Origin: Candidatus Hodarchaeota archaeon
GTDB lineage: Archaea > Asgardarchaeota > Lokiarchaeia > Sigyniarchaeales > SOKP01
Assembly: GCA_048887225.1 (NCBI GenBank)
Contig: JBHLJY010000010.1
Location: forward strand, 1 to 64,000
Direction: 5' to 3'
DNA length: 64,000 nucleotides
Shown here piece by piece: positions 1 to 64,000 of this stretch (positions are counted from its first letter, which is position 1; each line of letters opens with the position of its first letter). The notes under the pieces were generated by a model that did no database searches, had not been told where the DNA came from, and saw only the letters and a list, made by a program, of their open reading frames with translations. Made by a program: the position numbers and the translations under genes.

Positions 1-24
1 TATAAGAAAATCATACAAGAGCAA

Positions 25-666
25 ATGGCTAAATTAAAAAAATCTGTTAAATTAACCGTTTTTACAGCTCAAAGAACTCTGCCAGATGGTGCTAAGATAA
101 AAGCTTGCATGGATTGTGGTCAATTTATGGCTTTATTAAGAATCTATGAAGAAAATTCTAATGGAATGCTAAAGATCGAAGAGTTATCAATTGATAATAA
201 TCCAGAATTTGCAAAGAGATACGATATTAGTCGAGTCCCGACCATTCTATTCATAGATGATAAGGGAAGAGAAATAATTAGATATTTAGCAGCCCCTCAA
301 GGTGCTGAAATTCAACCTTTTATCCAAACTATCTTTGCTTTTGCCGGTGCTTCTAATTATTATGAGGCTACTATAAAGCAGAATTTAGGAAGGATTTCAC
401 CTTCTACGATAAAAATAATGATGACAGAATCATGCCCATATTGTCCCCAAGTGATAGCTATATGCAATCAGTTCGCAATTGCATCTGAGGGGAAAATCCG
501 AACTGTTATCATAGATATCATGGCAAATCCTGATATAGGTCAATATTACGATGCTGCTGGTGTTCCATATACAATAATTAACGATCAAAAAGCTATATCA
601 GGAATGGTTGGCCCTGATGTAATTTTAAGATCTTTAATTGGAGGAAATATAAACATTACATACTAA
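25..666 (+). CDS. Protein disulfide oxidoreductase (two thioredoxin folds, PDO/AhpF-N-like)
   Basis: Two CxxC motifs (CMDC, CPYC), cis-Pro motifs RVP/GVP; directly upstream of thioredoxin reductase. Confidence 0.88.
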   Translation: MAKLKKSVKLTVFTAQRTLPDGAKIKACMDCGQFMALLRIYEENSNGMLKIEELSIDNNPEFAKRYDISRVPTILFIDDKGREIIRYLAAPQGAEIQPFIQTIFAFAGASNYYEATIKQNLGRISPSTIKIMMTESCPYCPQVIAICNQFAIASEGKIRTVIIDIMANPDIGQYYDAAGVPYTIINDQKAISGMVGPDVILRSLIGGNINITY

Positions 667-692
667 TCAAAACATTTTTTTAAAAGCACTAA

Positions 693-1652
693 TTGGAGGA
701 TGTAAAAATGTTCAATCTTGAATTAGAAATGCCAGATCCTAATAAAATATATGATATTATTATTTTAGGGGGAGGTCCTACAGCATTAGGTTGTGCAATT
801 TATGCCGCAAGGTTTGCGATGGATTTTTTAGTGATCGGGAAAACGTTTGGAGGGCTAATTACATCAACTCATATTGTAGAAAATTATCCAGGCATTACAT
901 CTGTTAGCGGTCCCGAGTTAATGGAAATGTTCCGTGATCATATTAATTCTTTAAATATTCAATTTATTACTGATGAGATTAGAAGTATTGAAAAAGAAGA
1001 TGATCATTTTGTTTTGAAGTCTATTTTTATGACCTTCAGAACATATACAATTGTCGTAGCCACAGGTTCTGAGCGAAGAAAATTAGGAATACCAGGAGAA
1101 GAGGAATTTAACGGGAAAGGTGTCTCATATTGCGCAACGTGCGATGGTCCTTTTTTTAAGGATAAAGTTGTGTGCGTGATTGGTGGAAGCGATTCTGCTG
1201 CTAAAGAAGCGCTTTTTTTAGCGCAAAACGTAAAAAAGGTGTATATAATTTATAGAGGCGAAGAAATAAGAGCTGAGCCCATTAATAAAAAACGCGTTTA
1301 TGAAAACCATAAAATTGAGATTATTTATAAGACCAATATTACCGAAATAAAAGGAGATGGTAGCGTTAAATCTGTTATTTTTGATAATGGGCAGGATTTT
1401 GAAGTGGATGGCGTTTTTATCGAGATTGGATCGATTCCTGCTTCTGATATTGTAAAAGGCATTGGAGTTGATTTAAATAAAAGAAACGAAATTATTATTA
1501 ACCGTAAATCTGAAACCAATATTCCTGGAATATACGCTGCAGGGGATGTCGCTGATGCGCCTTTTAAACAAGCAATTACAGGAGTTGCTGAAGGCGTGAT
1601 AGCTGCTTATGCGGTGTTTGATTATCTTAAAAAAACAAAAATTGAGTATTAA
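693..1652 (+). CDS. trxB: Thioredoxin reductase
   Basis: GGGPTA FAD motif, ENYPG, ATGS, GVSYCATCDG, GGSDSA, IYAAGD. Confidence 0.95.
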   Translation: MEDVKMFNLELEMPDPNKIYDIIILGGGPTALGCAIYAARFAMDFLVIGKTFGGLITSTHIVENYPGITSVSGPELMEMFRDHINSLNIQFITDEIRSIEKEDDHFVLKSIFMTFRTYTIVVATGSERRKLGIPGEEEFNGKGVSYCATCDGPFFKDKVVCVIGGSDSAAKEALFLAQNVKKVYIIYRGEEIRAEPINKKRVYENHKIEIIYKTNITEIKGDGSVKSVIFDNGQDFEVDGVFIEIGSIPASDIVKGIGVDLNKRNEIIINRKSETNIPGIYAAGDVADAPFKQAITGVAEGVIAAYAVFDYLKKTKIEY

Positions 1653-1751
1653 CTATTTATTAAAATAATTTTTTAGCATGGAAATAATAAAAAACGATTA
1701 AGACTAAATTTATAAATTATTTAATACTAATATAAGGAGAAAATATATTGA

Positions 1752-1854
1752 GCCAGTGTATCCGAGCAGTTAAGGAGGCGGCCTGCAGAGCCGTTATTCG
1801 TGGGTGCAAAATTTTTTCGGAAAGACCGATTAAATACAATTCCCACCGCTGGCT
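1752..1854 (+). tRNA. tRNA-Cys(GCA) with a 30-nt intron (1811-1840) in the T-loop
   Basis: Acceptor GCCAGTG/CGCTGGC; anticodon stem GCGGC/GCCGT with GCA at 1785-1787; T-stem GTGGG/CCCAC; removing 1811-1840 restores the 7-nt loop TGCAAAT; U discriminator; next to cysS. Confidence 0.92.
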
Positions 1855-1903
1855 TTTTAATTTTTAAGTTTATTGCGCAATATAATTTGAAAGCCATCTT
1901 TCT

Positions 1904-3436
1904 ATGATTAAGGTATACAATAGTTTAACGTTCAAGAAGGAAGAATTTAAGACGTTAAAGCCAAATGAAGTTTTGATGTATGTATGTGGCCCCACAGTTT
2001 ATGATAGTCCTCATCTTGGTCATGCAAAATCAGCTGTAGCATTTGATATTATCCGATGTTATTTGAAGTTCAAAGGTTATAATGTTAAAATGGTGAAAAA
2101 TTATACAGATATAGACGATAAAATTATTAAAAGAGCAAATGAGCGGAATATAGATTTCAATACCTTAAGCGAACAATATATCAAAGAATACGAAGAAGTA
2201 ATGAAAATTCTAAACATTCAAAAAGATTTTAAAAATCCTAGAGCTACAGAAGTAATAGATTTCATGATTGAATTTATCGAAAAGTTAATTTCAAAAGGAT
2301 ACGCCTATGAAAGTAATGGTTCTGTATATTATTCAGTTAAGTCTTTTCCTAAATATAAGACAGTTTTACAGAATATATCAGAACAGGAATTAGAATCTGA
2401 AGAAGATGAAGAACTCGAAGAGGAGGATATAACCTATGCAGATGATAAACGAGCCCTTAAAGATTTTGCGTTGTGGAAGAAATCAAAAGAAGGAGAACCT
2501 TTTTGGGAAAGCCCTTGGGGTAAAGGACGCCCAGGTTGGCATATCGAGTGTTCTGCTATGGCTATTAACTTTTTAGGGGAAACAATTGATGTCCATGGGG
2601 GTGGTCAAGATTTAAAATTTCCACACCATCGAAATGAAATAGCGCAATCTGAGGCTTATACAAATAAACCCTTTGCTAAATATTTCATGCATAATGGTTT
2701 TGTCAATGTAGATAACGAAAAAATGTCAAAAAGCCTCGGAAATTTCTTTTTAGTTACAGAGGTGGTAAAGCAATACGATCCCATGGTTGTGCGATTCTTC
2801 TTAATCTCAAGTCATTATCGAAAATCAATTAATTATAGTATGGCCACGATCACGCAAGCTAAAAAGAATTACGATAAAATAATAAATACTATTGAGAAGA
2901 TCAACCTCGCATCCATTATAGAAAAAGATACAACGGAAGCTAATGATTTAATTTCCAAAATAAATAATGCAGAATCAAGAATAATGGAAGCAATGGACGA
3001 CGATTTTAATACTCCTGTTGCGATAGCAGAAATAATGACAATAATTCGAGAATTAAATAATGCCATTTTAGAAAAGAAAGTAAAGATAAACGAAGCGTTT
3101 AAAGATAGATTTTTTAGCTTTATCAAGGACTTAGATAAAATATTCGGATTATTTCCAAATCTAAAACGAGAGCTCAGATTAACCCTTCCATTAAATAAAT
3201 TAATGAATATCATTACTGAACTTCAAGAAAAACTTCTTTCGGAAAAGATATACGATATAAGCGATGATATTCACGAAAGCTTAAGAGATTCTGGCGAAAG
3301 TGAAAAAAAAACACGAATACTCTTAGATATTCTCTCAGATACACGCGCAAAATTGAGAAAAAGAAAAGCCTACAAAATTAGCGATTATATCAGGGAAGAA
3401 TTGGGAAAATTAGGAATTAAAGTTGAGGATTATTAG
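1904..3436 (+). CDS. cysS: Cysteinyl-tRNA synthetase (class I)
   Basis: MYVCGPTVY, HLGH, DFALWK, GRPGWHIECSAM, DLKFPHH, KMSKS. Confidence 0.97.
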   Translation: MIKVYNSLTFKKEEFKTLKPNEVLMYVCGPTVYDSPHLGHAKSAVAFDIIRCYLKFKGYNVKMVKNYTDIDDKIIKRANERNIDFNTLSEQYIKEYEEVMKILNIQKDFKNPRATEVIDFMIEFIEKLISKGYAYESNGSVYYSVKSFPKYKTVLQNISEQELESEEDEELEEEDITYADDKRALKDFALWKKSKEGEPFWESPWGKGRPGWHIECSAMAINFLGETIDVHGGGQDLKFPHHRNEIAQSEAYTNKPFAKYFMHNGFVNVDNEKMSKSLGNFFLVTEVVKQYDPMVVRFFLISSHYRKSINYSMATITQAKKNYDKIINTIEKINLASIIEKDTTEANDLISKINNAESRIMEAMDDDFNTPVAIAEIMTIIRELNNAILEKKVKINEAFKDRFFSFIKDLDKIFGLFPNLKRELRLTLPLNKLMNIITELQEKLLSEKIYDISDDIHESLRDSGESEKKTRILLDILSDTRAKLRKRKAYKISDYIREELGKLGIKVEDY

Positions 3437-4101
3437 AAGTTCCCTAATGGAATTTTTCCGCGATAATATAACATTTTTCCATCAAAACTAATATGAACAG
3501 CGATTATTGGAATACCTTTTATCCTCGCGTCGCTTAATTTTTGAGAAAATTTTGGATCAGTATCCCAATTAGGGATAAATTTGTTCGCTTTTCGAAATAT
3601 TAAAAATAAGATTACGCCTTTATGTTTAATAATTTCCTCTACATGGCGCGTACCACGTTCAGTTGGCGCATCAGGAAATAAAGCAAGCCCATTTCTAATT
3701 AATGTACAACCTTTAACTTCTAAGGGGACACCATCAAGTAAAAAATCAATTCTGCTTTTTCCAATAATAATTTCCTTTTTTATTTCTTTAACTTTAGAGA
3801 ACTCAGGTAAAAATTTAAAAATTTTAAGTGCGATTCTCGAATGTAATGCTGAGTCAATTAATATCCACTCGTTATCATTATTAACGGCTTTTAAGTAATA
3901 TTTCATTTTACCTCTTGAATTTGTAAATAAAAGCTCAGCTCCATTAATTAATATTTCCTTTAAGCGGCCGGGGTCGTGAACATGAGCACTTTCCACCTTT
4001 CCTTTATATTTGAATTCAACCACAAATCGGTTAGGTCTATTTAAAAAGGTGCCTTTCTTTAATCCTGGTATTTCAAAAATGGGAAATTTTACTGATTCCA
4101 T
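3433..4101 (-). CDS. sfsA: SfsA-family nuclease
   Basis: RPNRF, HVHDPGRL, SRIDFLL, EVKGCTL, FPDAPTERGTRH. Confidence 0.93.
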   Translation of the reverse strand: MESVKFPIFEIPGLKKGTFLNRPNRFVVEFKYKGKVESAHVHDPGRLKEILINGAELLFTNSRGKMKYYLKAVNNDNEWILIDSALHSRIALKIFKFLPEFSKVKEIKKEIIIGKSRIDFLLDGVPLEVKGCTLIRNGLALFPDAPTERGTRHVEEIIKHKGVILFLIFRKANKFIPNWDTDPKFSQKLSDARIKGIPIIAVHISFDGKMLYYRGKIPLGNF

Positions 4102-4218
4102 AGGATATTTTCCATGTAAGAGCTGTTCCTAATTAATTCATTTATTCATCAATATTAAAAAATTGCGTTATAGAATATAATGTAAAGAGATAAAAGGATT
4201 TTTTATTTAATTAAAAGT

Positions 4219-4458
4219 GTGAGTGAAGTAAATAATACTGAGGCAGTAGAAAGTTATAGATTTCATCACATCGATACTAAAAAATGTCGCCAATGTGAAG
4301 GTTTTTGGTGTGAAGAAGCTTGTTTTAGAGGAATATATGAAGTATTAAATAGAGATACAAAACCTAAATGTATCGTTATAGAAGATCGAGAAGATCGCTG
4401 CATAAAATGCCATATTTGTACAACTCAGTGTAAATATGGCGCAATAACTATAGATTAA
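4219..4458 (+). CDS. 2x[4Fe-4S] ferredoxin
   Basis: CRQCEGFWCEEAC and CIKCHICTTQC motifs, GAIT. Confidence 0.85.
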   Translation: MSEVNNTEAVESYRFHHIDTKKCRQCEGFWCEEACFRGIYEVLNRDTKPKCIVIEDREDRCIKCHICTTQCKYGAITID

Positions 4459-4481
4459 TTCAATAAAATCTAGAGAAAACT

Positions 4482-5027
4482 TTAATCTAAAATTATTTTT
4501 TCGAAAAGCGCATATACAGTTGTTTTAAAAATCTGATAAAAAAAATCAGTTTTTTCTATTCTTTTCTTAATTTTTTCCTTGAAATCATTAAAAATTTCTT
4601 TTGTTATATCAGGGCGAGTTACATTTAAGTCTGGATCAAATTTATGTAAAAATATCGAAATTTCTATCTTTTCAGCTTCAGAGTTTTCTTTAAGTATATC
4701 TATTATTTTTCCAAAATACTCCAAAGCCAAATCATACCTTTTTATATCTTGAATATCGAAAACATAAATTAATTTATTGCATCCAATAACATATTTATTA
4801 AAATCTCTCAAATATTCATTTCTAAATGTTTCCTGACCTCCAAGATCCCAGATTGCAAATTCTGAATCGAGGGCATTGATATTCTTTATATCTAAACCTT
4901 CAGTTGGTTTTATATTAAAAAATGAAGGTAGATTCTTTATTCCTTGTAAACATTGAACGATTGACGTTTTTCCACTATTATCAAGCCCTATAAATAAAAT
5001 TTTGTTTTGAGTATTTGATTCTGTCAT
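4482..5027 (-). CDS. Small GTPase, Arf/Rag-like (G domain only)
   Basis: G1 GLDNSGKTS, G2 PTEG, G3 WDLGGQ, G4 HKFD. Confidence 0.9.
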   Translation of the reverse strand: MTESNTQNKILFIGLDNSGKTSIVQCLQGIKNLPSFFNIKPTEGLDIKNINALDSEFAIWDLGGQETFRNEYLRDFNKYVIGCNKLIYVFDIQDIKRYDLALEYFGKIIDILKENSEAEKIEISIFLHKFDPDLNVTRPDITKEIFNDFKEKIKKRIEKTDFFYQIFKTTVYALFEKIILD

Positions 5028-5041
5028 ACTTTCAAAAACAC

Positions 5042-5389
5042 CTAAATACGTCTTGATGATAAAGTATCATAAATATCTAAATCTGCAAATCTCATTGCTT
5101 TCTTTTTTTGGAGAGTTGTTACAAAAGATTGAATATCTGTAAGAATTTTTAAAATGAACTGATCTTTGATTTTATAAAATTTTATATTTTCTTTTTTTTC
5201 GAAATTTATGAGATCTTCATCAAACAATTTCTTTAATTGTTGGGAAATGGTCGATTGCCTTTTATCTAGAGCATTTTGGATCTCTTCGGAGGTTTTTTCC
5301 CCATTTTTTAATAAATCTAATATTTCAAGTCGAGTTCGATCCCCTAAAACTTTCAAAAAATCGGCAATTTTATCTGTTAATTCACTCAT
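5042..5389 (-). CDS. ArsR/SmtB-family transcriptional regulator
   Basis: FLKVLGDRTRLEILDLL...QSTISQQLKKL winged-helix pattern. Confidence 0.88.
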   Translation of the reverse strand: MSELTDKIADFLKVLGDRTRLEILDLLKNGEKTSEEIQNALDKRQSTISQQLKKLFDEDLINFEKKENIKFYKIKDQFILKILTDIQSFVTTLQKKKAMRFADLDIYDTLSSRRI

Positions 5390-5747
5390 TTTTCTTTTCT
5401 TACTCTGATATTTTCTTAAAATGATAATTTTTTAAGATTTTATTAAATAATTATTAGATCTTAAATATTTTAAATTTATCGAAAAGTTCAAATATGAAAA
5501 TAGAAATATATTTGCTAGGCTGAATATAGTGATGTTTCTATATCACAGCATAGCAATATATTGAATAAAATCTTAAAAAAACTAATTTTAATATAAAAAA
5601 TGAGAAAATAGGAATTCCAAAAATCGAAGTAGGAACGCTTAATCTTCTCTTAGTTATTTTTAATAAAAGGATAAATATTTAAGAAGGTACAATTATTATA
5701 GAGATAATATTAGATATGGGGAAAATATTAGGTAAGAATATCAAATA

Positions 5748-7346
5748 ATGAGGAAACAAATAAAAATAAAGTTAATCTTAATCGTTTTTGGAATTGTTTT
5801 ATCTTTATCAGCCATTAGCTATAATAATATCAGCGATGATCAAGGGAATAACAATAAAATTTTAGAAATTCAAGACGAGACCAATTTAAGACTTGCAGAT
5901 AACGAAATCATTATTAATTCTCCAGAAAATAAAACTTACACGGAATCGATGAGCGGATATTATCCTGCAACTTATTCGTTTGATGAACAAGAAGGGACTA
6001 CAGGGACTGATATTGATTTTATTGACCTTGACATAAATAATATGGCATCAATCGAAGCAGAAATCAACGGTCACAAAAACGTTTTGGAACTCAATTCTCC
6101 TTCTACTCTTTGGATCGCTACACATGTTATTGATGGCAATCCTACGAGTGGAACGATAGAGTTCTATGTGAGGCTGGCCCAGACTAATGTCACTAGTTGG
6201 GTTATTATCGAAGAAACTCTAGTAGTAAATTCGATTAGTCTTATATTTAAGGATACAGGGGATCTTGTTTACAATAATGGCATAGAACACTTAATACAAA
6301 CGTACAGCGCTAACACATGGTACCATTTTAAAATTGAATTTGACTGCGCAGATGATTGGCATTTGTGGATAGATAATGTTAGTAAGGACGGAGCGAGTGG
6401 CTACGGTTATATCGGCAATCCTACCAATATGAACCAATTAGAGATATGGTGTTACCCAGGTGTTTTTTATTATGATGCTTTTGGATATTCTTGGGATAAT
6501 AATTACGAGATTGGAGATAACTTGAATGAGGGACTATTGCTCAGCTATGAAAATAACACAAACTTGGATTGGACGGGTTATTCTTTAGATGGTCAAGCTA
6601 ATAGGACAATTTGGGGAAATACAACGATTCCAATGCCCGATGATGGACAACACACAATCCTAATATCTGGAAACAATACTCTTGGTGAGATCTACAAATC
6701 TGAATTAAGGCATTTCACAATTGGTCCACTTCCACCATCGCCACCATCACCAAGTGGAAATAATGGTGGTGGAGGAGATAACAGTAAAGACGATTCTGTT
6801 TTAGTGATTATTGTTATAGTCATTATAACGATTGGAATTTTATTTATCATTTCTGCCATAATAATAAAAAGGCGGTCAAAACAGTTACCCGCATCAAGTT
6901 CCGAAACATTAATGTTTGAAGATAAAACAACGCCAAATTTAGAAAAAATACTTAAAGAAAAAGGATTGCTTAAGGGAAGTTATAGTGAAATTGAAGTTTC
7001 AAGTTCAGATGTTTTAAAAGCTCCGTTGGAGAAATTAAAGTATTCGATAACAGTTATTTGCCCAATATGTAAAATTAAAAAGCAAATACGCCTTCCAGAA
7101 ACGACTTTTAAAGAGGAGACATATCTAGCGACCGTTTCTATCCCAAAAAGAACTATATGTGAGCACCATTTCCAAGTTTTCATAGATAATAATTTTGATG
7201 TTCGAGGCTACCAAACAGTTGATGTCGAAATTGATTCAGAAAAAATTCATATAGAAGTTGTGGAAGAAAAATTGGCAGAAATAAAAGGCAAATTAGATTT
7301 AATCATAAACGATAAATCGAAAGGCAAAAAAAGCAAAAAAAAATAA
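5748..7346 (+). CDS. Single-pass membrane protein: signal/anchor, Ig-like + LamG/ConA-like ectodomain, Pro/Gly linker, TM helix, cytoplasmic CxxC...CxH Zn domain
   Basis: Hydrophobic N-terminus; GTIEFYVR and YSANTWYHFKIEF lectin-fold pattern; TM VLVIIVIVIITIGILFIISAIII; CPIC...CEHHF. Confidence 0.7.
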   Translation: MRKQIKIKLILIVFGIVLSLSAISYNNISDDQGNNNKILEIQDETNLRLADNEIIINSPENKTYTESMSGYYPATYSFDEQEGTTGTDIDFIDLDINNMASIEAEINGHKNVLELNSPSTLWIATHVIDGNPTSGTIEFYVRLAQTNVTSWVIIEETLVVNSISLIFKDTGDLVYNNGIEHLIQTYSANTWYHFKIEFDCADDWHLWIDNVSKDGASGYGYIGNPTNMNQLEIWCYPGVFYYDAFGYSWDNNYEIGDNLNEGLLLSYENNTNLDWTGYSLDGQANRTIWGNTTIPMPDDGQHTILISGNNTLGEIYKSELRHFTIGPLPPSPPSPSGNNGGGGDNSKDDSVLVIIVIVIITIGILFIISAIIIKRRSKQLPASSSETLMFEDKTTPNLEKILKEKGLLKGSYSEIEVSSSDVLKAPLEKLKYSITVICPICKIKKQIRLPETTFKEETYLATVSIPKRTICEHHFQVFIDNNFDVRGYQTVDVEIDSEKIHIEVVEEKLAEIKGKLDLIINDKSKGKKSKKK

Positions 7347-7619
7347 TTATTGAGTTCGGTTTGGGTAATAAATTTCAGTTCTCTACAAAATAAAAAAAAA
7401 ATATCTCTTATATCTTAAACTAAATATAAAATTCAATATCAGTAAAAAAAAACCTTATTTCTATATTAAAAATGAGAAAATAGCAATTTCAAAAATCTAA
7501 GTAGGAACGCTTATTCTTCTCTTAGTTATTTTTAATGAAAGGTTAAATATTTAAGTATGTCCAACTATGATAGAGGTAACATTAGGAATGGGGATCATAT
7601 TAGGTAAGAATTTAAAATA

Positions 7620-9188
7620 ATGAGGAAACACATAAAAATAAAGTTAATCTTAATCGTTTTTGGAATTGTTTTATCTTTATCAGCTATTAGCTATAATAGT
7701 ATCAGCGATGATCAAGGGAATAACAATAAAATCTTAGAAACTCCAGATGAGTTTAATTTAAGACTTGCAGATAACGAAATCATTATCATTTCTCCTGAAG
7801 AAAAAGCGTACACAGAACCGATGAGCGGATATTATCCTGCAACTTATTCGTTTGACGAGCAAGAAGCAGGGACTAATGGGACTGATATTGATTTTATTGA
7901 CGCTGACATAAATAATATGGCTTCAATCGTATCAGAAATCGATGGGCACAAAAATGTTTTGGAAATCAATTCCTCTGGTGTTTGGATCGCTAAACATGTT
8001 ATTGATGCCAATCCCACGACTGGAACAATAGAGTTCTATGTAAGGCCAGCCCAGACTAATGTTGATTGTTGGATAATTATTGAAGAAAATTTATTTTCAA
8101 ATTCGATTTGTCTTATATTTAGAAATACAGGAAGTATTGTTTATTTTACTGGCTCAGATCAATTTATACAAACATATAGCGCTAACACTTGGTACCACTT
8201 TAAAATTGAATTTGAATGCGCAGATGATTGGCATTTGTGGATAGATAATGTTAATAAAGACGGAGGGAGTGGTTTCAGTTATTATGGCAACCCTACTAAT
8301 ATGAACCAAATAGAGTTGTGGTGTTACCTAGGCGGTCTTTTTTATTATGATGCTTTTGGATATTCTTGGGATAATAATTACGACATTGAAGATAACTTGA
8401 ATGAGGGACTATTGCTCAGCTATGAAAATAACACAAACTTGGATTGGACGGGTTATTCTTTAGATGGTCAAGCTAATAGAACAATCCATGGTAATACCAC
8501 GATTGTGATGCCTAATGATGGACAACACACGATTCAAGTATCTGGAAACAACACTCTTGGCGTAATCTACAAATCTGAATTAAAGTCTTTCACAATTAAT
8601 ACATATCAACCATCACCATCATTACCAAGTGGAGATGATGGAGGTGGAGGGGGTAGCAATAAAGGCAGTTATGATTTTTTGGGTATTGTTGCAGCCATCA
8701 TCATAACGGCCGCTATTATATTTATCGTTTCCTTTATAATAATAAAAAAGCGCTCTAAGCATTTAATGGACTCCAAAACACAATTAGATCTTATAGAAGC
8801 ACTGAAAGCAAGCAGCTCAAAAACGATTGAAATTTCAAAAAGAGATGTTTTAGAAGTTCCGTTAGAAAAATTAGAGTATTCAATAACGGTTATTTGCCCG
8901 ATTTGTAAGATTAAAAAGCAGGTGCGCCTTCCGGAATCGGCATTTAAAAAGGAATCACACATAACAACCGTTTCGATCCCAAAAAGAGCAATATGCGAAC
9001 ATCATTTCCAAGTTTTTGTTGATAATAATTTTCAGGTTCGTGGTTATCAAAAAGTTGATTTCGAAATCGACTCAGAAAAAATGCATATGGAAGTTGTGAA
9101 AGGAAAATTGACAGAAATAAAAGATAAATTAGATTCAATCATAAACAAGCAATCTAAAGGCAAAAAAAGCAAAAAAAATAACGATTGA
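7620..9188 (+). CDS. Paralog of 5748..7346 with the same receptor-like architecture
   Basis: Long identical stretches with the upstream ORF; same TM and CPIC...CEHHF domain. Confidence 0.7.
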   Translation: MRKHIKIKLILIVFGIVLSLSAISYNSISDDQGNNNKILETPDEFNLRLADNEIIIISPEEKAYTEPMSGYYPATYSFDEQEAGTNGTDIDFIDADINNMASIVSEIDGHKNVLEINSSGVWIAKHVIDANPTTGTIEFYVRPAQTNVDCWIIIEENLFSNSICLIFRNTGSIVYFTGSDQFIQTYSANTWYHFKIEFECADDWHLWIDNVNKDGGSGFSYYGNPTNMNQIELWCYLGGLFYYDAFGYSWDNNYDIEDNLNEGLLLSYENNTNLDWTGYSLDGQANRTIHGNTTIVMPNDGQHTIQVSGNNTLGVIYKSELKSFTINTYQPSPSLPSGDDGGGGGSNKGSYDFLGIVAAIIITAAIIFIVSFIIIKKRSKHLMDSKTQLDLIEALKASSSKTIEISKRDVLEVPLEKLEYSITVICPICKIKKQVRLPESAFKKESHITTVSIPKRAICEHHFQVFVDNNFQVRGYQKVDFEIDSEKMHMEVVKGKLTEIKDKLDSIINKQSKGKKSKKNND

Positions 9189-9264
9189 GGTTGGTTTGGG
9201 TAAAAAAATTCAGTTTTCTATAAAATAAAAAAAATAAATCAGAATTGGAAAGAAAAAAAGAAGT

Positions 9265-9378
9265 AAAAATTAATCAAATTAAATTGTCAAAAAGAGAGAG
9301 ATCATTAAAAAGAAGTAAGAAACTAATAAATATTAGTTTTTTTCATCTCTTTTCAATTTTTTAATTTGATTAATTTTT
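9265..9378. repeat. Inverted repeat with perfect 19-bp arms (9265-9283 / 9360-9378) enclosing a nested hairpin
   Basis: aaaaattaatcaaattaaa / tttaatttgattaattttt; inner aaactaata-aa-tattagttt at 9320-9339. Confidence 0.85.
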
Positions 9379-9453
9379 TAGAATATATCAATTGCAAACA
9401 CTTTTCGATCGAAGTATAATACAAAAGTACAATTAATGAAATCTGCAATGTGT

Positions 9454-9660
9454 TATTTAAAGGTATATAGTAATTTATTGAAGTACCAAATTTTCCAAAT
9501 TTAATTTTAATTAAATTTTTTAACCTATATTAAAGATTGGTATAAAATATAAGCAATAATTGATAAATTCTATTAAAATTCAATAGAATTCATTGAAACA
9601 AACTGTAAAATAAAATGTTAATCAAAAATTTATTTACATTTTTGATGCTAAAAAGTCAAT
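9454..9660 (-). promoter_or_regulatory. Repeated promoter module, copy A (TATA + palindrome); no intact gene downstream
   Basis: TTTAAATA on minus strand 9461-9454; palindrome AAATTTAATT-TT-AATTAAATTT 9497-9518; ~200-bp similarity to copies B and C. Confidence 0.7.
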
Positions 9661-9679
9661 AATCTCAAGATATAAGGAA

Positions 9680-9745
9680 TCTTATATTTCAGAACAAATA
9701 TATGATTCAATCTAAGACAAGATGATTAATAAAATAAAAAAAAAA
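9680..9745. repeat. Dispersed ~40-65 bp intergenic repeat (also 7406-7428, 11103-11138, 16141-16205, 49605-49650)
   Basis: Approximate consensus TCTTATATCTTAAACTAAATATATGATTCAATCTAAG read at each site. Confidence 0.8.
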
Positions 9746-9867
9746 ATTAGATTATATGATTTAATATTTCGATTTGCTTAACGTTTTTCTCTTCTTCGTA
9801 GCAATGTAAGTAAGTCCGACGAGATATTGATAAAAACCTAATATGAATTTAATTTCATGTAATATAG

Positions 9868-10854
9868 TTATAATGGATATTGATAAAGATCAAAGTTATT
9901 ATTATTGAATGTGTTTAACGAGGGATCTTGTACCTCACTATACAATAAAAATAATCCGTAATAGTTGTGTTCAATGGTGTTTCCCCAAATAATCGTAAGT
10001 ATTTCCCCTTCAAGACACCACTCCCTGAAATAGATATTATTACTATGATATAAAAAGATACCGATATAATTACCATTAATATAGTTTCCCGCAATTGTAT
10101 TTTCATTACTGTACCATCCATATATCGCAGCATCTATTTGGTAGGTGGAAATTCTATTCATTAAAATATTGTTATAGCTACTCTCCCTTAATACTATCCC
10201 CTGTTTATTGCCATGAATGATGTTAAAATTAATGAGGTTAATATCGTCCCAACCACCTCCATTACAAGATACAAGTTCTATCCCTGCTAAATTTAGCGTT
10301 AAATAGTTGTTAATTATTTTTCCATTATATGTGTTGTATAAAGAGATTCCCGCATATTCTGGTTGTTCTAAATGAAATCTTGAATTGTAAAGAATACAAT
10401 TTTTGATGATAAAATCCTTGTTGGAATTTCTAATATTTATACAATCATCCCTATTTCCACCATCAATGATATAATCCTTAATTACATAAGGGTCATTTTC
10501 AGTCCCAGAACCTGTACAGATTCCAACCGATTTTGCCCATTGCCAGTTATTCCAAGAAGACTCATCAATATCAATAGGATTTCTAACTTCCGAGGACTGT
10601 GTCAAAGGAAGATCAGTACCAAAAGTCTCTACTTCTTCATTAGTTTCACTAGATTTCTTTCCTACATCAGTTATTTGTGTATTAGCACATGTAAGAAGAA
10701 TACTTGATAACATTATCCCAATGAAAAGTACCGCTGAAATCGAAATAATTGCTTTCTTTCTGCTTTTTGATATATTTTTTAAATTTTTAAACATATTTTT
10801 ATTACCTCTTTTTTTGAGATTTATTAGTAAATGGTGATATCGATATGTGTCCAT
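9868..10854 (-). CDS. Secreted/anchored NosD-type parallel beta-helix protein (likely start 10794)
   Basis: Basic + hydrophobic N-terminus from M21; CTGSGTENDPYVI motif; GIxLxxSxxNxIxxN repeats. Confidence 0.8.
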   Translation of the reverse strand: MDTYRYHHLLINLKKRGNKNMFKNLKNISKSRKKAIISISAVLFIGIMLSSILLTCANTQITDVGKKSSETNEEVETFGTDLPLTQSSEVRNPIDIDESSWNNWQWAKSVGICTGSGTENDPYVIKDYIIDGGNRDDCINIRNSNKDFIIKNCILYNSRFHLEQPEYAGISLYNTYNGKIINNYLTLNLAGIELVSCNGGGWDDINLINFNIIHGNKQGIVLRESSYNNILMNRISTYQIDAAIYGWYSNENTIAGNYINGNYIGIFLYHSNNIYFREWCLEGEILTIIWGNTIEHNYYGLFLLYSEVQDPSLNTFNNNNFDLYQYPL

Positions 10855-10875
10855 ATTGACATATGTAAATTATCA

Positions 10876-11080
10876 TATTTAAATATATCTACACAACTAT
10901 TGGAGGATCAAATTTTCTAAATTTAATTTTAATTAAATTTTTTAACTCATTTTAAAGACTGAAGTAAAATCTAAGCTAAAAATGAAAAGTCCTATCAAAT
11001 TACAATATAATTCATTGAAACACAATGTAAAACAAAAAATTAATCAAAAATTTTTTTATATTTTTGATTCTAAAAAATCA
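10876..11080 (-). promoter_or_regulatory. Repeated promoter module, copy B
   Basis: TTTAAATA 10883-10876; palindrome 10919-10940. Confidence 0.75.
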
Positions 11081-11199
11081 CTCATATTAAGGCATAGAGA
11101 AGCTTATTTCTTGAACTAAATATATGATTCGATCTAAGGAACAAATGAATACAATAGAAACTCCTAATATGATTTAAATTTCATGGATTATAGTTATTT

Positions 11200-13371
11200 T
11201 TATGCCTCAATAACATCAATATTACAATTAATAAAAGTATTCCCCGATTGTGTGCAACTAACACAACCCAGTAAAGCTATTCCGCATCCACTATCACTAA
11301 TGGTATTACCAACAGCGTAAATTAAATTACATTCTAATATACCAATTCCAATCCACCAGTTGCGATGTAATTCGTTAGCCAAAATCCAAAAATTATTACT
11401 TTGGTATAAAAGTATCCCGATTGTATTGTCATTCACAGTATTCAAATAAATAATAAACAACGTTGAATCTGAACCTTCAATATTAATCCCGATATTATTT
11501 TCATAAACAATGTTTCCCCAAATAAGATTATTATCGCTGTTTTTTGTCCAAATCCCATTTTTCTTATTATCATGAATTTTATTGTTGTTAATAATCTGAT
11601 TAGAGTGTGAATGAAACAAATATATCCCATGATCTCCATTAGAATACACTTCATTGTCAGAAATTATGTTCTTATCACTATTTGCTAGATATATCCCATG
11701 ACGATCATTAAAGTAAATATAATTTTCCGAAATAATATTATTATCACTAATACTTGTTCTTATTCCATATTGACATGAATGAATATAGCTGTTAGATATT
11801 TCTCCGTTATTAGTATAGCTTAATCTGAATCCGTAATAAGAATTGTAAAGATGACAATTCAAGATCTTAAAATACCTGTTAGATTTTCTAATTCCTATAC
11901 AAGCTTCTGAACTCCCTTCACCATCAATGATTTTAGATTGAATTATATATGGGTTAGCTAATGTGCCAAAACCCGTACACCATCCTACAGATTTTGCCCA
12001 TTGCCAGTTATTCCAAGAAGAATCATCAATATAAATATTTCCGAGAATATAATAATTCATTAAAAATTCATCCCATTGAAAATCGCTAGCAAAGTCACAG
12101 TTCTCATAATTTGGATAATATCCTGATATACTCTCTGGAAAGTAGATACTTAATCCGTGAGCGTCTGCGTTATGACTAGAATGCCTCTCTTCAATTATTA
12201 TGCTAGATATACTATTTTTCAAATATTGAGCAGAAGTATCTATCGCCCCCGTACAATATGTTTGAATTTCATTAGCAAAATCATACAAATCAATATATGA
12301 TTCTACTCCATTTCCAGCTATAAATCCTAATGAATTTGCTCTTGCCTTATAGATTTGGCTTCTTTGGCTACCTGATATAGCATATAAATCGGTTATGAAA
12401 TTATTTAGCCTATTTACAAATACTGTTGTTAAGCTATTTGCTGCTGCTTGTGTTATATCATAAGAAGAAGGATAAGCATTATGATATTTAATAACTATTT
12501 GTTGTCCTAATTGTTGAGGAGTTGCCCATGGATTAGTCGTAAGATAATTTAAGATATCATCATAAGGATAACCGTATACTGGTTCTACTTCTTCAGAAGC
12601 AACAATAACATCAACATAGTTTTTTAATTGGTAATGAATTTCTACACCTCCCATTAAACACGCATCAAATCCTACTAAATCCACAGCGCAAGATGATTGT
12701 GATAGCACAGATTTTAATTCAGAAAGCGTCAAATAATCATAACCATTGGTGAAATCCCAACAAACCCCACCAGGCGCACTCCCATGCATGACGCCACTTC
12801 CATGGTCCCAAAGAATTAAAGCATATTTCTCTGCGGGGCGATAAGATTTTCCCCATTCAATAAAACTTTGTAAAGTGCTAGCAGATCCCATATTAACCTC
12901 CCCTAAACTTTGTACAAGTGGGGACATTATAAGTTCTGGGTATGTATTATCTTCAGTAATATAATATCTTGCAGCTCCCGTCCAATCGCCATTGGAAGAA
13001 TCATATTCGGGTATACGATCAATTTGAACTATCACATTAATGTTAGAATCAGAACCCACATATTCCATTTCATTTATCGAATCTATTCCATATTCTTCTA
13101 AATCATTATCAGCATCTAAGTAAACCATAAATGTCCAATCTCTCAATGAGGCTACATTTGGGGTCAGAGAATTATCAGCTCCTAAAATCTCTATTTCTTT
13201 GTTATTGTTAACAGAATCCTCTCCTATATCCGCTATTTGCGTATTAGCATATGCTGGAATAATACTCGCAAATATTATCCCAATGAAAAGTACCGCTGCA
13301 ATCGAAATAATTGTATTCTTTCTGCTTTTTTTTGATTTATTTTTTTTGTTTTTTATCATTTTTGTATTCAC
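11200..13371 (-). CDS. Clostripain-family (C11) cysteine peptidase fused to a NosD beta-helix (likely start 13359)
   Basis: WTFMVYLDADNDL, catalytic WDHGSG and FDACLMG, ASEE, GLSIYFP; C-terminal beta-helix repeats; signal peptide. Confidence 0.9.
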   Translation of the reverse strand: MNTKMIKNKKNKSKKSRKNTIISIAAVLFIGIIFASIIPAYANTQIADIGEDSVNNNKEIEILGADNSLTPNVASLRDWTFMVYLDADNDLEEYGIDSINEMEYVGSDSNINVIVQIDRIPEYDSSNGDWTGAARYYITEDNTYPELIMSPLVQSLGEVNMGSASTLQSFIEWGKSYRPAEKYALILWDHGSGVMHGSAPGGVCWDFTNGYDYLTLSELKSVLSQSSCAVDLVGFDACLMGGVEIHYQLKNYVDVIVASEEVEPVYGYPYDDILNYLTTNPWATPQQLGQQIVIKYHNAYPSSYDITQAAANSLTTVFVNRLNNFITDLYAISGSQRSQIYKARANSLGFIAGNGVESYIDLYDFANEIQTYCTGAIDTSAQYLKNSISSIIIEERHSSHNADAHGLSIYFPESISGYYPNYENCDFASDFQWDEFLMNYYILGNIYIDDSSWNNWQWAKSVGWCTGFGTLANPYIIQSKIIDGEGSSEACIGIRKSNRYFKILNCHLYNSYYGFRLSYTNNGEISNSYIHSCQYGIRTSISDNNIISENYIYFNDRHGIYLANSDKNIISDNEVYSNGDHGIYLFHSHSNQIINNNKIHDNKKNGIWTKNSDNNLIWGNIVYENNIGINIEGSDSTLFIIYLNTVNDNTIGILLYQSNNFWILANELHRNWWIGIGILECNLIYAVGNTISDSGCGIALLGCVSCTQSGNTFINCNIDVIEA

Positions 13372-13372
13372 C

Positions 13373-13436
13373 TTTTTTGGTAAATTTTATTTTGCTTGTT
13401 TCGGTTTGAAACAAGCTTAAAAATAAAATAACTAAA
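13373..13436 (-). promoter_or_regulatory. Conserved 5'-leader hairpin element, copy 1
   Basis: GCTTGTTTC-AAACC-GAAACAAGC (13416-13394) within a ~60-nt repeat just upstream of the GGTG SD. Confidence 0.75.
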
Positions 13437-13593
13437 TATTTTGTTCAAACTCTTTAAAAAAAAAATTATTTTTTGATTTAACATTTCGATTTGCTTGACA
13501 TTTTTGTTCTCATCGTGTAGATATAGATAAATCTCCGATGACTTTTACAGCAAGAACTCCTAATATGGATTGTAATTTTGAAAACCATGGGGA

Positions 13594-14607
13594 TTATGGA
13601 TATTTAAAAAAATCAATGATAATATTACCTGAAAATATGTTTCCCGAAACGGTATTATAATTACTATACATTAAATATATTCCGAACCAATTGTTAGTAA
13701 CTTTGTTTCCAGAAATTTGGTTATAATCACTTTCTTTTAAGTATATGCCAAAACTATCTTCGTTAACGGTGTTAGCTGAAATCTCATTATTATCACTATA
13801 GACTAAATATATTCCGTATATAAGGTTATTATTATCATTATCATGAATATAATTATTATGACTGTTTGATAATAAAATTCCATAACTTCCAGTATACTCA
13901 TAAGAAAAGTCGTTGTTACTAATCCAGTTATCATTACTAGATATTAATTTTATCCCATTCCGATTAAGTCTGCCATCATTATTGGAAATTATATTATACT
14001 TACTTTCTTCTAGACATATTCCAAATTCATTGTTAGCAAATATATTATCAGAAATCCAGTTACTACTGTGCCAAAAACCGCAATCACTATACCTAATCCA
14101 TACCCCATACTTATTCCCGTTTAATAAATTACCAGTTATATCTCCATTTTTAGTGTTAATTAATTCGATCCCTGCCCATTTTGAATTGGAAAGAACACAA
14201 CTTGTAATTTTAAAATGTTTGTAAGAATTTTTAATTTCTATACAACTTTCCCAACTTTGCAAATTATCACCGTTAATGAATTTAAACTGAATTACATAAG
14301 GATCATCATAAGTACCAGATCCCGTACATATTCCAACAGATTTTGCCCATTGCCAGTTATTCGAAGAAGTATCATCAATATAAATTGCATCTTCAATTGA
14401 AGCTAAACTAATGTCAGTCTCAGTTGTCCCTGCTTTTTCATTAGAGCTACTAGAGTTATCTCCTACACTAGCTATTTGTGTATTAGCACATGCAAGAAGA
14501 ATACTTGATAACATTAGCCCAATGAAAAGTACCGTCGCAATCGAAAAAATTATTTTCTTTCTGCTTTTTGATATATTTTTTATTTTTTTTAGCATTTCTT
14601 TTACCAC
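13594..14607 (-). CDS. Secreted/anchored NosD-type beta-helix protein (likely start 14595)
   Basis: Signal peptide nearly identical to neighbours; CTGSGTYDDPYVI; many GIYLxxSxxNxIxxN repeats. Confidence 0.82.
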   Translation of the reverse strand: MVKEMLKKIKNISKSRKKIIFSIATVLFIGLMLSSILLACANTQIASVGDNSSSSNEKAGTTETDISLASIEDAIYIDDTSSNNWQWAKSVGICTGSGTYDDPYVIQFKFINGDNLQSWESCIEIKNSYKHFKITSCVLSNSKWAGIELINTKNGDITGNLLNGNKYGVWIRYSDCGFWHSSNWISDNIFANNEFGICLEESKYNIISNNDGRLNRNGIKLISSNDNWISNNDFSYEYTGSYGILLSNSHNNYIHDNDNNNLIYGIYLVYSDNNEISANTVNEDSFGIYLKESDYNQISGNKVTNNWFGIYLMYSNYNTVSGNIFSGNIIIDFFKYP

Positions 14608-14608
14608 C

Positions 14609-14672
14609 TTTTTAAGTAAATTTTATTTTGCTTATTTCGGTTTGAAACAAGCTTAAAAATAAACAAACTAAA
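14609..14672 (-). promoter_or_regulatory. Conserved 5'-leader hairpin element, copy 2
   Basis: Hairpin 14630-14652; its single change gives a G-U pair on the minus-strand RNA. Confidence 0.75.
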
Positions 14673-14743
14673 AGTTTTAATACGGCAAAATTACTATATG
14701 GGCATATAACGATATTCCCATATCTTACAATTGCACATCATCA

Positions 14744-14920
14744 TATTTAAATCTATCTATACAATTATTGAAGTATTAGATTTTCCAAATTTAATTTTAA
14801 TTAAATATTTAAACCTATTTTATAGATTGGAGTATGATTTAAGCAAAAAATTGCAGATCCTATTAAACTTAAATAGAATTAATTGAAACAAAATGGAAAA
14901 TAAAAAGCTAAACAAAAAAA
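14744..14920 (-). promoter_or_regulatory. Repeated promoter module, copy C
   Basis: TTTAAATA 14751-14744; palindrome 14787-14808 with one mismatch. Confidence 0.75.
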
Positions 14921-15297
14921 AATATTAAATTGCCCATTAAAGATTAATTACGTTAAATGGAATCCATTTATATAATTTTTGAAGATCTTTGAATTATAGT
15001 TAAAAAAAAATAAGTAGAAGTCGTTTAGGATTTCCACAAAACGATAAAGAATAAAAACTTATATTTACGTTTTGCTTTAATTGTAATTAGGAGTTAAGCC
15101 TTTAAACATTTCTTTTATCACCTTTTTTGGTAAATAAGGCTTAACTTCTTTAAATTATTATATCAATATCTTGTGAGAAATAAACCCAAACTAAAAATTA
15201 GGAGTTTAAAATCTTAAAATATAAATACGTGGAAATTTATAATAAATTTATTCAAATTATGAAATTTATAATAATATTTTTTCCATAATAACTTATT

Positions 15298-16023
15298 TTG
15301 ACTGATTTTAAGATGACTCTCTCTTTCCTTGGTTTTTTTAATGGCATCACTGCTTTGATTAGCATGATTATTTCAATTATAATAGGATTATTTTTTTTTT
15401 ATCAATCAAAAAGAAAAAAAGCAGCTCTCCTTAATTATGCGGGTTTAATGATTATTTTTGCGAGTTTTTTATATTTAGGTGTTAGTATTGATTTTTTATC
15501 GTGTATTTTAATTGGTTACAACATGAACAATGAGATAGGATTGCGTGGTATTCTGAGTTACATGTGGGTTCCCTTTACTCTAATTCTTGCTATATATATT
15601 GGTACCAAATTAATGAATATTGAAAAGAAAAAAATAATAATAACTTTTTATATAATCATGGCATTGATTTATTGGTATTTTCTGTTCACCGACCCATTTG
15701 GCACTTTTGACTTTATATATCCAACTAATTCAGGAGATGAGTTAATTGATACAAGTTTTAATGAAACATCAATTACTTTCATTTTGATAGCCTTTTTTTT
15801 AATTTCCGGTTTTTTAATTGATGGAGTAGGATTTTTACTACTGGCAATTAAATCATCAGGCTTTTTAAGGAGAAGATTTTTATACTTATCGATAGGTGTT
15901 GTTATTTTTTGTATAAGTGGAGCCTTCGAAGCATTGTTCAGTCTAGGTATTCTATTGCTCATTATTCGAATTCTTTTGATATTAAGTGCAGTTTTTTTTT
16001 ATATAGGACTCAAAAGGGCATAA
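15298..16023 (+). CDS. Stand-alone ~7-TM membrane protein (HisKA-7TM-like sensor fold suspected)
   Basis: About seven hydrophobic segments, no soluble catalytic domain. Confidence 0.6.
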   Translation: MTDFKMTLSFLGFFNGITALISMIISIIIGLFFFYQSKRKKAALLNYAGLMIIFASFLYLGVSIDFLSCILIGYNMNNEIGLRGILSYMWVPFTLILAIYIGTKLMNIEKKKIIITFYIIMALIYWYFLFTDPFGTFDFIYPTNSGDELIDTSFNETSITFILIAFFLISGFLIDGVGFLLLAIKSSGFLRRRFLYLSIGVVIFCISGAFEALFSLGILLLIIRILLILSAVFFYIGLKRA

Positions 16024-16236
16024 TAAAAAAAAATTCTTCGATCTTTTTTATTTACTAAGAACTTTATCCAAATGCTATTAAATTCTCCATTATAAGAAGA
16101 TCAAGAATTTTATTTCTCTACAAAATAAAAAGAATATAAATCTTATATCTTAAACTAAGTATATGATTCAATCTAAGCCTAGATGATTAATAAAATAAAA
16201 TAAAAAAAAAAATAATTATTTTATAATCTTTTTTAT

Positions 16237-17328
16237 TTAACTTTTTGCCAAAATTTTCATTGCTTTGGTAAGTTTTGTAAGCTTTAATTTTCCCTTAACT
16301 ATTATATTTTTGTCCTTTCTTGCCGCCTTCAGTAATTGCCTTGTAGATAATTTTCCCGCAGCAATGTCAAACAGCATTTGAGTTGAAACTTGTAGCATCG
16401 CATCAAAGCCAATTTTCTTTTTATCCATCCTCATAATAGGGTCAAATTTCTTATATTCCTCTATGTCTACAGTTCCATTTTCAAAAATTAACATTACTGC
16501 TACTAACTGATCAATAGGATTCAAAAGAATATTAAGATTAGTCTTTCTAAATTCTTCTTTAAATTGTTCATTATCATTTAAAGGGTGGAATTGTTTATAA
16601 ACAATTCCAGCAAATCCTCGCAGTTTCTTTATTTCCTTAATTTCAAGCTCTGATGGTATTGCCGCTTCTAATTCAGATTCTGGATTCTTTTTAATTTCAC
16701 CTTCTATTCGCTTAGGTTCTTCAGGAGGGAGTGTTGGATAAACTTTTACTACCGGTTTAATCATATTGCCTATCATTGTGAAGAGAATTAAAACAGGAAA
16801 GGCACATGAAAAGAACAAGATATGAAATAATAGATTGTATGGCGCTTCTAAACTTAATTCAGAATAAAGTCTTGTAAAAATGACCGAATCTATGTTCATA
16901 TCATTTGGAAAGGAAGGTTCAGGTAAGAATATCAATAGCATATAGAGAAGAAATGTGATGCCAATTCCAATTAACGCTGAAATTAAACCCGTCTCCATTT
17001 TTCGACTAAAATATCCGAGAAAAAAACCTGAAATTGCCCAAATAAACATAGAAGGCCAAAACCAAGTTCCCAGAACTGGAAGGCTAAATGCTGTATTAAA
17101 AGAGTAGAAGATAGTCATTCGAAATAAAAGACTTAATTCTTCAAAAAGTTCATCCGACAGACCATGTGTTAAGTCTAAAGAAACGACGAAAGTTAAGGTC
17201 AAGATCCAAGGCAGTATGATAGCGATAAGTAGCGATATTACCAGTCGGTAATGCTCCTTTAAAGTCTTTTTGACTTTTTCTATAAAATTCCCCAATGTAG
17301 ATGGATATTTATATTTGAATTTTCCCAT
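16237..17328 (-). CDS. Multi-pass membrane protein with C-terminal SCP2-like lipid-binding domain
   Basis: ~5 TM helices, Pro/Glu linker, C-terminal DAMLQVSTQMLFDIAAGKLS...IIVKGK resembling SCP2. Confidence 0.65.
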   Translation of the reverse strand: MGKFKYKYPSTLGNFIEKVKKTLKEHYRLVISLLIAIILPWILTLTFVVSLDLTHGLSDELFEELSLLFRMTIFYSFNTAFSLPVLGTWFWPSMFIWAISGFFLGYFSRKMETGLISALIGIGITFLLYMLLIFLPEPSFPNDMNIDSVIFTRLYSELSLEAPYNLLFHILFFSCAFPVLILFTMIGNMIKPVVKVYPTLPPEEPKRIEGEIKKNPESELEAAIPSELEIKEIKKLRGFAGIVYKQFHPLNDNEQFKEEFRKTNLNILLNPIDQLVAVMLIFENGTVDIEEYKKFDPIMRMDKKKIGFDAMLQVSTQMLFDIAAGKLSTRQLLKAARKDKNIIVKGKLKLTKLTKAMKILAKS

Positions 17329-17343
17329 TTCTTTTCACCGTCC

Positions 17344-19797
17344 TCATGTTTTTTTGTGTTTGTTTTTTATTTTGATTGCTTTCTTTTTTCTTTGGTGTAA
17401 TTGTAACTTTTTTAGGACAACAAAAGACCCAAAGACTCCTAATGGAATATATACCATCATTACAACAAGATTTTGAGTGTAGGGATAAATCTCCTCCGGT
17501 TCAATGGGATCAGGAGCAGTCTCAATTTCAGCGTCAAGTATAGCAACTAAGTCTTCATAAAAGTATTTCGAGCCCATCCATTCTATAAATAAGTTCGCCG
17601 CTAATAAATGATGATTTGGCAGCACTTGATACTGCGTTTTGTATTTTTCAGGATCGTTTGTTTCTATAAACTTAAGAAAGTTCCAAAAACTAGTTCGTCC
17701 CCATGATGGCTCCGGATTCGGAACCCAAGAGGGGGGAAAAGGTTCCATCCCCATGTCTTTTATTAAAGGCCATTGCCAATTAAAAACTGGATTCCAGTGA
17801 GTGCCTTGAAAAATCCAATCAAGGAAATGGTTAAAATCAAAATTCCTTACTTTCCAATTATAAGTAAAGATTTGATGCCATTCAAAGTTATGTGGAGAAT
17901 ATTGGCAAATATAATCTATGTAAATACTCGCTTCTTGAGTTCCGCCATATGTAAAATTCATAAAATGAATTTCATTGAAATTGAATCCAGGAGCTATGGC
18001 AAAATCTATTGAATTTATGTATAATGCAATTTCCTGCCATGTCCCGTAGGATGAATTTGCGAATTGAATTTTTTTAGATGTCATTTTTCTTCCACTGTTA
18101 TCCATAAAACTAATTGAAATGTTCCCATTTATCAAATCGTAGGAAGTATCTTCATGATCCATATAAAAAGTTAGAAAAAAATTTCTTGAAAGCCTTGTCG
18201 GAGTACTACTAAAATTACGTACGAGATTTTCTGGAGTAGATGTAGTCCAATTTAAAGATTTTGATCCACCGGGCCCAAGGGGTAAATCTGCTGGGATTTT
18301 TTCTCCATTTAATGTTAATACATTGCTTGTACATTCACTAACACTGCCAGAAGCATTAACATTCCAATTAGGAGGTCCAATTCCTGTTTGTATATCATCA
18401 ATTATCATTATTTCATTAAATCTTTCTTTTCCCAACAAAGTTAAATCCTGCTCTGTTGGTAGAAAAATGTGGTGAGCAACATAATCCCAAAAGTCGTCAA
18501 AATCTATGTCTAATAGTTGCAACAGATTTCCAGCACTTACTCCAGAATCGGCTAATATGCCTGTAACGAATCCCATATCGACTGTAAGGAGTCCAAGAGC
18601 ATAATTGGAATCCACATCATGGGCATAAAAATAATCAGCAAGTTTTGCTATAAAAGGACGCTGAGTAACCTGATTTATTCCCCTAAGATATAAATAGTGT
18701 TCTATATGGATGCCTTTTTCCTCCAGATAATCCATAAATTTTTCTAAAAATGTTTCCTCTAAAGATTCACTGAATTCAACATAGAATTCCGACAATGGTG
18801 TTGTACTAGGAACTACATATGAATATATTTGAGATTCAACCCAATTTGCTGTTTTTTCGTGTTCAATATTTCCCGCATAATCTTCAAGATATATTTTATA
18901 AAGCACAGTAGTTCCTGCTGAAAACCCTGGAATTTCTCCTTGATATGTTTCTTGCTGTTTCACAGATGTAATTGGAAATCTAATAGTACCTAGCCATGGC
19001 ACCCCTGTCTTTTCAGCATAACCTAACGGAACTCCGTCATAATAACAAGTCCAATTTCCTCCGGTTAATGGGGTTTTAACCCATGAAGTACCACCATTAG
19101 TAGAATATTTTATATACGTTCGATTTGATATACCTGTACCTTTATCAGTAGCGTTCACGCTTATCGAAACAGGTTGATTGGAACTAACTGGTCCCCTCAT
19201 TATTGACCAGATAAAAGGAGGAATACCTTTTTCACCGGCTGGAAATGCAAAATCAAGTTGCGTAGGAAAGGTAAGAGGAAAGAATTCATCTCCCGTAGGG
19301 CCTTCAATAAGAATATAGGCCTCGAAACCTGCTGCTAACGCTAAAGGTTTCCCAAGAAGCATGGCCTTCAGAAAAGCAGACCAGATCCTATCATTTTTGA
19401 CTTTTAGATAAGCATCAATAACTTCTTTTTTTCCTCCATATACCTTGTAATCTTTACTAATCCACCCATCTCCAAGTTTCTCATCCAAAAAATTTAGTGT
19501 CATATTTGCGCTAGGAACGATTAAAGGATCTTCTAATTTGTTATGAAATTTCAAACCAAGTTTAATCGTCATGGATTCCCATAAGTTGTTAGGATCATCG
19601 TTAACATATTCAACCTCTACTATTTCCATAGAGTCAAACGTCATTGCTTCTGGTTTCACCATCGCTTTAGTCATATTCAAAACAGGCGTTAGCTTGGAGT
19701 AACTGTAAGCTAGCATCGGAAGTGCTATAGCGGTAAGGGCAGCAAATATAATTAAAATAGAATATATTCGTGATCTTCTTATCAACAAACTAACCAC
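17344..19797 (-). CDS. Large membrane-anchored surface protein: N-terminal TM, LEA_2/WHy-like domain, Ig-like domain, C-terminal TM
   Basis: IKLGLKFHNKLEDPLIVPSANMTLNFLDEKLGDG (LEA_2-like pattern); VNATDKGTG...YKIYLEDYAGN Ig-like; TM + basic tail. Confidence 0.55.
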   Translation of the reverse strand: MVSLLIRRSRIYSILIIFAALTAIALPMLAYSYSKLTPVLNMTKAMVKPEAMTFDSMEIVEVEYVNDDPNNLWESMTIKLGLKFHNKLEDPLIVPSANMTLNFLDEKLGDGWISKDYKVYGGKKEVIDAYLKVKNDRIWSAFLKAMLLGKPLALAAGFEAYILIEGPTGDEFFPLTFPTQLDFAFPAGEKGIPPFIWSIMRGPVSSNQPVSISVNATDKGTGISNRTYIKYSTNGGTSWVKTPLTGGNWTCYYDGVPLGYAEKTGVPWLGTIRFPITSVKQQETYQGEIPGFSAGTTVLYKIYLEDYAGNIEHEKTANWVESQIYSYVVPSTTPLSEFYVEFSESLEETFLEKFMDYLEEKGIHIEHYLYLRGINQVTQRPFIAKLADYFYAHDVDSNYALGLLTVDMGFVTGILADSGVSAGNLLQLLDIDFDDFWDYVAHHIFLPTEQDLTLLGKERFNEIMIIDDIQTGIGPPNWNVNASGSVSECTSNVLTLNGEKIPADLPLGPGGSKSLNWTTSTPENLVRNFSSTPTRLSRNFFLTFYMDHEDTSYDLINGNISISFMDNSGRKMTSKKIQFANSSYGTWQEIALYINSIDFAIAPGFNFNEIHFMNFTYGGTQEASIYIDYICQYSPHNFEWHQIFTYNWKVRNFDFNHFLDWIFQGTHWNPVFNWQWPLIKDMGMEPFPPSWVPNPEPSWGRTSFWNFLKFIETNDPEKYKTQYQVLPNHHLLAANLFIEWMGSKYFYEDLVAILDAEIETAPDPIEPEEIYPYTQNLVVMMVYIPLGVFGSFVVLKKLQLHQRKKKAIKIKNKHKKT

Positions 19798-21907
19798 TCT
19801 CCTTAAATTTTTTTAATTTATCTTTAGATTCTGGTTTCGTTAATTTGGCCTTTTTCCTGTGATAATAGGTCCCTATTGACACGGCGGCTATAAGTGCTGC
19901 TAGTGTTCCAACTATAATCATTAGAACCAGAGCGATTATTGGTGATTTTTCAAAAGTAGGTGCAGTCATCTCTTCTTCATCCGTTTCAATTGAATTTCCA
20001 GCAAGATCCGTAATTCGTATGTAGTATCGGATTTTTGCGCCCTCTTCCTGATGGGGAAGATCTACATAATACCTACCATCGTTGAGCGGGATGTTATATT
20101 CAAATATACCACCTGGTGCAGGCATTAATGCATAATATCTTCCAATTTGATAATTTTGCTGAACGGGAATCATTTCAACCTCTTTCCAGGGTTCATCGTC
20201 TATAGAATAACAAAAAATGACTTCATCGATAAAAGATCCATAAGCCTCGTCATATACTACTATTTCAAACGCGAAATTTTTGGTGCTTTCATCTGGTTCT
20301 TCTACTTCTGGTTCCCAATAATAAGGTGCGGTTACATCCTTATTTAGTACTTCTAACGTTAAATTTTTGAGTTTGTTAGAATAAGGCACACCATTATAAA
20401 TAAATTGTCTATCAGCTTCTATTATAAAAAGGTTTAAAATACCCCACTCTATAGAATTAAGATACATAAGTATATATGATTCAAGAAGATCGGCATAAAC
20501 TTCCCATGAATAATAATCATCAGGAAAAGGTGTATATTCAAAGTAGCCATCGCTGTAATTTAAAGTATACTGCGGTTTAGTTAAAACCCCGCCTTTATCT
20601 AATTTTGTATGAGGGCTCATATGGGGTCTTACATAAAAAGGGATCGCTCTTGTTTGAGTATAAAGTGTCACGTTATAATTTGCACAATAAGCTTCCATCG
20701 TGAGATTAATTGCTATAGGAGTACTATTATATATTCGCATTGTGAACGGGCCATCACCACATTTAAAATAATCTACTTCTTTGCCTCCTTGTAAAAATTT
20801 AACTTCAAGAGTAGGAACAACCGTAATAACCACATCATCGCCGGCTATATCAGTAAGAGGATCATCAATAGCCCAGATGGTATACTTGTAATGACCAGTT
20901 TCATTTAGAGGAGCTCTAGATGTATTCAAATTATACCTAATTGGGACTCCCGATTGCCAAGAGGGCCAAGAAGGAATATCGCCAAAGAGCCATTCCCATC
21001 CTGTGACATTATTATAAACATTGTATTTATATGGATTATCATCAATACAAATCCATTCTAAGTAATTTCCAGTTGATTTAAATGCGATTATTTGATCTTC
21101 GGGAACAGAGATCAAAGCGGGGGTTCCTTCCCATTCGACAATTAATTTGGGAGTAAATGTTAAATTTCCAAGGTCATAAGACCAGAATTCAAGTAACTCA
21201 CCAGCATCTACGCCATCTGTGGCTTCAATATAAAGTCCAACAAAACTATTGATTGTCCAATTATCAAGATTGACAAGATATTGCAAAAGTAACGAAATAT
21301 TTGGTGATTGATAAGTCACATTAGTACTTATAGGAGATGGCATTTGCCAAGAGACATTAATAGATGTTTTGGGCCGGGTATTTCTAATATCTTCATTAAC
21401 ATCTGAAAAATCTGATGTCTCATTGTCATCAAACGCATAAATTTTGCTTGTAAAGCCGTTGTAGCTAGTCGAAGTAGAGTAAGTAAGATTTAAGTAAGCG
21501 TTAAATATATAGGCATTATTTGGAATGGAAACGTTCCACCTTAAGCAGATTTTCCTATTAGCTGCTGCTGCAGGATCAGAATTCCCTCCTAATTGGAGCG
21601 TATCATCATCATAATCTACATAAGGAGTAGTAACCCCACCTCGATTCCAAGCATCATCCTCAGACTGGCTTATATTATAAATTGTCGTTCTACGTGGAAT
21701 GATTGCACCTTGCGATTTAGGTGGAATATCATCTAAAGTTTCATTTTTTTTTTCTGGGTCTGAAGGAATTTTTTGTTCTGAAGGAATAACAGATTTATTA
21801 CTAAAATTTGGCAGAATCAGAAGAGGTACGAAAATAGAACTCAATACAATAGTAGAACTCAATACGATTAATAGAATCAGTGTAGATTTATTCTTTGAAA
21901 TGCTCAT
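19790..21907 (-). CDS. Membrane-anchored surface protein with DNRLRE-like and Ig-like domains
   Basis: SEDDAW...LRWNVSIPNNAYIFNAYLNL...PKLIVEW; RYYIRITDLAGN; N- and C-terminal TM. Confidence 0.55.
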   Translation of the reverse strand: MSISKNKSTLILLIVLSSTIVLSSIFVPLLILPNFSNKSVIPSEQKIPSDPEKKNETLDDIPPKSQGAIIPRRTTIYNISQSEDDAWNRGGVTTPYVDYDDDTLQLGGNSDPAAAANRKICLRWNVSIPNNAYIFNAYLNLTYSTSTSYNGFTSKIYAFDDNETSDFSDVNEDIRNTRPKTSINVSWQMPSPISTNVTYQSPNISLLLQYLVNLDNWTINSFVGLYIEATDGVDAGELLEFWSYDLGNLTFTPKLIVEWEGTPALISVPEDQIIAFKSTGNYLEWICIDDNPYKYNVYNNVTGWEWLFGDIPSWPSWQSGVPIRYNLNTSRAPLNETGHYKYTIWAIDDPLTDIAGDDVVITVVPTLEVKFLQGGKEVDYFKCGDGPFTMRIYNSTPIAINLTMEAYCANYNVTLYTQTRAIPFYVRPHMSPHTKLDKGGVLTKPQYTLNYSDGYFEYTPFPDDYYSWEVYADLLESYILMYLNSIEWGILNLFIIEADRQFIYNGVPYSNKLKNLTLEVLNKDVTAPYYWEPEVEEPDESTKNFAFEIVVYDEAYGSFIDEVIFCYSIDDEPWKEVEMIPVQQNYQIGRYYALMPAPGGIFEYNIPLNDGRYYVDLPHQEEGAKIRYYIRITDLAGNSIETDEEEMTAPTFEKSPIIALVLMIIVGTLAALIAAVSIGTYYHRKKAKLTKPESKDKLKKFKESG

Positions 21908-22733
21908 TGGTTTTTTTCCTCCTGATTTTGTTTTTTATGTCTTTAAGCTTTATCCCTTTTTTCCTCATTACGATGTAAACAATCGTGAGCGTCGCAATAA
22001 CAGCAACTACTATTAAAACGATTGGTATTATATAGGCGAGTGGGTTTTCAAGGGCGAATTCTAAGACTACTTCCTCATCTTCATTTAGAATTTTAAACGA
22101 AGACATAATGCCCTCATCGTTGTATTCCATTTCGATTAAAATATTTTTCTTATGAATGTCAGAATCGTACCAATTTAACCGTTCTTTTCCATCTAATTCA
22201 TAATATAAGATGTTTTCATCAATATACCACCACTTATATAATTCTAATGCGTCTAAATACATTTCTACCTCGTAAGGAATCCAAGGCACAAAAATAACGA
22301 CAAACTCTAAATCTGATTTGTAATCCTCTGGATTTGTGAACCAGGAATACTGCTCATCTTCATAGTCTGCACCTCCAAATTCAGCTTTATCCGTCCATAT
22401 CCAATAATCATACTTGACGGTGAGAGCATCTTCGTAAAGTTTGGTCTTAGATGAATACATACTATCTTCGTCGTCAATCTCGGTAATCTTCCATTTCATC
22501 TTAGCGCCCTCTTTTATTCCCTCAAATATCTCATAATCTTCATAATGATTTCCCCAAATATCAATCATACCATCCTCATCTATAGTTTTACAAATATATA
22601 TGAATTCAACTCCTTCTTTAAATCCAACTTCGTAATATTCGTCGTCATCATCGTTGGCAACTGTATTCGTTGTCATTCCGATAATAATTGTCGCAAAAAG
22701 TAAAAAACTAATTAAAAATAGTTTTTTTTTCAT
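21888..22733 (-). CDS. Acidic secreted protein with C-terminal TM anchor
   Basis: MKKKLFLISFLLFA signal peptide; D/E/Y-rich body; TM IIPIVLIVVAVIATLTIVYIVM + basic tail. Confidence 0.7.
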   Translation of the reverse strand: MKKKLFLISFLLFATIIIGMTTNTVANDDDDEYYEVGFKEGVEFIYICKTIDEDGMIDIWGNHYEDYEIFEGIKEGAKMKWKITEIDDEDSMYSSKTKLYEDALTVKYDYWIWTDKAEFGGADYEDEQYSWFTNPEDYKSDLEFVVIFVPWIPYEVEMYLDALELYKWWYIDENILYYELDGKERLNWYDSDIHKKNILIEMEYNDEGIMSSFKILNEDEEVVLEFALENPLAYIIPIVLIVVAVIATLTIVYIVMRKKGIKLKDIKNKIRRKKTNEHFKE

Positions 22734-22769
22734 TTTTTCACCTTAATTAATATATGTTTTTCTTTACAC

Positions 22770-22834
22770 TTTTTTTGGTAAATTTTATTTTGCTTGTTTC
22801 GGTTTGAAACAAGCTTAAAAATAAATAAACTAAA
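22770..22834 (-). promoter_or_regulatory. Conserved 5'-leader hairpin element, copy 3
   Basis: Perfect hairpin 22792-22814 identical to copy 1; TATA TTTAAATA at 22913-22906. Confidence 0.75.
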
Positions 22835-22922
22835 TGTTTTAAATTGGCGATATTGGCATATCTAAATATCACAATACCGCCATAAAAATAAAATAAATAT
22901 CATCATATTTAAATATATCTGA

Positions 22923-23001
22923 TCACTTCTCTTCTTCCTCATTTAAGGTGTTACAAACTATAAATGAATATATTGCTTTCATTAAAACCAACCTCGTAAT
23001 A
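22923..23001 (-). pseudogene. Frameshifted fragment paralogous to the N-terminal part of 21888..22733
   Basis: Translates YYEVGFNESNIFIY / VCNTLNEE versus YYEVGFKEGVEFIYICKTIDED. Confidence 0.7.
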
Positions 23002-23120
23002 CCCAAGGTTTAATCCGACCTCCTTAATTATGATAATATGCTAATGGTCATCGAATAAAGATAACCATTAGAAAACAACAATATAGGGATACATCGATGT
23101 CTTTGAAATAAATTTCATCA

Positions 23121-23207
23121 TATATAAACGAAATTAGTCAATTATTGAAGTATCAAATTTTCTAAATTTAATTTTAAATAAGTTATTTAACCTATTTTAT
23201 ATATTGA
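23121..23207 (-). promoter_or_regulatory. Repeated promoter module, copy D (partial)
   Basis: TTTATATA 23128-23121; degenerate palindrome starting 23164. Confidence 0.6.
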
Positions 23208-23390
23208 AGATTTTACCATCCAGATTATTCTTTTTAGTTAATAAACGACCGTTTCGGGCTGAAAAATCAAAATTATATAGCCTAAAAATATCTCCTTAGA
23301 ATTTTGAAATTAATTTTTAAATAAACTAATATTATTTTCAAGATTGGATTTTTCACAGGTATAAAAAAAATAAAGTAAAAACTTACAACG

Positions 23391-24044
23391 CTATGTAGTT
23401 TGTTTTTCTTTTAAAAAATATAATATCTTATTAGATTTATTTTCTTTAGATATTATATCACAATCTTCAAGAGAGTTAACATATTTTTCAATCGTATAAT
23501 GATGGATCTTTAGGTCTTTGGAAAGTTTGGTTTTTGTAATTCCAAAATCGTTAAATTTTAAATAATTAATAATCTTTTTAATTTTTTCTTTTGAAGTTAA
23601 GTAATATCTGCTAATATCTCTTATATCTATATTTGAATCAAAGTACAATACATGATTATCAATAATTGTTTTCTTAATGAAATCAAATTTTACAAGAACG
23701 CTTAAGTGCCAAAAAACAACAACATTGCTTATATTTAAGTCCTTAGCAATATTATTAAGATATTGTCCTGGATTTTCTTTAATATAATTGTATATTTTTT
23801 TTCTTCTTGAGTAGTTTAATACATCTTTTCTTGTTAATTTGGATCCTTCAGCAATCATTTTCTTTTTTGCTAAAGATATTATGATCTTCGTAATTCCTTC
23901 ATTATTAATATTTATTGATGATTTAGCAAATCTGGAATTGATATAAGAAATTATTTTTTTTATTTCAAATACTCGATTTTTATTTAAGTAATCTTTAATT
24001 ACCTCAAATACAATGTCTTCATGCTTTACTGAGATCCGTTTCAT
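23391..24044 (-). CDS. Tandem winged-helix transcriptional regulator
   Basis: RRKKIYNYIKENPG...IAKDLNIS...WHLSVL and a second wHTH GITKTKLSKDLKIHHYTIEKYV. Confidence 0.8.
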   Translation of the reverse strand: MKRISVKHEDIVFEVIKDYLNKNRVFEIKKIISYINSRFAKSSININNEGITKIIISLAKKKMIAEGSKLTRKDVLNYSRRKKIYNYIKENPGQYLNNIAKDLNISNVVVFWHLSVLVKFDFIKKTIIDNHVLYFDSNIDIRDISRYYLTSKEKIKKIINYLKFNDFGITKTKLSKDLKIHHYTIEKYVNSLEDCDIISKENKSNKILYFLKEKQTT

Positions 24045-26045
24045 TTAATTACACCACTCATCAATATATTCTTGTTGATTAGTATTCTCTGAATCCGATT
24101 CCTTTAATTTCACTATTCCATCAAAGATTTTCTGTCTTTCTTCAGGTGTAAAAGAGAGCATGTTTTTTATAAATTCTACTTTATCTTTATCATCAAGGTC
24201 AAAGTCTTCTATTTTTTCCCAGAATTCGTCTGATATTGCAGTAACATCTAAATCATAAAATAAAGCAGGTTTTTCAAGAGCATTTTTATCATTTAAAACT
24301 CTGAGAAGATTTTTATTTTCCACATATTCTTTTATGTTCGTCGATTTGATAATATTTTTATCGGAACTCTTAATTAAAGGTTTAGTATTAAGTGTTTCTT
24401 TTTGAGTTGACTTAGCTATTGTTTTACTTCTTGTTTTATAGTAATGCATTGAAGTAGCTGTGATTATACTTAAAGAACAAATAATTATTGCGAGAATTAA
24501 TAAGATAAATATATTGATATAATCGATTCCATCATCAACGTCACTCTTACTGCTTGATATTGGAAAAAAATCAAATGATTTTATCTCGCCAGTAAGAGCA
24601 AAAATCGATGTATGATTTATTGAAACAACTATTAAACCATTACCAAGATCGGTAAACTGAATTTCTTCCCATGCTCCATCTCCATCATTGGCATCAGAAT
24701 TAAACCAACATACTTTTATATTGTTATATTTATTGCGATCGAATATGATTGTAATATTAATAGGAGCTTCATGGGTTTGATCTAAATTATCAGTATCGTT
24801 AAGTTCTAACTCTATAAATACAATCTCGTTATCAAGAGGGTCATACGTTGGAGTTTCGTTAAAAGCAGAAAAAAATACTTTGGTGTCATCTATAAGCGCA
24901 ATTGAAATATTAACATCAACATTATCAACACCATAGGGTTCAATTTCTAATTCATTTATTCCAGCAAACATTATTTTTGTATAATAAGTATTATTCTCAA
25001 TTATATTCCCAAAACACCCATTTGCTTCAGTAATAGAAAATACATTACCAACTATGGTGTTCCATGAGACATTATTATAATTAGTATAATATAAATAAAT
25101 TCCATATGTGTTATTATTAATGATGTTTGCCGAAATAGTATTATTGTTACTATATGATAATTTAATCCCTTCTGCGTTGTTGATTACAGTGTTTCTCGAG
25201 ATGTTGTTATTATCACAGAAGAGTAAAAATATTCCGTTTCCGTTGTTCTCATTTGCGGTGTTTCCCCAAATGAAGTTATTATTGCTACCTAAACATAATG
25301 CTATCCCCCATATCGCATTAGAAGATAAATCATTGAGGATAATCTGATTATTAGTACTAGAATCTAAGTATATCCCATATATATTATTAAACACTCGATT
25401 CTTGTAAATTATGTTATTATCGCTATTAGATAAATATATCCCAATGTTATTATACGCAGTATTTTCCGAGACTGTGTTATTAGATATAGTGTTATTATCG
25501 CTATTATATAGAATTATTCCATGTTGTAGGTTTCTATTTACGATATTATTAAAAATGGTGTTATTATTACTAAATTCTAAAAGGATACCATGTTTATTAT
25601 CAAACGAGCAGTTATTATTAATTAAAGTTCCATTATTAACATTAATCAATTTGATTCCTGCATCGCCCCATAATGATCCTGAATTATAAACTGTACAATT
25701 TACAATTCTGAAATAAGCACTTGAATTCTCAATAATAATACCACTATCCGAACCCCCAGCGTCTATTTTTATGTTTTCGATAACATAAGGATCATCCCAA
25801 CTTCCATTGCCTCTACACCAATCATAGCTGGCAGCAATCGACCAATTAGCATCAGTAATATGAATAAATGTAAAATTATTCCACGTTTTAGAAGTTTTTG
25901 CGCGATTCCTGCTAACATTGCTATTATTATTTTGTATATTTTCTTCAGTTTCTATTATATTACTGTTTAAATTACTACTGATAACACTTGATAAAACAAA
26001 AAAAGCAATTAAAGCAATTATAAATATTTCTTTTTTTCTTTTCAT
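24045..26045 (-). CDS. Single-pass membrane protein: NosD beta-helix + Ig-like ectodomain, TM, helical cytoplasmic tail
   Basis: Signal peptide, CRGNGSWDDPYVI, beta-helix repeats, NHTSIFAL, TM, tail EFWEKI...LSFTPEERQKIF. Confidence 0.78.
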   Translation of the reverse strand: MKRKKEIFIIALIAFFVLSSVISSNLNSNIIETEENIQNNNSNVSRNRAKTSKTWNNFTFIHITDANWSIAASYDWCRGNGSWDDPYVIENIKIDAGGSDSGIIIENSSAYFRIVNCTVYNSGSLWGDAGIKLINVNNGTLINNNCSFDNKHGILLEFSNNNTIFNNIVNRNLQHGIILYNSDNNTISNNTVSENTAYNNIGIYLSNSDNNIIYKNRVFNNIYGIYLDSSTNNQIILNDLSSNAIWGIALCLGSNNNFIWGNTANENNGNGIFLLFCDNNNISRNTVINNAEGIKLSYSNNNTISANIINNNTYGIYLYYTNYNNVSWNTIVGNVFSITEANGCFGNIIENNTYYTKIMFAGINELEIEPYGVDNVDVNISIALIDDTKVFFSAFNETPTYDPLDNEIVFIELELNDTDNLDQTHEAPINITIIFDRNKYNNIKVCWFNSDANDGDGAWEEIQFTDLGNGLIVVSINHTSIFALTGEIKSFDFFPISSSKSDVDDGIDYINIFILLILAIIICSLSIITATSMHYYKTRSKTIAKSTQKETLNTKPLIKSSDKNIIKSTNIKEYVENKNLLRVLNDKNALEKPALFYDLDVTAISDEFWEKIEDFDLDDKDKVEFIKNMLSFTPEERQKIFDGIVKLKESDSENTNQQEYIDEWCN

Positions 26046-26061
26046 ACAGTTTAGTTCTTTA

Positions 26062-26112
26062 TTTTAGTAAATCTATTTTGATTATCTTGGTTTGAAATTA
26101 GCTTAAAACTAA
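26062..26112 (-). promoter_or_regulatory. Degenerate copy 4 of the leader hairpin element
   Basis: gtaaatctattttgattatcttggtttgaaattagcttaaaa aligns with copies 1-3; several pairs are broken. Confidence 0.55.
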
Positions 26113-26434
26113 GTGTTTTACTCAAATTCCTATGATAATATTTTTTTTTCAAATTTTTTTTAATACTAATGATAACTAATTCTTCTTAATAAAGATTGTG
26201 CGATATTGATCATCACTCCTTATTATTCCCCAGAAAGGTTTTTAGTCAATATTGATAAGATTTAATCTAAGGAATGTAGAATAAAAAAATGGAAATTTAA
26301 AAAAGGAAGGTTTCTGACAATAAATATCTAAAATCAATAGATATTTAAATATATGCAATTATTATGCAGATGGGATTAAGTAAGAATATAAAGTCATAAA
26401 AAAAACAAGAGTAAAATTTGAAAAATGAGAAAAA

Positions 26435-29068
26435 ATGGCTTATCAAAAAGAAAATTTTCGTGAAAAATATAGAGATTTGTTTGAATATTCATTAGATTTA
26501 ATTTACCTTCATGATTTAAAAGGTACTATCTTGGATGCAAATAACACAACATTAACGAGTTTTGGCTATAATCAAGAAGATCTCTCGAACATTTCCTTTA
26601 TAGATTTAATCGATAATGAGCAGGTAACAAAATTTTTTAATGCTTTAAAAGAAATTGAGGAAAATGGAAAATCTTTGAAAAAATACGTATACAAAATCAA
26701 AAGAAAAGATGGAAATTATCTTTATATTAAAACACATGGAATACCGCTCAGGAAAAACGATGTAATTTATGCTATATTAAATATTGGAAATGATATCACT
26801 GAGCGCATGATTAAAAAAAAAACCCTAAAAGAATCTGAAGAAAGATATCGGCTTTTCTTGGAAAATGCAAATGATTTAATTTCCATTATTAACGAGAAAT
26901 TTGAATTTAAATACATCAACGAAAAAGTTCATAAAAAATTAATGGGATATTCAAATGAAGATTTAATAGGTAAGTATGTATTAAAATTTATCCATCCAGA
27001 TGATGTTGAAAAAGTCAATGAAGCTGTAAATAAAGCTTTGGAAAGTGCCGAAGCAAATGTAGAAATAAGATTTCGAAATAAAAAAGGGGATTATATTTGG
27101 CTTGAAGTTAGGGGAAAGGTATTTTTCGATAATAATGACCAAAAAGGTCTTTTAATTTCAAGAGATATTTCAGAGCGCAAAAATACGGAACAAAGGTTAA
27201 AAGAATCCGCAGAAAAATACCGCCTTATCACGGAAAATGCAAATGATTTAATTGTTATCCTAGATGAAAAATTTAAAGTTGAATACGTTAATGAACAAGT
27301 TGTTTCGAAATTTTGGGGATACTCAAAAGAAGAAATAGTCGGTAAATCTTCATTAGAATTCATACATCCAGACGATCATAAAATTGCTATTGAATCCCTT
27401 AAGAAAGGATTTATAGATGGCGCAGGCTCTGCAGAAATAAGGCTTAAAAATAAAATGGGAGATTGGTTATGGTTCGAATGTCTGGGAAATATATTTCTTA
27501 ATACAAAAGGCGAATCAAAAGCTCTAATCATTTGTAGAGATGTGGATGAAAAATATAAAACAAATCAAACACTAAAAGAATCTGAAGAAAAATACCGGCT
27601 TATCTCTGAAAATGCAAATGATTTAATTGTAATTTTAAATAATAAATTTATAGTTGAATACGTTAATGAACAAGTTGTCTCGAGATTATGGGGATATTCA
27701 GGAAAAGAAATAGTCAGTAAATCTGGATTAGAATTCATACATCCCGACGATCATATAATTGCTCTTGAAGCCTTTAGGAAAGCGCTTATAGATGGCGTAG
27801 GCTATACAGAAATAAGGCTTAAAAATAAAATTGGAAATTGGTTATGGTTTCAAATTAGTGGAACTAAATTTCTTAATAATAAAGGTGAAGTAAAGCTTCT
27901 CATAATTGGAAGAGATGTGAATGAAAGATATACAACAGAGCAAAAATTAAAAAATTCAGAACGAGATCTTAAGGAGCGAGTTAAAGAACTCACTTGTTTA
28001 TACGAATTATCAAAGCTTCTTGAAAATCCAAATCTTTCTTTAGAAGAAATAATAAAAAAAACTCTCAATTTAATTCTATCTGCATGTAAATTTCCTAATT
28101 CTACATGTGTGAAGATTATATTTAATACTAATGAGTTTAAAACGAGTAATTTTATGGAGACAGAATATGAATTATCAATGAGTATTGAAGTCCAAAAAAA
28201 AGAATTGAACATTAAACTTTATCATCTTGATGATAAACCATTTCTCAAGGAAGAAGAAAATTTAATAATGGATATCGGAAAGCGATTAAAAGCTATTATT
28301 GAGAAAATACAAGCTGAGGATAAATTACGACAATTTATTTCCTTAGTTTCTCACGAATTACGAAATCCAATATCAGTACTTGTACAGACATTAAACAACT
28401 TGGAAAAGTACAAGGATAAAATTTCAAAAGAAATGAAAATCAAATTAAATGAAGCTCTCTCTCGAAATGTTAAATTACTATTTGATTTAGTAGAAGATCT
28501 TTTAATAACTTCTAGAATTGATGAGAAAAGAATAAAGTTAATCTGGAGAGAGTACCGACCTTATCAAATTATTCGTGATTTGATAGAGCTAATGAATCCC
28601 ATTCGAGAGATGAAAGAAATAACTATTGAGCTTAATATAGATAAAGAACTTCAATTATTCGGAGATTACAGAAGAATAAGTCAAATTTTTAGAATTTTAC
28701 TCGATAATGCCTTAAAATACTCCTATGAAAAGTCAAAGATAATCATTAATACTGTGGATCATTACAAAGGAAAATATAATTCACAGGAGATTGATGGTGT
28801 ATTATTTCAATTCAAAGATTTTGGATTAGGCATCAGTGAAGAAGATTTACCACATTTATTTGAGCGTTTCTTCAGAGCAAGAAACGTGGAAACTATTTCT
28901 GGAACAGGTTTAGGATTAGCTATTGCAAAAGAATTAATAAATCTTCATTATGGAGAAATATTTGTTGAGAGTAAGTATGGAATAGGAACGACTTTTTCGG
29001 TATTTCTCCCAAGATTGGAAAAGTTCTTAGAAAACGAAATAAATGGTCAATTAATAAGTATAAAATAG
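26435..29068 (+). CDS. Soluble multi-PAS sensor histidine kinase (4 PAS/PAC + GAF-like + HisKA + HATPase)
   Basis: FIHPDD and DITER/DISER PAS motifs; H-box SHELRNP; N-box LLDNALKYS; FERFFR; GTGLGL. Confidence 0.95.
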   Translation: MAYQKENFREKYRDLFEYSLDLIYLHDLKGTILDANNTTLTSFGYNQEDLSNISFIDLIDNEQVTKFFNALKEIEENGKSLKKYVYKIKRKDGNYLYIKTHGIPLRKNDVIYAILNIGNDITERMIKKKTLKESEERYRLFLENANDLISIINEKFEFKYINEKVHKKLMGYSNEDLIGKYVLKFIHPDDVEKVNEAVNKALESAEANVEIRFRNKKGDYIWLEVRGKVFFDNNDQKGLLISRDISERKNTEQRLKESAEKYRLITENANDLIVILDEKFKVEYVNEQVVSKFWGYSKEEIVGKSSLEFIHPDDHKIAIESLKKGFIDGAGSAEIRLKNKMGDWLWFECLGNIFLNTKGESKALIICRDVDEKYKTNQTLKESEEKYRLISENANDLIVILNNKFIVEYVNEQVVSRLWGYSGKEIVSKSGLEFIHPDDHIIALEAFRKALIDGVGYTEIRLKNKIGNWLWFQISGTKFLNNKGEVKLLIIGRDVNERYTTEQKLKNSERDLKERVKELTCLYELSKLLENPNLSLEEIIKKTLNLILSACKFPNSTCVKIIFNTNEFKTSNFMETEYELSMSIEVQKKELNIKLYHLDDKPFLKEEENLIMDIGKRLKAIIEKIQAEDKLRQFISLVSHELRNPISVLVQTLNNLEKYKDKISKEMKIKLNEALSRNVKLLFDLVEDLLITSRIDEKRIKLIWREYRPYQIIRDLIELMNPIREMKEITIELNIDKELQLFGDYRRISQIFRILLDNALKYSYEKSKIIINTVDHYKGKYNSQEIDGVLFQFKDFGLGISEEDLPHLFERFFRARNVETISGTGLGLAIAKELINLHYGEIFVESKYGIGTTFSVFLPRLEKFLENEINGQLISIK

Positions 29069-29101
29069 AAAAAAATAACGTGTAATTAAGGTTGAAAAAA
29101 A

Positions 29102-29479
29102 ATGAACCCGCTAATACTTATAGTTGATGATAATGTTGATTTGTTATTAAATCTACAAATGACCTTGGAATTCAATAATTATAAAGTTCTTTCCGCAGAA
29201 AATGGAAAAGAGGCTTTAAAAATTCTCAAAGAAATTGATTACCTTCCAGAACTCATTATAAGTGACATTATGATGCCTAAAATGAATGGATATGAATTAT
29301 TCAAGACTGTATCCAAAAATTCGCGTTGGAATAGTGTTCCCTTTTTATTTTTGAGTGCATACTCTCCTACAAAAGAAGATATAATAGATAATAATATCAA
29401 TACCAATGATATTATCATTAAACCATTTAAAGAAGATGAGTTACTCAGAATTATTTCTGATAAAATAACTATGAAATAA
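29102..29479 (+). CDS. Single-domain response regulator
   Basis: ILIVDDN, SDIMMPKMNG, FLSA, KPF. Confidence 0.92.
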   Translation: MNPLILIVDDNVDLLLNLQMTLEFNNYKVLSAENGKEALKILKEIDYLPELIISDIMMPKMNGYELFKTVSKNSRWNSVPFLFLSAYSPTKEDIIDNNINTNDIIIKPFKEDELLRIISDKITMK

Positions 29480-29553
29480 GAGAAAAATTTTTTCTCTTTA
29501 AAATTTATAGATCTAAAATAGTAAAAAATAAAACAAAAAAAAGTTGTAAAAAT

Positions 29554-30438
29554 TTGAATCCGTTAATACTTATAGTAGATGATAATATTGATTTATTATT
29601 AAATCTACAAATGACCTTGGAATCCAATGATTATGAAGTTCTTTCCGCAAAAAATGGAATAGAAGCTATAGAAATTCTCATAGAACTTGATCGCCTTCCA
29701 GAAATCATTATAAGTGACATTATGATGCCTAAAATGAATGGATATGATTTATTTAAATCTTTATCAGAAAATCCAATTTGGAATCGTATTCCATTTATAT
29801 TTTTATCTGCTCGAGATGCGCCTGAAGATATTAGATTTGGAAAAATGTTAGGTATCGATGATTATATTATTAAACCATTTAGAGAAGAGGATTTACTCGC
29901 AATTGTTGCTGGAAAAATTTCTCGAAATAGAAACATTGAATTAATTAATAAAAAAATAGAAGAAATGTTCTCATCCTTGAAAATAGACATAACTCCTTCA
30001 ATTTCTGATAAAGAAAAAAGTCATATTATTTTGTTATGTATGTATTGGGATGATAAATATGGTCCTAAATTAATATCTCATTTTCCTAGAGATATAAATT
30101 TGCCATTTAAAATGGAAAAAGTAGGACAACAGTTATTTAATGCCATAACAACTCTTTATGGGTATGAAGATATAACCAAAGCTGAAGGAATTTTACTTAA
30201 TATTGAAAATATTAAAATGAATGGATTTATTTTCTTCGATTCATATAAAGATGTTACTGTAAGAGGGGGAGAGCAACAATATATGATAGGATTAGTTGCT
30301 TCCAAGATAAATTATTTTGAATCTTTAAAAATAAAGGAAATTTTTATAGAAATATCTTTAAAAATAAAAGAGAAGGAAAATTGGGAAATAGAAAAATACT
30401 GGGAAAAACTTTCAACCATTTTATCTTACCATTTTTAA
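29554..30438 (+). CDS. Response regulator receiver fused to a longin/uDENN-like domain
   Basis: Intact REC (DD, SDIMMP, KPF); C-terminal YWDDKYGPKL and KDVTVRGGEQQYMI motifs. Confidence 0.75.
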   Translation: MNPLILIVDDNIDLLLNLQMTLESNDYEVLSAKNGIEAIEILIELDRLPEIIISDIMMPKMNGYDLFKSLSENPIWNRIPFIFLSARDAPEDIRFGKMLGIDDYIIKPFREEDLLAIVAGKISRNRNIELINKKIEEMFSSLKIDITPSISDKEKSHIILLCMYWDDKYGPKLISHFPRDINLPFKMEKVGQQLFNAITTLYGYEDITKAEGILLNIENIKMNGFIFFDSYKDVTVRGGEQQYMIGLVASKINYFESLKIKEIFIEISLKIKEKENWEIEKYWEKLSTILSYHF

Positions 30439-30501
30439 ATGTCATATATGCTTTTAATAAAGAAAATAGATAAAGCAAAAAAGTTGTTGATATAGAATAA
30501 A

Positions 30502-31041
30502 TTGATTAAAAAATCAGGTATTAATATGAAAAAGAGTGTTAAAATCATTATCGCTGGAGACGGCGGAGTTGGAAAGACTACTTTCTTGCACAGATTCATC
30601 ACCGGCAAATTTTACTCTAAGTTCGAACTGACTAAAGGTGTCTCCTTTTTTAATAAAGATTTGAAAATAAATAGAGAAGTCTACCAATTGATATTATGGG
30701 ACTTTGCTGGACAACTTCAATTTAGAGAGCTTCTACCAGATTTTGTTAAAGGTTTGGTTGGTGCAATCCTTATGTTTGATTTATCTAGATTTGACACTTT
30801 AAAGAGATTAGATAATTGGGTAAAAATGATTAACAAAGAACAAATTGTTCCAATAATCATCGTAGGAGGCAAGTACGATTTAGTAAAGGATGAGATAGAG
30901 ACTATTCTGAATATAGACAATATTATCTTAAACTTTCTAATGAACAACGACACATGTTTCTCTTATTTAAAAACATCCTCAAAAACTGGATATAATGTAA
31001 AAAAAGCGTTCGATTTATTAATTTATGAACTCATTTTATAG
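30502..31041 (+). CDS. Rab/Ras-like small GTPase (likely start 30526)
   Basis: G1 GDGGVGKTT, G2 LTKG, G3 WDFAGQ, G4 GKYD, G5 TSSK. Confidence 0.92.
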   Translation: MIKKSGINMKKSVKIIIAGDGGVGKTTFLHRFITGKFYSKFELTKGVSFFNKDLKINREVYQLILWDFAGQLQFRELLPDFVKGLVGAILMFDLSRFDTLKRLDNWVKMINKEQIVPIIIVGGKYDLVKDEIETILNIDNIILNFLMNNDTCFSYLKTSSKTGYNVKKAFDLLIYELIL

Positions 31042-31279
31042 GTTGTTTAAAAAATTTCGATAAATATTTAATACAGATTTTATCGTTCCAATTGACTTTA
31101 ATTTTAAAAAATGTCGTTGTCAACTACAAGATCATTATTGGGAAAATAAATAAAAAAGCTTCAATAAGATTTTCGTTTCTTATTTTCCTTTGAAGTTTAA
31201 GTTTATACAATCTATATTTTAATTTATAAATTATAAATGGTAAAAATCACTTTCTTAAATAATAGACATTACATGAAAT

Positions 31280-31831
31280 TTGGGAATAAAAATGATTAGC
31301 GATAAATTAAAATTAGATGATATAGACCGTAAAATAATATCATTAGTTCAAGAATATCCAGATATGACGCACACACAAATAGCAGAAAAAATCGAACGGT
31401 CGCAACCTACGGTTGGAATGCGAATTAAGAAGCTTGAAAAGTCGGGGGTTTTACAATTCCAGCCAGGAATAAATTTTAAAAAAGTTGAGCTTTTTTTAGC
31501 AACTGTTGAATTAAATACAAAAGATCCCGATATAGTAATGGATATGGCAAAATGTTGTCCATTTATGCTCAATGCATTTAGAGTTAGTGGTGAGCATAAT
31601 GTATGCGTTCTTTTGGCGAGTTCAAACCTAGAAAAACTTGAAAACGTTGTTAATTACCATTTTCGTGGTAAACCAGATGTAAGTAGGGTTTCAATGGAAG
31701 TCATAACGGAGATTGCAAATGATTTAATAATGCCAATAGATTTTGATTCTGAAATCCATGAACCAACATTAGAAAGTGGCTGTGGCGAGAAATGTAAATT
31801 TCTCATTGCTAAAAAAGAAGGTAGGATTTAA
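31280..31831 (+). CDS. Lrp/AsnC-family regulator
   Basis: LDDIDRKII...IAEKIERSQPTVGMRIKKLE HTH; RAM domain RVSGEH. Confidence 0.9.
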   Translation: MGIKMISDKLKLDDIDRKIISLVQEYPDMTHTQIAEKIERSQPTVGMRIKKLEKSGVLQFQPGINFKKVELFLATVELNTKDPDIVMDMAKCCPFMLNAFRVSGEHNVCVLLASSNLEKLENVVNYHFRGKPDVSRVSMEVITEIANDLIMPIDFDSEIHEPTLESGCGEKCKFLIAKKEGRI

Positions 31832-31845
31832 AAAAAAGAATTCAC

Positions 31846-32424
31846 TTATTCTTCTTTTTCGATATCTTGAAACTTAAACTTTGGTAAATCTTCCTTTAAA
31901 TGACAATCTGGTCCGCAATATCGACCGTTAAAATTCTCAATTTGGAAGTCAATAGGGACAACAAAGTCGTGAATGCTGTCTATTAAAATATTAGTTTTTA
32001 CGTTAATTACGTCGTTATCTTTACGAAAGCATAAATCAATCAATCTCTCAATAGTTTGTAGGTCGGAAGCTGAAATAAAACACAAGAGATTGAATTCTCC
32101 GCTGATTTTAAAAGCATGATTAATAAAAGGGCAGTCTTGAATTTTTTCTACAATCTTATCAACATCTTTTGTAGATATAAATACAATCGCAACTTTAATA
32201 TCAACTTTCTTGATATTAAATCCAACTTGTTTTGTTAGGAGATGTTTACGCTCTAGTTTTATTATTCTAGCTCCTACTGCTGGTTGACTCTTTTCAATTT
32301 CTTTCGCTATATCTGAGTGTGTAATGTCTGGATCTTTTTCTATCATCTCGATGATTTTTTTATCATCGTCATCAATACTTAATAACTCATTAAAATTTTT
32401 TTTCTTCATGGTCATTATGAACAT
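31846..32424 (-). CDS. Lrp/AsnC-family regulator (paralog, convergent)
   Basis: IDDDDKKII...SQPAVGARIIKLE; KISGEF. Confidence 0.9.
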   Translation of the reverse strand: MFIMTMKKKNFNELLSIDDDDKKIIEMIEKDPDITHSDIAKEIEKSQPAVGARIIKLERKHLLTKQVGFNIKKVDIKVAIVFISTKDVDKIVEKIQDCPFINHAFKISGEFNLLCFISASDLQTIERLIDLCFRKDNDVINVKTNILIDSIHDFVVPIDFQIENFNGRYCGPDCHLKEDLPKFKFQDIEKEE

Positions 32425-32559
32425 AACTCCTAATAATAAAAATTTAGTTTTTACACTTAAAAATCTTTTTAAGTGGATTGCTGTTAATTAATAAAATTAT
32501 TTGAAGTTATTATTTTATTTTATAAATTTCTGAAAAAAAATAAAAACAAATAATAAACT

Positions 32560-33078
32560 CTATAATACTTCAAGTATGGCGTCTATGTCGAGCCAGCCCT
32601 GTTTTGCGTGGATTAATGTCCCATCAGTATCAACAACAAATTGTCCAGGACCTTGTTGCTCCCACCCTTCGTATTCACCATGTTCTATTCCGGCTTTTAA
32701 GGTTTCTTTCAGCTTACTCCTTACCTGTTTTATTGCTTCAGATGTCATCATACCCAATCCATAATCTTTGTATAATTCATCTTTTGAGCTGGGAATTACT
32801 GGAAAACTGATATTTTTCTTTTCAATAAATTCTTTTGCTACTTTTTCACCAGACTGCGTTATATATAATATTTTAGCTCCTTTATGAATAATCTCAAATA
32901 ATCTAGCTAACAATCTATTTAGGTCTAAATGGCAAATAGGACATCCAAAATATCTTGAAAAAATTATAACGATTTTTTGTTTACCTATTTCCTCCGCTAA
33001 ATCAATTGTACCTGCATTATATGAGTCCAATTTAAATAAAGGTGCCTTATCTCCAACTTTTATTTCATTTACGCCCAT
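32560..33078 (-). CDS. Peroxiredoxin-like (AhpC/TSA) redoxin
   Basis: VGDKAPLFKL, FSRYFGCPIC, QQGPGQFVV. Confidence 0.82.
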   Translation of the reverse strand: MGVNEIKVGDKAPLFKLDSYNAGTIDLAEEIGKQKIVIIFSRYFGCPICHLDLNRLLARLFEIIHKGAKILYITQSGEKVAKEFIEKKNISFPVIPSSKDELYKDYGLGMMTSEAIKQVRSKLKETLKAGIEHGEYEGWEQQGPGQFVVDTDGTLIHAKQGWLDIDAILEVL

Positions 33079-33279
33079 ATTTTTTCACTTAAAAATTTGA
33101 TTTCATCTAAAAGTTACAAATTTAATTTTTAAAATTCAATAGATATATTTTTTTCTTAAAGAAAATAAATATTTCATATTAAATTCATTAAAAGGTTTTA
33201 ATATTTAATTTTAATATTTAATATAAGATAAAAATATAGTAAATCAATTCATTTAATGTTAAAATTCGAATAGAAAAAA

Positions 33280-34086
33280 GTGATTTATAAATTGGTAAAA
33301 AAAGAGTATATTTGCGACGCAGGTAAGAAAAGTAAAATTGTTATTGAAGATTTTACTGTTCAGATTAAAGAAGGTTCAACATTAATATTAGGATTTGCGG
33401 GTATTGGTTTAATAGGCCCTATTATAGCAAATCAACTCATAGAACAAGTCCCAGACATCAAAGAAATAGGATTTCTTGTTTCAGATTATTTACCACCAAT
33501 ATCTGTGTTTTATGAAGGTGTTTTAAAACATCCATTTCGATTACTTTATTCTCCTACACACAACATAATTGTTGGTGTTTGCGAAGTACCTTTCCAAACT
33601 CCATCTGCGTATAATGACTTGGCAAAGACTATATGTAATTGGGCATTATCAGAAGACGTTCATGCAAAAGAAATTGTCATTTTTCAAGGCATACCGCAGC
33701 GGGGGATAATAGACGATTATCCCGTTTATTATGCTGCCGAAGCTGAGATGATAGATATCCTTGAAAAGCATGGTATTGCGAAAGTTGAAAAAGGAATTAT
33801 CGTCGGCCCTGAAGCGACTGTTTTAAATGAAGCTTTAACTAATAGATTAAGATCTTATGCTCTCTTTACACCTGTGTTAGAAATTCCTACGCCAGAAGGT
33901 GCAGCTGCGATAATTGAAGTCTTAAACGATATTTATAATTTAAAACTTGATACATCTAAGCTTATAGAGGAAGGAAAAGAAATTAAAGCCAAAATGTTAG
34001 AATTAGCACAGAAAGCGCAACAATATCAGAGACAACAACAACTTCCAGAAACGGGGAAAGAGGGATATACCCAATATTTTCAATAG
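33280..34086 (+). CDS. PAC2-family proteasome assembly chaperone
   Basis: GFAGIGLIG, LPP...HPFRL, PTPEGAAAII, LIEEGKEI; aromatic C-terminus QYFQ. Confidence 0.85.
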   Translation: MIYKLVKKEYICDAGKKSKIVIEDFTVQIKEGSTLILGFAGIGLIGPIIANQLIEQVPDIKEIGFLVSDYLPPISVFYEGVLKHPFRLLYSPTHNIIVGVCEVPFQTPSAYNDLAKTICNWALSEDVHAKEIVIFQGIPQRGIIDDYPVYYAAEAEMIDILEKHGIAKVEKGIIVGPEATVLNEALTNRLRSYALFTPVLEIPTPEGAAAIIEVLNDIYNLKLDTSKLIEEGKEIKAKMLELAQKAQQYQRQQQLPETGKEGYTQYFQ

Positions 34087-34178
34087 TCTAAATTTTTATT
34101 ATAAAATTTAAATGTGAACAATCCTGCCCAAAAAAATCGATAAAACTTGTTAAATTTGAACCCTACTAACTAATTTAT

Positions 34179-34595
34179 TTAACTTATTGCTAACCCTACA
34201 AAGATTAAAGTAAAGATTATCATAATGATAAAATAGATAATTAATCCAATTATAAATAAATAAACAATAATTCCGAGTACGAGTGTTATACTCTCTTTAT
34301 ATTCTTTACTATAGATTTTTGAAGCTATATAGGTGCCGATAAGAAGATTAATTAATGTTGATATTATCAATGCTAAAAAAAAACCATAGATGATAAAACT
34401 GAAGCTAATGAGAAGTATAATGTTAACAACGAACCAAAATAAATTCAATATTTTAGTCGACTTATTAATATTGCCCCAATCTTTCGTTATTAATCTCCAT
34501 CTTGTTATAAATATACTAAGTAGAAATAGTATTATTGAGGTTGCAATAGCAATAATTATATTTAATATTATTATGTTAGGACTTTTAACGAGCAT
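34179..34595 (-). CDS. Hypothetical 4-TM membrane protein
   Basis: Four hydrophobic segments. Confidence 0.55.
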   Translation of the reverse strand: MLVKSPNIIILNIIIAIATSIILFLLSIFITRWRLITKDWGNINKSTKILNLFWFVVNIILLISFSFIIYGFFLALIISTLINLLIGTYIASKIYSKEYKESITLVLGIIVYLFIIGLIIYFIIMIIFTLIFVGLAIS

Positions 34596-34636
34596 TATCA
34601 GATTTTTATCAATTATTTCAAATTATATTTAAATAT

Positions 34637-35194
34637 CTAATTATTTTCTTTTATTTTCCTTAAAAGAGTTTTTTTAACCTCATCAAAATCGGATAATACT
34701 ACGATTCCCTCCATCCTTTTCAATTTTTTTATATTTTCAAGTTCGATATCTCTTATTTTTAAAATTAGGGGTGAACCATCTGGTCTGGCCGTTACAATAG
34801 GTTCTAAGTGTTGATCTGAAGGGAATAAATATACAGGAATGCCTCCTTTTATTGTTTGAGCTACGCAATTTGTTATTAAAGTGTCAGCAATTCCAACTAC
34901 AATTTTTGCTACAGTATTCGCGGAAACAGGGCATACTAAGAAGAGATCATATTTTCCAAGCTGAAGTGGTCCTGCTATAAAGGGTTTATTTGGAGTGATT
35001 TCAACTTTAACATTTTTTATAACTTCATTTAAATATTCCCACTGTTTATAGATCTTAACAACTACAGCACCCTCTTTTGATATTATTACAGTAATTTTAA
35101 TATCTTGGTTCTCTTGCAAAGATTTCATTAAATCTATAGATTCTTTTAGAACATATCCCGTTCCAGTAATTCCCCATACAATTTTGAAGGTCAT
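34637..35194 (-). CDS. Archaeal flavoprotein (AfpA/dihydromethanopterin reductase-like, HFCD fold)
   Basis: WGITGTG, GPLQLGKYD, PVSANTVAKIVVGIADTL, PSD. Confidence 0.8.
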   Translation of the reverse strand: MTFKIVWGITGTGYVLKESIDLMKSLQENQDIKITVIISKEGAVVVKIYKQWEYLNEVIKNVKVEITPNKPFIAGPLQLGKYDLFLVCPVSANTVAKIVVGIADTLITNCVAQTIKGGIPVYLFPSDQHLEPIVTARPDGSPLILKIRDIELENIKKLKRMEGIVVLSDFDEVKKTLLRKIKENN

Positions 35195-35343
35195 ATTAAA
35201 AATATTTAAAATTTGAATTTTGTTATTTCTTCTAATAAATAGTAAAGGATTAAATTAAAATTTTTAAAATTTAAACAAAACAAATAAAAGATTAGGAGTT
35301 ATATAGCAATAGTTGAGAATTAAAAATTAATGGTAAATCGTAT

Positions 35344-36570
35344 ATGAGTCCTTCTAAGTATGCCTATTTAGATTATAACGCAACTACACCAATGGACCCA
35401 CGAGTGATCGAAGAAATAAATAAACATTTTAAGGAAACATATGGTAATGCTTCAAGTTTACATTCAATGGGTCAGAGAGCACATCATGTAATGGAGCAAT
35501 CTAGAGAGACGATTGCCTCATTAATTAATGCCGATAATGAAGATATTTTTTTCACATCATCAGGTACTGAAGCAGACAATCTTGCTATTAAAGGTGTAGC
35601 ATTCAAATGCAAAGATCGTGGCAATCATATTATTACATCGTCGATAGAGCATCATGCGGTCGAAAATCCCTGTAAAGAACTCGAGAAAGAGGGCTATAAA
35701 GTTACTTTTTTGCCAGTTGATAAATATGGATTAATTGATTTGAATGAATTTGAGAATACTATAACTGACAAAACAATTTTAATTACCATTATATTTGCCA
35801 ATAATGAAATTGGTACTATAGAGCCAATTAAGGAGATAGGGGAGATCGCAAAAAAACATGATATAATTTTTCACACGGATGCTGTCCAAGCGATTGGAAA
35901 AATTCCGATAGATGTCCAAGATATGAATATTGATTTATTATCTGCGAGTGCTCATAAGCTCTACGGTCCTAAGGGGATTGGTATGCTCTATATCCGTAAT
36001 AAGGGAAAGAGAAAAGGATGGGGCAAATATATTGAGCCACTTATGCACGGAGGAGGACATGAAAGAAAAATGAGGCCTAGTACTGAAGCTGTTCCTTTAA
36101 TAGCAGGTTTTGCTAAGGCTGTCGAACTTTGTAGAGAAGATATGACAAAAGAAATGGAGCGGCAAACAAAACTTCGAGATAAAATCATTAAAACCGTTAC
36201 TGAAAATATTGAAGATAGCTATTTGAATGGTCATCCAACGCAACGTCTCCCAAATAATGTTAATTTAGGCTTTCAGTTCATAGAAGGTGAATCGATTTTA
36301 CTAAGTTTAGACATAGAAAATATAGCAGCTAGTACGGGTTCGGCATGTTCTTCAAAATCATTGGAAGCTTCTCACGTTTTATTGGCGATAGGCTTAAAAC
36401 CAGAAGAAGCGCATGGTTCATTAAGGATTTCATTTGGTAGATTTACAACTGAAGAGGATATTGATTATTTTCTTGAAAAGCTACCTCCAATCATTGAACG
36501 GTTAAGAAATATGTCGCCGCTCAGGAAGGGAGTTAAATATATGTTTGATGAAACTGAGCATCATCACTGA
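35344..36570 (+). CDS. iscS: Cysteine desulfurase
   Basis: YLDYNATTP, TSSGTEADN, HTDAVQ, SAHKLYGPKG, STGSACSS. Confidence 0.95.
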   Translation: MSPSKYAYLDYNATTPMDPRVIEEINKHFKETYGNASSLHSMGQRAHHVMEQSRETIASLINADNEDIFFTSSGTEADNLAIKGVAFKCKDRGNHIITSSIEHHAVENPCKELEKEGYKVTFLPVDKYGLIDLNEFENTITDKTILITIIFANNEIGTIEPIKEIGEIAKKHDIIFHTDAVQAIGKIPIDVQDMNIDLLSASAHKLYGPKGIGMLYIRNKGKRKGWGKYIEPLMHGGGHERKMRPSTEAVPLIAGFAKAVELCREDMTKEMERQTKLRDKIIKTVTENIEDSYLNGHPTQRLPNNVNLGFQFIEGESILLSLDIENIAASTGSACSSKSLEASHVLLAIGLKPEEAHGSLRISFGRFTTEEDIDYFLEKLPPIIERLRNMSPLRKGVKYMFDETEHHH

Positions 36571-37106
36571 TGAATCTTCCTAAATTCATCCTCTAAAATA
36601 CTCATAAAATACATATTTACAAAATTTCCTTCTATCATATAGTGGTCCCTTAAATTTCCTTCTTCAATAAATCCACACTTTTTATAAACGTAGATTCCAA
36701 TTTGATTATCTTCGGCAACATATAGATAAACTTTATGAAGCTGATGCTCATTAAAGGCATGATCAAGAAGCAAATTAACTGCACGAATACCATGCCCCTT
36801 GTTTCTTTCACTTTTATTACCAATGGTTATAGAGAGACAACCGTGTTTAGAAGGCCAATGAATCTGTTCAATCGCAACATTACCTAAATAAGTTCCAGTT
36901 TCATTTTCTATCGCGTAGAAAAAATCAACTTTACTTTTTATCTTACTTTCAAGCCATTCAGCTTCCTCCTCTCGTGTGAAAGGTTTAGTAAAATACGCAT
37001 AACGGTAAACGACTTCTGGGTCATTTACCCACGTCATAATCTTATCAAGATCATCCATAGTTAAGGGTCTAATTTTTGTCTCTTTATATTCGAGCAACTT
37101 TAACAC
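36564..37106 (-). CDS. GNAT acetyltransferase (RimJ/RimL/SpeG-like)
   Basis: RNKGHG motif A, LHKVYL, YKKCGFIEEG. Confidence 0.88.
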   Translation of the reverse strand: MLKLLEYKETKIRPLTMDDLDKIMTWVNDPEVVYRYAYFTKPFTREEEAEWLESKIKSKVDFFYAIENETGTYLGNVAIEQIHWPSKHGCLSITIGNKSERNKGHGIRAVNLLLDHAFNEHQLHKVYLYVAEDNQIGIYVYKKCGFIEEGNLRDHYMIEGNFVNMYFMSILEDEFRKIHQ

Positions 37107-37302
37107 CTAAATTATTTTGTATTTTAATGAAAATTACAGAATTTATACTCTTTTAGATAGCAAAAAAGTTAAAGATTTTCTTTTTTAAAATTAAATGGGG
37201 ATAACCTCAAATTTAAATCGATTTTTTTTCTTATTTTAAAAAAGCTAATTTTTTCGTTTCCAAAATTGATAAATTTCGTAAAAATTAATTTATTGGCGAG
37301 AT

Positions 37303-39567
37303 TTGTTTGAAATAATGAGTACTGAGAAATTTATATTCAACAATAAAACAATCGCAATCGAAGAAAAAAAAGAGTTGGATTCTTCTTACAAAATAAAATC
37401 TTATAAGAAAAAAATGGAAATGATTGAAAAAAAGAAAATTCCTCAAAAAGAGATTTTGGAAGTTATTAATCACTTATTCACGAAAAATCCATTTCTCTCA
37501 AAAAAAACTAAAAATTCTGTATCAAAAATAATTTATTCTAAAGAGGACAGTATAATTATTGCTATAACCAACCACGGAAAAGAGTTTATTTGGAATCGGG
37601 ACAAATTTATTAGGGAATATGGCTGGTTTTTCTTTGTTTCTGAGACCGAAGATGGAAGTGCCCCAAAAAAGAAAGCGAAAAAAGTAAATAAAGAAGAAGT
37701 CACTGTTAGCACAAATGAATATGAGTTTAAAGACAACAAGATTCTACTAAAACAAAAAGAAAATATGCGAGGATTGTATAAAACTAAAGAATATTTCAAG
37801 TATTTTAAACTCGTAAATTCGAAAAAAATCCCTCAAAAACCAATTAAAGAGGTATTGGATGAGTTTTTTGCAGATGATAAAATCCTAGAAAAGGAAAAGT
37901 TAACTGTTCAAAGAATCAATTATTATATTGATGAGAAAGTAATAGTCATTAAATCTATTATTGGAGATAAAATGTATGAAAATCTTGAATGGTTAGTTAA
38001 GCAACATGGATGGTACTTCTATATCACAGGTGTGCCCGTCGGAGATAGTGCTATTTCACTTGCTATTGATAAAATTGAGAGAAGATTTAATGCTGATTAT
38101 TTTAAAAATATTAGTCTTAATGATCACAGTGAATCAGAAAAAATTAGAGTTTCAATTTATCCTCTTGTCTTAAGACCTAATCATAACTGTATAATTCTAG
38201 GATTAGGTGAAATCACGATCTTGTTAGATTGCGGAATTGATTTAGAACATTATTCTCGATATATTGAAGATTATCTCGCATATTTACCTCAGTATATTAA
38301 AGACGCTGAAGGAGGTGTTGGGATTGATGAATCTGAAAATGAAAATGAAACAATTGCTTTCACGCCTAAACTTGACGCTATCTTTATCTCCCATAGTCAT
38401 TTCGATCATATTTCTGGTCTAAAAGATTTAATCAAAAAATATCCTGATATTCCAATTCTCTGTTCTCGCATTACCTTGGATTTATATCTGCTTAGAGATT
38501 CAGAGTTCTTGAAGCAGTATAGCCACGATATTATTGAAGACGAGGAATATCAGAAAGTTATCAGAAATGTAATTTATGTAGAAAACGGAGATAAGATGGA
38601 ATTCAAGAATCGAAATTGTTTTTTATCCTTTTTCCATGCAGGACATATGCCAGGCGCTTTAATGCTAATGGCTAAAATTAATGATTTTAGATTCCTTTAT
38701 ACAGGAGATTATACTTATTATGATATTACACCTTTTGCAGGAACCCAAAGATTTTTGGAGCAAATTTCGAGACCGCTGGACTTTCTCTTAATTGATGCCT
38801 CATGTGCATATGAGGAATTTGGTGATCCATCACATCAATTTCAAGATTTAATTCTTTTCTTAGAACAAAAAGCAGAATATGGAGATAATTGCCTAATCGG
38901 TGCTGACCCATCAAGCCTCGCAGTTAGTTTTATGCTGATATTTTGGCGTCATTTTCGCAAGCTTCAATTAAAAAAAGGGTATGAAAAGAGACCTAATATT
39001 TACGTTGATCAAATGGTTCGAAAGAACATTCAAGTACTAAATCATCGTTATGAATATATTTATGGTCCTATCTCGAGATTAATTCGAGATAAAGCCAATC
39101 CTTTTAATTCTATTAAAATAAGATGGTTCGATCTCGAAGATTTAGAATTTCTACGAAAAAAGAATAACATCATAATTTCTCATCCTCCCGATCTTTCATA
39201 TGGAATTATTAGAAATATAATTAATGTGATCGGGAGAAATTCACATAATATAGTATATCTCTCAGGAGCAATTCACGAGCAACCGGGATTAGATCTTATT
39301 GGAGGTGCAGATGAAATATCCTTTTCAGAAACTTGGAAAGTGCCAATTAGAGCTTTATTGTTAAACACGTTTGCACCTCAATTGAAGATTAAGCTTCATG
39401 GAGACAAAAAACAATTAACAGAAATGATAAAAAATCTTGAACCTAAAGAAGTATGTTTTTTTCACCAAAGTCCCGTTAAACTATATGAGGTTGTGGAATA
39501 TGTAAAAGATTTAGGTGTAGAAAAAGTGAGCGTGCCTCAAAAAAGAAAATTTATAGTATTAAATTGA
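37303..39567 (+). CDS. Metallo-beta-lactamase/beta-CASP ribonuclease with a duplicated N-terminal domain
   Basis: LLDCG, SHSHFDH, AGHMPG, YTGDY, LHGD. Confidence 0.8.
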   Translation: MFEIMSTEKFIFNNKTIAIEEKKELDSSYKIKSYKKKMEMIEKKKIPQKEILEVINHLFTKNPFLSKKTKNSVSKIIYSKEDSIIIAITNHGKEFIWNRDKFIREYGWFFFVSETEDGSAPKKKAKKVNKEEVTVSTNEYEFKDNKILLKQKENMRGLYKTKEYFKYFKLVNSKKIPQKPIKEVLDEFFADDKILEKEKLTVQRINYYIDEKVIVIKSIIGDKMYENLEWLVKQHGWYFYITGVPVGDSAISLAIDKIERRFNADYFKNISLNDHSESEKIRVSIYPLVLRPNHNCIILGLGEITILLDCGIDLEHYSRYIEDYLAYLPQYIKDAEGGVGIDESENENETIAFTPKLDAIFISHSHFDHISGLKDLIKKYPDIPILCSRITLDLYLLRDSEFLKQYSHDIIEDEEYQKVIRNVIYVENGDKMEFKNRNCFLSFFHAGHMPGALMLMAKINDFRFLYTGDYTYYDITPFAGTQRFLEQISRPLDFLLIDASCAYEEFGDPSHQFQDLILFLEQKAEYGDNCLIGADPSSLAVSFMLIFWRHFRKLQLKKGYEKRPNIYVDQMVRKNIQVLNHRYEYIYGPISRLIRDKANPFNSIKIRWFDLEDLEFLRKKNNIIISHPPDLSYGIIRNIINVIGRNSHNIVYLSGAIHEQPGLDLIGGADEISFSETWKVPIRALLLNTFAPQLKIKLHGDKKQLTEMIKNLEPKEVCFFHQSPVKLYEVVEYVKDLGVEKVSVPQKRKFIVLN

Positions 39568-39728
39568 ATTTAGCAGATTCTTAATTAATTATTTATCAAT
39601 ATTTATGAGATTTTAGAAAATTTCAATAAATATGAGAAATTGATATTTTATCATTTATAAACATTAAATTTTAAATCCTATGACCCTATTTAGATATGGG
39701 AAAAATATTTTTATCAAGGTATTAAGAA

Positions 39729-40109
39729 ATGTACTCAGATAAAGTAATGGAACATTTTAAGAATCCTAAGAATATGGGGGAAATGAAAGACGCAGATTCA
39801 GTAGGTGAAGTTGGAAATCCTGTGTGTGGAGATTTAATGTATATTTACATTAAAGTTGGAGAACGAGACGGTCAAGAAATCATAGATGATATTACATTTC
39901 AAACTTTTGGGTGTGGAGCTGCGATTGCTACTTCGAGTATGGTAACTGAAATGGCAAAAGGGAAATCTTTAGATGAGGCAATGGAAATAACCCGCAATGA
40001 CGTTGCCGATGCATTAGATGGGCTCCCTCCGATTAAAATGCATTGTAGTAATTTAGCAGCTGACGGATTGCATGATGCTATTAATAAATATCGTGAAAAA
40101 CAAAAATAA
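39729..40109 (+). CDS. iscU: Fe-S scaffold IscU/NifU
   Basis: YSDKVMEHFKNPKN, GNPVCGD, FGCGAAIA, LPPIKMHCS. Confidence 0.95.
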   Translation: MYSDKVMEHFKNPKNMGEMKDADSVGEVGNPVCGDLMYIYIKVGERDGQEIIDDITFQTFGCGAAIATSSMVTEMAKGKSLDEAMEITRNDVADALDGLPPIKMHCSNLAADGLHDAINKYREKQK

Positions 40110-40180
40110 TTTCTCTTTTTCTTAAACATTAAGTTTTAAATCCTTAAAGCCTATTTTTAAATTATAATCTAGAATTCATT

Positions 40181-40579
40181 TTGAGGTGTCTAACAATATT
40201 ATATTCAGATAAAGTACTTGAACATTTCAAGAATCCTAGAAACATGGGAGAAATGGAAGATGCTGACGCGGTCGGAACCGCAGGTAGTGCGGAATGTGGT
40301 GATTATATGCATGTTTATATTAAAGTTAAAGAAGTAGGCGGTCAAAAAATAATCGATGAGATCACATTTCAGACTTTTGGTTGCGCAGCAGCTATAGCCT
40401 CATCCAGCATTGCCACAGAGATGGCAAAAGGTATTTCTTTAGAAGAGGCCGAAAAAATTACGAAAATGGAAATAGTTGAAGCTTTAAATGGTTTACCCGA
40501 ACCAAAAATTCATTGCAGTGTAATGGTTGCAGATGGATTGAAGGAAGCGATTAGAGTTTATCGAGAAAAGCGAAAATAA
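40181..40579 (+). CDS. iscU: Second IscU/NifU paralog
   Basis: HFKNPRN, GSAECGD, FGCAAAIA, LPEPKIHCS. Confidence 0.92.
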   Translation: MRCLTILYSDKVLEHFKNPRNMGEMEDADAVGTAGSAECGDYMHVYIKVKEVGGQKIIDEITFQTFGCAAAIASSSIATEMAKGISLEEAEKITKMEIVEALNGLPEPKIHCSVMVADGLKEAIRVYREKRK

Positions 40580-40618
40580 CAATTTAATCAAAATATAGTA
40601 TTAACATTAAGAAAAAAT

Positions 40619-41536
40619 ATGAGTAAATCTTCTCCTAGCGGTCATTTGTTTCAATATCGAACAGTCGCTAAAAAGCGACTAATAATATCGTTAGCGATAA
40701 CTTTAACAGTTATGATTATTGAAATAATTGGTGGAATAATTACGAATAGTATCGCCTTAATAAGTGATGCTGGACACATGTTTACTCACGCATTTGCCAT
40801 AAGCATAGGTTTATTCGCAATCATAATAGCACGAAAACCTCCTTGTCATCACAAAACCTATGGAATGTATCGAGCCGAAGTATTAGCTGCATTTATTAAT
40901 GGACTCTTTCTTATTCCGATTGTAGGATTAATAATATATGAGTCAATTATGAGAATTTCATATCCACAAGAAATAAATAGTTTTTATATGTTATTGATAG
41001 CTTTTATTGGACTTGGAGTAAACATTTCAAGTATTATTATTCTTCGAGGAAGCCGTGATAAAAGCCTAAATATTAGAAGTGTGTTTTATCATATGATAGC
41101 AGATGCAGCTTCTTCAATAGGCATTGTATTTGCTTCAATTATAATATTTACTACTGGTTGGACTATCATTGATCCTATAGTAAGTTTAGGGATAGCTATT
41201 GTAATTCTTTATTGGGCATGGGGCATATTAAAGGAGTCTACAAGAATCCTATTAGAAATGGCTCCTAAAGGGATGAATATAGATACTATTAATGCGGATT
41301 TAAAAAGTAATTTTTATGAGATTAAAGAGCTTTATAACGCTCATTTGTGGACAATTTGTCCAGGGATGTTAGTTTTTTCAGCTTATCTAAAGTTAAATGA
41401 TGACATAATTAAAGATCTAAATCAGGAAGACCTAATTAGAAGAATCAATGATTATTTATTCAAAAGATACGAAATTATTGAATCAACAATTCAATTAATG
41501 TCCAAAAATAATGTTGAGAAATGTAATATTATCTAA
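40619..41536 (+). CDS. CDF-family Zn/Co/Cd exporter (CzcD/ZitB-like)
   Basis: SIALISDAGHM, TYGMYRAEVL, HMIAD, DPI, HLW, STIQ. Confidence 0.92.
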   Translation: MSKSSPSGHLFQYRTVAKKRLIISLAITLTVMIIEIIGGIITNSIALISDAGHMFTHAFAISIGLFAIIIARKPPCHHKTYGMYRAEVLAAFINGLFLIPIVGLIIYESIMRISYPQEINSFYMLLIAFIGLGVNISSIIILRGSRDKSLNIRSVFYHMIADAASSIGIVFASIIIFTTGWTIIDPIVSLGIAIVILYWAWGILKESTRILLEMAPKGMNIDTINADLKSNFYEIKELYNAHLWTICPGMLVFSAYLKLNDDIIKDLNQEDLIRRINDYLFKRYEIIESTIQLMSKNNVEKCNII

Positions 41537-41556
41537 TTTATTACAAGAATTTAGAT

Positions 41557-42021
41557 TCAATATTGATTTTTGTGGAGCAAATTTTTGTATGCTTTCGCAC
41601 AATGTTTACAACAAAAATTCAACTCCTTACCATGAATAGTTTCAATATAAAAGTTATTATAAAGATTAACTCCGCAACTTGCGCAAGCTTTTAATTTTGA
41701 TTGGACTGCAACTTCTATTAAATTATCAAATCGTGAAAATATTCTGTCAATAAATTCCGATCCTGAAGTCGTAAGCTGAAATCCTTTTGACCGCTTAGAA
41801 TTGGGACTTAGAACATCCTCAATATAACCCTCTGATTTGAGGTCATTTAAAAAATCATAGATGCCAGTTGGACTTGCAGTTGTCCCCAAATCTTTCTCAA
41901 GAAGCTTTATGATTTGATATCCAGTTATAGAGTTTTTTGATTTTAATAACAATAATATATAGAATCTTGTTATACTTTGAACTTTTATCTTATGTTTTTT
42001 GCTCATTTCAATAACTTTCAA
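41557..42021 (-). CDS. PadR-like wHTH regulator with C-terminal TRASH metal-binding domain
   Basis: TGYQII...IYDFL; CASCG...FCCKHC; divergent from the copA cluster. Confidence 0.8.
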   Translation of the reverse strand: MKVIEMSKKHKIKVQSITRFYILLLLKSKNSITGYQIIKLLEKDLGTTASPTGIYDFLNDLKSEGYIEDVLSPNSKRSKGFQLTTSGSEFIDRIFSRFDNLIEVAVQSKLKACASCGVNLYNNFYIETIHGKELNFCCKHCAKAYKNLLHKNQY

Positions 42022-42152
42022 AATTTATAATTTTTAAAACTCACTCCTATGTATTTTATAAGGATACAAGATATTAAACATTTCGTATATATCTCATAAT
42101 AGTTATATTTATATACTAGTTAGTATATAAAAAGATCAAAAATGGTGATAAT

Positions 42153-42434
42153 ATGATTTTTGACGAGATGCATGAAGATGCGTATCATATGATGGATTGG
42201 TGGATTTACTTATTCGGTCCATTTTGGTGGATCTTTATGTTGCTTGGATGGGTGATTTATTTCGTGGTTAGTATAATTATTGCTTATTATGTCCATAAAG
42301 ATGCCATAAGGAGAGGAATTACTAGTTCTGAAGCATGGTTAATAATAGCTTTTATCTTTAATGTTGTAGGTTTGATACTTTATTTATTAGTAAGAAGTAA
42401 TTATAGCCAGAAACAGAAGGAGAAGACTAGATGA
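42153..42434 (+). CDS. Small membrane protein with His/Met-rich N-terminus (PLDc_N-like)
   Basis: MHEDAYHMM; YVHKDAIRRG...WLII...GLILYLLVR. Confidence 0.65.
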   Translation: MIFDEMHEDAYHMMDWWIYLFGPFWWIFMLLGWVIYFVVSIIIAYYVHKDAIRRGITSSEAWLIIAFIFNVVGLILYLLVRSNYSQKQKEKTR

Positions 42435-42730
42435 TTTTTGACCACATGAATGATCACATGGATGAATCTATGATGAGTTGGAGTTCATATATGTGGTTTT
42501 ATATAATTTTGGGATTATTTATTTTTTTTATAATTGCCATTATCCTTATTTATTTAGTAAATCGAGGATCGCGTAAGGATAAAGAAATTACAAAATTAAG
42601 TCAAGAGTCCATACAAGATGGTGTAGCTGAGGAGATGCAGAGCAAAAATCTATATTTTTGTCCTAATTGTGGTGAAACATTGGAAGATAAAGCTTTAAGA
42701 TATTGTCCATTGTGTGGTAGTGAAATATAA
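42431..42730 (+). CDS. Single-TM protein with His/Met-rich N-terminus and double zinc ribbon
   Basis: HMNDHMDESMM; TM; FCPNCG...YCPLCG. Confidence 0.7.
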   Translation: MIFDHMNDHMDESMMSWSSYMWFYIILGLFIFFIIAIILIYLVNRGSRKDKEITKLSQESIQDGVAEEMQSKNLYFCPNCGETLEDKALRYCPLCGSEI

Positions 42731-42837
42731 ACTTAATTTAAATTATTCCATAAACGCTTATATTTACAAAATATAATAAAAACCAATAAATAATTAATTA
42801 AATAATGTGTATGTGAGAAAAATGAGAGTGATTTTAT

Positions 42838-45800
42838 ATGGAAGAACCGACTGAAGATGATATAAATATTAAACTTGGTGGTATGACATGTGCCAACTGT
42901 GCCTTAAAAATAGAGAATAAGTTGAAAAATCTAGATGGAGTCAGTAGTGCTGTAGTAAATTTTGCTAACGAAGAAGCGACGGTTCAATATAATCCTAATA
43001 TAACAGACTATAATGTTTTTAATAAAGCTATAAAAGATTTAGGATATAAGGCCTCATTATCTAAAATTGATATTAAAGTTATTGATGAGCTTTCAGAAGA
43101 AAAATTTGAGAATTTATTAGAGAATGTAAAAAATATAAGTGGAATACATAATATAAGAGGTAATTATAGGGCGGGTAAACTTTTCATAGAATTTAACGAG
43201 CTAAAGATTGATGAAAATGGCGTATATTCAAAAATAAAACAATTCGGATATAAAATTGAGAAATCTGCTGGTGCTATGGATAAAGAGATCGAAAAGCATA
43301 AAAAAGAATTAAAATATCGACGACGAATTTTTATAACTTCTTTAATTTTTTCGCTAATAATTACGCCTATAAGTTGGTTTATAGTAGAATCATTCGAAAG
43401 AAACTTAATCTTATTCTTTTTAGCCACAATAAATTATGCTATATCAGGATCGTTTTTTTTAAAAGGTGCGTATAAGTCTTTAAAAAATAAATCTACCAAC
43501 ATGGATGTACTAGTAGCGTTAGGAACTACAACAGCGCTTGTTTACTCGATATTAACGACTTTTTTTATATCTGGAAGAACATTTTATGAAGCCATGAGTA
43601 TGATTCTTACTTTCTTATTGATAGGAAAATACCTTGAACACAAAACTAAAGGCCAAACATCTGAAGCTATTAAGAAATTAATCGGTTTACAACCGAAATC
43701 CGCAACAATCTTAAAAGATGGTCAGGAAATAGAGATCCCTCTTGAAGAGATTGAAATAGGAGATATTTTAGTGGTACGACCTGGTGAAAAAATCCCTGTT
43801 GATGGTATAGTAATTCAAGGTAAAACTAAAGTAGATGAGTCAATGATAACAGGTGAAAGCAAATACGTTAAAAAGGAAGTTGATAGCGAAGTAATTGGTG
43901 CGACAGTAAACCAAACTGGTTTAATTCATATGAGAACCGAGAAAATTGGAAAAGATACATTATTATCTCAAATCATTGATTTTGTAAAGCAAGCTCAAAG
44001 TAGGAAAGCTGCAAAGCAACAATTAGCCGATAAAGTCAGTAATTATTTCGTACCTCTTGTTATTATAATTGCTATAGGATCGTTTTTATATTGGTATTTT
44101 ATTGGATCTCTTATGTACCCAGAACTTCAAAGTTCAAGACTCGAAACAGCTTTATTAGTATTTACTTCCGTAGTAGTTATTGCCTGTCCATGTGCTTTAG
44201 GATTGGCTATACCGACAGCTGTGATGGTTGGAACGGGGAAAGGTGCTGAAAATGGGCTCTTAATAAAGGGAGGCGATTCCTTAGAATCTATAAATAACGT
44301 AAATACCATTGTATTTGATAAGACTGGAACATTAACTGTTGGAAAACCAAAAGTTTCTGTGATCTTTGCTGAAAAAGATTTGAAAGGTCAAGGCTATGAT
44401 ACAAAAAAATTATTATATTATGCTGGAAGTGCTGAAATGGGATCAGAACATCCGCTCAGTTTGGCTATAATTGAAGAAGCTAACCAACAAGGACTTTCGC
44501 TCGAAACTCCTTCAGAATTTGATGCTATTCCAGGTAAAGGAATCTCAACAAAAATAGATGGTAAAATTCTACTAATTGGAAATGAAAGACTAATGTTAGA
44601 TAAAAATATCCCAGTAAATGGTTATTCGAATAAATTTAATGAGTTTCAGCAGCAAGGAATAACTTCAATTTTAGTCAGTATTGATAATGAAGTGAAGGGG
44701 ATTATAGGTATTTCAGATAAAATTAAAGATCAAGCACCTTACGCTTTAGATCAATTACGAGGAATGGGGCTAGATATTTATATGCTTACAGGGGATAATA
44801 AACAAACCGCACTAACTATAGGAAAAGAATTAAAAATTGACGAAAAACATATTTTAGCAGAGGTCTTACCAAACGAAAAAGCTCTTACAATTAAAGAACT
44901 TCAAGATTCTGATGAAAATATAAGAGTAGGCATGGTTGGTGATGGAATAAACGACGCACCTGCTTTAGCCCAAGCTGATGTAGGTATAGCTGTAGGCTCA
45001 GGTACAGATGTCGCTATTGAAACAGCAGATATAGTATTAATGAGGGGTGATCTAAGAAATGTCGTTTCTGCGATTAAATTATCTAAAAAAACCTATAAAA
45101 AGATGATAACAAATCTATTTTGGGCTTTCATCTATAATATCATTGGAATTCCACTCGCCGCAGGATTATTATATAGCTTAACAGGATATTTCTTGCCTCC
45201 ATATCTTGCAGCAGTATTTATGGCTACAAGTTCAGTTTCGGTCGTTTCCAATGCGTTGTTTTTAAAAAGATTTGAACCAAAAACTGAGCAGCAAATTGAA
45301 GAAGAAAGATTATTACTTGAGGAAAAAGTAATTGATCCGATATGTGGAATGGAAATAATACCTAGTCAATCAATTGAGTATAAATTTAAAGGTGAAAAAT
45401 ATTATTTTTGCAGTTCATCGTGCGAAATTGAATTTAAACAGAATCCTGGAAAATATAAAGACTTTGACAATATTGATCCTAAACTTATGCATGTGATAAA
45501 AGAAGATTTAGACGAGGGAGAATTAGTAATTGATCCTGTGTGTGGAATGAAAGGAAAGCCAGAAGACTGGATTGAACACGAACACATAGGAGAAAAATAT
45601 TATTTCTGTAATCCATCTTGTCTACAAAAATTTAAAGAAACTCCTGAAAAATTTATAAAAAAGAAAGAAAATAATGAATTAAAAGAAAAAACTAAAATTG
45701 AGGATGATAAGAAAATGGGAAATTTAGAATGTACTAATTGTAGCGTTAAATTGGAACTTCCTCAACATTGTGGGAAGCCTATGCATAAAGAAGGTGACCA

Positions 45801-45882
45801 ACTTGTGTGTTGGATGGGACCCGAATGTGGTTCTCAACCCATCCCTGAACACTGTGGAGCGCCTATGGATGTTAAAGAATAA
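42838..45882 (+). CDS. copA: Cu(I)-exporting P1B-type ATPase with C-terminal YHS/TRASH x2 and Cys/His domain
   Basis: GMTCANC, TGES, CPC, DKTGT, SEHP, GDGIND, YN, MATSS; two DPxCGM...YYFC motifs. Confidence 0.95.
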
Positions 45883-46035
45883 AATATGTATTATTTTTAG
45901 AATATATATAATATATATTTTTAACATCTAAATCAAGCTTTAACAGATTATTTTATAATTTATAACTAAAATTATTAATAGATTTAAAAGTTTCTTTACA
46001 TTGATAAGGAATTAAGATAAATGAGATGATAATAA

Positions 46036-47031
46036 ATGAGATACTACCATGATATTTTAAAGCTAGTTGGTAACACACCTTTAGTTCGTATTAACAAAAT
46101 TAATCCTAATAAAAATGTTCTCATGCTGGCCAAATTAGAGAAATCAAATCCAGCTGGTTCTGTTAAAGATAGAATTGCCGTAAGTATGATTGAAGTAGCT
46201 GAAACCGAGGGCATTTTAACTAAAGATAAAATTATTATTGAACCTAGTTCTGGGAACACTGGTATTGGTTTAGCAATAGTTTGTGCTGTCAAAGATTATA
46301 ATCTAGAAATCGTTATGCCAGAGAATATGTCTCTTGAGCGTAGGAAAGTTATGACAGCGTACGGGGCTAAAATTACATTGACTCCTGGAGATAAAGGTAT
46401 GAATGGTGCTGAAGATTATGTGAAAAAAGTAGTCAAAAAAAATCCAGAAAAATATTTTTATCCTAATCAATTCGCAAATGAGAATAATCCTCTTGCGCAT
46501 TATAGATATACAGCTGAAGAAATTTTAGAGGATACTGATGGTGAAATTGATTACTTCATCGCTGGATTAGGAACTTCTGGCACTTTAATGGGTGTTTCAA
46601 AAAGATTAAAGGAACACAATCCAAATATAAAAATAATCGCAGTTGAGCCCGTTGCTGGTGCTCCTATTCAAGGTTTAAAGAGTTTAGAAACATCATATGT
46701 TCCAGAAATTTACGATGATTCAAGAATAGATGAAAAAATATACGTCGCAATGGAGGATGCGGAACATGCTTCACGAATGTTATCACTTCAAGAAGGGATC
46801 TTTACCGGTATTAGTTCAGGAGCTGCAATGCATGTAGCTATTCAGATTGCCATAGGGATGGAATCTGGGACTTTAGTTGTTTTGCTTCCTGATGGTGGTG
46901 AAAAGTATATCTCTCACCCTATATATATGCCCGAGAAATGCTTGCAATGTGTGAAGAAATGTAAAATATCTACATTATGGGACGAAGATTACATAAAATC
47001 TATTTCTGAATGGTGGACTGATACCCCATAA
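46036..47031 (+). CDS. Cysteine synthase (CysK/CysM family, PLP)
   Basis: GNTPLV, NPAGSVKDR, SSGNTG, NQFAN, GTSGT, GISSGA, PDGGEKY. Confidence 0.93.
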   Translation: MRYYHDILKLVGNTPLVRINKINPNKNVLMLAKLEKSNPAGSVKDRIAVSMIEVAETEGILTKDKIIIEPSSGNTGIGLAIVCAVKDYNLEIVMPENMSLERRKVMTAYGAKITLTPGDKGMNGAEDYVKKVVKKNPEKYFYPNQFANENNPLAHYRYTAEEILEDTDGEIDYFIAGLGTSGTLMGVSKRLKEHNPNIKIIAVEPVAGAPIQGLKSLETSYVPEIYDDSRIDEKIYVAMEDAEHASRMLSLQEGIFTGISSGAAMHVAIQIAIGMESGTLVVLLPDGGEKYISHPIYMPEKCLQCVKKCKISTLWDEDYIKSISEWWTDTP

Positions 47032-47141
47032 ATTATATGTCTAAATAAAATATTATTTTTTAATTTTATAAAATTCAAATAAAAATTTTTAAAAAGTTAC
47101 TAAAATAAGATTTAAATATATATAAGATAATCTAAAAAATT

Positions 47142-47420
47142 ATGAAGTCAGAAAAAGAAATCGATAAAGATCATCTTTTAGATTACATAAAAAAAGCAAT
47201 TAAATTGCTGTGTGAAAAGAATATCTCTGACCTTGTCATTTTATCATCTTATAAGATAAATTCTGTATTAAAGGAGAATTACGGTATTGACATAAAAGTC
47301 GATAAAATTGGGAGAATCTTAAGTAATATAGCTAAACGTAATCAACTAAAAAGACTCAATACTAATATTCCTAAATATAAATTAAAAATATCTAATTTCT
47401 CCAGTTTAAAATTCTTCTAA
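47142..47420 (+). CDS. Small basic hypothetical protein (possible wHTH)
   Basis: ORF in an intergenic slot; helical basic pattern KIGRILSNIAK. Confidence 0.55.
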   Translation: MKSEKEIDKDHLLDYIKKAIKLLCEKNISDLVILSSYKINSVLKENYGIDIKVDKIGRILSNIAKRNQLKRLNTNIPKYKLKISNFSSLKFF

Positions 47421-47492
47421 AATGCTTTACTCTTTATATATTGGCTTATAAAACTAATAGAAAAATATTTTAAAAAAATTCGAATCTATCTA

Positions 47493-48818
47493 CTATTTCG
47501 TTATATAATTGATAATTTTTTGTAATTTTTGAGAGGCTTTACTCATTTGTAAATAAAGTTCATTAATACTATTTAATTCTGTATTCAATTTTTCAATATC
47601 ATTTGCAAAATTCTGTTCCAAGGAAGAGAGATCTGCTGATACAATATTCTCTATCTCGTTAGAGAAATTCTCTAACTCATTTGAGATTGTCGAGATTTTT
47701 TCTATAGTGTTGTTTATCTTTTCTTCTAATTTGAATGTTATATTGTTAGTATTATTAATTTCTTCTGTAATTCCTTTAATATTATTTTCAATTTTATTTA
47801 AGATATTATTAGAATTAATTTCCACAAGATTTATTAAATCATTTGAAATTTCGTCTTTAGATATAGAAAATTGGGTTTTTAAGTCCTTTTGAGCGTCAAT
47901 TCGAGGATCTACATATTTAGCTATATTTTCTTTAAAGTTGTTTGAAATTTCATCTAAATTTCTTTTAAACCAAGTTTCCACTTTAGACATTCCATTAGAG
48001 ATTTTATTTTTCATAATACTTGTTGCATTTCTTATAAGTTTCGAACCGATCAATGATCCTTCTTTAATATCTTTAGTCCAATTACCTAATTGAGATTTAA
48101 AGTTGTCCATAAATATATCTGCGAATTTTGAAGCCCCTTCTTGAAATCCTGAAATTATTGGCTCAACTTCAAGCAAAGTTTCTTCTGGTGCAGGGATCTC
48201 TTGAAGTTCACTCGGAGTTGGTTCTGTTAATTCATTGATTTCTTTGATTAAGATTGGGGCTTTCTTTTGGGTGTCTTCTACAAATTTTTGAACCCATTTA
48301 AAGTACTCAAGAGTATTTGGCAATTCTAACTCGTACACAACTTTATGATATTCAGTATTTTTTTCATCTGAATAATCATTTAATCTAAATATTTCAAAAC
48401 CTAATTTTCCCTCTTTACCCATTAAAGTATGGTCGAAAACTATATAAAAACCATAAGGTTTATTAACATTCTGGAAAAAATGGTGATTTTTAATCGCCGA
48501 GTCACTGAAAAACAAAGACCAACCTGGATGTGATGAGTACCAACCTACGATATTCATATTGTGGCTAGCATATTTATTTTCAATTTGAGTAAATGTATTA
48601 TAATCTTCTGAGGTTAAACCTAAGGAAACCTCTTTCCCATGAGTTATAGGTATGGCATTAATAAGATCTATATCTTTATCGTTTAATTTACCAATACAAA
48701 TTCCCATTACTTCAACACTTTCATCTAGAGCATCGTTCCCAAATCTTAAAACATGTGTAATCATGTTTCTAAACGCTTCCCTTTTAATATATACTTTCCC
48801 GTCTTTTATATTTATCAC
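47493..48818 (-). CDS. MPN-domain protein with degenerate JAMM motif (MPN-) + long coiled coil
   Basis: EVMG...VGWYSSHPGWSLFFSDSA: first His and terminal Asp of HxH-x7-S-x2-D lost. Confidence 0.85.
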   Translation of the reverse strand: MINIKDGKVYIKREAFRNMITHVLRFGNDALDESVEVMGICIGKLNDKDIDLINAIPITHGKEVSLGLTSEDYNTFTQIENKYASHNMNIVGWYSSHPGWSLFFSDSAIKNHHFFQNVNKPYGFYIVFDHTLMGKEGKLGFEIFRLNDYSDEKNTEYHKVVYELELPNTLEYFKWVQKFVEDTQKKAPILIKEINELTEPTPSELQEIPAPEETLLEVEPIISGFQEGASKFADIFMDNFKSQLGNWTKDIKEGSLIGSKLIRNATSIMKNKISNGMSKVETWFKRNLDEISNNFKENIAKYVDPRIDAQKDLKTQFSISKDEISNDLINLVEINSNNILNKIENNIKGITEEINNTNNITFKLEEKINNTIEKISTISNELENFSNEIENIVSADLSSLEQNFANDIEKLNTELNSINELYLQMSKASQKLQKIINYITK

Positions 48819-48985
48819 CTTTTTTTAAATTGGAATATGATAGTATTCAAATCCTTTAAGAAGGAATAGGTTATTCAAATTTTTACTTATATCCTTTTTA
48901 TTTAAAATATTAGTATTAAATAAGAAATTTAAATATAAAACATTTAATCTAAAATGAATAGTAAATATAAAAAAAAACTCTTCTA

Positions 48986-49510
48986 TTAGTACCAATAATC
49001 TAAAAGTTGATGATCCAGTGCGGTTTTGAGGTCATCCACTAAATCAGACCAATCAAGCCGAGGAAATTCCATATCTAATTCTATACCATACTTTTCCTTA
49101 ACTTCTTTTTTTAATGCTCTGATAATAAATTTCTGATAATCATTAAAACTACGTTTATACGTCTCAAGAACGATATGAATATCAATAAAACCCTCTTCAT
49201 ACAAAATCTTTTTTAGTTTGTCATATATATATATACGTTCATTGTAAAATCTATGACGTTTATTAATATTATGAAGCTCCCAAACTTCTACAGAAAATAA
49301 AACTGGTGTTTCTATGCCTTCTAGTCTAATTTCTTCAGCTAGAATATCTATAGATGAATGACCATAATCGGATTCTCCGATATTATGCTTATTCATAAAA
49401 TCGCGCACCCGCTTATTTTTGATTATGTTATCGTACTTTAACTTGTTAATTTTATTTAAATATACTTGTTCAGTACCAAATTTGTCAGTATGAAACATTT
49501 TATTTAACAT
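48986..49510 (-). CDS. Hypothetical protein (possibly 5'-truncated)
   Basis: 174-aa ORF, no recognised motif; open frame extends upstream through CRKC without a start codon. Confidence 0.5.
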   Translation of the reverse strand: MLNKMFHTDKFGTEQVYLNKINKLKYDNIIKNKRVRDFMNKHNIGESDYGHSSIDILAEEIRLEGIETPVLFSVEVWELHNINKRHRFYNERIYIYDKLKKILYEEGFIDIHIVLETYKRSFNDYQKFIIRALKKEVKEKYGIELDMEFPRLDWSDLVDDLKTALDHQLLDYWY

Positions 49511-49778
49511 AAATCGAATTGCTCGTTCATGAGTGATACTTCCGTTTGAGCATTTTCTGCAATAAAATTAATCCTATAATTAATTCTCTTTTTTTTCATT
49601 TCTATCTTATCTCTTGAACTAAATATATGATTCAACCTAAGACTAAATTGAAAAAAAAGAAAAAAAAGTTATATTGTTACTCTTTAAAAATTGCTTTTCG
49701 CTTCATAAATGCAATTAAAGAGAGTATGGCAATAAACGCAAATAGCAGATTGTATATTTTAAGAAAGAGAATTACTCA

Positions 49779-51041
49779 TCAATTTTTAAACTCAGAGTCT
49801 GGAGGTATATCACAATCAACAAAAGCGTAGGCAAAGATTTTTGAGTTCTTTCCAATTTTCACTCCTGGCAATAATTTTGCACCAGATTCAATAATTACGT
49901 TTTTTCCAATTTCTACATTCCCAGTTCTAAAATTAGAGACAGTTCCCTCATGAGTAAGGATCGTTGCACCGCTTTTTATTACAACACCCTCTTCAATTGT
50001 AATTTTTTCAGGATAATATGTGTCAAAGTGAACGTTATCTTCGATTTTAACACTTTTTCCTATTTTAACTCCCGCTTTTCTTAAAAGTGTTTGTCTAAAA
50101 CTCTGACTTACTAATGGCGATTTTTGCCATTCGATATACATATTATTAAACATTGTCTTGAAATGGTCACCTTTCGGAAATATCAATTTGCTCATATAAT
50201 CATGTAGCGTAAAATCTAAGCTTTCAACTCTTCTTTTTGGTAATTTTCTATTTGCATTTTTTTCAATCTTAATGGAGCCATCAATTCCCTTCGCCATTGT
50301 ATTTTCTTTTAAATCCGATGTTAAAAAACCCGGAGTTAAAATAGAATTATCTCCCATTTGAGTGCCAGGTAAGACAATAGAACCAAAACCAATAAGACAA
50401 TTCTTTCCAATTTTAACTTCACCAACGTATAATTCCCCATCAATACATTCATGACAAAAAATTGAGGCACCCATTCCCATAACCACATTATCACCAATGT
50501 CAACTAACTCTGGAAAATAAGGATCTACAACATTGCTAGATGAAAGATAAACTTTTGAACCCAATTTTGCTCCCATACTTTTTAAATGATGAGCTTTGAT
50601 TTCTGGGAGCCCAACATACGAACTTATAATATTAAGGGCATCCTTTATTCTCCACATACTAATTTTCTCAGTCTTTTTATTATTATACTCTTTTAATTCT
50701 TCTGTAGTTGCTGGTCGAATTCTTCTTCCATTTTCACCATCACGGCTAAGAATTGAATTTTTATATAACTTTTCAATCAATTCTGCATGTATTTCTTTAA
50801 TGTAGGTTTTATCGTCTAAATTTCGTGGAAATTCACTTTCTTCTTCAGGATCAATCAATAATGGGTTATAAAATTCCATATTTTTGATTAATGGATACAT
50901 TTCCACAAGTTTTTTTAAACTAGGCGGGATCACTTTATCCACTTTTTTCTTCCATTGTCTTTGACGTCGTTCTTGTTCTTCTTTCCATTGTTGAAACTTT
51001 TTTTGTTGATCTTTGAACCAATCTTCAATTTTATTGAACAT
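49779..51041 (-). CDS. Acyltransferase-like protein with two hexapeptide (left-handed beta-helix) domains
   Basis: Duplicated G(A/V)K(L/I)G...DxYxPE...H-E...IGKN...LPG repeats; N-terminal charged helix. Confidence 0.82.
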   Translation of the reverse strand: MFNKIEDWFKDQQKKFQQWKEEQERRQRQWKKKVDKVIPPSLKKLVEMYPLIKNMEFYNPLLIDPEEESEFPRNLDDKTYIKEIHAELIEKLYKNSILSRDGENGRRIRPATTEELKEYNNKKTEKISMWRIKDALNIISSYVGLPEIKAHHLKSMGAKLGSKVYLSSSNVVDPYFPELVDIGDNVVMGMGASIFCHECIDGELYVGEVKIGKNCLIGFGSIVLPGTQMGDNSILTPGFLTSDLKENTMAKGIDGSIKIEKNANRKLPKRRVESLDFTLHDYMSKLIFPKGDHFKTMFNNMYIEWQKSPLVSQSFRQTLLRKAGVKIGKSVKIEDNVHFDTYYPEKITIEEGVVIKSGATILTHEGTVSNFRTGNVEIGKNVIIESGAKLLPGVKIGKNSKIFAYAFVDCDIPPDSEFKN

Positions 51042-51224
51042 TTTAAAAAGTATATTCCCTCATTTTTAATCTATATTCTATAATATCAAATAATTTTTAA
51101 ATAGTGAAATTAAAAGTTAGCGAAATAATAAAAAAATACGGAAATAAAAAATATAAAATAGAAAACTATACTAAAAACAAAAAAAAGGAAATTTAATAGT
51201 TTAATTTAAATCTTTACTTAGAAT

Positions 51225-51344
51225 TTAGACCACTATTCCATATGCTACTCCTAATACGGTGATTACTATAACTACTGTGAGAATTAGAAAGAGAATTATC
51301 CAGATAATAAACAGTATTATTATTAAAGCGAGAAGATTAAACAT
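51225..51344 (-). CDS. Unannotated 39-aa hydrophobic microprotein MFNLLALIIILFIIWIILFLILTVVIVITVLGVAYGIVV
   Basis: Hand-translated ATG 51344 to TAA 51225; fills an intergenic gap; no charged residues. Confidence 0.55.
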   Translation of the reverse strand: MFNLLALIIILFIIWIILFLILTVVIVITVLGVAYGIVV

Positions 51345-51405
51345 TTATTGATAAAATTAAATAATCCTTAAACTAATATGATAATTAATTCAAATTAAGA
51401 AGTAA

Positions 51406-51639
51406 GTGAAAATAGAAAAAATGCAATATTGTATAAATTGTGGAGAAGTAATTTCGGAACATCAATTTGATAATTTTAACGGGATGTGTTCTGCTTGTAT
51501 TCGCCTGAATTTAAGCCGAAAAAGGTCGCTCTCAGATAATATGTCGGTGTCTAAATTTCTTTTAATTGTCTCAATTGTAATTCTTTTATTAGTTATATCA
51601 GGAATTATTATAGGCATTCTTTTTGTTCTCATGTCCTAA
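51406..51639 (+). CDS. Small zinc-finger protein with C-terminal TM anchor
   Basis: YCINCG...MCSAC followed by a hydrophobic C-terminal helix. Confidence 0.65.
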   Translation: MKIEKMQYCINCGEVISEHQFDNFNGMCSACIRLNLSRKRSLSDNMSVSKFLLIVSIVILLLVISGIIIGILFVLMS

Positions 51640-51709
51640 TAATTCAATCAATTCAAGAATCTCTAAAAAGTTATATGATCATATTAGATTTATAATTTTT
51701 TTAGATAGA

Positions 51710-52603
51710 TTACTCAATTAATAGTTCTTTGATTTTCTTTCTTGAATTTTCTATATCCAATAGAGCAGAAGAATTAGTAATGCTCAAAAGATCTGCCCAA
51801 ATATTTAACTCTTGAGAATTATATTCTGAGATCTCTTTAGTCTCCCTTAAATCCTTATAATAGGGCTCCATTTTTTTTACTTGGAATTGATTAGCTCCAC
51901 CATTCTTTCTCAAATTATTATAGCCTTCGATAGAAATTCCCGATTTATGTTTTTTATAATCATTTATTACAAAATAATTATTCCATAATTTATTATCAAT
52001 AGGCGGGACAACTAAGATTGGAATATTTCTATTTAATTTTCCATGAAGATTATCTCTTAGATAGTCTCCTACTGAAGCTTCAAAACCAAATATAGATATA
52101 AAGATAATTTGTGGGATTATCTTAGAATACTGTTTAAGCTCTTTTTTATGCAGTAATTGAGTAAATTTCTTCACTTCACCAGTTAATTTAAGCATCTGAA
52201 TTAATTTTAATGGTTGTATTTTCTTATTTGTAAAAATAAAGGTAATTTTTAGATTACTATTTTCTTTTTCGACCTCATCAGAATATTGATCTTCGATTCT
52301 AATTTTATCATTTAGTTTTTCAAAATAATTTCTTGAACTCTTAGAAATAGAATTAGAAATCTGTTCTTCAACTTCGTTTATAATTAAATCAGCAATTCGT
52401 TGCTGAAATGCATTATTAAATGCAAAATTGTGATTTCTAAATATCCTTATAGAATTATTTTTTGAGATAATAATTTTACTCTCGATTAAATCTATGTAAG
52501 GGCTATATATTTTCTGCCATATCTCCCCTGAACCGTCCATTTCTAATAATGAGAAAGGATAATTTCTCAAAATATTAGATTTACTTTCTGTATGTATTGT
52601 CAT
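51710..52603 (-). CDS. Hypothetical protein
   Basis: 297-aa ORF; no recognised motif. Confidence 0.55.
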   Translation of the reverse strand: MTIHTESKSNILRNYPFSLLEMDGSGEIWQKIYSPYIDLIESKIIISKNNSIRIFRNHNFAFNNAFQQRIADLIINEVEEQISNSISKSSRNYFEKLNDKIRIEDQYSDEVEKENSNLKITFIFTNKKIQPLKLIQMLKLTGEVKKFTQLLHKKELKQYSKIIPQIIFISIFGFEASVGDYLRDNLHGKLNRNIPILVVPPIDNKLWNNYFVINDYKKHKSGISIEGYNNLRKNGGANQFQVKKMEPYYKDLRETKEISEYNSQELNIWADLLSITNSSALLDIENSRKKIKELLIE

Positions 52604-52695
52604 TTGTTTTACACATCTTTTTAAATTTTAGAATGTTTTTTTCTGGTTAAACAAATCTAAATTATTTTTGGATTTAATTCTTTAATCAATCCTTC

Positions 52696-52938
52696 TTAAC
52701 CATAATTAACAATATATATAGAATTTGTTAAATTAAATTTTTCAATTCTAATATTGTTTATTGATCCTTCCTTCCTTGAATCTTGGAGTGGTGTTTTGAT
52801 AACAAATTTTATATCGTTTAAATATAAGTTATCATAAAAAATTCCATTATTCTTATTAAAATCAACAAATTTACTTAAATGGTTCTCTAAAATTCTCAAA
52901 CTTCTCTTCTCATTATTTTGGTTAAATCTACTACACAT
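52696..52938 (-). CDS. Hypothetical small protein or gene fragment
   Basis: 80-aa ORF co-oriented with 51710..52603. Confidence 0.3.
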   Translation of the reverse strand: MCSRFNQNNEKRSLRILENHLSKFVDFNKNNGIFYDNLYLNDIKFVIKTPLQDSRKEGSINNIRIEKFNLTNSIYIVNYG

Positions 52939-53446
52939 TGTTTTATTTATATTCCTTGAAACACCAATAAATTAAATCTCATAATATCTTAAATTTCAAA
53001 TGACTACTGTCAAAAAAGCCATAAGATATTTGTCACTTTCATTGTCGAAATAATTAAGAACGACAATGCTACAAGAGATTCGATTTAAGAAAAAATCTTA
53101 AACTTAAAAATTTTAAGGATCTCAAATTTTTTTTGTGTCTGTATTAATAGTAGTAATAATGATATTTATAATTAACGCTAAATAGTTCTAATTTATTAAA
53201 ACTCAGCAGACCTAAATTTTTTTTTATTAAAATTTAAAAGCTGAAATTTTTTTAAGTTTAACCTCTCAAAATCCCCATCTTTAAATAATATCTCTATTTT
53301 CTTACTTAGATTTATAGTCTGGAATAATATCTAAAAGAAAAGATCCCCAAGATTCTGTAAATCAAATCATATTATAATTTATAATAAGTAAAACTTATAC
53401 CATTGAAATTTTATTTTATTATTGAAAAAGAAATAAAATCTAGACT

Positions 53447-54457
53447 ATGATAGAGAAATTTTTAGTTATATCTTATTTTGATATGCACATAGGGCCTAAT
53501 ATCCTTTACAGTAATTCAGATTTTAGTAATGTCTATGAATTTCCTGATTTAACGAAAATATTGGATTTTATTGATGAGGATGGTACTTTTTTATTTTCTT
53601 TTAGAAAATTTCAAACTATTAATACTGTTTTTTATATGAAATCTGACAATGCAAGGGGAGGAAAAGATCTACTTATGATTTCTTGTGTAATCCAAGCCTC
53701 ATATTTTAAAAATGAACTAACTGATATTCTTCAATACTTAGAATCAAAGAAACCTCTTTTGGAAAAATTTGTAGCTGAATTGAAAGCACTCCCGAATTTT
53801 AACTTAGTTCTACACAAATATAAAAAAAATCCGACCATAAAGCAATTTACAGAATATTGTGAAAAAGAAAAAGTAGATTTTTTTTCTATTTATGATAGAT
53901 TTTTTGATCTAATTTACCCAGAATCTGAAATCAGAATCATCACCCAAGATATTAATCTTCAAAAAAAAATTTTACTATTAGGACCTAAAGGTTCTGGTAA
54001 AGATACATTTTTAAGATCCATTGAAGCGCTCCAATTTTATAGTCAAAGCAAATTAGATATTCCCACTAGGATTCTAGGTATAATAATTGATAATATTATT
54101 TTGTCTAATACATTTGAATTTTTAAATGGCAAAGTCGGATTAGATATCGCTCAAGCGGTAATTTTTCTTATTAAAAATATCGATAAAATTACCTGTAATG
54201 AAGTCAATTCATTAATAGAAAAATTTATTTCTTCCTATTCAAGCCAGAAGTTTGGAAAAGTTCCGCTTTTAATTATAAATAATGTCTTTAAAGATAAGAC
54301 ACCTTTAAGAGAAAAAGAGATAAAAAAAAATATTTCTATCCTTAAAAGATTAAAAAAAGAAAAAATTCCAATTAAATATTATTCACTAAATGTTTTTAAA
54401 AAAGACCCGAAATTATTAGAACCTTTAAAGTGGTTAATTAAAGAGATTTTTACTTAA
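53447..54457 (+). CDS. Longin/uDENN-like domain fused to a degenerate P-loop GTPase domain
   Basis: YFDMHIGPNIL and SDNARGGKDLLMIS; GPKGSGKDT P-loop; no DxxG or NKxD. Confidence 0.68.
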   Translation: MIEKFLVISYFDMHIGPNILYSNSDFSNVYEFPDLTKILDFIDEDGTFLFSFRKFQTINTVFYMKSDNARGGKDLLMISCVIQASYFKNELTDILQYLESKKPLLEKFVAELKALPNFNLVLHKYKKNPTIKQFTEYCEKEKVDFFSIYDRFFDLIYPESEIRIITQDINLQKKILLLGPKGSGKDTFLRSIEALQFYSQSKLDIPTRILGIIIDNIILSNTFEFLNGKVGLDIAQAVIFLIKNIDKITCNEVNSLIEKFISSYSSQKFGKVPLLIINNVFKDKTPLREKEIKKNISILKRLKKEKIPIKYYSLNVFKKDPKLLEPLKWLIKEIFT

Positions 54458-54864
54458 TCATTATTATTTTTCAAAAGAGGAAATGCTAGAGCCATTGTAT
54501 CAGTGATTTTAATTAAAAAAAGCAAAATTTTCCAGAGCTAGCTGAAGTTATTATAAACTTTATCAAAAACAATCCATAATTGGAATATTACTTTTTTTGC
54601 TTTAGAAAATAAATTTGGATATTTGGAAGTTAAAATCTATATGGTAGTAAATTATTTGAATTTGTACCTACATTTATAAAAAGGATTTTAATATTTTCGA
54701 GATTAAATAAAAGAAATAGAATTATCATTTCAAAAAAATCATAAAGATACTCTTTAAATTTATTCATTATTCAAAAATTGCGTTAATAATATATAAATCA
54801 AGACTCAGTTAAGAAAAACTGAATTATTCAGTATTGAACATTGGATATTAAAGATATAATTGAC

Positions 54865-56355
54865 TTATTCGCTCCCTCCCTCTGTATTGTGTAATTTATT
54901 TGATAATTCTCGTTTTTGAGCTTCTAATTCTTTTATTTTATTTGATAATTCTTGTTTTTGAGTTTCTAATTCTTTTATTTTATTATTTAAAGAATTAATA
55001 GAACTTTCCAAGTGGGATGTATTTGAGGTTAAATTGGATAAAAAAGTCTGAGTTTCATTTTGTAAATCACTAAATTTTTTTGTTAAAATCTCGATTTGTT
55101 CTTTAATATTTTCTCTAAATTTTTCTTGAAATCCTTTTAATTTGTCTGAAGTTAACTTTTCTATTGATTTTATTTTTTCAGATAAATTTTCTAAAGATAA
55201 ATGTTGTTGATCTAAATTTTCTGAAGATCTAACGTTTTTATTAGTCATTTCTGTTAAAATCTTTGAATTTTCATCTAAAATTTGCACAATTTTATTTAGT
55301 GAAATTTTAATCTTTTCTTTAAATAATTCATTTATCTTTAGAGGAAGTTCTTCTTTTAATTTAACCATCAAATTTTCAATATCTTCTCGATCTTTATCAA
55401 AAGTTTCAAATCGATCATCTATATAGACTTCAAGCTCATTTAGCTTATCTATTAATGAAAATTTAAAATTATTCTGAATAGTATCAAGCCCTTGTTTTAA
55501 GCTGTCTTTTAACTCTATTAAATCACCTCTTATTTGTAAATTATTCTCCATCGTAATTTTTATAATTTCCTGACTCCAAGAGTTAAAATAATTTATTAGT
55601 GGTTCAATTGAAAATTGTAAAAAATTTGAAATCCCATTATATAAAGCTGAGAATATTTCTTTTAGTTTTAATTCGGGTTTGGCTGCTAATAATTCGCTTT
55701 TGTCAGGAAAGAAAATTTCGCCAAAAAGATCCGGAGTTTCATTGATTTCTAAAATTGGTGGCTCTTGGGAGTGAATAATATTTATTAATTCCATTAATTT
55801 AATGTAAAACTCCATATTATCGGGATGTTCTACTCTTGTTTCTACTTCGTGATATTTTGATTTTGAACCCTTCGAAGGATCGTCAAGTCTGAAAGTTCTA
55901 AAACCCAAATCTTCTGGATTTTCTAAATAAGTATGATCAAAAACAATCCCGATGGCGCTTGGATTTGGAGTTTGCCAACCAAGTTGATTGAGAATATCTG
56001 TTCCTGAAAAAAATATTTGTAAGCCAGGGTGGCTATGATACCAACCTACTGTAAACCAATTTTTCTCGGCAAACTCTTCATCCACTTGAGCAAAAGTTAT
56101 ATAATCTTCAGGTGCAAATGCAACTTCAATCGACCCTCCATGTGAAATCGGAACAGCTTCTTCAACAATAACATTTTTTATTACTCCTTCGCCTTCAAGA
56201 TGCCCAATTAACATACCCATTACTTCTCTATATTGTCTAGGATCTCTCGCTCTATTACCAAAACGTAGAGTATGAACTAACATTTTGTAATATGCTAACG
56301 GTTTGATCACAACTATTTCATTAGTATCATTTAGCTTTGAACGGCTTTTACTCAA
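54865..56355 (-). CDS. MPN+/JAMM metalloprotease (Rpn11/CSN5-like) + long coiled coil
   Basis: EVMGML...VGWYHSHPGLQIFFSGTD intact JAMM; FRL; heptad-rich C-terminus. Confidence 0.9.
   Translation of the reverse strand: MSKSRSKLNDTNEIVVIKPLAYYKMLVHTLRFGNRARDPRQYREVMGMLIGHLEGEGVIKNVIVEEAVPISHGGSIEVAFAPEDYITFAQVDEEFAEKNWFTVGWYHSHPGLQIFFSGTDILNQLGWQTPNPSAIGIVFDHTYLENPEDLGFRTFRLDDPSKGSKSKYHEVETRVEHPDNMEFYIKLMELINIIHSQEPPILEINETPDLFGEIFFPDKSELLAAKPELKLKEIFSALYNGISNFLQFSIEPLINYFNSWSQEIIKITMENNLQIRGDLIELKDSLKQGLDTIQNNFKFSLIDKLNELEVYIDDRFETFDKDREDIENLMVKLKEELPLKINELFKEKIKISLNKIVQILDENSKILTEMTNKNVRSSENLDQQHLSLENLSEKIKSIEKLTSDKLKGFQEKFRENIKEQIEILTKKFSDLQNETQTFLSNLTSNTSHLESSINSLNNKIKELETQKQELSNKIKELEAQKRELSNKLHNTEGGSE
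54897..54985 (-). repeat. 42-bp tandem repeat (~2.1 copies) extending the coiled coil
   Basis: NKIKELETQKQELS / NKIKELEAQKRELS, near-identical at the DNA level. Confidence 0.85.
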
Positions 56356-56478
56356 ATATATTCACTTTTTTTGAAATATAGATTTGTTAATTCTTAATAT
56401 TATTAATATAATTTAACTGATTTAAATTTTCAATATAACTATTTGAAGAATAAAAAAGAGTAAAATTAATCGCTAATA

Positions 56479-57165
56479 CTAATGCTCATGAGGTAATGGC
56501 TTTCCGCAAAAAGGGCAAAATTTGAAGTCTATATCTTTCCCGCAATATGGACAGAATTTAGATATTTCTTCCGCGACCTCTTCTGAAGGTGTCTCCACAG
56601 ATACTTCTTCTTTCGGAGGGGCTCCTGGAATTGTGGGTAATTGTCGTTTTGTTTTCATTGTAGGTGCTGATACTTTTTCTTCCTTTGCTCTCTCAGCTGC
56701 CACCCTTTCTTTGAAAGCTATGCGCTGTTCTTCAATCATATCCTCTTGAGTTTTCTCACCTTCTTGCTTAACCCAACCAGGACCTTTAGAAGGTCGTTTT
56801 ATCTCGCTTTCGGGAACTTTTTCTAATTCAACCTCTTTTGTTTCAGCAATGGGTACCTTTGCTTTTTTCTCTTGTTTTCTCTCAAGTGCCTGTTTTACCA
56901 AGGCTTGTGAGGTCTTCATAATTTGATGAGGATTAATGTTAGGTATCATTACAGTTCTTAATACCCAGCCAACAAGGTAATTCTGATTTGGATATTCCCT
57001 TTCTGCTGCTAATTCTGTGTCTTTAAATACATATGAATCAATCACATCTTTACCTTTTAGAATTCGGGAGGCCCATTTATTATTAATCAAACCAAGTTGC
57101 AATCGATAAGATGTCCCGGCTATTCCAAGCTGACCAGTTAATGGAATAAAACCTTGTTCAGTCAA
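56479..57165 (-). CDS. Hypothetical protein: N-terminal globular domain, charged disordered linker, C-terminal double zinc ribbon
   Basis: FCPYCG...FCPFCG; E/K/P-rich middle. Confidence 0.75.
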   Translation of the reverse strand: MTEQGFIPLTGQLGIAGTSYRLQLGLINNKWASRILKGKDVIDSYVFKDTELAAEREYPNQNYLVGWVLRTVMIPNINPHQIMKTSQALVKQALERKQEKKAKVPIAETKEVELEKVPESEIKRPSKGPGWVKQEGEKTQEDMIEEQRIAFKERVAAERAKEEKVSAPTMKTKRQLPTIPGAPPKEEVSVETPSEEVAEEISKFCPYCGKDIDFKFCPFCGKPLPHEH

Positions 57166-57357
57166 ATTAAATCACACTTTTTTTATATGAATAAAAATCC
57201 TATTTTCAACTGGAATTTGTTATAATTTGAATTATAATTATGATAATAATATAATTTTAATAATTAAATAATTTTATATTCAAGAAAAAACATAAATAAA
57301 AAAAATATTATTATGAGTAAAAAAGCTTATAAAAATAAAAAAAACATCCATTAAAAA

Positions 57358-58314
57358 ATGACCGTTATTATTCCAAAAAAGGCTTATTTAACTGTTGTAG
57401 CAGCTTCTATTAGATATGCTAACGCTAAGATTCCTTTTGATGATTGGTTAGAAATTTATGGTATTTTTACTGGAAAGACTTCCAAAGATGGTGAAGATTT
57501 AATAATTACAGAAGCATATAATATAACACATCAAGTTAGAAAGGAAGAGGATATAATAGACAAAGTATTTTGGTCTGACGAAGATTATATTTCATTTAGC
57601 ATAATTGACGACGAAGCTTTTTCAAAAGGTGAATATACTGTAGGATGGTTTCATTCTCATCCAGGTCATAGAGTTATGATGACTAGTTTGGATATTCGTA
57701 CTACAGCAACTTATCAAAAATTTAATCCTCTCGCAATATCCCTTGTATTTAATCCTGAACGATTAATTAAACAACGTGAACCAGCAGTAAAAAGAGGAGA
57801 TCCAGATATTAAATTAAAAAACGATCCTGGGTTTAAGATTTTTAGTTTAGATGATCCTGAAATGCTTGATTCAAATTATCACGAAGTAAATGATTATAGG
57901 ATTGAGGGATTTGAAAGCATGGAACAATTAGTTGAGAAATCTCAAAAATTTGCCTTGGATATAACTAATCTCTTTCCGAAAGATGATATTATTAAAAGCT
58001 ATAAGAAGTTCGTAAAAAGTAATATAAAGCAGTTAAATTCATTATTAATGGGAACTGAAGAATATTTGAAAACATTGGCATTAAAAGGTGAAAAGAGTAG
58101 GATTCCTGAAGTTTTAGAAACACAAGGAAAAGATATTAAAAAATTTGTAGCTGAAACATTCATGAAAATAGAAAATATAAAAGATTTCATGGATTATCTT
58201 GAATATAAAGAAAGAGAGGCTATAATTCCAAAAGTAAATGATGTCTTATCTAGATGGGATGATGCTATTTCTAATTTGGATCATCAATTAAACGAATTAT
58301 CAAGAAAATTTTAA
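57358..58314 (+). CDS. MPN+/JAMM protein with helical C-terminus
   Basis: EIYG...VGWFHSHPGHRVMMTSLD (Thr in place of Ser). Confidence 0.85.
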   Translation: MTVIIPKKAYLTVVAASIRYANAKIPFDDWLEIYGIFTGKTSKDGEDLIITEAYNITHQVRKEEDIIDKVFWSDEDYISFSIIDDEAFSKGEYTVGWFHSHPGHRVMMTSLDIRTTATYQKFNPLAISLVFNPERLIKQREPAVKRGDPDIKLKNDPGFKIFSLDDPEMLDSNYHEVNDYRIEGFESMEQLVEKSQKFALDITNLFPKDDIIKSYKKFVKSNIKQLNSLLMGTEEYLKTLALKGEKSRIPEVLETQGKDIKKFVAETFMKIENIKDFMDYLEYKEREAIIPKVNDVLSRWDDAISNLDHQLNELSRKF

Positions 58315-58414
58315 TATTTTGCGTATTGATAATAATATTATTGATAGTTGGTTTGTATCCAAAATTTTTTAATTTCTTTTATTTTACTAAAGTTAAAAGT
58401 TTCTTAGACTTATA

Positions 58415-60625
58415 ATGAAAAAGATTAATTTTCCATTTACAGCGATATTAGGACAAGACAAAATGAAAATGGGCTTAATTTTAAATGTAATTGATCCTCA
58501 AATTGGTGGAGTTTTATTAACAGGTCACCAAGGGACTGGGAAGTCAACCGCCGTGAGATCTTTAGTGGAAGTTATGCCAAAAATAGAAACAATTGAAGAC
58601 TGTCAATTTTCTTGCGATCTAAAATCAAATATCGATGATCTCTGTGCTTCCTGTCGCGAGAAAAAGGAAAAAGGAAAATTAAAAACATATATTCGAGAAA
58701 TGAAAATTGTGAACCTACCTCTTGGGGTTACTGAAGATATGGTATGCGGAAGTTTATCCATTGATAAAGTTCTTACAGAAGGAACTTCAGAACTTCATCC
58801 AGGCTTATTGGCTAAAGCAAATCGAGGGATTTTATATGTCGATGAAATTAATCTATTACAAGATCATATAGTTGATGTTCTATTAGATGCTGCAGCCTCA
58901 GGAGTTAATATAATCGAAAGAGAAGGAATCTCTGTTATGCACCCCTCTAGGTTTGTACTAGTTGGCTCAATGAATCCTGAAGAAGGAGAATTAAGGCCTC
59001 AAATAGCCGATCGATTAGGTTTGGAGGTAAAAATTAAGGCGCCTCGTGATCCTGTTTTACGGGCTGAAATTACAAAGCGAGTAATAGAATTTGATGACAA
59101 TCCGAAAGAATTCGTAAAAAAATTTGATAAGAAACAAGAACAACTAAAGCAAAAAATTATTAAGGCAAGAGATATAATAAAAGAAGTTCAGATTCCAGCG
59201 AAGATTTATGAATTAGTATCAAAAATCGTTAATGATCTCGGGATTTTCTCACAAAGAGCAGATATCACTTTCATTAGATGTGCTAGAGCTCACGCTGCTT
59301 TAAATAATAGAAGGAAGATTGAACAGGAGGATCTCAATGTTGCTATGGATTTAGTTTTCGAGCATCGTATTGCATCATTACATTATGAACTGACACCTAA
59401 AGAGATAAAAGCAAAAATTACCGAAGTTTACGGAAAAATTGAAGAAGCATACGAAGACCCAAAAATATATAAGTCAAATCCGGAAACTGAAGGGCCTTTA
59501 AAGCACGATGATGCTGCGCAAGAAGAATTCAAACGGCAATCTGTTGATCCTGATAAAGTAGATGTTGGAGAAACGAAAGAACAAAAACTTCCTCCTCCTA
59601 AATATCCAGATAAGAAAAAGAGAAAAGCAAGACCAGCAGGTGGCTGGAAAGTTAAGGATATACCAATTGAAGAAGCGGATAATTTTAATTTATCAGATGA
59701 TGATTTTGATATAATCCCCTTTATTTATAAGATGGAAAAAAAAATGACTTCTATTTTAGATAATATTCGCAAGGATCGTAGAATTTCTGATTATGGAGGT
59801 CGGGGGATTGGTCGTAGAATTAAAATAGCGTCATCTCAAAAAGGAAGATACGTATCGTATCGAAGTCCTAGAGGTCAACAACCAAAAAGTATTGCATTAG
59901 ATGCTACAATAAGGAATTACTTAAAAAATATTATTTACAATCAAACGGAAATTAACTTTCCGATTAGATTTAATAAATACGATTTGATGGATAAAATTTA
60001 CGAATATCGGGCACCTTTAGCGCTATTTTTTGTCCTTGACAGTTCAGCGTCAATGTACTATGTTATTAAACAAATGACTGATGTTATTTTATCTTTACAA
60101 AAAGAAGGATATAGGAAAAGAGATAAAATTTGCCTTATAATCTTTAGAGGTAAAGAAGCAGTTGTTTTGCAGAAACCTACTGTTAATTTTAAATATGCAG
60201 TAAATAAGTTAAAAAAAATAGAAGGAAAATCATATACACCAATGGCAGCTGCTTTAAGGAAGGTTATGGATTTAATAAAAGTAGAGAGAATGAAAAATCG
60301 AAATATAGTTCCTGTAATTTTTATTTGTTCAGACTGTGGTGCTAATATTTCAGCGAAATATCCTGAGTTGATTGCTCAAATCGAAAGTGACTATGCTGTG
60401 GTTATTCAAGAATTAAAGGAATTGACCAAAAAACTGACAAAACAAAAAGTTCACATAGTTGTGTTAGAACCAAAGAAATCATATGCAACGCAAGCACTCG
60501 GTGTACATCCATATTCTGCTGATAAAATAAAAAAAAATTTTAAGAAGTATGGTAATGCTGAGATATATAAGTTCGATCGTTATAATCCGTCTTCTTTGAT
60601 CCTTGAATTAAAAAAGATTCTTTAA
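58415..60625 (+). CDS. ChlI/ChlD-like AAA+ ATPase fused to a vWA domain
   Basis: FPFTAILGQ, GHQGTGKS, LYVDEIN, MNPEEGELR; MIDAS DSSAS...TP...SD. Confidence 0.88.
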   Translation: MKKINFPFTAILGQDKMKMGLILNVIDPQIGGVLLTGHQGTGKSTAVRSLVEVMPKIETIEDCQFSCDLKSNIDDLCASCREKKEKGKLKTYIREMKIVNLPLGVTEDMVCGSLSIDKVLTEGTSELHPGLLAKANRGILYVDEINLLQDHIVDVLLDAAASGVNIIEREGISVMHPSRFVLVGSMNPEEGELRPQIADRLGLEVKIKAPRDPVLRAEITKRVIEFDDNPKEFVKKFDKKQEQLKQKIIKARDIIKEVQIPAKIYELVSKIVNDLGIFSQRADITFIRCARAHAALNNRRKIEQEDLNVAMDLVFEHRIASLHYELTPKEIKAKITEVYGKIEEAYEDPKIYKSNPETEGPLKHDDAAQEEFKRQSVDPDKVDVGETKEQKLPPPKYPDKKKRKARPAGGWKVKDIPIEEADNFNLSDDDFDIIPFIYKMEKKMTSILDNIRKDRRISDYGGRGIGRRIKIASSQKGRYVSYRSPRGQQPKSIALDATIRNYLKNIIYNQTEINFPIRFNKYDLMDKIYEYRAPLALFFVLDSSASMYYVIKQMTDVILSLQKEGYRKRDKICLIIFRGKEAVVLQKPTVNFKYAVNKLKKIEGKSYTPMAAALRKVMDLIKVERMKNRNIVPVIFICSDCGANISAKYPELIAQIESDYAVVIQELKELTKKLTKQKVHIVVLEPKKSYATQALGVHPYSADKIKKNFKKYGNAEIYKFDRYNPSSLILELKKIL

Positions 60626-60679
60626 TGGCAAATCTAAGTTCTAAAATTTATTTTTTAATACTAATTTAAGGTTAATATA

Positions 60680-61915
60680 GTGAAATCCATTTTAGTTGTG
60701 GGATTTAACACGCGTCCATTAGCATATTCCCTGAAAAATGCGGGGTATGAGGTATATGCTGTAGATTTTTTCGGTGATCTGGATTTATATCCAAATATAA
60801 AGGATTGCATAATTGTTATTAAGAAGCTGCAGACTAATTATTCACTAATTAAAGATAGATATAGCAAATTTTTAGCTGAATTTACTATAGATTTAATGCA
60901 AATGTACCCTAAGATAAATTATATCTTAATTAGCAGTGGTTTAGACGATTCATATAAAGAAAGAGAAATGATTCTAAATGAGATAAAAAAAAGCAAATAT
61001 AAGATTTTAAGCCTTAATAACAAAATAGATACAATTAAAAAAGCTCGAAATATTGAAAATATTTATAATATTTTAAAATCTAAAGAGTATCACGTTCCTT
61101 TAACGTACTCCTTTGAGGAGTTTAAATCCAAAATCTATAAATTTGAATTTCCTTTTATTTTTAAAAAAAAAAAAGGATCTGGTGGGATTAATGTCAACAA
61201 GATTGAAAACGAGAATCAATTATCTTTTTTTATAAAGAAGCAAAAAATCAAGCGCTTTAATCCATCAGATTGGCTAATTCAAGAATATATAAAAGGATTG
61301 CCTATTAGTTGTACGGTTATATCAAATGGTTTAGAATGTGAAGTAATCTCGATCAATAGACAACTTATTGGATTAAAATTTCTAAATCCTCCTAAAGAAT
61401 TTATGTATTGTGGTAATATAGTTCCTGCTAATATAATTAAAGAGGATGAAAAATTAATTTCTGAGATTTCAGTATTTTTAACTAAAACGCTCGGTTTAAG
61501 GGGTATAAATGGATTTGATTTTGTATTGAAAGATCATTATCCTTATCTGATGGAGATCAATCCAAGAATACCTGGTTCTATTAATGTTTCGGAAACTGTT
61601 TTGAATTTAAACTTATTAGATTTACATATAAAAAGTTTTATAAATTCTAAATGGGAATTTATTAAAAATACAATTAACTGTACTAAACCTAAAGGATTTG
61701 CAACTAAATTGATAATGTTTGCTCCAAAAGAAATTGATAAGGAAGTAATACCAAAAATAAATCAACTTGAAAATGTATACGATAAAACTGAACCAAAAAC
61801 AGTATTAAAAGACGAACCTTTATGTACAATATTATATAAAGATAAAAATTTTTCAGAATCTTATTTTGGAGCGTTAAAAATTGTAAATGAAATAAAGAAA
61901 ATTATAGGGGATTAA
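60680..61915 (+). CDS. ATP-grasp enzyme (family associated with archaeal C1-cofactor genes)
   Basis: DFFGDLD, KGSGG, IQEYIKG, YCGN, GFDFV, EINPR. Confidence 0.85.
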   Translation: MKSILVVGFNTRPLAYSLKNAGYEVYAVDFFGDLDLYPNIKDCIIVIKKLQTNYSLIKDRYSKFLAEFTIDLMQMYPKINYILISSGLDDSYKEREMILNEIKKSKYKILSLNNKIDTIKKARNIENIYNILKSKEYHVPLTYSFEEFKSKIYKFEFPFIFKKKKGSGGINVNKIENENQLSFFIKKQKIKRFNPSDWLIQEYIKGLPISCTVISNGLECEVISINRQLIGLKFLNPPKEFMYCGNIVPANIIKEDEKLISEISVFLTKTLGLRGINGFDFVLKDHYPYLMEINPRIPGSINVSETVLNLNLLDLHIKSFINSKWEFIKNTINCTKPKGFATKLIMFAPKEIDKEVIPKINQLENVYDKTEPKTVLKDEPLCTILYKDKNFSESYFGALKIVNEIKKIIGD

Positions 61916-62092
61916 TCATTACTTCATATTTGCTTTAATTTTGCTATAAGTTGATAATCAAAACTATACTTGAAAAAAATTAAAATTATATTTTATTAAG
62001 AATGCTATTATTATATTTATTTAGAATAAAAAAGTTAATACTATATATTTTTAAAATGGAATGAAAGATTTTCGTTAAAGTTTAGTGGCCTA

Positions 62093-62920
62093 ATGATGGA
62101 AACGGAAGATTTAAAAAGCAAAATTAAAACTTTATATGACACAATTAATAATCTTAAGGATTCTCTAAATCTAAAAGATGATCAATTAAATACAATGCAA
62201 TCTACATTGAATTTAAAAGATGAACAAATAAAGACACTAGAAAACTCGTTAAAATTAAAAGAAGAAAAAATAGATACTCTAGAAAAGACGGTAAAACTTA
62301 GAGAAGAAGAAATAAAATCTACAGCGGACTCAACAGTTGATAAGGAATTAGTAGATGAAAAAGAAAAAAAAATTGAAGACCTTCAAAAAGAAGTTGAAAT
62401 ATTAAACGATGAATTAAGCAAACTAGACGAAGAAATCGAACAATTAGAATTAGAAAACAAAAAATTAAAAGAAATAAGTTCTAGTTCCTCGGATTCAAAA
62501 ATAATCGATTTCACAAATATTGTAATTAGTAAATCAGAGATTATAGAGAAAATGCGAGAAATTCTTCAAAAAGCCCTCCATAGTGTAACAATTGTAGTTC
62601 CTACTATAACAGATTTACAAGATCTTTATCTATATGAAGTAAGATCTTCCGTTAATATGAAAATCTCATGTGAAATTAATCCTGGAATTGAAGAAAACAC
62701 TGAATTATTGGATGAATATGAAAGCCTTGATAACATCTCTCTAAGGAATTTTGAAGGAAGTGATAGGTATGTCATAATAAGAGATGGCGAGGAGTTGTTA
62801 TTATGTATAATTGGTAAAAACGAAGATAATCATTTAGTCTTTCACACGAGTGATTCCGCCCATATAAAACTTCTAAATTCCCTCACAATGGAGGCATGGT
62901 TGAGAAGCAGAAAGATATAA
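62093..62920 (+). CDS. Coiled-coil protein with C-terminal PLD/TrmB-like alpha/beta domain
   Basis: 14-aa repeats LxLKxxQxxT; C-terminal ILQKALHSVTIVVP...VIIRDGEELL, no HxK motif. Confidence 0.6.
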   Translation: MMETEDLKSKIKTLYDTINNLKDSLNLKDDQLNTMQSTLNLKDEQIKTLENSLKLKEEKIDTLEKTVKLREEEIKSTADSTVDKELVDEKEKKIEDLQKEVEILNDELSKLDEEIEQLELENKKLKEISSSSSDSKIIDFTNIVISKSEIIEKMREILQKALHSVTIVVPTITDLQDLYLYEVRSSVNMKISCEINPGIEENTELLDEYESLDNISLRNFEGSDRYVIIRDGEELLLCIIGKNEDNHLVFHTSDSAHIKLLNSLTMEAWLRSRKI

Positions 62921-62948
62921 AATTTTTGCTCTTTCTTTTTTAATATAT

Positions 62949-63800
62949 TTAAAGCTCTATAAAAGATCTTTTTCTTTTATTAAAAAATGTTAATTGATTA
63001 TACCCAATTTCTTTAATTAATTCAATTATTTTTTTAAATTGATAAGCAAGTTCATTAGGCTCATGTGCGTCAGATCCTAATAATATTGGGATATCTAACT
63101 CGTACATTTTTTTTATGATATCTTCACTTGGGTATTGTTCTTTGATATCTTTTCTAAATCCAGCAGTATTAATTTCTACAACTAGATCTCTCTTTTTAAT
63201 GAGATCCAGCGCTATAGAAACTTCATCACAAATTAATTTTTTTACATTCTCACTAGGAAATTTATTGAATTTTTTAGGTAAATCAAAATGACTAACAATA
63301 TCTAAATCAAATTCCGTTGAATTTAGCATTTTTTGCATAGTATGATAGTATTGCAAAAAAACATTATCAGGCCCTAAAGAATTATACTGTTTTAAAAATC
63401 TATTATCATCCATTCCCCAAGGGCCATCTTCTGAGAGTAATACATGTACAGATCCGAAAATATAATCTAAACGCGATTTAATTTTATTCAGATGAACATT
63501 AAGTCCGTCTAATTGGCCTTCTATAAAATCAATTTCAAATCCTATTTTTATATCAATTTTTTCATGGTACTTTTCTTTTAAATATTCGATTGTTGAGATA
63601 TAAGTCTCAATTTCGTTCAAAATCATAGCATAATCCTCTATAGGAATTTCGTCGATTCCTATTAAATAATCATATGGAAAATGATCGCTCATGCCTATTA
63701 GGTCTAAATCCAACTCAACAGCTTTTTTAATATAATCCTCCAGTGATCCAATAGCATGATGACACATTGAATTATGAGTATGCCAATCTTGCAACTTCAT
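62949..63800 (-). CDS. Histidinol-phosphatase, PHP (HisJ/HisK) family
   Basis: DWHTH, SDH, GFEID, GSVH, HFDL, EINT, GSDAH. Confidence 0.9.
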   Translation of the reverse strand: MKLQDWHTHNSMCHHAIGSLEDYIKKAVELDLDLIGMSDHFPYDYLIGIDEIPIEDYAMILNEIETYISTIEYLKEKYHEKIDIKIGFEIDFIEGQLDGLNVHLNKIKSRLDYIFGSVHVLLSEDGPWGMDDNRFLKQYNSLGPDNVFLQYYHTMQKMLNSTEFDLDIVSHFDLPKKFNKFPSENVKKLICDEVSIALDLIKKRDLVVEINTAGFRKDIKEQYPSEDIIKKMYELDIPILLGSDAHEPNELAYQFKKIIELIKEIGYNQLTFFNKRKRSFIEL

Positions 63801-63839
63801 TTTATTATTAAATTAAATTTATTAGAAAGATTAAATGAA

Positions 63840-64000
63840 TCAAATACTTTCTATTTTTCTTCTTTCTTCCTCTAATTTCCTCTCTCTCTTCCACTCTTTT
63901 CTTTCCTTATGTGTCATATGCTGATCATACCTTTTAATATAAAGTTCTTCGTATTTTTTTCTTAAATCCTCTACATCTTCAATATGTCCTAGAACATCTT
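63840..64000 (-). CDS. 3' end of a gene running off the window (charged helical C-terminus)
   Basis: Open frame DVLGHIEDVEDLRKKYEELY...RKLEEERRKIESI, stop TGA at 63842-63840. Confidence 0.6.
   Translation of the reverse strand, partial: DVLGHIEDVEDLRKKYEELYIKRYDQHMTHKERKEWKRERKLEEERRKIESI

Follow-up and report, generated by a model that had tools for sequence, protein, structure and literature searches.

A linked pair of MPN paralogs, one often with a degenerate JAMM site, in a family of Lokiarchaeia

In the proteasome lid, the COP9 signalosome (CSN) and BRISC, catalysis resides in an MPN+/MPN- heterodimer at the core. In Rpn11/Rpn8 and in CSN5/CSN6, an MPN protein whose JAMM motif is intact is paired with a paralog devoid of zinc ligands; the two dimerise through their MPN domains and carry helices after them. 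The archaeal proteins described here, which we call A and B, have the same asymmetry and likewise carry helices after the MPN domain, and an MPN-MPN dimer is predicted for them. The pair has sequence and fold matches to Rpn11 and CSN5. Rpn8 is further from A, whose profile is closer to the MPN+ enzymes. Differences from the lid and the CSN are that the A/B cluster lacks PCI partners, that the A and B tails are amphipathic helices of 225-265 aa, and that both partners are still MPN+ in 18 of the 41 genomes with the pair.

In BRCC36/Abraxas (KIAA0157) the MPN+/MPN- pair is held together by the MPN domains and by C-terminal helices, and the BRISC and BRCA1-A complexes also include the VWA protein MERIT40; a VWA protein is likewise encoded near A and B. 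BRCC36 is the top Foldseek match of the B model, with approximately 300 aligned columns over the MPN domain and the following helix, but it is less similar to B in sequence than Rpn11 is, has a separate origin, and comes with a UEV/BRE-like partner that has no counterpart at the A/B locus. The closest solved relative in sequence is CsRpn11 of Caldiarchaeum subterraneum (E 4e-12), a single short protein encoded in a Ub-E1-E2-E3 operon, whereas A and B are duplicated, tailed and located outside any ubiquitin operon. Searches of the literature brought up nothing specific on MPN pairs or pseudoenzymes in Asgard archaea.

Three MPN genes and the linkage of A and B

The window analysed is a stretch of 64,000 nucleotides from Candidatus Hodarchaeota archaeon (assembly GCA_048887225.1, contig JBHLJY010000010.1, forward strand, positions 1 to 64,000), which encodes three of the six MPN proteins of the genome; the three outside the window all have intact sites. 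A (441 aa, 47493..48818, minus strand), assigned by PF01398, by alignment to B and by orthologs in 40 genomes, comprises an MPN domain (residues ~1-190), the conserved linker motif PILIKEINE and a tail of ~225 aa that is helical and amphipathic. B (496 aa, 54865..56355, minus strand), assigned by PF01398, its structure model and its orthologs, comprises an MPN domain (residues 15-194), a linker with an invariant PPILEINE and, in the model, helices at 231-310 and 318-493. C (318 aa, 57358..58314, plus strand, PF01398) is divergent from the operon formed by a Zn-ribbon gene, B and A. By profile all three proteins belong to the JAB/MPN superfamily, with PF01398 scores of 55.3, 50.2 and 44.9 bits for A, B and C (cut-off 22.5; E-values 7e-15, 3e-13 and 1e-11), and the B model also matches solved MPN proteins. 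Neither the three MPN proteins nor the Zn-ribbon protein could be placed in a family by NCBIfam.

The JAMM motif of B (residues 107-120, 55996..56037, minus strand) is an unbroken HSH-x7-S-x2-D, reading HSHPGLQIFFSGTD in translation, and that of C (residues 99-112, 57652..57693, plus strand) is HSH-x7-T-x2-D, reading HSHPGHRVMMTSLD, with T where S is expected and the rest of the five residues present. The translated motif of A (residues 95-108, 48495..48536, minus strand) reads VGWYSSHPGWSLFFSDSAIKN, or SSH-x7-S-x2-A, in which S and A replace the first His and the Asp of HxH-x7-S-x2-D. The upstream Glu (in EVMG), the second His and the Ser are retained and, with E, S, H, S and A at the five positions, A is an MPN- protein in its genus. 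A sequence-only reading of this DNA had reported these three open reading frames and motifs, which are present in the sequence and its translations, and had taken A for a paralog of B with two zinc ligands gone. This relationship was confirmed by full-length alignment of A and B (29% identity, E 2e-47); alignments of the MPN domains alone gave E 8e-26 for B and C and 1e-13 for A and C.

B followed by A on the same strand is the arrangement in all 40 related genomes fetched, with a median gap of 6 nt (range -26 to 57, 40 loci) and in agreement with consecutive NCBI locus tags, which bears out the adjacency in other Lokiarchaeia that had been named as a check. The conserved order of the cluster is C, divergent from the Zn-ribbon gene, then B, then A. 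In most loci the divergent C ortholog lies some 1 kb upstream of B, and in genus g4 it is 12-20 kb from the operon. Gene order supports A and B as a genuine and anciently linked pair, although adjacency by itself is weaker evidence than it looks, because the genomes represent one family plus one outlier and general synteny is also conserved. A P-type ATPase and a PLP enzyme likewise recur near A/B loci.

Origin of the pair and state of its catalytic sites

A and B arose by one tandem duplication of a tailed MPN+ gene, no later than the base of one Lokiarchaeial family. The two clades are reciprocally monophyletic with mirrored topologies, each at 100 SH-aLRT, and the tree places active states at the base of the A clade. 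The pair is present in 25 of 25 genomes of family f1 and in one f2 genome; beyond f1 and f2, none of the 124 genomes of the phylum that were searched has it. Since the duplication is confined to one family, the pair would be convergent with Rpn11/Rpn8, rather than orthologous or ancestral to it. Kinship to the eukaryotic families was judged by profile-to-PDB ranking in place of a tree with eukaryotic sequences, and in this ranking the A profile matched Rpn11, CSN5 and BRCC36 at E ~1e-11 (Rpn11 1.5e-11) and Rpn8 at just 1.5e-4. The sister relationship of A and B, their restriction within the phylum and the profile ranking all argue against orthology by descent to Rpn8, CSN6, Rpn11 or CSN5. The proposal of an Rpn11/Rpn8-style pair therefore survives as an analogy, with linked paralogs (40/40) and a catalytic site that is always intact in B (41/41) and often degenerate in A (23/41), but not as kinship.

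The E/H/H/S/D residues of B are kept in 41 of 41 genomes and in 119 of 119 metagenomic cluster representatives. In contrast, the site of A is degenerate in 23 of the 41 genomes and in 63 of 117 cluster representatives, with about 20 distinct patterns that strike E, H1, H2, S or D, the ligand differing by clade. The asymmetry between enzyme and pseudoenzyme proposed from the single locus is therefore systematic, and follows the eukaryotic MPN+/MPN- pattern in that the catalytic partner is always intact while many orthologs of the other lack zinc ligands. Because both partners are MPN+ in the remaining 18 genomes, the pseudoenzyme state of A is lineage-specific. At least four state changes are needed on the tree to explain the losses, at least three of them forced by supported branches, which indicates that A lost its catalytic site several times independently. 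The motif of C is intact in 26 of 26 whole copies, and no correlation was seen between broken C genes and active A among the genomes compared.

Predicted dimer and helical tails

Modelling of the MPN domains only (B 1-230 with A 1-216) gave an ipSAE of 0.89 in three runs (0.88-0.89), against 0.01 for the best of three controls. Of the solved complexes 58 of 80 attain the mark set in this test, as do 2 of 110 mismatched pairs, and close paralogs of a true partner also pass. The runs share at least 83% of contacts, with a partner pLDDT of at least 83, and set residues 19-37 and 177-197 of B against 16-31 and 164-190 of A. This predicted interface uses H1 and H4, the same helices through which the CsRpn11 homodimer forms in the crystal (PMC6043591). 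In A, the columns of the predicted interface vary less than those elsewhere in the MPN domain (entropy 1.25 versus 1.62, MWU p 0.012), although the aligned rows are related. By Foldseek the B model matched BRCC36, CSN5/6 and Rpn11/8 at E 3e-9 to 1e-7, and nearest to B by sequence are CsRpn11 and Rpn11. The complex model thus supports an MPN dimer of A and B, but as MPN-MPN dimers have already been solved, it may mirror their likeness.

The reading that we favour, and consider probable, is that the tandem-duplicated pair of the Zn-ribbon-B-A operon acts as a heterodimer, with B catalytic and A its partner, and that it evolved separately from the eukaryotic pairs. The first and last helices of each MPN domain would pack as a four-helix bundle, which would bring both tails out on the same side. 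B would be the sole obligatory zinc isopeptidase of the pair, its likely substrate being a ubiquitin-like modifier, of which the genome encodes several at other sites, although the substrate is a guess, because the cluster contains no ubiquitin, E1 or E2 gene. A would serve this partner in a structural or regulatory role, no longer in need of an active site of its own, which could then be lost independently in several lineages, in this genus by changes of H to S and D to A. Such an arrangement would work as Rpn11/Rpn8, CSN5/CSN6 and BRCC36/Abraxas do, but with a separate origin.

Alternatively, A and B could be adjacent tandem paralogs that act apart, each as a homodimer, A being a non-catalytic binder or scaffold like the MPN domain of Prp8 or like EMC8/9. 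The CsRpn11 homodimer is a precedent for this, A matches the EMC8/9-like Pfam family UPF0172 (27.9 bits) and remains under purifying selection now that it lies 6 kb from B, and the complex test is blind to the difference between a true partner and a close cousin. However, the mirrored trees suggest co-expression, as do B-A gaps that measure 0-17 nt in 38 of 40 genomes, and catalysis was lost in A alone, over more than 100 sequences of each protein, as expected where a partner supplies the activity. We therefore regard separate action as unlikely, and continue to prefer the heterodimer. This is a prokaryotic, operon-encoded pair in which some of the related genera have two active sites and others have one that is dead, with the ligand lost varying by clade. 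Such natural variants make a long-standing question directly testable, namely why a dead paralog is recruited by MPN deubiquitinases and what it contributes once catalysis is lost.

The tails had been described as helical or coiled-coil. Long helices are indeed seen in the B model, but the label of heptad coiled coil is unsupported, because the hydrophobic periodicity of the A and B tails is 3.6-3.68 residues rather than 3.5. The A-family profile matches apolipoprotein A-IV (E 1e-10), as well as ApoA-I and apolipophorin III, and from their sequences the tails appear to be apolipoprotein-like amphipathic helices.

Neighbouring genes and the block between B and A

The first gene of the operon (56479..57165, minus strand), recognised by profile and model, precedes B in 36 of 40 loci and encodes a Zn-ribbon protein of 228 aa. 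Its N-terminal domain of ~100 aa is confidently folded and is followed by a linker that is charged and disordered, and by a CxxC-x8-CxxC ribbon at the C-terminus. Foldseek searches of the PDB with the N-terminal domain returned nothing at E <= 0.001, and the Atlas returned only its own cluster. No fold was assigned to this domain: in VIA-align the best Z (6.8) belonged to a designed protein, and the scores of PH-like folds (EVH1 4.9, Rpn13 Pru 3.9) were within noise.

Directly downstream of C lies a gene for a ChlI/ChlD-like AAA+ ATPase-VWA fusion (736 aa, 58415..60625, plus strand), followed by one for an ATP-grasp ligase-like protein (411 aa, 60680..61915, plus strand), both linked to the cluster in many but not all genera. 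The AAA+-VWA protein scores 582 bits against TIGR02442, under the cut-off of 779, and CobN/ChlH (PF02514) had no match in this 98% complete genome, while the controls were positive. The gene thus falls outside the class I ChlI/ChlD-CobN chelatases, and a chelatase role is doubtful because that partner is missing.

Ubiquitin-like, E1 and E2 genes are found on two other contigs (C2 and C3) and constitute a candidate substrate system; at 177 kb on C2 an Rpn11-like gene lies beside E2, E1 and ubiquitin genes. With six paralogs in this genome, the MPN repertoire of some Asgard archaea exceeds the single Rpn11-like enzyme of the ubiquitin operon. No PCI-domain partner of the kind found with MPN proteins in the lid, CSN and eIF3 is encoded in the cluster. 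Weak PCI-like matches occur solely on contigs other than that of the cluster.

A and B might also be the core of a larger, cluster-wide machine, comprising the Zn-ribbon protein, B, A, C, the AAA+-VWA protein and the ATP-grasp protein, that remodels substrates or removes tags and is possibly membrane-bound through the tails. It could loosely be likened to the 19S lid and base (MPN pair, AAA+ ring and the VWA protein Rpn10) or to BRISC/BRCA1-A (MPN pair and MERIT40). Most genera of the family show synteny of the six genes, the AAA+-VWA protein has no chelatase partner, and the tails resemble apolipoproteins. Nevertheless, the link between C and the AAA+-VWA gene is broken in several genera (L034, L035, L037, L042 and L043), and C is displaced in g4. 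Moreover, the genomes are all close kin, so that synteny may be inherited rather than selected, and the tail matches may be just compositional or periodic. We consider such a machine decidedly unlikely. A broader proposal, tentative and on balance doubtful, is that one Lokiarchaeial family independently evolved a lid/BRISC-like deubiquitinase module, with a Zn-ribbon receptor, an obligate MPN+/MPN(+/-) heterodimer with membrane-binding tails, a third MPN+ enzyme and possibly an orphan AAA+-VWA remodeller, whose genera would represent different stages of the transition from enzyme to pseudoenzyme that gave Rpn8, CSN6 and Abraxas in eukaryotes.

In this species, a block of 6,066 bp (48799..54865) separates the B stop from the A start. 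It contains five genes, encoding hypothetical proteins of 174 and 297 aa, a hexapeptide transferase, an 80-aa ORF and a weakly Arf-like protein. Comparison with three other genomes (G069, G030 and G224) indicates that the block is species-specific: the matching interval is ~40 bp in the sister species G069, and in G030 and G224 its pieces lie on separate contigs, in line with the suggestion that the ~6 kb were inserted later. A dispersed repeat with many copies in this genome lies within the block (49575..49774), and another (54691..54860), with copies on contigs C11, C4 and C42 and in G069, abuts the 3' end of B at the block edge. A simple transposon insertion was rejected in favour of a mosaic rearrangement, given the scattering of the block parts and the lack of target-site duplications or terminal inverted repeats, searches for which gave only AT-rich chance matches at the flanks. 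Given the short interval in the sister species, a recent mosaic rearrangement, edged by dispersed repeats, moved A 6 kb away from B, and selection on A did not relax. A has remained intact after its uncoupling from the B operon, which is compatible with an independent function.

That A is a decaying copy, inactivated and then stranded by the insertion, is very improbable and largely refuted: two zinc ligands are gone, A is cut off from its operon and it evolves faster than any other gene of the cluster (family-wide identity of 27-52%, compared with 38-59% for B), but the loss is conserved within the genus, the same SSH..A motif being kept in the sister species, the frame is full length, purifying selection still acts on A (dN/dS against G069 of 0.155 in the MPN- domain and 0.13 in the tail), and flanks such as GWYSSHPGWGLFFSDSAIKNH are conserved in dozens of dead-motif orthologs.

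Three MPN genes in the window

Three genes encoding MPN/JAB proteins, each scoring above the Pfam JAB cut-off, lie within 11 kb of the AT-rich window (G+C 24–36%): A (47493..48818, minus strand, 441 aa), B (54865..56355, minus strand, 496 aa) and C (57358..58314, plus strand, 318 aa). Their translations show exactly the motifs reported in an earlier sequence-only reading, which had proposed an active and dead pair in the style of Rpn11/Rpn8, namely HSH-x7-S-x2-D in B, HSH-x7-T-x2-D in C and SSH-x7-S-x2-A in A, where two ligands, the first His and the Asp, are lost. Homology between A and B extends along the full length (29% identity, E 2e-47), and C is homologous to both over the MPN domain only. 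The nearest solved relatives of B are a Caldiarchaeum Rpn11-like protein (4e-12), followed by Rpn11, CSN5, BRCC36 and AMSH.

The host genome (3.27 Mb, 98% complete; the window is its contig C10) contains six MPN genes, and the three further paralogs all have intact motifs (contig C2:177465-177806, contig C3:16736-17086 and contig C7:57553-57897). One of these, a 265-aa MPN+ protein at 177.5 kb of contig C2, belongs to a canonical operon that also encodes E2, E1 and a ubiquitin-like protein. Genes for ubiquitin-like proteins lie at about 180.0 kb of contig C2 and about 63.3 kb of contig C3. Because this Rpn11-like gene is separate, the A/B/C cluster represents a system apart from the enzyme of the ubiquitin operon. 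Of the other two paralogs, one has 548 aa and a long C-terminal region that is helical and repeat-like, and the other has 374 aa and a helical tail. Approximately 4 kb from the MPN gene of the ubiquitin operon, a 1251-aa ORF contains a PCI-domain match of 26.6 bits, above the cut-off (contig C2:173149-173388). Relatives of the same family have 5–6 MPN matches per genome, and other Asgard genomes searched only 1–2.

Conservation of the B–A operon and loss of catalytic residues in A

When A was used as a query against 100 genomes of the class, its ortholog was almost always directly beside a second, weaker match of ~490 aa. We fetched 40 loci with an A ortholog and its neighbour and classified their ORFs. 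Adjacency of the two genes in other Lokiarchaeia, a check put forward in the sequence-only reading, was complete: B is upstream of A, side by side with it and on the same strand, in 40/40 loci, with a median of 6 nt (range -26 to 57) separating the stop codon of B from the start of A. The same adjacency is seen independently as consecutive locus tags in NCBI MAG records. An ortholog of the Zn-ribbon gene (56479..57165) precedes B in 36 of the loci, a divergent C ortholog lies ~1 kb upstream in most, and genes for an AAA-VWA protein and an ATP-grasp protein follow C in many genera, not all. In a phylum-wide sample of 151 genomes, the A/B pair was present in all 25 genomes of the window's family and was not found in the rest, which gave only MPN-domain matches (E ~1e-26 or weaker), mostly to proteins of 210–330 aa; the class-level search also placed the pair in L046, a genome from a neighbouring family.

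Catalytic columns were read from MAFFT alignments of 41 genomes. The E/H/H/S/D set is complete for B in 41/41 and C has the catalytic set in 26/26 whole copies, two with T for S, whereas A retains it in only 18/41 (16 EHHSD, 2 EHHTD). The 23 degenerate A sequences show the patterns EHRSD, QHHSD, ESHSE, ELHSG, ESHSA, EIHSE, QHHAD, EIHRD, ECNAH, EIHVD, EIHND, KLHTD and KIHND. Cluster representatives from a metagenomic protein collection behave in the same way, with B intact in all 119 that cover the region and A in only 54/117, the latter with ~20 different degenerate patterns. Invariant columns number 48 in B, including all five catalytic residues, and 13 in A, none of them catalytic.

In a quick maximum-likelihood tree of the 82 A and B sequences alone, with several long A branches, A and B formed reciprocally monophyletic clades, each supported at 100 SH-aLRT and mirroring the other in internal topology, which means that a single duplication preceded the radiation and the two copies then diverged in step. 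Basal A lineages carry the intact motif; parsimony needs four active-to-dead changes, at least three of which are forced by well-supported branches. Which residues are lost depends on the clade: the window's genus lacks H1 and D, part of g2 lacks H1 and has E for D, part of g5 has R in place of H2, E has become Q in three lineages, and g3 and g6 lack both H1 and S.

Simple decay of A, which the sequence-only reading had named as one outcome that would refute its proposal, is made very unlikely by the low dN/dS against the congeneric sister species G069 (0.155 in the MPN- domain and 0.13 in the tail, compared with 0.14 for the MPN domain of B and 0.19 for C) and by the SSH..A motif, which the sister species shares; A is therefore a maintained pseudoenzyme, also after its separation from B. 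A and B are an operon-derived MPN+/MPN- pair that probably heterodimerises, in which B would be the enzyme and A its retained dead partner, both partners being still MPN+ in ~44% of the genomes sampled. The core of the Rpn11/Rpn8-style proposal thus stands, with heterodimerisation likely from the model; the pair would work alike, yet is family-specific and convergent, outside the Rpn11 and Rpn8 orthologous groups. We found no description of it in the literature on Asgard MPN pairs, pseudoenzymes, Rpn8, the signalosome and BRCC36, of which our coverage was incomplete.

Predicted complex and helical tails

The complex was predicted from B 1–230 and A 1–216, each with a 41-row alignment. The model reached an ipSAE of 0.89 (runs 0.89, 0.89 and 0.88; best control 0.01), above a mark reached by 58/80 solved complexes and 2/110 mismatched pairs, counts that are only rough as we supplied our own alignments. 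The runs share at least 83% of contacts, with partner pLDDT of at least 83. The two proteins meet in a predicted four-helix bundle, to which each contributes its first helix (B 19–37, A 16–31) and its last MPN helix (B 177–197, A 164–190); since equivalent residues of the two last helices touch, the arrangement is parallel. CsRpn11 forms a parallel crystal homodimer through the same elements, H1 and H4 (PMC6043591). The interface columns of A are better conserved than the rest of its domain (entropy 1.25 vs 1.62). The score may reflect likeness to solved MPN dimers, and close cousins of a true partner pass as well.

The AlphaFold model of B (mean pLDDT 74.6) consists of the MPN domain (15–194), a disordered linker with an invariant PPILEINE motif (PILIKEINE in A), and two very long helices (231–310 and 318–493). 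Its best Foldseek matches are BRCC36 in BRCA1-A and BRISC (~300 columns), CSN5/CSN6 and Rpn11/Rpn8. The tails (A 215–441, B 231–496) had been described as helical or coiled-coil; a heptad coiled coil is not supported by their hydrophobic period, which is 3.6–3.68 in both proteins compared with 3.5 for heptads. A profile of the A family finds apolipoprotein A-IV (1e-10), apolipophorin III and ApoA-I; these matches may be compositional, and together with the period they suggest amphipathic tails whose helices may bind lipid or form straight bundles. The 3' end of B contains a tandem 42-nt duplication (54892-54975, 93% identical) repeating a 14-residue tail unit, KELE-x-QK-x-ELSNKI.

The 6-kb block and neighbouring genes

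The interval 48799..54865 between A and B measures 6,066 bp in the window and ~40 bp in the sister species (~87–95% nucleotide identity in the compared region), and in other congeners its parts are scattered over separate contigs: the part with the hexapeptide transferase in G030:C93 and G224:C11, and the 297-aa, 80-aa and Arf-like part in G030:C52 and G224:C207. The block, already suspected of being a later insertion, is a recent, species-specific, mosaic rearrangement. It contains one dispersed repeat (~49575-49774) and has a second at the edge adjoining B (~54691-54860); no target-site duplication was seen around it. The first repeat is short, with dozens of genome copies (contigs C1, C2, C4, C6, C7 and C28), including copies at about 9679-9753, 11103-11138 and 16140-16209 of the window. 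Between the window and the sister species (A compared as 47496-48818 vs L047:3-629 and L048:2214-2975), dS is 0.54 in the 5' (MPN) half of A, 0.21 in its tail and ~0.10–0.11 in B, C and the Zn-ribbon gene, which suggests that the DNA beside the rearrangement breakpoint has had another history, recombination for example. Convergent with A, a 92-aa ORF (47142-47420, plus strand) without family assignment is 98% identical in the sister species and 67–75% in another genus, and keeps its place beside the 3' end of A in several genera.

The Zn-ribbon protein has a well-folded N-domain of ~100 aa (pLDDT ~90), for which structure searches found no confident relative; a disordered, charged linker joins it to a CxxC-x8-CxxC ribbon. 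The AAA-VWA protein (58415-60625, plus strand) resembles fused ChlI/ChlD of the 'putative cobaltochelatase' family, scoring under the family cut-off, and is an orphan because CobN/ChlH were not detected in the 98% complete genome. Its gene is the most conserved of the neighbourhood (75–83% identity across most family loci). In several genera the gene is not linked to C, and the involvement of its protein is therefore speculative.

Absent from the window's own C gene, an insert of 30–32 nt occurs at one identical spot in C in seven genomes of a sister genus (L011:4626-4716, L017:4567-4658 and L019:4510-4600 on the minus strand; L021:10306-10395, L023:10330-10419, L025:10233-10323 and L026:10299-10389 on the plus strand). 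It splits the JAMM motif between the codons for HSHPGF and those for KVMMS, and breaks the frame. The insert folds as a helix-bulge-helix with both junctions beside a 5-bp helix, and shows compensatory changes, including one that pairs the 5' exon (UGGCU/UGGUU) with the insert 3' end (AGCUA/AACUA); it resembles a mini-intron of BHB type, here within a protein-coding gene.
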